Origin: Promethearchaeota archaeon
Lineage (GTDB): Archaea > Asgardarchaeota > Lokiarchaeia > Sigyniarchaeales > SOKP01
Length of the DNA: 25,043 nucleotides
NCBI GenBank assembly: GCA_008080735.1
Contig: SHMW01000026.1
Coordinates: forward strand, 21,145-46,187
Direction: 5' to 3'
The notes beneath the pieces are model-generated. The model did no database searches and was not told the origin of the DNA. It saw only the letters and a list, made by a program, of their open reading frames with translations. The translations under genes and the position numbers were made by a program. Numbering within the stretch: position 1 is the first letter of the stretch; each line of letters starts with the position of its first letter. This document shows positions 1 through 25,043 of the stretch, piece by piece.

Positions 1-1961
1 ACTATAAAGTAGTTGATTTGAAAGTTCCAAACGCTCTTAAAAAACTCCTGAAAGATTTGAACATCCATACCTTACTCCCTATTCAAGCAATTTCGGTAGA
101 TCGAGGGTTGCTAAGGGAATATAAAAACCAGCTTATTATGGCACCAACATCGGGGGGAAAAACACTCGTTGGAGAAATCGCGGGTGTATCAAAATTACTA
201 AAAGATAAAAGAGATAAAATGCTCTATTTAGTTCCTATAGTAGCTTTAGCAAACATCAGAGAGTTAGAATTTAAAGAAAAGTATAGAAAATTAGATTTAA
301 AAGTTGTCAAGAAGGTAGGAGAATCGTTATTAGAAAAAGGGGTGAAGGATTCATTAGAAGATCTACGAGACGCAAATATTGTAATAGGGACTTATGAAGC
401 TATCGATTATATTCTACGAAGCGGTAATAAAAACGTTTTAGGAAAAGTCTCCACAATTATTATCGATGAAATTCAGACCTTAATCGATCCTGAACGAGGA
501 TTTTTACTTGATGGTTTAATTGCTAGATTAAAGAGCATCAATCGGGATGCACAATATCTTTATTTAAGCGCGACCATCGGGGAGCCCGAAATTCTTGCGA
601 AAAAATTGGAATGTCAACTGATCAGATATACGAATAGACCCGTGCCTGTTGAGCGACATTTAATTCTATGTCAAAATGAAAAAGTTAAGGAGCAATATAT
701 CGAGAAGTTAGTGAGAGCTGCGTTTTCCATTAGATCAGAATTTGGCTATAAAGGACAATCTATCGTATTCACCAACACGCGTAAGAAATGCGAATCATTA
801 GCCGAATATTTACGCAATAGAGGGGTTTGGGTAAAGGCATATCATTCGGGTTTGACGAATGAAGAACGTAAGCGAGTTGAAGTAGAATTTCAATCACAAA
901 GTATCGCAGGAGTTGTTGCAACCGCAGCACTAGCCGCTGGAGTAGATCTCCCTGCAAGTCAAGTCATCTTTGAATCCTTAGCGATGGGGATCAATTGGCT
1001 TACCGTAGCAGATTTCGAACAAATGCTTGGACGGGCTGGAAGACTTAAAAAACATAAACTCGGCAGAGCGTATTTATTGGTTCAACCAGAAAAAATTTAC
1101 TCCCCCAAGATGGAGACTACCGAGGAAAATATCGCAGTTCGTTTATTAAATGGAAAAATACGAGACTTTGAACTTACCCCAAATGAAGATAAATCATTAA
1201 CAGAATTATTGGCGTTCATTTCTATGTACAAGCAAGGGACCTCATGGAAAATACTTCATGAATTCTACGATTATCTAATTAATGGGAGTTATGAATTGAA
1301 TTCTGTATTTGGAAAATTATTTGAAAGAAATTTAATCAAGGAAAATGGAGCGCTACAACCCACCGAATTAGGCACCGCAATTGCAAAATCCTTTTTAACC
1401 GTTGAACAAAGTTTTGATATTATACATATGATTAAAAAGAAAACTCATTCAATCAAGGAGATTGTCTTAGAACTCAAACCGCTCAAAAATATATATCTTT
1501 CAAAAGCCGTGGTCGCAGATCTTTCAAAAAATGTGAATATGAAATATTTCTCCAATAATTTTTTCAGTTCAAGTGTCTTGAGCTTGATGGATGCCAATTA
1601 TATAAAAAAGCGCAGTAAATTTTCTCGGGAATTTATCAATCTCGTGTTAAGATGGATAAATGATATATTTAACTGCAAATGCGAAGAAAACCCCTATTGC
1701 GATTGCGGAAGACTAAATCTTGAAAAGAAAATTTTAGAACTCCGGATTAATGAAGGCATGTCAGTGAACGAGATCCACGATTATTTAGAAGGATATTACC
1801 AGATTCTTATTTTTAAAGGAGACTTAATTGATTATTTGGAGAGTTTAATCTATTCATTTGAAAGTATTAAAAATATAGCGCAAGGAATTTCATATTTAGA
1901 CCAATCATATCAAAAGGAATTGGAAGAAATCCCGAATATCGTTGAAAAAATAAAGGGATAA
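1..1961 (+). CDS. SF2 Ski2-like DEAD/DEAH helicase, archaeal-specific ASH-Ski2/COG1202 type; probably 5'-truncated by the window edge
   Basis: Q motif LLPIQ, Walker A PTSGGKT, motif II DEIQ, III SAT, V TAALAAGVD, VI QMLGRAGR, and a C-terminal Cys cluster CKCEENPYCDCG typical of this subfamily. The frame is open from base 3 to the TTG at 18, so the true start is probably upstream. Confidence 0.88.
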   Translation, partial: YKVVDLKVPNALKKLLKDLNIHTLLPIQAISVDRGLLREYKNQLIMAPTSGGKTLVGEIAGVSKLLKDKRDKMLYLVPIVALANIRELEFKEKYRKLDLKVVKKVGESLLEKGVKDSLEDLRDANIVIGTYEAIDYILRSGNKNVLGKVSTIIIDEIQTLIDPERGFLLDGLIARLKSINRDAQYLYLSATIGEPEILAKKLECQLIRYTNRPVPVERHLILCQNEKVKEQYIEKLVRAAFSIRSEFGYKGQSIVFTNTRKKCESLAEYLRNRGVWVKAYHSGLTNEERKRVEVEFQSQSIAGVVATAALAAGVDLPASQVIFESLAMGINWLTVADFEQMLGRAGRLKKHKLGRAYLLVQPEKIYSPKMETTEENIAVRLLNGKIRDFELTPNEDKSLTELLAFISMYKQGTSWKILHEFYDYLINGSYELNSVFGKLFERNLIKENGALQPTELGTAIAKSFLTVEQSFDIIHMIKKKTHSIKEIVLELKPLKNIYLSKAVVADLSKNVNMKYFSNNFFSSSVLSLMDANYIKKRSKFSREFINLVLRWINDIFNCKCEENPYCDCGRLNLEKKILELRINEGMSVNEIHDYLEGYYQILIFKGDLIDYLESLIYSFESIKNIAQGISYLDQSYQKELEEIPNIVEKIKG

Positions 1962-1986
1962 GCATAAGACGATAACAGAAATGAAC

Positions 1987-3165
1987 TTAAATAATATGTA
2001 CTTCAAGGATATCGCCATCTTCTAAGGGATAATCTAACCCGACGCGTTTGCGTTTTTGTCTCGCACCTTCTCTTATTACAATTGCAAAATCAAATTTTTC
2101 AACAAAAGAACGATGAATCTTTAAGGCAACATCTTCCACAGTGGCTCCTTTGTTTACAATCAAAGGTTTATTTGACACTTCCCCGGCATTCATCGTAAAG
2201 ATTCGAATTTTCCCCAGGAATTTAAGGGCTTTATCACCAAAATCATCAGGGAAAATCGACTTATTTACGCTTGTGCCGATGATAATCGGAAAATTTTCTG
2301 AATAGTTCTCTTTCAGCTTTTCAAAGTTTTCTTCCGTATGGGGAAGATCGCCTTTCGTCCCAAAAATAATGGTTTTTTTATAGACAACCGATGGATTCAA
2401 TTCATCTAGTACTTGATCTATGGTGATATTACCAGCGATTCGCACGATGGCGTTTTGAATCCCGCTTTCTCGAACAATTTCTTTAATCCGTTCTGCTAAC
2501 TCTAAATTTTCTTTTGATTCTTTGGTGAGGAAAAATACTTGAATTTTGTTAGCACCTGTTTTTTGAATATCTATGGGGGGAGGTTCTTCATTGAGTTTTA
2601 TATCTGCATTATCCAATTCGTTCAAAAGTAAATCCATTTGCTGGTCAATGTTACGGGAGAGATCGATACATAGACATACTAAGTCACATGCTCGTATTTG
2701 AGCTAAGATTTCTTTTCCATTTGCTACTCCCTTTGAAGCGCCTTCCATCAATGAGGGCATATCAACAACTTGAAACTGAATTCCCTCATATTTATAGATC
2801 CCGACCTCGGGAAGAGAATTAAAACTGCCTATTTTATCTTTTGCTGCACCTGTAAGAAAATTAAGCAAGGAAGTCTTTCCCACCCCAGGGGTATGATAAT
2901 CGCTGACTAATATCATCTGAATTCCCTCTTTTTTAATGGAAAATGGACTCACTACTTTTGCTGCAGACTTCTTTTTCCGCTCCTCTTTTTCTCTCTTTAG
3001 TTTTGCCAATCTCGATTTATTTAAAGCGACGATTTTCTCAGTAGCTTTATGTTTCGGGATGAGAGAGATAAATTTCTCTAATTTGTCTATTTTTTCATCT
3101 AAGGAGTCCGCATCAAGATATTTTTGATAAGCGGCTTTCGCTTCTGCAGAGAGATTAGATGACAT
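1987..3165 (-). CDS. DRG/OBG-family GTPase with C-terminal TGS domain (atypical G motifs)
   Basis: N-terminal IPKHKATEK DRG signature; P-loop TPGVGKTS; VVDMPSLMEGASKG (DRG DxPGxIEGA region); TKGD; TGS-like tail GATVEDVALKIH...RVGLDYPLEDGDILEV. Confidence 0.9.
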   Translation of the reverse strand: MSSNLSAEAKAAYQKYLDADSLDEKIDKLEKFISLIPKHKATEKIVALNKSRLAKLKREKEERKKKSAAKVVSPFSIKKEGIQMILVSDYHTPGVGKTSLLNFLTGAAKDKIGSFNSLPEVGIYKYEGIQFQVVDMPSLMEGASKGVANGKEILAQIRACDLVCLCIDLSRNIDQQMDLLLNELDNADIKLNEEPPPIDIQKTGANKIQVFFLTKESKENLELAERIKEIVRESGIQNAIVRIAGNITIDQVLDELNPSVVYKKTIIFGTKGDLPHTEENFEKLKENYSENFPIIIGTSVNKSIFPDDFGDKALKFLGKIRIFTMNAGEVSNKPLIVNKGATVEDVALKIHRSFVEKFDFAIVIREGARQKRKRVGLDYPLEDGDILEVHII

Positions 3166-3235
3166 AATTCACAATATTTTATAGTACGTAATAATATTTA
3201 TAAAAATGAGTACTCCAAAAAGAAGATTAGGTACC

Positions 3236-3700
3236 TTAAAATATACTTCTAAATCTGTCTTCTGTTTTTAATTTTAGATCTCCTAAAATTTCATCTACTC
3301 GTGGAGTAAATTTTTTCTCAAAAAACTTCTTCTTTTTTGCAAATATATCATTTCGGGAGAAACGGTTTCGAAAATGATTATTAATCTGTTTCAATTCCTT
3401 TTTTACTATTTCCGCATCCGTACCTTTCTCGATTATGGCATAATGAAGAAGTGGCTGTGTGTTATTTTCTTCCTCTTCGGGAAGCGGAAGAGAGATCATC
3501 TCCGAATAGCAAACTAATTTAAATGAGGCGAGAGAAACCACATTTATATCATCTCCAAAAACCTCAGAGGTAAAGCTCTCAAGGGCGGAGAGAAAACCGG
3601 CTCTTAAATTAGGATCCAAAGGATTATTAGAGGTAGAGTAATATTTTCTCTCAAATATATTCTTTGAACCGAGATTAATTCCTAATTCCAAAATTGTCAT
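3236..3700 (-). CDS. Longin-like domain protein (Asgard eukaryotic-signature protein)
   Basis: 154 aa with a beta-beta-alpha-beta-beta-beta-alpha pattern: ILELGIN..NIFERKY, helix DPNLRAGFLSALESFTSEVFG, strands INVVSL-FKLVCY-LLHYAII, helix LKQINNHFRNRF. The fold is assigned by eye. Confidence 0.65.
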   Translation of the reverse strand: MTILELGINLGSKNIFERKYYSTSNNPLDPNLRAGFLSALESFTSEVFGDDINVVSLASFKLVCYSEMISLPLPEEEENNTQPLLHYAIIEKGTDAEIVKKELKQINNHFRNRFSRNDIFAKKKKFFEKKFTPRVDEILGDLKLKTEDRFRSIF

Positions 3701-3892
3701 AGAACCCAGTTTAATTAGTGGTTTTTTTCCTATATCTATTCAAGATGTGTATTATCTTATAGATATAATTGAAATTCTATTTAAAAAACTTTAGTAAACC
3801 ATTATTTATTGTGGGGTGGTATTTTTAAATAGTCAAAATCGAAAAACTATATGTATTTTGTTTTAGAAGGTTATTTTGGTATCAGTTCAGCT

Positions 3893-4753
3893 TCAATCAA
3901 GTCCAAGCTGGGTCTTATAGGCGATTATTGTATTTTGAAGTAAGGATGCAACCGTCATGGGACCCACTCCACCTGGAACAGGTGTTATACTTCCACATTT
4001 GTCGTAGACATCCTCAAAATCGACATCTCCATAAAGTCTTCCCTCGATTCGATTGATCCCGACATCAATTATGACCGCCCCAGATTTTATCTTGTCTTTT
4101 GTGATGAATTGAGCTTTTCCTACCCCTACCACTAAGATATCCGCATTCCTTGTAAATTTTTCAATATTTTTAGTATGGACATGACAGACAGATACTGTCG
4201 CATCTCGATTTACCAACATAACCATAAGGGGCTTTCCTAATAAATTCGAATGATTGATGATAGTAATATCTTTACCTTGGACATTGATCCCGTTATGGTC
4301 CAATAAAGTGATTATTCCTTTAGGAGTGCAAGGGACTAGCTGTTCAGTTTTATAAAACAATTTCCCTCGATTAAGATAATGAAATCCATCCACATCTTTA
4401 TAAATGTCAATTTTTTGTAAAAGGAATTCGGTAAATTTTCTCGATTTCTCGGGTAAAGGTAATTGTAATAAAATTGCGTGAACTGAGACATCACGATTTA
4501 ATTTCTCTATTTCTTCCGAGATTTGTGATTTAGATGCACTCTCTGGTAAGGAAACCATAACCGAGTTGATCCCCACTTTTTCGCAGGTTTGATGTTTTAT
4601 TTTTACATACACTTTTGAAGCAGGGTCTTTCCCGACCAATATGGTAGCTAAAGTAGGAGATATATTTGTTTCTTGGGTTAGATCTGAGATTCTCTTCTTT
4701 AAACGATTATTAAGCTCTGTGGCTAATTTCTTTCCATCTAGAATTTTGTCCAT
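3893..4753 (-). CDS. folD: Bifunctional methylenetetrahydrofolate dehydrogenase/cyclohydrolase
   Basis: ILDGK, PASKVYVKIK (YxxxK), LLQLPLP, KDVDGFH, PCTPKG, GKP, IDVGINR, ITPVPGGVGPMTVA. Confidence 0.97.
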   Translation of the reverse strand: MDKILDGKKLATELNNRLKKRISDLTQETNISPTLATILVGKDPASKVYVKIKHQTCEKVGINSVMVSLPESASKSQISEEIEKLNRDVSVHAILLQLPLPEKSRKFTEFLLQKIDIYKDVDGFHYLNRGKLFYKTEQLVPCTPKGIITLLDHNGINVQGKDITIINHSNLLGKPLMVMLVNRDATVSVCHVHTKNIEKFTRNADILVVGVGKAQFITKDKIKSGAVIIDVGINRIEGRLYGDVDFEDVYDKCGSITPVPGGVGPMTVASLLQNTIIAYKTQLGLD

Positions 4754-4770
4754 AAAATCAAAATGATAGA

Positions 4771-5847
4771 TTAAAGTTTTCTTTTATTCCTTAAATAAAA
4801 TCCTAAGCCAATGATAATTCCAATTCCTACAAGTAGTCCTAATAAGATGAACCAATTAAATTCAACGCTCCCAAATTGCTGATCCAAATATCCTAAAGCA
4901 TTCAGAGTATTGAGACTCTCATAGGCCAGATAGGTGCTAGACACAGAGGATCGCTGTTCTTGAAGTGTATTGTATGCATCAGAAAAGCCCCCATCAATAA
5001 CGTTTTGCCGATCTAATATCCAACTAATAGTGGCTGTCCGGTCATTATATGCATTTAAATTTATGGAAGAGATAATATTAACGGCAGAATGAGTGGAACT
5101 GAGGAGAGGGGATGACGAAGATATATCAGGTACATACCCTCCTAAAATACTATAATAGGAGTGTGTGTATGAGATCGTTGCGGATGAATCTGGTAAGGTT
5201 GTACTCTCATCCAAAATATCAATAGAAAGGATGGCATAAAATGTATTTAACAAAGTGGAATTAAGGGAAATTTTCCCCCCAAAACCGCCATCAGAATTAT
5301 TACACATCAAAATCCAATTTAGATGAAAGGTTTTATTTGGAATTGATATTCCAATCAGTTGATAATTCCGTACAGCAAAATACGTTGAGATGAGAGTTGA
5401 GCTACTGGATGTGTTTGTATATGCAAATCCACCCGTTGCAATCTCTGTTTGATTAAGATATGATTCAATAGCACCGTCAGGAGTTGACTCATAACCTAAT
5501 ATCTCAAGTGAACTGAGAATATAAAAAAGATCATACTGAGAGACTTCCTCACTATTAAGCATATCAGTTAGGTCTTCTCTTAAGGTAGTCTGTAATCCGG
5601 ACACATCAACTTCTTGGGTTATTAGACCGTAGCTACTAAGTATCTCTAAGGAATAAAACGTTGCTTCAAAAGAAATAATTTGTTCATCAATACTGTTTGT
5701 AAAACCCTCACTTTTAGAGATCCTATTCTCGATTATAAAATCGGTGATGTAGGATTTTCTTGGCTTTGCGGCTACGAACGGTGGTAAAAACAAAAGAGAC
5801 ACGAGCGAAAAAAGAATGATTGCTAAACTTAAATTTCGTTTTTTCAA
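4771..5847 (-). CDS. Secreted, C-terminally membrane-anchored prenyltransferase/squalene-oxidase-repeat (alpha/alpha toroid) protein
   Basis: Signal peptide MKKRNLSLAIILFSLVSLLFLPPFVAA; repeated GGF...S/T-x-x-x-T-Y/F-x-A units (TGGFA, DGGFG, LGGYV, DGGFS); C-terminal TM WFILLGLLVGIGIIIGLGFYL followed by RNKRKL; GAGGT RBS-like motif before the TTG start. Confidence 0.78.
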   Translation of the reverse strand: MKKRNLSLAIILFSLVSLLFLPPFVAAKPRKSYITDFIIENRISKSEGFTNSIDEQIISFEATFYSLEILSSYGLITQEVDVSGLQTTLREDLTDMLNSEEVSQYDLFYILSSLEILGYESTPDGAIESYLNQTEIATGGFAYTNTSSSSTLISTYFAVRNYQLIGISIPNKTFHLNWILMCNNSDGGFGGKISLNSTLLNTFYAILSIDILDESTTLPDSSATISYTHSYYSILGGYVPDISSSSPLLSSTHSAVNIISSINLNAYNDRTATISWILDRQNVIDGGFSDAYNTLQEQRSSVSSTYLAYESLNTLNALGYLDQQFGSVEFNWFILLGLLVGIGIIIGLGFYLRNKRKL

Positions 5848-5964
5848 GGAGGAAACCTCAGATTATCTTTCAAAATTAATTTTTTTTAATTTAGCTTTCA
5901 ATTAAAAATTAACTAAGAAAAAGGATTGACTCAAAATATTATAAAGTGAGGAAATGATTAAAAA

Positions 5965-7500
5965 CTAGGAATAAAGAGCAAAAATTTGGGAGATGTCCCG
6001 ATGGATAATATCTTTATCCGCTTGGAACTCCTCATGGGTTATAAACAGCTTTTTAAATGAAGGGAGACTCCCAAGAATTGCAGCTCCGTTAAATATTGAG
6101 AGCTGTAAATTATCTGGAACGAAAAACTTTAAAGCGTTTTGCGATTCGTCGAAATATTCGCTTACTTGAAAATTCGGAGCTGCAGCAGCAAAATCTTCTG
6201 TAGATCTCTCGGAAGCTTGTGGTTGGGTCTTTTTCAGATTTGCCCCGCAATAAGGACAAAAAGCTGAGTCCTCTTCCTTTATCTCTTTCCCACATTCAGG
6301 ACAGACATTTGGAGTCTCGGATTTTTCTTGCTCGTTTTTATTCATATCAATTTGAATTTGAGGGACTTCTAAACTTGCTCCGCATTCCGGACATTCCTTT
6401 TGTCCTTCCGAGAAAGAAACTAAATTTCCACACTCAGGACATGTATCCACTGTCCTTTGCGATCCATCAACAGGTTGAAGTTTCATACGATTCCCCTGTG
6501 TTTCTGGCTCATGCGGTTTTGGGATAGGACCTAATTGAGAAAGAAGAGGGTCTAAATCTATTTTTAAGCGCTCTTCAAACCCACTATGAAGAAGATTTCC
6601 ACCCGATAAAACTACATGTGTGAGAAAATCACCCCAGTACTCCTTATTAACATTTTCTAAGCAGGTTATAATAGCTTGAGGAATACTTGGGGAGTTTGAA
6701 CCCAGCATTTGTGGTTGGAATATCACTTCAGGTGCCTCATAGAGAATATGTGATGGGATATTTACTTTCGAGCCATCAGGCATCGGATAGGCAACATTAT
6801 CCTTGGTATCTTTCGGATTCTCTGGATCGAGAACAAAATAGCAATTCTTTTCTTTAATTTCCCGTATAATCTCCTCAACGGCTGAAGATGTAATATTTAT
6901 CCCCTCTCGCATTAAAAGAGATTTAAGATTTTGGCTAATATCCATGCCCGCAAGATTTAATCTTTGGACCGCCTGATACATTATCTGTCCATTAATAATC
7001 GGCACGATCCATGTAATACCATCTCCGCTTTCAATCACGAACCCAGTTGTAAGTCCAACAGAAAAGCATGAAAGAATCGGGGATGGTACCATAATAACGC
7101 TCTGGAATTGATGTGTCTCAAACATCACACGAGCAATGTATTCTTTCACATCATTTTGCTGAAAGGGGGGCTCTACATATAAAATCGGGTAATTTTGTGG
7201 ATTTTCGATTCTTAATAGGGTATAAAAGGAATGATTAAGTATTTGATACCAGTCATCCCAATCTGTTATGGTACTCCGTTCGATTGGGTGATTTATTTTT
7301 AAAACACCCCGCATCTTCATAGCATCGCTTCCAACATATACATTACGCGCATCTACATCAACCATAACAGTTTTATATTTTTCAGTCCCAGTTATAGTTG
7401 GAAACATATAGCGTGGTCCAGACTCACCTGCAAATCCAACTTTCGTATATGCGGAACCAATATCTAATATGATGGGAGTTCCGGGGGGTGGTAGGGTCAT
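5965..7500 (-). CDS. Actin-related protein with double zinc-ribbon insertion
   Basis: Actin motifs ILDIGSAYTKVGFAGE..P, YVGSDA, HPIERSTITDWDD, TTGFVIESGDGIT.IVPI, LAG.D, IREIKEK.CY, Y.MPDG, PEVIFQP, VVLSGG, GAAILGSL..F...FIT.EEF. Four CPxCG knuckles lie at aa 354-418. Confidence 0.93.
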   Translation of the reverse strand: MTLPPPGTPIILDIGSAYTKVGFAGESGPRYMFPTITGTEKYKTVMVDVDARNVYVGSDAMKMRGVLKINHPIERSTITDWDDWYQILNHSFYTLLRIENPQNYPILYVEPPFQQNDVKEYIARVMFETHQFQSVIMVPSPILSCFSVGLTTGFVIESGDGITWIVPIINGQIMYQAVQRLNLAGMDISQNLKSLLMREGINITSSAVEEIIREIKEKNCYFVLDPENPKDTKDNVAYPMPDGSKVNIPSHILYEAPEVIFQPQMLGSNSPSIPQAIITCLENVNKEYWGDFLTHVVLSGGNLLHSGFEERLKIDLDPLLSQLGPIPKPHEPETQGNRMKLQPVDGSQRTVDTCPECGNLVSFSEGQKECPECGASLEVPQIQIDMNKNEQEKSETPNVCPECGKEIKEEDSAFCPYCGANLKKTQPQASERSTEDFAAAAPNFQVSEYFDESQNALKFFVPDNLQLSIFNGAAILGSLPSFKKLFITHEEFQADKDIIHRDISQIFALYS

Positions 7501-7607
7501 TTAAATCAATTTTATGAGTTATTAACTATTTGAATATTCACTTATATATGAACTTAATAACAATATAAGAATTTTGGTAATTAAATCTATTTTTTCAAAA
7601 AATAATT

Positions 7608-8042
7608 CTATTCATTAATTAAAAATTCTGCCAACTTATCTAAAATATTACGTTCTAATACGAGACCGACCAACTGATTTTGCTCATTTACAACGGGTAA
7701 TCTTTCGATGTTAAATCGGAACATCTTTTTCAAGATATTTTTTAATGTATCGGTTTTCTTGGCGACATAAGGTTCGGAGGTCATGAGATCTCGTACCAAT
7801 GTTTGAGATTCTATGGACATAGCAAATTTGGCCAAACGAATGTCTCTCTGGGTAATAATTCCCAACAATTGTTTTTCATCCCTTGAACTTACCACGGGAA
7901 GACCACCTATATTTTTGCGAAGCATTAACAGTTCCGTGGTACTTATCTTCTCATTCGGTGTAATGTATAAGGGATCTTGGATCATTATTTCACCTACCTT
8001 TATTTGACCAAACTGTTGCAGATTATGTGGTTTAAGGTCCAT
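7608..8042 (-). CDS. Stand-alone CBS-domain pair (Bateman module) protein
   Basis: Two CBS repeats: VGEIM...IGGLPVV...LLGIITQRDI and VRDLMT...IERLPVVN...LVGLV. Confidence 0.9.
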   Translation of the reverse strand: MDLKPHNLQQFGQIKVGEIMIQDPLYITPNEKISTTELLMLRKNIGGLPVVSSRDEKQLLGIITQRDIRLAKFAMSIESQTLVRDLMTSEPYVAKKTDTLKNILKKMFRFNIERLPVVNEQNQLVGLVLERNILDKLAEFLINE

Positions 8043-8154
8043 TTGATTATCTCAACTTAAATCTAAAATCGTCAATACGATCCTTTATCCAATAATAGAT
8101 AGGGAAAATAATAAATTTTACAATTAAAAGCTATTTAATTTTCTTTTCAGCTGC

Positions 8155-8517
8155 CTATTTTAACTCGCTTTCAAGTTTCGCAATCCCTTCGGATAACGTG
8201 CGGAAACGTTGTAAGAGATATTTGCCCCAGTTGTTCAGTTTTACAAACCCTCCGCCACCAGGCCCTCCTTTACTTGTAATCACTGGAGAATAGCCCGTTC
8301 TCTTTTCTATACGCTTCAGAATGTTCCATGCATATTTATAGGAATAATTACATTCCTTTGCAGCCTCCGTCAAGGAATTTATCTCATCATTATCTATACA
8401 CGCTAATAGATTCGCCCATCCAGAGCCTAAAATACTTTTATCTTCGAATTCTAACCAAATTTTTATTCCAAAATCCACTTTTTCTTTTAGCTCTTCAAGA
8501 TTGGCATCCTCTTCCAT
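8155..8517 (-). CDS. ModE-like N-terminal winged-helix transcriptional regulator (no molybdate-binding TOBE domains)
   Basis: KIWLE...LG.G...LL..I...SLTEAAKECNYSYKYAWNILKRIEK..G.PVI..KGGPGGGG...L...G..LL, the ModE HTH signature. Confidence 0.87.
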   Translation of the reverse strand: MEEDANLEELKEKVDFGIKIWLEFEDKSILGSGWANLLACIDNDEINSLTEAAKECNYSYKYAWNILKRIEKRTGYSPVITSKGGPGGGGFVKLNNWGKYLLQRFRTLSEGIAKLESELK

Positions 8518-8637
8518 ATTTAATAAATAGGTTTTTTGTATATATATTTGTTTTAATTTTAAATGATAAAAAAATTAAACAAAGTCGTGTTTATTGGGTT
8601 AATAGAAATATATCGAGTTAAATTGAGTGAAAGGTAA

Positions 8638-9384
8638 ATGTTTTTCAGCAGTGGTGGGTCAATCAAGTCAGGTCGAAAGGTAGTTGATTCGCTATATTAT
8701 TTTGCAGAGCAGCAGATGCTCGATTGTAATCAGTATATGATTAAGGATGAGGAATCCGAAGAACTGGTATTGTTTGATGCGGGAAATGGCAAGTCTATGA
8801 ATGGATTATTTGAAGGAATGGAAAAGTTGGGTCTTGATCCTGAGCACATTACCAAGCTATATCTTACCCATGAACATGTGGACCACGTACTTGGAGTATA
8901 TACATTTTTGGACAAGTTTGGGAAGGATGCGCCAGAGATTTTCGCATACGGTCGAACGGCTGAGATTCTACAGCAAGGGAAAGAGACGGAGATTTTTCCA
9001 GGGAATTTAGGAATCAGCCCCAGAATGTTTGGAGTTGAGATCCGACCGATCGAGGTCCATAAAATTACGGAAGATGAGCCCGTACATGTTGGACCAGATT
9101 ATAATTTCACAATTTATCACACACCTGGACATTCCCAAGGGTCGATTGTCTACTATGAGCCCGATAAAAAGATTCTTATCCCGGGTGATTTAGTATTCAC
9201 ACAAGGCTCATTTGGCAGATATGACTTTCCCGGAGGTTCTTTAAGCCAGTTGCAAGACTCTATAAAGTTTGTGAATGAATTGGATGTCACTTATTTACTT
9301 CCCGGTCATATGGGCATTAGTGATAATGGAAATGCTCAAATTGCGACCTCAAATAGGATGGTTCATACAATAGGACCTTATTAA
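8638..9384 (+). CDS. Metallo-beta-lactamase-fold hydrolase (glyoxalase II-like)
   Basis: LFDAG, THEHVDH (HxHxDH), TPGHSQGS, GDLVF..GSFGR.D.PGG, PGH. Confidence 0.92.
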   Translation: MFFSSGGSIKSGRKVVDSLYYFAEQQMLDCNQYMIKDEESEELVLFDAGNGKSMNGLFEGMEKLGLDPEHITKLYLTHEHVDHVLGVYTFLDKFGKDAPEIFAYGRTAEILQQGKETEIFPGNLGISPRMFGVEIRPIEVHKITEDEPVHVGPDYNFTIYHTPGHSQGSIVYYEPDKKILIPGDLVFTQGSFGRYDFPGGSLSQLQDSIKFVNELDVTYLLPGHMGISDNGNAQIATSNRMVHTIGPY

Positions 9385-9542
9385 AAGTGAATGGGATCTC
9401 TCGTTTTCTTTCCTTCTCTGATACATAGAGAACCTATCCATAAGTGATTATTAAAAACATTTTTTAAAGCATTGTATTTTATACTATCTTAACCCAATTT
9501 TATAACATTGGTAAAATTAATTTAAAAAAGGTTGAAAAAAAA

Positions 9543-10205
9543 ATGTCAACAGAAGCAGAAGAAGTACATCTTCGTTCTTACCCTAAGATAATTTTCTTCT
9601 ACCCGACTTTTTTAGCATCTCTGGTACTCTGGTTGATTCAATTGATTATTGGAGCCACACCAAATCCCATATTAGGATATTTCTGGATTGGGATCTTTTT
9701 CATAAACGTATTTGTCATTGCCTTTGACTTTTCATCGACAAAATTTTTCATTTTAATATTGATAATCGTTATTGTGGCGGTACTATTGGTCTTTTTACTA
9801 CCCAATTTGGATATCTTTGGCGGCACAGGCGGAGGAGACCCCTTTAATCTCGGATTGACTGCCAACTTTTACTTGACAATGACCATCATTTTTGGGTTTG
9901 TATTAGCTATTGTGATAATTAACGCCCAATTCAATTATTGGAAAGTAGAAAGAAACGAGATCTATCATAAGAGCGGAATTTTCAGCTCGGCAGAACGATA
10001 TCCTGTCCAGAGTTTACGAATTAAGAAATCGATTCCTGACGTATTCGAATTTCTATTTTTACGTGCGGGAAGATTAGTATTGATGCCAGGAAGACAAGAG
10101 GAAGTAATTACACTTCCTACAGTGCTCAATATTAATAATAAGACAGATAGGATCGACCATCTATTAAGCCACATCTCTGTCGAACCTGATGAAATAGATC
10201 AATAA
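9543..10205 (+). CDS. Membrane protein with ~4 TM helices and a C-terminal bacterial-PH (YdbS-like) domain
   Basis: Four hydrophobic segments in aa ~16-127, then YWKVERNEIYHKSGIFS...YPV......F..LFLRAGRLVL, which resembles the bPH consensus. Confidence 0.6.
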   Translation: MSTEAEEVHLRSYPKIIFFYPTFLASLVLWLIQLIIGATPNPILGYFWIGIFFINVFVIAFDFSSTKFFILILIIVIVAVLLVFLLPNLDIFGGTGGGDPFNLGLTANFYLTMTIIFGFVLAIVIINAQFNYWKVERNEIYHKSGIFSSAERYPVQSLRIKKSIPDVFEFLFLRAGRLVLMPGRQEEVITLPTVLNINNKTDRIDHLLSHISVEPDEIDQ

Positions 10206-10225
10206 ATATTAGTATTTTAAATCTA

Positions 10226-10249
10226 ATTTTCAGTTCTTTTTTTTATTTT
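10226..10249 (+). terminator. Putative archaeal oligo-T terminator after the membrane protein gene
   Basis: ttttcagttctttttttttatttt lies ~20-45 nt after the stop. Similar T tracts follow the genes ending at 16506 and 21861. Confidence 0.4.
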
Positions 10250-10441
10250 AACTTCTCACAACGTTGTAGGAGAGAAACGCACTCCTTTTTATTGTAAAAA
10301 TTTTTAATGGGTTGCTTCAGACAAATCAAAAAAGGAAAAGTAAGAGAGTAGATTAGGATGTTCTGATGTTATAAAATAAATTATTTTCGAAAAAATCTTA
10401 ATAGAAGCTGTATTATCCTACTAAACGACCCAAAACGAATT

Positions 10442-13183
10442 ATGTTTAATGTAGATGATTTCGATGATTATCCGGACCTACATTCGGAGATAAAAAAGAT
10501 AAATAAATATGTGAGAAAAGAGAAGAAATCAAAACTCGCATCGATTATAGAGGAGCTTCAAGAGTACTTGGAAGAAAATACTTTAGAAGTTCCCGTTACT
10601 TTCATTTTGAGTGTAGTTATAGAGGAATATCCGTCTTTAATCGATATTGAACTCATTGAAATGATCGAGCCATTTTTGAAATCTGAAAACACCAAACTAA
10701 AATTGAACTCAATTATAATACTCGGCTTTTATGTGCTCTATCATCTCGATTCTATTAATCAAAAATATATCTCATATTTGATGGAATTTTTACATAGCGA
10801 ACGACAAGATATACGAGAAAATTCTTATTATTTCCTGAAGCGTATTTCCAAGTCAGAACCCAATCTATTGTGTAAGAATAAAGCTCAGCTCATCAATTCA
10901 TTTCAGGATGAGATTGAGGAAAAAAATATTGGTAACCTTATTCTTCTCCTCTCGTTCTTGGAACGATGTAATGGATTTAATTTTCAACACCTTTACCAGC
11001 TCCGAACAATTATCATTAAAATTATTCGAAAAGTTTTGGGGAAAAATGAGTCTGATCTTAGAAAGGCATTAGGGAAGTTATTAGGTAAAATATTCCCCGA
11101 GATTACATCAACTCCTCTTCTAGCTGAGGATAATCCGGAGAAATTGATAGAGTTTTTAGAGAATGTATTTATCAAACGGAAGTATAATTTTTCTAAGATT
11201 AGTAAAGAAAATAATATTAGCTTTAATGGGTTTTTAGAAAGTTTCAAGAAATCGACCTTAGAGGAGAAAGAGATCTATTTCTATACGAAGAACCGGGAAA
11301 CTCAACAAATTATATTCTATGAATTAGAAAAAGAAAAACTATACAATTTCTTTACTCAAACCCAGAAACTTTCTCACGAAGAAGTAATTAATGAATTTTC
11401 TGATATCTTAGATGCCGATGAGTTAAAATTATTCATTAAAACGTTAGTAAAATTAGGACATATTCAAGGATACTTGTCTGATTTTTATTTTTATTCATCA
11501 AGTTACATTAATTCCATGCTAAAGGATGATTTGGAGAAGAAGGGAGAAATCCATCTCAGCAACTACAATCATCTTCCTTTGAATTATTTGAAAAAACTTG
11601 TCAAGGAAATAGCTCAAAATGAAAAATATGATATCTTGATCGGAAAAGAAAAAACTTCCTTCTACTCTCTAGGCAATATAAGAGAGAATATCACGCGGAG
11701 GGCCGCGAAAGAAACCTTTATCGATCTTCAAGAATTTCAAACTCGATTAACCGATAAATCTTTTATTCGGCTCATTAAGTCCTTGCCTAAAGAGTATTTG
11801 ACGAATTTTCATAAGCGAACTTATTGGTTAACTAATATTGGGAAGTTAAAATTTGAACGAGAATTAGAGAATACCAAAATTATTGGATATTTTGATATTG
11901 AGCGCGTGTCAGAGAAATTAAAAATTGATAAATTGTTGATATATGACATATTTGATACTGAAGTTGATGAGCGAAGCGGTCTCTGGAATGAGGAACGAAC
12001 TGTATTCTATTATTCACGTTATTTGAAAGATAAGATAGAAAAAATAACCAAAATTCAAGACAAAGAGCGACAACTAAAGGAAATTGAATCGATTTCCAAG
12101 GAATTAAACATAAACAAAGAACAAATTCTTCGTAAAATTGCAGAAAACACGAAATCCATCGGCGAGGAAATCAAGCAGAAGGACCAGATAAAAATTTCAG
12201 AATATTTAGAAAAGACAGGAATGGATCATTATACATTCATAGATTATTTAAATAATCTTAATCTAAATTTTCTTAAAAAGGGAGATACCATCATTTTCAA
12301 TCCCGCAAAAATTGAAAACGCGAAAAAAAAGGTAAAAGAGTATGTTAAGTCAGAATCTGCTTCAAAAGAAGTGATTTCTCTGGGTACATATGACATCAAT
12401 TCGCAGCTTATGAAAGACATTATAGAACAACTGCAAGATTCCGGAGATATCAAGGGAATATTTTATAAGGAAAATAACGAAGTGAAATTCTATACTGAAA
12501 TGGGTATTAAAAGGTTGATGTTGTCGGGCATTTCGGTATTTTCTTTGCATGATCTATTTTTAGGAAAAGACTTATCTGATGATGAAATTGATATATTACT
12601 TGAGATCTTTACTGAGCTACGAGATACTGGAAAACTAACAGGTACCTTCGACGAGGAGACGTTAACGTTCAGCAGTGATGAAATCATTTTCGCCCATACA
12701 TACATGGAGCGTCTCGATAAATTTGAAAAGAGGGTAAATGATTATTACGACAAATTCAATCGTGAGTTTCAGAAAATTAAGAAAGTACTTACCAAAGATT
12801 CAACCATTTATCCCCAAGAGATAAAAATTGTTCAAGATGCTATTAATAGAATTAATGAACGATATATTCATTGGAGAAGTGATCTTGATGCGACAATTAC
12901 TCGAATAAATAAAAAAGTGTTGAAGGAACAAGGATATTCTGAGAAGAAATACAAATCTCTCTCATTTATGGAGGATAGTTTAGAACAAGTTAGGTCTTTT
13001 GCTGAGGAGGAAAGAGTAAAAGAACTAATGGAAGGATTTAATCTATGGATAAACTTATTCAATCAAATAGAATTAAAATATCAGAATATTATTTTTTATC
13101 AGAAACGCATGCTCAATAATCCTGACGACCAACAAGCAAAGAAGAAATTAAGAGATTTAAGAGAAGAATTAAATCTACTTTAA
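10442..13183 (+). CDS. Large helical protein: HEAT/ARM-like repeats + tandem winged-helix (UFL1/PCI-like) array + C-terminal coiled coil
   Basis: HEAT-like FLKSENTKLKLNSIIILG and FLHSERQDIRENSYYFL; repeated wH units LVKLGHIQG..., GYFDIERVSEKLKID, QIKISEYLEKTGMD, EQLQDSGDIKG, ELRDTGKLTGTFD. The 913-aa ORF is intact. Confidence 0.6.
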   Translation: MFNVDDFDDYPDLHSEIKKINKYVRKEKKSKLASIIEELQEYLEENTLEVPVTFILSVVIEEYPSLIDIELIEMIEPFLKSENTKLKLNSIIILGFYVLYHLDSINQKYISYLMEFLHSERQDIRENSYYFLKRISKSEPNLLCKNKAQLINSFQDEIEEKNIGNLILLLSFLERCNGFNFQHLYQLRTIIIKIIRKVLGKNESDLRKALGKLLGKIFPEITSTPLLAEDNPEKLIEFLENVFIKRKYNFSKISKENNISFNGFLESFKKSTLEEKEIYFYTKNRETQQIIFYELEKEKLYNFFTQTQKLSHEEVINEFSDILDADELKLFIKTLVKLGHIQGYLSDFYFYSSSYINSMLKDDLEKKGEIHLSNYNHLPLNYLKKLVKEIAQNEKYDILIGKEKTSFYSLGNIRENITRRAAKETFIDLQEFQTRLTDKSFIRLIKSLPKEYLTNFHKRTYWLTNIGKLKFERELENTKIIGYFDIERVSEKLKIDKLLIYDIFDTEVDERSGLWNEERTVFYYSRYLKDKIEKITKIQDKERQLKEIESISKELNINKEQILRKIAENTKSIGEEIKQKDQIKISEYLEKTGMDHYTFIDYLNNLNLNFLKKGDTIIFNPAKIENAKKKVKEYVKSESASKEVISLGTYDINSQLMKDIIEQLQDSGDIKGIFYKENNEVKFYTEMGIKRLMLSGISVFSLHDLFLGKDLSDDEIDILLEIFTELRDTGKLTGTFDEETLTFSSDEIIFAHTYMERLDKFEKRVNDYYDKFNREFQKIKKVLTKDSTIYPQEIKIVQDAINRINERYIHWRSDLDATITRINKKVLKEQGYSEKKYKSLSFMEDSLEQVRSFAEEERVKELMEGFNLWINLFNQIELKYQNIIFYQKRMLNNPDDQQAKKKLRDLREELNLL

Positions 13184-13199
13184 ATAATAGCGGCACACC

Positions 13200-13481
13200 C
13201 TAACGTTGATCATCAACCTTTTTGATAAATTGCTCGATATCAATTACATTTTCTGGTACGATTTTATAGGTTTTAGGGCTAGTTTTTCCATTTAATTCTA
13301 AGATCTCATTCTCCTCAAGAAACGCTAGGGAGCGCCAGATAAAGTTTATCTTCGACCGATTGGAAGATTTAATATTATTGCATCGTCTTACTCTCTTGGT
13401 ATTTACAATATAGATGTTGTTCTCAATCAATTTGTTAATAGCAGATAAAGTTTCTCTCAAGTTTTTTAGAAAAAAATCCAT
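13200..13481 (-). CDS. Small basic winged-helix-like hypothetical protein
   Basis: 93 aa, ATG start, basic. A helix (INFIWRSLAFLEENEIL) followed by a beta-wing (ELNGKTSPKTYKI) is a wHTH pattern. Convergent with the 913-aa gene. Confidence 0.55.
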   Translation of the reverse strand: MDFFLKNLRETLSAINKLIENNIYIVNTKRVRRCNNIKSSNRSKINFIWRSLAFLEENEILELNGKTSPKTYKIVPENVIDIEQFIKKVDDQR

Positions 13482-13833
13482 TCTTATATAATGCCCCTCT
13501 TATGGTGATTTGTGCTTCCTAAGGTAGAATTAGAGCTAGCTTCTTATACTAAAATCTCTAATAATACGTGTTGATTTATGTATTCAATTTATGTTTTTTA
13601 TAATTTAAATATTTTTTACCATATGAAAATGTATTCCAATATAATAATCCAATAAATAGGACTCTTATAAGAGCATATTTCCGTAATGTTGCTCGCCAGG
13701 CTTTCCGTGATAGTGGTTAATGCCATATTTGGAGCTAAGAACTGATGGAACGAATTTTTGGTTTTAGAAAAAATATTAACATATTAACATAGGAAGAAAA
13801 AATTGAAGTATATACTTAATTGTATTATAGGAT

Positions 13834-15438
13834 TTAATGGCGAAATACCCGCTTTCCGCAAAATACTAACGAACAATCTAATTCATTGGCCCTCTCAATG
13901 ACCTTATCATCTCGTATTGAGCCACCAGGATTAATAATTGCGTTTGCTCCGGCTTCAACCGCAGCTTCTAAGCCATCAGGGAATGGAAAAAAAGAATCAG
14001 TGCCCATGACCGAATTTTGTAGTGCCTCTCCGTGGCCAAATTCCCTGGCTTTTTGGACGGCTAATTTAACCACGTGAACTCGACTCTGCTGCCCCGCTCC
14101 GATGCCGATTGTATATATTCCCGTATCGTAAGTCTGAACAAAGCAAGCAGAATTTGATTTCGCCCATTTAGAAACTTTATACGCGAAGATAAGCGCTTCC
14201 TTTTCCTCTTCTGAGACTCCACGTTCGCTCACCACCTTCCATTCTTTAATTACAGGTTTATGGTCATATTCTTGGACTATTATACCCCCAAGTACCGATC
14301 TAAGTTCAGGATTTTCATAGATCTCCTCTCGCTTAGTCAGAAAGTCTCCAAATTCAAGAACCCTCATGTTTTCCTTTTGTCGTAATATATCGAGCGCCTT
14401 TGGCTCGAATGATGGAGCCATAATTACTTCAATGAAGATATTTTCTTGATTTACAATGTAATCTGCAACCTCCTCAGTTAAATGCTTATTCACCCCCCAA
14501 ATCCCTCCGAACGCAGATAAGGGATCTGTGCTGAATGCTTTTTTAACTGATGCGAGCTGGGCTTTCTTATCAATAGCAATCCCATTCGGGGAAGTATGTT
14601 TCAATATCGCAGTGACGTAATGCTCAGTGCCAAAATCTAAGAGAATTTGAATACACGAGTCAATATCAAGATAATTATTAAAAGAAATCTCTTTTCCGTT
14701 GAGTTGTTTAAAATCTTGTAATCCATATTTAGACGAGAGATCCTTGTAAAAGGCGGCTTGTTGGTCCCAATTCTCTCCGTATCGCGTATCTTGGACTTTT
14801 TCGAAAACCTTAATAAGCTGTTTGGGTAGAAGTTTATCTTGAATTCTCTTTTGAAGATAATTTGCGATTGCTAAATTATAATCTGCCATAATTACAAAGA
14901 CTTCTCGGGCAAGCTTCGCTCGTAATTCATCTCCGACAGTTCCGCTATTTTTTCTTAATTCTTCAAGAATGCTATCATAATATTGTGCGTCTGGAACGAC
15001 AACCACATCGGGATAATTTTTTGCTGCTGCTCGTATCATAGTGGGACCACCGATATCGATCATCTCCAACGCATCTGCTAAGGAGGTGTCGGGTTTGGAA
15101 ATGGCTTCCTTAAATTGATAGAGATTACAAACCACCATATCAATTGGTGGGATATCGTATTTTTTTGCGTCTGTGATATCATCCTCATTTTCACGTCTAT
15201 AGAGAATTCCGCCTTCGATCTTTGGGTGAAGAGTTTTAACGCGTCCTCCAAACATTTCTGGAGATCCCGTGTATTCTGAGATTTTGGTGATCTTTACACC
15301 GTTCTGCTCCAATAATCGCCCAGTACCTCCCGTGGACAAGATTTCCACATTAAACTCATCCGCTAAGGTTTTTGCAAAATCAACCAATCCGCCTTTATCA
15401 AACACGCTTATGATGGCTCGTTCAATTTTCTTTTTCAT
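13834..15438 (-). CDS. purH: Bifunctional AICAR formyltransferase/IMP cyclohydrolase
   Basis: RAIISVFDK, STGGT, GRVKTLHP, VCNLY, IDIGGPTMIRAAAKN, RYGEN, SFNNYLD, catalytic KH, SAFGG, KSN, GAGQQSRV, FFPFPDG, PGGSIRD, terminal R.FRH. Confidence 0.97.
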   Translation of the reverse strand: MKKKIERAIISVFDKGGLVDFAKTLADEFNVEILSTGGTGRLLEQNGVKITKISEYTGSPEMFGGRVKTLHPKIEGGILYRRENEDDITDAKKYDIPPIDMVVCNLYQFKEAISKPDTSLADALEMIDIGGPTMIRAAAKNYPDVVVVPDAQYYDSILEELRKNSGTVGDELRAKLAREVFVIMADYNLAIANYLQKRIQDKLLPKQLIKVFEKVQDTRYGENWDQQAAFYKDLSSKYGLQDFKQLNGKEISFNNYLDIDSCIQILLDFGTEHYVTAILKHTSPNGIAIDKKAQLASVKKAFSTDPLSAFGGIWGVNKHLTEEVADYIVNQENIFIEVIMAPSFEPKALDILRQKENMRVLEFGDFLTKREEIYENPELRSVLGGIIVQEYDHKPVIKEWKVVSERGVSEEEKEALIFAYKVSKWAKSNSACFVQTYDTGIYTIGIGAGQQSRVHVVKLAVQKAREFGHGEALQNSVMGTDSFFPFPDGLEAAVEAGANAIINPGGSIRDDKVIERANELDCSLVFCGKRVFRH

Positions 15439-15663
15439 ATAAAAAACTCTACGATGATTTATTTTATTATAATAATAGCTAAGGAAGATAGTTAATAATC
15501 TTGTTAAAATGTTTCATTTCCATTTAACAATCAGTTATTAAAAAATTGGAGAAATAAGAAAAGATTTGGAACTTTGTCATTTTTTCATTTCCATTGCTTT
15601 ACGAAATTTTTTTAATTGCTCTCTTGGTGTAACTGTGGGTCTTTCATACCTGTGTAAAGTATT

Positions 15664-16506
15664 TTGAATTCCGAAGAGATTAATCAACCAGCTTTATTTC
15701 TTGGAGTACCAACCATGTATATGCGTCTTTTAGAAAGGGATGATTTAGAAGATTATGCCAAGGATCTCAGATCAATCAGAGTATGTAATACTGGAGCGGC
15801 TCCTATGCCACCTGAAATATTAAAAGAATTTGAAGAGAGAACTGGAGGGAAGATTATTGAAGGATATGGTATGACTGAGACTTCGCCGGTTACACACAGC
15901 AATCCAGTAAATGGAGAACGAAAAATCGGTTCAGTCGGTCTGGCTTTCCCAGATACTGAAGTAAAACTTGTAGATATTGAAGATTACACTAGAATAGTCC
16001 CCATAGGGGAAAGAGGGGAAATTATGATAAAAGGACCACAGGTGATGAAAGGATATTGGAATAAACCAGAGGAAACAGATAATCAAATGAAGGGCGGATG
16101 GATATTAACAGGTGATATTGGGAAATTAGATGATGATGGTTATTTGTATATCGTTGATAGAAAGAAGGATATGGTGAACGTGAGTGGTTTTAAAGTATAT
16201 CCTCGAGAAGTGGAAGATGTGCTTTTTGAACATGAAGCAATTGAGAACGTTGCAATTATTGGAATTCCAAATCCAAATCTTCAAGGAAGTGAATTAGTAA
16301 AGGCATATGTGGTTCTTAAAGGAGATTTTAGAGAAAGCGAAGAATTAAAAGCAGAAATTAGAGCTTTTGCTAAAGAAAATTTAGCTCCATATAAAGCCCC
16401 AAAATTTATAGAATTTAGTAAAGAACTTCCAGAAACATTAGTGGGAAAGGTTCAAAGAAAAGATCTTAAAGATATCGAGGCAAAAAGAAGAGGAGAAGAG
16501 GTCTAG
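15664..16506 (+). pseudogene. C-terminal half of a long-chain acyl-CoA synthetase (ANL adenylation family), 5'-truncated
   Basis: GVPTMY, GAAP, EGYGMTE, GEIMIKGPQVMKGYW, TGD, IVDRKKD..NVSG.KVYPREVE and LP.T.VGK are present. The N-terminal half, including the P-loop (YTxGTTGxPKG), is absent, and there is an in-frame TAA at 15655-15657. Confidence 0.75.
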
Positions 16507-16608
16507 TTTTTATAAATCATAGCAATTTTAAAATTAATAAAATCTTTTTTTCATTTTTTAAAAACCCTTCGAAGATCTAATTCAGGTTAGGAATTTTTTT
16601 ATTGAAAT

Positions 16609-18069
16609 CTAATATTTACCCATAAGATCGTGGGGTTTCTGTTCCATCATGCCGACCGCGCTGACTAATCCTATTTTAGCGTTTTTCATATCCTCAATAT
16701 TGTGGGCTCCCGCATAGATCATCCCATTTGACAATCCTTCAGTAAGCGATTCAATGACTCCGGATAATTCGCCCACATAGGGCACATAATCCGACACCCC
16801 TTCCGGCAGGGTTTTTGCACCTTCCACATATCTATCAAGTACATAATTCGTGGTACGTGCTTCTTTTGATCCCATACCTCTGTAGACTTTTACTTTCCGA
16901 CCTTGAATTGTATCAATATATCCCGGGCTCTCGGTACATCCCGCAAAAAAGTGACCTGACATAATCATATCCGCCCCAACGGAAAATGCTTTAGGTAAGT
17001 CTCCGGGATTTTTGAACCCGCCATCGGCTATTAGTCCTATTTCTGAATTATAATCTCGGATGGCATCAGCTACTTGCGCGGTTGCGAAAATAGTTGGAGC
17101 GCCCACTCCAGTTTGAATTGAGGTGGAGCATATAGAGCCAGAGCCCATTCCCACTTTTATGCCGATAAATTTTTCTTCATTAAAATCGGCTTTTGTTAAT
17201 AAATGTTCCGCAGCTTCATAGGTTCCGATATTGCCTAAAACGAAATCGGAATCTAGAAAGTTCATCAATTTCCGTACATTCTGAATATCCCGTTCTTTGT
17301 AAAAGTCTGCAACGTCTGTAAAGAAGATGTCAACATAATCATCGATCTCCTTAAGTATATTTTGAGCAGCTGTAGTTTCTGGGTATTTAGGGCTAATTGC
17401 CAACGCACATAATAGCCTTCCTTCTTTATCGATGGACGCATGGGGGAATTCGGGTTTTAGATCTTTTTTAGTAATGAGTCCTCTCAAATAGCCGTCTTCT
17501 ATTATCGGAAGTTTTTCAATCCTGCTATTATAGAGCACTTCCAAGGCTTCCTGCCGTGATACATTTGGTTCAATGGAAATAACATCCTCCGTCATATAAT
17601 CTTTCACTTTACCCTTTCGTGCCTCCTCTTCCGAATATGGGATATCGCGTTTGGTAAAGATTCCGCATACTCTATTTTTGGCGTCTACCACTACAAGCCC
17701 ACTTATTCCAGCATCTTCCATTTTATGTTTCGCAGTACTTACTCGGGCATTAATATCTATTGTTGCGACATCTCGAATTATGAATGAGCGTGCCCTCTTT
17801 ACATTCTTACACATTTCGAGCTGTTTTTCATAAGAACAATTACGATGTAATACTCCAAGGCCCCCAAGAAGCGCCATTTGGATAGCCATTTCCTCTTCCG
17901 TGACCGTATCCATCGCGGCAGTCATTATAGGTATATTAAACTCATATTTTCCTAATTGAGCTGAGATGTCCACATCGTATGTTTGAGTATACCCCGGTAA
18001 AATAAGCACATCATCGAATGTTGCGATGAGATCATTATAATGTATTTTTCTGCGAAAATTATCAGTCAT
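16609..18069 (-). CDS. guaB: Inosine-5'-monophosphate dehydrogenase with CBS subdomain
   Basis: TFDDVL.LP, AAMDTVTE, GGLGVLHRN, CBS pair, catalytic loop GMGSGSICST, IADGG, YRGMGS, flap RY dyad (LDRYV), PEGV. Confidence 0.95.
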   Translation of the reverse strand: MTDNFRRKIHYNDLIATFDDVLILPGYTQTYDVDISAQLGKYEFNIPIMTAAMDTVTEEEMAIQMALLGGLGVLHRNCSYEKQLEMCKNVKRARSFIIRDVATIDINARVSTAKHKMEDAGISGLVVVDAKNRVCGIFTKRDIPYSEEEARKGKVKDYMTEDVISIEPNVSRQEALEVLYNSRIEKLPIIEDGYLRGLITKKDLKPEFPHASIDKEGRLLCALAISPKYPETTAAQNILKEIDDYVDIFFTDVADFYKERDIQNVRKLMNFLDSDFVLGNIGTYEAAEHLLTKADFNEEKFIGIKVGMGSGSICSTSIQTGVGAPTIFATAQVADAIRDYNSEIGLIADGGFKNPGDLPKAFSVGADMIMSGHFFAGCTESPGYIDTIQGRKVKVYRGMGSKEARTTNYVLDRYVEGAKTLPEGVSDYVPYVGELSGVIESLTEGLSNGMIYAGAHNIEDMKNAKIGLVSAVGMMEQKPHDLMGKY

Positions 18070-18273
18070 TTTATATTATAGGACTTGATTATATTGTTAA
18101 ATATTATAAGTTTGAATGTTAATATTTAAGATATTTCTTACTAAAAAATTTTGTGAATTAAAATAGTAAGAGGGAAATATCTTTAATAGTAAGTAGAGCG
18201 ATTTTAAATAAAGTTTTTTAATTGAATTTTACAAATCTTTACGAGATAAAATTTATAAGTTAAACCAATTAAT

Positions 18274-19182
18274 TTACATTCTTGTCAGATTTCTTCTAGG
18301 CATATTTTTTATATTGGGATCGTTAATTATCTCTTCTAAAGTCAATAAAAATGCATCTCGATCTTGTTTAATATTATCCGTCTCTATACCGCAATAATTA
18401 GAGACATGGTCATTATAGACTTGAGAATCAACATTATCTCCTAATTTCTCGATAATTTGCTTTTCTTCTCGAAGATTTTCCACGGGGCTAAGGAGTTCAA
18501 ATTCTCCTGATTTCCAATCATTCCATAACGGGGTATTTGGTAAAATATTTAAAGTTCTGAATCGGAAGATGGTTGGGTTGATTTCTGTAAGGACTCGCGC
18601 AGTTCCTTCCACGTGTTCTTTAGAATATTTTTTTCCTCCTAAACCTAAGATGATGTATAAGGACAAATCGATACCAGCTCTCATCACTCTTTTTCCAGCT
18701 TCGATGATGGATTCTGCGTTTGTACCCTTCTTCATTATCCTAAGAATCTTACTTGAGCCACTTTCTAAACCCATATAAACGATGTCGAGGCCTGCATCGG
18801 CTAATTGCTTCAATTCTTCATCAGACTTTCGAAGAATATCCAAAGCTTTGGCATAACAACTCAATCGAGGAATATTGTGAAGTTTTTCTTTTACATATTT
18901 AATAATTTCAACAAGATATTCTGTTGGGGTAGACGTTGGGTTCCCACCCGCCAAAAATACGGGGTGGCCATGATAATTCCTTTCCGCAAAATAATCAATG
19001 TCTTTTTTAACATCCTTGATATCCCTGACTGCGTATTCTTGAATTACTCCATAAACTCCATTATAGGTGCCACAAAAACGGCATTTATTCCAAGAACAGC
19101 CTCCTGTTACCGGGATGAGAACGGAACATGCCTCCACGGGAGGGCGGATCACTATTTTATCGGGGGGGAGTTTTTTAGCCAT
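18274..19182 (-). CDS. Radical SAM protein of unknown substrate
   Basis: CxxxCxxC (GCSWNKCRFC), RPP.EA.S, FLAGG, YMGLESG, IILGLGG, NDHVSNY. The ATG at 19182 is preferred over the TTG at 19188 because a GAGGT RBS-like motif lies ~5 nt upstream of it. Confidence 0.9.
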   Translation of the reverse strand: MAKKLPPDKIVIRPPVEACSVLIPVTGGCSWNKCRFCGTYNGVYGVIQEYAVRDIKDVKKDIDYFAERNYHGHPVFLAGGNPTSTPTEYLVEIIKYVKEKLHNIPRLSCYAKALDILRKSDEELKQLADAGLDIVYMGLESGSSKILRIMKKGTNAESIIEAGKRVMRAGIDLSLYIILGLGGKKYSKEHVEGTARVLTEINPTIFRFRTLNILPNTPLWNDWKSGEFELLSPVENLREEKQIIEKLGDNVDSQVYNDHVSNYCGIETDNIKQDRDAFLLTLEEIINDPNIKNMPRRNLTRM

Positions 19183-19381
19183 CGTCAACCTCTCGGAGAT
19201 GTCTATTTGAATTCATTATACTATAATGCTACTATTTAAGAAAAATGAATAAGGCTTTTAGGTTTTGTCCTTATATTCCACAAGAATTTCAATTATTTTT
19301 TTTAGGAATAAACTATTTTCTTAAGCATATAATTTTCAGAAACTAATTCAGCAAATAAGAACGGATATAAAAACCCTAATA

Positions 19382-19978
19382 ATGAGGGCTTCTAGGCCAG
19401 TCGCTTATTGTTTTAAAATAGTCATTGTCGGTGGAGGAGGTGCGGGAAAAACGTGTTTGTTCAATAGATACTGTTTTAATTCTTTCAATATGAACACAGA
19501 GCTCACGATTGGCATTAATTTTCATTCTACCTACTTAGACGCTAAGATTAGGGAAAGAGACTCTCCCGACCTTAAACAAAGATGTATTGTAAATTCTATA
19601 TTTGATTTTGGAGGACAAGAAAGGTTCAAGCCTCTTATACCCAGATTTGTTAAAGGCGCGGATGGAGCACTCCTCGTATTTGATTCCGTGAGCTATTCTT
19701 CTTTTCAGCAACTTGAATACTGGTATGAGTTGCTGAATAAAAAACTGAAAAAGCAGATTCCAATGATATTAGTAGGTAGTAAAAGCGATTTATTGGATGA
19801 GGCTTCTCCAATGGAAATTGTAAGGAAAGATGTTATTGATGAGTTTATGGAACAAAGGAATTTAGATGGATTTTATCGTACTTCTGCATTAGAAAATTAC
19901 AATGTGCTAGAAGTGTTCAAGGCTCTCAATGTTCAAATGTTAGAACATAAGCAAGTAAATAATGTGAAATTGGTGTAA
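19382..19978 (+). CDS. Rab/Ras-superfamily small GTPase
   Basis: FKIVIVGGGGAGKT (G1), TIGINF (G2), FDFGGQERF (G3), SKSD (G4), TSA (G5). There is no C-terminal cysteine. Confidence 0.93.
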   Translation: MRASRPVAYCFKIVIVGGGGAGKTCLFNRYCFNSFNMNTELTIGINFHSTYLDAKIRERDSPDLKQRCIVNSIFDFGGQERFKPLIPRFVKGADGALLVFDSVSYSSFQQLEYWYELLNKKLKKQIPMILVGSKSDLLDEASPMEIVRKDVIDEFMEQRNLDGFYRTSALENYNVLEVFKALNVQMLEHKQVNNVKLV

Positions 19979-20134
19979 TTTTGAACCAATCTAATTCGTT
20001 AGAGTCGATTAAATATTTCTTACAGTGTTCTTTCCACTTAATTTTAAAAAACTTATGAATGATTCTGAATGAGAAAGGTGTTTATTTAATTGTAAATTTA
20101 TAAAAAAGTATGAATGATCTGAATCAGATGGGCT

Positions 20135-21214
20135 CTAAATCTCTCTATCATATACATAATCGGCGAATTGAGTGAAAAACTTTTTCTGTTCCTTGTTCAA
20201 GTCAGGATAAATATCTTGGAGATAATTTTTGGCTTGTGAAATTAAATTTTTTGAGAGGTGCTCAGCTATCTTTATTGCTTTTGTTTGATTAAAGATTTCC
20301 TTGGTTTCTTCAACATCCTTTTCCAAAATTTTATGTTTTCCAAATATATCCTTTAGTTTGCGTGATTGCTCCTCGTTAGTATTCTGTATGGCGAGAATAT
20401 AGATTATTTTTTTCTTTTTTCCTTTGATATCCTTCTCAATATCCAAGATATCATCTCGAATGGCATACGCTTGACCAATACGTAGCATTGCATCAGATAG
20501 AGGTTTAATCTGGTAATGAACATTCCCTTTTGCCATAATGGCTCCAATTTTAACGGATTTTTCAAATACACGAGCTCTCATCATTTCTTCTACGCTCAGA
20601 TACTGTTCTAAGGACATTACCAAATTATGATTTGTCATATATTCTTCGATAATTTGTCCTTTCAATAAATAATTGATCGCCTCGGAGTATTCTTGTACCG
20701 CCATTAATTTCAATTTTTCGGGAAATCCCGACTCTTTGATTATATCAAGTCCCAGCAAATAGGAATACGTACCACCCAATACGCTCATATCTTTTCCATA
20801 TTGAGCGTATGTTTGAGAATGCTCTCCATTCCCGTCCTCATAAAATTGAGTGAGATCTTTTTTAAATTGTCGATGGAAGGTTAATTCACCCCGTCGGTAT
20901 TTATCATCGTCTATTAAATCGTCTTGAATTAGATGGGCATTATGTAATAGTTCCACTGCGAGTGAAACCTTACGGATATCATTTATTTGTTCCTCCAAAT
21001 ACATTGGATTGATGATACCATTAAATGCAGCAATCAATAATAAGGGATGGAGTCTCTTTGCATTCTCATTTAAAACAAATCGTTTATATTCGTCAATAAA
21101 GTCGATAAATATTTCCGATGACTCTCTCTTCTGAAGTGATCGAAAGTATCTCTGTAATTCTTTATCGACTGCCTTTTTTTCTGAAGTTAAGTAATGTAAG
21201 CTCAATCGTATCAC
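20135..21214 (-). CDS. Atypical trans-isoprenyl diphosphate synthase (polyprenyl synthetase fold)
   Basis: KRLHP, ELLH, FARM DDLID + RRG, GQ, SARM DDILD and a C-terminal R. Several conserved catalytic residues are substituted (see findings). Confidence 0.85.
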   Translation of the reverse strand: MIRLSLHYLTSEKKAVDKELQRYFRSLQKRESSEIFIDFIDEYKRFVLNENAKRLHPLLLIAAFNGIINPMYLEEQINDIRKVSLAVELLHNAHLIQDDLIDDDKYRRGELTFHRQFKKDLTQFYEDGNGEHSQTYAQYGKDMSVLGGTYSYLLGLDIIKESGFPEKLKLMAVQEYSEAINYLLKGQIIEEYMTNHNLVMSLEQYLSVEEMMRARVFEKSVKIGAIMAKGNVHYQIKPLSDAMLRIGQAYAIRDDILDIEKDIKGKKKKIIYILAIQNTNEEQSRKLKDIFGKHKILEKDVEETKEIFNQTKAIKIAEHLSKNLISQAKNYLQDIYPDLNKEQKKFFTQFADYVYDREI

Positions 21215-21354
21215 GGATTAGATTCTTAGTTATCTTAAGCATCTCCAAATTTAAATAGTTTTCATGCCTATTTTTTCCTCAAAATGAAAAATTTTTAGAT
21301 GGAACTTTAAAATATTATTCTATATTAGTACATATCATAAAAGGTTGAATTAAA

Positions 21355-21861
21355 ATGTTAATAGGTGTGATTGCAGATACGCACGACCATATGGATAACA
21401 TCTCTAAAGCAGTGTCAATTCTAAATGAACGTGGAGTTGATGCGCTCATCCATTGCGGAGATTATGTTTCCCCTTTTACATATAATACTTTCAAGGAGCT
21501 AAATGACAATATTAAGGAAAATTTTATGGGAGTATATGGAAACAATGATGGAGATCGCGTCTTTTTGAAAGAGAATCTCGGGAGGATTTGCGATTTTGTT
21601 GGAATGGAATTAATCAAAGAGTTAGACGGAAAAGAGATGTATGCAACCCATATCGCTTCCAAAAGAACTGTTGAGGCATTGGCTAAATCTGGAGAATTTG
21701 ATATAATTCTCGTAGGTCATACCCATGACCCCGTCAATAAAAAATACGAAAACGGTACATTGGTGGTAAATCCCGGAGAAGCATGTGGGTATTTAAGTAA
21801 AAACCCAACGTTTGCTATTATCGATACTGCCAAAATGGATGCGGAAATCATTAAGATCTAA
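21355..21861 (+). CDS. Calcineurin-like metallophosphoesterase, YfcE/MJ0936/Vps29 family
   Basis: ADTHD, HCGD, GNND, TH, GHTH, NPG. Confidence 0.93.
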   Translation: MLIGVIADTHDHMDNISKAVSILNERGVDALIHCGDYVSPFTYNTFKELNDNIKENFMGVYGNNDGDRVFLKENLGRICDFVGMELIKELDGKEMYATHIASKRTVEALAKSGEFDIILVGHTHDPVNKKYENGTLVVNPGEACGYLSKNPTFAIIDTAKMDAEIIKI

Positions 21862-21926
21862 AATCTTTTTTTCTCTATTTTATATTTTGAAACTTTTTTA
21901 TTCAATTGAAAGGTAGTATTATTTAT

Positions 21927-23141
21927 ATGTCACTTCCATTAGAAAATGTACGAGTAATTGACCTCAGTAGAATGCTTCCTGGGCCTTATTGTTCTATGAT
22001 CTTAGCGGATTTAGGAGCCGAAATTATCCGAGTTGAAAATCCAAAATTTCCGTATGCCAATCCTCCGCCATTTTATCAAAAAGGACGCCACCGAGTTAGT
22101 GCATTCAATGCAATTATTATGAGAAATAAGAAATCGATCACACTGAATCTAAAAAAGAAAAAAGCAAAAGAAATATTCTATCAGTTGGTTAAAGAAACTG
22201 ATGTGGTGTTAGAAACGTTTAGACCAAAAGTTACAAAAAAATTAGGAATAGACTACGAAACCTTATCAGAAGTGAACAAAGGGATTATTTATTGTTCACT
22301 TTCAGGATATGGGCAAACAGGTCCGTATGAACAAAGAGCGGGTCATGACATGAATTATGTAGGATTATGCGGCATCTTAAACCTTAATCGCGAAAGAAAA
22401 AAATATGGAAAAGAAAATCAAGAAAGAAAACCTGTAGTACCCGGACTCCAAGCAGCCGATATCGGAGGAGGATTAATGGCAACCATTGGAATTTTAGGTG
22501 CGCTAATAGAACGTGAAAACAATCCAACTAAAGAAGGGCAATATATAGATATAGGAATGCTAGATACCGTCTTTTCTTTCATGCCCATGGCGGCAGCATA
22601 TCATTTTTCTAAAGATAAAAGTAGTTCGATTGTACCAGAAAACCCGCTCCATGGTTCCGCACCATATTATCAGATATATAAGACGAAAGATGGCCGTTAC
22701 GTGACGGTGGGAGCGATTGAGATGAAGTTCTGGCATACCCTCTGTGAGACTTTAGGACGTAAAGATTTAAAGCTCAAACAAGGAGCATCAGGACAGGAAA
22801 GAGAGAAGGTATTTGATGAATTACAAAAGGAATTTTTAAAGAAAACCCAAGAACAATGGATGGAGATTTTTAAAGATAAGGATGCGTGTGTTGCTCCCAT
22901 AAAAGATTTTAGGGAGGCGTGTGAGGATCCTCAGCTTATTGCTCGAGATATGGTAGTTAAGCAAGAACATCCGAAAATTGGTGAAATTCTAAATGTAAAT
23001 TCTCCAATAAAATATTCACGCACACCGCTAACTATCAAAGAATTGGCTCCTAAGGTAGGTCAGCATACGAAAGAAGTTTTAAAGCAGTTGAATTATTCGA
23101 AAGAAGAAATCAAGAATTTAAAAAAAGATGGGGTTCTTTAA
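21927..23141 (+). CDS. Family III CoA-transferase (CaiB/BaiF, AMACR-like)
   Basis: PLENVRVIDLSRMLPGP....LADLGAEIIRVE, RNKKS, ETFRP, SGYGQTGP, GHDMNY, catalytic AD (AADIGGG). The ATG at 21927 is preferred to the TTG at 21906. Confidence 0.93.
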   Translation: MSLPLENVRVIDLSRMLPGPYCSMILADLGAEIIRVENPKFPYANPPPFYQKGRHRVSAFNAIIMRNKKSITLNLKKKKAKEIFYQLVKETDVVLETFRPKVTKKLGIDYETLSEVNKGIIYCSLSGYGQTGPYEQRAGHDMNYVGLCGILNLNRERKKYGKENQERKPVVPGLQAADIGGGLMATIGILGALIERENNPTKEGQYIDIGMLDTVFSFMPMAAAYHFSKDKSSSIVPENPLHGSAPYYQIYKTKDGRYVTVGAIEMKFWHTLCETLGRKDLKLKQGASGQEREKVFDELQKEFLKKTQEQWMEIFKDKDACVAPIKDFREACEDPQLIARDMVVKQEHPKIGEILNVNSPIKYSRTPLTIKELAPKVGQHTKEVLKQLNYSKEEIKNLKKDGVL

Positions 23142-23246
23142 ACATTCTTGGTCGATTTCTCAAAATTAATAGATAATTTTAATTAAGCTATTTTTTATTT
23201 ATTCTATAACGTTTGCTAAATTCTATAAATAATACCATTCCACATT

Positions 23247-24902
23247 ATGTCTGAAGAATTAGAGAAATCACAGAAAAAAGAAGCGAAAGAACAAAACAAT
23301 GAAAATAAAGCTCAAGAAGCTTTTGAAAGAAAAAAAGTTTCAGAAAAGCAAAAGGAGGAGAGGAAAGAAACTACGCCTTCAGGGACAGAAGAAGAGACTG
23401 AATTTGAGAAACCAGTGGTTATTAATGTAGAAGCCTATAAAACCATAATTCTCTATGCGAGCAGATATGCGAATAAATCCATTCCCGCCGAAGAATGGAA
23501 AGAAATTTACGGCCTTCTTATCGGATATACTGATGATGATTTTGTGTATGTGGAAAATGCCGAAGCACTTACCTTTGGACATTCTACAGATGTACAACTT
23601 GATGAACGACACTATGGATTCATCCAAGAGATCGAGGATAAATTAGAAGGAGAAAATAAAAATCGGTACATTGTAGGATGGTTCCATTCACACCCAGGTT
23701 TAGGACTCTTTTTTTCGTATATCGATCTGATTAACCAACTAGGGTTTCAAGGAGCTAATGCCGATGCGATTGGATTAGTATTTGATCATACCTTATTGGG
23801 AAAGAAAAAGAAAGAAGAAATAGAGGGCACAGACCAAAAAATTACGAAATTCGATACTGGGTTTGAGATTTATCGGTTAACTGATGTGGAGATGGACGTA
23901 AACGCACCTGAATACGATACTAATTACCATAAAGTAGATTACATCGTTAAAGGACTGAATAAATTCTTCTTTGCCAACGTCCTCTCCGAATTATCTGCAT
24001 TAGTAAGTGCAGGAAAACCTCTGCAGACAGCTTATGGAGAGGATTTTAAGTTAGAATCGAATTATTCTGGAGATCTTGGACAAATCCAAAATCAAGAACC
24101 ACAAAAGAGAGAATATCTGACAAGATCAGAGGAGTTTGATATGGATGTATTGGAAGAAATACCTATGGGAGACCAAATTACTTTTAACGGAGATGATTTG
24201 TTTTATGGCACCCAACAAAAACCCTACGAAGATGAGAGAGTAAAGAAACAAGCAATCGCGGAGGAGCTGGTATATGAGGGGAATCAAGCGCTTAAGAAAA
24301 AGGACATCTTTGTTGGAGTAGAAAAATATCGAGAAGCAATCCAAAAATATGAAGAGATCGGGGATATAGGACGTGTATTAGAATTATTAAAACTCCTTTC
24401 TGAAAATTGTATATCCAGTAATCATTTAATTTTGGCCGAGGAATTTGCTGAAAAACTGAAATTGACTGCAGAAAAAGAAGAATCCGAGTTCTATCAAGGA
24501 GAAGGGAATTATTTGTTAGGATACTTGCTGTTAAAACGGGGCGATAATAATGTTTTAGAAGATGCGCTAAATCAAATTAGGGATGCCGCAATTCTTTTCG
24601 AAAAAGCAGGGGATTATGTAGGTGCAGCTCAATGTTTCCATAAAATTGGCACGATCTATCAGACACGGCTTAATCTTTTAGAAAATAGCTGCCTCTTTTA
24701 TCGAGAAGCAATAGAAAATTACAATAAGGCAATAATAAAGAGTCATCCCTTACGGAAATCACTCTGGACAAAACCCGAATTATTAATTCAAAAAATTACT
24801 GATCTAAATGACATTTTAGAAGAATTGCTTCCAAAATTGGAAGATACACAGATTCGACGAAAAATAAGAGAAGATCTTAATAAAATTATCTTTAATTATT
24901 GA
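23247..24902 (+). CDS. MPN+/JAMM metalloprotease (Rpn11/CSN5-like) fused to TPR/alpha-SNAP-like helical repeats
   Basis: E86 (EIYGLLIG) plus VGWFHSHPGLGLFFSYIDLINQ (H147, H149, S157, D160), and GLVFD. C-terminal repeats include KYREAIQKYEEIGD, DAAILFEKAGDYVGAAQCFHKIGTIY and FYREAIENY. Confidence 0.85.
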   Translation: MSEELEKSQKKEAKEQNNENKAQEAFERKKVSEKQKEERKETTPSGTEEETEFEKPVVINVEAYKTIILYASRYANKSIPAEEWKEIYGLLIGYTDDDFVYVENAEALTFGHSTDVQLDERHYGFIQEIEDKLEGENKNRYIVGWFHSHPGLGLFFSYIDLINQLGFQGANADAIGLVFDHTLLGKKKKEEIEGTDQKITKFDTGFEIYRLTDVEMDVNAPEYDTNYHKVDYIVKGLNKFFFANVLSELSALVSAGKPLQTAYGEDFKLESNYSGDLGQIQNQEPQKREYLTRSEEFDMDVLEEIPMGDQITFNGDDLFYGTQQKPYEDERVKKQAIAEELVYEGNQALKKKDIFVGVEKYREAIQKYEEIGDIGRVLELLKLLSENCISSNHLILAEEFAEKLKLTAEKEESEFYQGEGNYLLGYLLLKRGDNNVLEDALNQIRDAAILFEKAGDYVGAAQCFHKIGTIYQTRLNLLENSCLFYREAIENYNKAIIKSHPLRKSLWTKPELLIQKITDLNDILEELLPKLEDTQIRRKIREDLNKIIFNY

Positions 24903-25043
24903 CATCCTCTGTTAATGGATCTAAAATATCGCGGATCAATCCCAAATTGTAGGCAATTGCCCTGAAGGAATATAACTTGGGGTGCTTTTTCTTGCCGATA
25001 TTTGCCGCCCCGTATGAGCCGTTTATCTCAGATTTTAAACCAT
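24892..25043 (-). CDS. 3' end of a gene entering from the right edge; hypothetical, with a weak resemblance to a DDE transposase C-terminus
   Basis: Open frame 25041->24892 reads GLKSEINGSYGAANIGKKKHPKLYSFRAIAYNLGLIRDILDPLTEDVNN*, and overlaps the MPN gene 3' end by 11 nt. Confidence 0.4.
   Translation of the reverse strand, partial: GLKSEINGSYGAANIGKKKHPKLYSFRAIAYNLGLIRDILDPLTEDVNN

Follow-up and report, generated by a model that had tools for sequence, protein, structure and literature searches.

Eukaryotic actin-related proteins (Arps), such as those of the Arp2/3 complex, Arp1 and the nuclear Arp4-Arp9, keep the actin core while their surface loops are changed and their catalytic residues are often degenerate, and they act as filament accessories or as scaffolds, a logic that the protein described below would share. 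Arp3 may have an insert at the subdomain-3 loop that is the subject of this study, which would be a further parallel; we know of no eukaryotic Arp that carries zinc ribbons in an insert. Residues 326 and 328 of actin lie on the outer surface of the filament. Double zinc ribbons are found as free-standing domains, represented by the Pfam families DZR (PF12773), Zn_Ribbon_1 (PF13240) and DUF7575 (PF24460), for which we know of no function that could be transferred to a new protein. Within F-actin, residues P243, D244 and G245 of subdomain 4 touch P322 and M325 as well as M283, I287 and D288 in subdomain 3 of the neighbouring subunit (PMC7247010). In the Asgard archaeon Ca. Lokiarchaeum ossiferum, four actin homologues were assayed by RT-qPCR and the transcripts of Lokiactin were severalfold above those of the others; the protein UYP44711.1 was an RT-qPCR target and appears in the published tree as an 'ARP' (Rodrigues-Oliveira et al. 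2022, PMC9834061).

The stretch of DNA analysed here (the window) is 25,043 nucleotides long and comes from an Asgard archaeon of the Lokiarchaeia. On its minus strand, to which all features given below belong, it carries a gene (5965..7500, stop codon included) encoding a 511-residue zinc-ribbon actin-related protein, as defined by its open reading frame, Pfam, alignment to PDB chains, an AlphaFold2 model and Foldseek. The N-terminal actin core, residues 1-321 (6538..7500), comprises subdomains 1, 2 and 4 and most of subdomain 3, and its residues 9-321 matched Pfam Actin (PF00022) with an E-value of 3.6e-73 and a score of 246.9 bits against a cut-off of 27. A second actin-matching stretch follows after the insert, so that both halves of the actin fold are covered; this C-terminal core, residues 456-511 (5968..6135), is equivalent to actin 327-375 and contains a strand, the groove helix and the C-terminus. 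Alignment to solved actins ended at residue 319-320 and was picked up again at 456-457. The AlphaFold2 model of the 511-residue protein had a mean pLDDT of 86.7, with confident ribbons and low-confidence linkers, and Foldseek comparison with actin chains returned a four-subdomain actin fold with TM scores of 0.88-0.93, normalised to the actin chains. As modelled, the core of the protein is a complete actin fold. Its identity as an Asgard actin-related protein, proposed in the initial annotation of this DNA, is close to certain.

Like Lokiactin and eukaryotic actin, the protein has a complete actin fold that includes a D-loop of normal length, the phosphate loops, the plug region and the hydrophobic groove; its best sequence match in the PDB was 9wc4, 'HC1 actin'. 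It differs from both in showing only about 35-40% identity, in falling into a separate clade, in carrying a 134-residue insert and in the substitution of Q137, H161, D154 and H73. Alignment placed S140 and W164 at the positions of the hydrolytic-water residues Q137 and H161, and E157 and R75 at those of D154 and H73, with family consensus frequencies of 0.56 for S, 0.88 for W, 0.98 for E and 1.0 for R. While these four positions depart from those of a catalytically canonical actin, the nucleotide-binding loops agree with it: D11, K18, G156, D157, G158, G301 and G302 are all kept, and most of them are invariant in the family, D157 being retained in 82% of its members. Since the phosphate loops and the adenine-pocket glycines are kept and Q137, H161, D154 and H73 are replaced, the sequence fits a protein that would bind ATP and hydrolyse it poorly or not at all.

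The two parts of the core are separated by an insert of 134 residues (residues 322-455; 6136..6537) that stands in place of the actin loop 322-326. The initial annotation had located an insert in this subdomain-3 loop at 6136-6531, residues 324-455; the location held, as the actin alignment breaks at 320 and resumes at 456, and the insert is set here slightly wider. It begins with a conserved exit motif, LSQLGPIPKP (residues 320-329; 6514..6543), whose family consensus is LLPQLGPIPKP and whose pairwise identity is 0.77, and proceeds through linker 1, ribbon 1, linker 2, ribbon 2 and an acidic linker 3 to re-entry into the actin fold at LKFFVPDN. The four CxxC knuckles that had been noticed at 6441-6247 are present, CPEC at residues 354, 370 and 400 and CPYC at 415, and make up two C4 zinc ribbons. 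Ribbon 1 (residues 349-382; 6355..6456; pLDDT 88-91) reads DTCPECG...CPECG and is followed by a PQIQI strand, the family pattern being DTCPxCG...CPxCG and then a short conserved P-Q/E-I-x-I strand; ribbon 2 (residues 398-421; 6238..6309; pLDDT 84-88) reads CPECGK...FCPYCG, with the family pattern CPxCxK...FCPYCG. Both were delimited by Pfam and by alignment. Directly ahead of the re-entry lies an acidic-aromatic motif, NFQVSEYFDE (residues 443-452; 6145..6174), and its family pattern, A-x-E-F-S-x-F-x-D/E, was found in 113 of 114 parsed members, compared with 36 of 140 when an equally long linker served as control.

Searched alone against Pfam, the insert scored above the cut-offs of PF13240 (43 bits), PF12773 (34 bits) and PF24460 (42 bits), and PF13248 was likewise over its cut-off, whereas hits to the ribbons of TFIIB, RPB9, Spt4-like proteins and NOB1 were weak and below cut-offs. 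The insert thus resembles the free-standing double zinc ribbons, but here the ribbons are embedded within an actin fold on long linkers. Knuckles, conservation and profile matches together identify these modules as putative C4 zinc ribbons, with zinc occupancy predicted. About ten small generic ribbon proteins of the same genome are weakly similar to the insert, and comparison with them did not yield a clear donor of the ribbons.

Among the homologues listed (55-95% identity, 498-525 residues), four CxxC knuckles were present at matching positions in 120 of 120, and in an alignment of 66 sequences the eight cysteines, D352 and G358 form invariant columns. The longest insertion at this loop in 139 other actin-family domains spanning it is 11 residues. 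With a pairwise identity of 0.58-0.59, the ribbons come close to the core (0.65-0.69), whereas the linkers reach 0.18-0.22. AlphaFold2 modelled the ribbons at pLDDT values of 84-91 and the linkers at 36-65. The insert is therefore built as 'beads on a string', conserved modules joined by fast-evolving linkers of low model confidence. The same data bear on an artefactual or selfish origin of the insert, be it through misassembly, gene fusion or an intein-like insertion without a role in the mature protein. Such an origin was considered because 134 extra residues within a conserved fold are unusual and because misassembly, as well as loss of the cysteines in homologues, had been raised in the initial annotation. 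Well over 100 assemblies, produced independently in many studies, have this architecture in frame, two members being located on single-contig genomes; its ribbons, with their invariant cysteines, evolve nearly as slowly as the core, and Pfam returned zinc-ribbon matches only, with no intein or endonuclease family. Misassembly, gene fusion and intein are excluded by these observations together with the knuckles of all 120 listed homologues, and we give an artefactual or selfish origin practically no chance.

Ribbon 1 was found in every family member examined and ribbon 2 in most, with the exception of one taxonomic family of the order and the genus Lokiarchaeum. The description of the insert as a double C4 ribbon thus stands for this protein and for the 120 listed homologues, but 'double' is not a family-wide trait, as ribbon 2 is missing in some lineages. 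Likewise, the linkers, initially described as rich in Q, E and P, are so in this protein, whereas the family as a whole tends towards a basic linker 1 (median net charge +4) and an acidic linker 3 (-5), the medians of ribbons 1 and 2 being -2 and +1; the insert of the 511-residue protein is acidic throughout. Nucleic-acid binding as read from charge was considered and found unsupported, ribbon 1 and linker 3 being acidic on median and the protein's own insert acidic overall.

The distribution of the gene was examined in a sample of 300 genomes of the phylum and by a search of the two remaining families of the order. Full-length matches were present in 67 of the 68 sampled genomes of the taxonomic family to which the window belongs; a second family of the same order had more divergent full-length matches (38-45% identity), and the other two carry the gene too, so that all four families were positive. 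No full-length match was found outside the order in the 300-genome sample, in which only Lokiactin-type matches ending near residue 321 were recovered. Among the genomes searched, the family is confined to one order of Lokiarchaeia (NCBI label Promethearchaeia), across which the combination of actin and zinc ribbon is conserved. Ca. Lokiarchaeum ossiferum and Ca. Harpocratesius repetitus belong to this order, and one family member comes from the latter. The single exception in the window's family is a 100%-complete genome (G040), which also misses two neighbouring genes of the locus. Co-loss of the actin gene and its membrane-protein neighbour in this genome was rejected as evidence of linkage; since a metallo-beta-lactamase neighbour was likewise not found there, the whole locus is probably missing from the assembly.

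The genome of the window has five actin-fold genes, including a true Lokiactin of 381 residues that is 57-65% identical to eukaryotic actins. The zinc-ribbon protein is distinct from it, with its 511 residues, about 35% identity to eukaryotic actin and a position outside the Lokiactin clade. In a quick IQ-TREE phylogeny of 74 rows the zinc-ribbon family and Lokiactin fell into two separate clades (support 99 and 100, respectively), and the zinc-ribbon clade joined weakly (88) another paralogue of the same genome and two proteins of 376-379 residues. Since the genome has its own Lokiactin, the zinc-ribbon actin is probably not its main filament builder.

In a 6.0-Mb single-contig genome of the same order, both RT-qPCR primers published for the Ca. 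L. ossiferum homologue UYP44711.1 map inside the orthologous open reading frame, which is the best match to the 511-residue protein in that genome (41% identity). As the primers lie inside this reading frame, the family corresponds to one of three proteins that Rodrigues-Oliveira et al. 2022 call 'ARPs'. UYP44711.1 is like the 511-residue protein in its insertion site, its ribbon 1 and the QIEI strand that follows, but unlike it in having 499 residues and one zinc ribbon only. The word zinc is absent from the main text of PMC9834061, and a description of the insert was not found in the literature, including PMC9834061 (main text and part of the supplement), the 2020 asCOG preprint and PMC13716822, as far as the text of these sources was available. 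In public databases the proteins are named 'double zinc ribbon domain-containing protein', 'actin-related protein' or 'centractin'. The initial statement that no characterised actin has this architecture thus needs qualification: the family is present in public databases and one member already stands in a published tree as an ARP, while the insert itself is apparently undescribed in the portions of the literature covered.

The loop that is replaced by the insert had been assigned to the longitudinal filament contact, and the structural data bear this out (PMC7247010). In this family the insert takes the place of residues 322-326, and the filament contact at 322-325 is thereby removed. When conservation was ranked against random position sets, the adjoining loop 283-294 was one of the most variable parts of the protein (percentile 0.007). 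The pointed-face set, made up of the D-loop and residues 61-65, 200-208 and 241-248, ranked at percentile 0.93, the hydrophobic groove of the barbed face at 0.82 and the lateral-contact stretches below average at about 0.27-0.31. All of these percentiles are descriptive and not statistical tests, given that buried residues were among the random positions and that the sequences are not phylogenetically independent. Actin-family proteins in general have a nearly invariant P-D-G loop in subdomain 4, so that keeping it is a weak argument for a functional pointed face. Judged from sequence, the subdomain-3 shoulder of the barbed face is remodelled and the groove is not. Since the groove is well conserved, remodelling of the barbed face would be partial, and this face may still receive a subunit or some other partner.

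These contact data can be read in favour of a polymerising actin isoform, which would form its own filaments or a co-polymer along Lokiactin, with the insert looped out and the ribbons serving as docking sites on the filament surface. The D-loop, plug region and hydrophobic groove are retained and conserved at or above the average of the protein; the fold is nearer to actin than to any solved Arp, the best 60 PDB sequence matches all being actins (TM 0.88-0.93); and the long flexible linkers could lead the ribbons clear of the interface, a loop-out at 326/328 being one that might be tolerated inside the filament. We nevertheless regard polymerisation as unlikely, because both subdomain-3 receivers of the neighbour's subdomain-4 loop are altered, 322-326 being replaced and 283-294 standing at the 0.007 percentile, Q137 and H161, which serve hydrolysis, have given way to other residues, the lateral contacts are conserved below average (about 0.27-0.31) and, in L. 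ossiferum, the transcripts of Lokiactin exceed severalfold those of the other actin homologues assayed.

The actin gene lies in a conserved neighbourhood. Upstream is a gene for a 120-residue ModE-like winged-helix protein (8155..8517), and downstream one for a 358-residue membrane-anchored alpha/alpha-toroid protein (Pfam Prenyltrans; 4771..5847), both conserved; a gene for a CBS-pair protein (7608..8042) separates the ModE-like gene from the actin gene. In 70-75 of 80 related loci the genes follow one another in the order ModE-like, (CBS), actin, membrane alpha/alpha-toroid and folD, and eight loci with an actin gene of only 34-48% identity mostly share this order, without the CBS gene. The CBS gene occupies this position in the window's own family and was not found there in the eight divergent loci examined; where it is absent, the ModE-like gene stands immediately upstream of the actin gene. 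The membrane neighbour has one C-terminal membrane helix followed by a basic tail of 5-6 residues, which is conserved as the WRKRRI-COOH type and as YKYKNRI in the divergent family, and few full-length relatives of it, all of them weak, were seen outside the order. The actin gene has T-runs and TATA-like boxes on either side, and for this reason it may be transcribed separately from its neighbours and share no operon with them. Synteny within one order may partly stem from shared descent, and functional linkage of the actin gene to its neighbours is suggestive only.

The ModE-like winged-helix gene as a conserved neighbour would suit a non-cytoskeletal scaffold that follows the logic of nuclear Arp4-Arp9, in which the protein acts as a monomer or heterodimer within a complex and the ribbons bind nucleic acid or a transcription or translation factor. 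The lost hydrolysis residues suit a static scaffold, and zinc ribbons of this kind occur in many nucleic-acid-binding proteins, as reflected by the weak Pfam hits to TFIIB, RPB9, Spt4-like proteins and NOB1. These specific hits were, however, below cut-offs, the ribbons and linkers are not consistently basic (median -2 for ribbon 1 and -5 for linker 3, and an own insert that is acidic throughout), and the conservation of the D-loop and the groove would be left unexplained; we consider such a scaffold decidedly improbable.

The explanation that we prefer, tentatively and at somewhat under an even chance for the statement as a whole, is that of an accessory, hydrolysis-poor actin with Lokiactin filaments, and probably their ends, as its docking site and with its ribbons as a tethered adaptor. 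The protein would bind ATP and hydrolyse it poorly or not at all, and the main filament would be built by Lokiactin and not by the zinc-ribbon actin. Docking on Lokiactin would make use of the retained actin-actin contacts, namely the D-loop, residues 61-65, the subdomain-4 loops and the hydrophobic groove. Since the remodelled subdomain-3 shoulder cannot take a neighbour canonically, a position at the filament end is the most likely one, where the protein could serve as a cap, an anchor or a seed; the initial annotation had likewise suggested an adaptor that might be a capping, nucleating or non-polymerising actin. From there the ribbons, on tethers of 15-35 residues, might reach out over as much as several nanometres to bind a partner, for which the basic cytoplasmic tail of the membrane protein encoded by the adjacent gene is one candidate. 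A more specific version of this accessory role would be an archaeal filament-end anchor, in which the pointed face sits on the growing Lokiactin end and the ribbons, together with the acidic-aromatic motif, hold the WRKRRI-COOH tail of the neighbour; we regard this version as a long shot.

The family is kept in nearly all sampled genomes of one order, with a filament contact exchanged for zinc ribbons and the ATP-hydrolysis residues lost. One member belongs to a strain that is in culture and has primers and expression data available, and this makes one Asgard ARP directly testable. If the protein caps, seeds or anchors Lokiactin, actin paralogues that regulate filaments would have arisen in archaea independently of the eukaryotic Arps. 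If it is a filament-end anchor, it would link the actin cytoskeleton with the envelope in the protrusions that Loki-type Asgard cells form, and would represent a prokaryotic counterpart of the eukaryotic actin-membrane linkers, built from an actin paralogue.

Examining the zinc-ribbon actin, we found that Q137, H161, D154 and H73 (actin numbering) are replaced by S, W, E and R, respectively, while the phosphate loops remain intact. The S, E and W replacements fall in residues 140-164 (7009-7083, minus strand), and the family consensus at the replaced sites includes W164 and R75 (zinc-ribbon actin numbering). Beyond Lokiactin and the zinc-ribbon actin, the window's own genome (G000) carries three more divergent actin-fold genes, on contigs C44 (locus L002), C2 (L004) and C20 (L005); the C20 gene is missing a large central part of the fold.

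A stand-alone ModE-like winged-helix protein of 120 aa (8155-8517, minus strand), carrying a GGPGGGG loop, is encoded upstream of actin. The ModE-like gene is still directly upstream at loci just 34-48% identical, and its product could be a dedicated regulator or partner. The gene adjoining actin on the other side (4771-5847, minus strand) encodes the membrane alpha/alpha-toroid protein, in which, across ~80 related loci, a single C-terminal membrane helix is followed by a very short conserved basic tail of the pattern W/Y-R/K-K/R-R-R/K-I/L-COOH; in a divergent family the tail reads YKYKNRI. This protein also gave a sub-threshold match to the Pfam Ribophorin II N-terminal domain (E 0.0025). 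At 5868-5964 and 7501-7607, T-runs immediately follow the stop codons, and the next genes are preceded by TATA-like boxes (ctttataatatttt; catatataagtg). This suggests that the genes are separate transcription units, though their order is conserved.

At NCBI, several MAGs from a single study bear the label Hodarchaeota, Hermodarchaeota, Odinarchaeota or Thorarchaeota (loci L023, L034, L037, L038, L046, L054, L056 and others). These labels look unreliable, since the MAGs carry the order-specific zinc-ribbon actin gene at 56-58% identity and in the same gene context.

Using published RT-qPCR primers for the Ca. L. ossiferum actin homologue UYP44711.1, we identified the locus of this cultured strain (L096 367-1866, contig C1 of genome G304, minus strand). 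Because its 499-aa member has one zinc ribbon only, work in Ca. L. ossiferum would be uninformative on ribbon 2.
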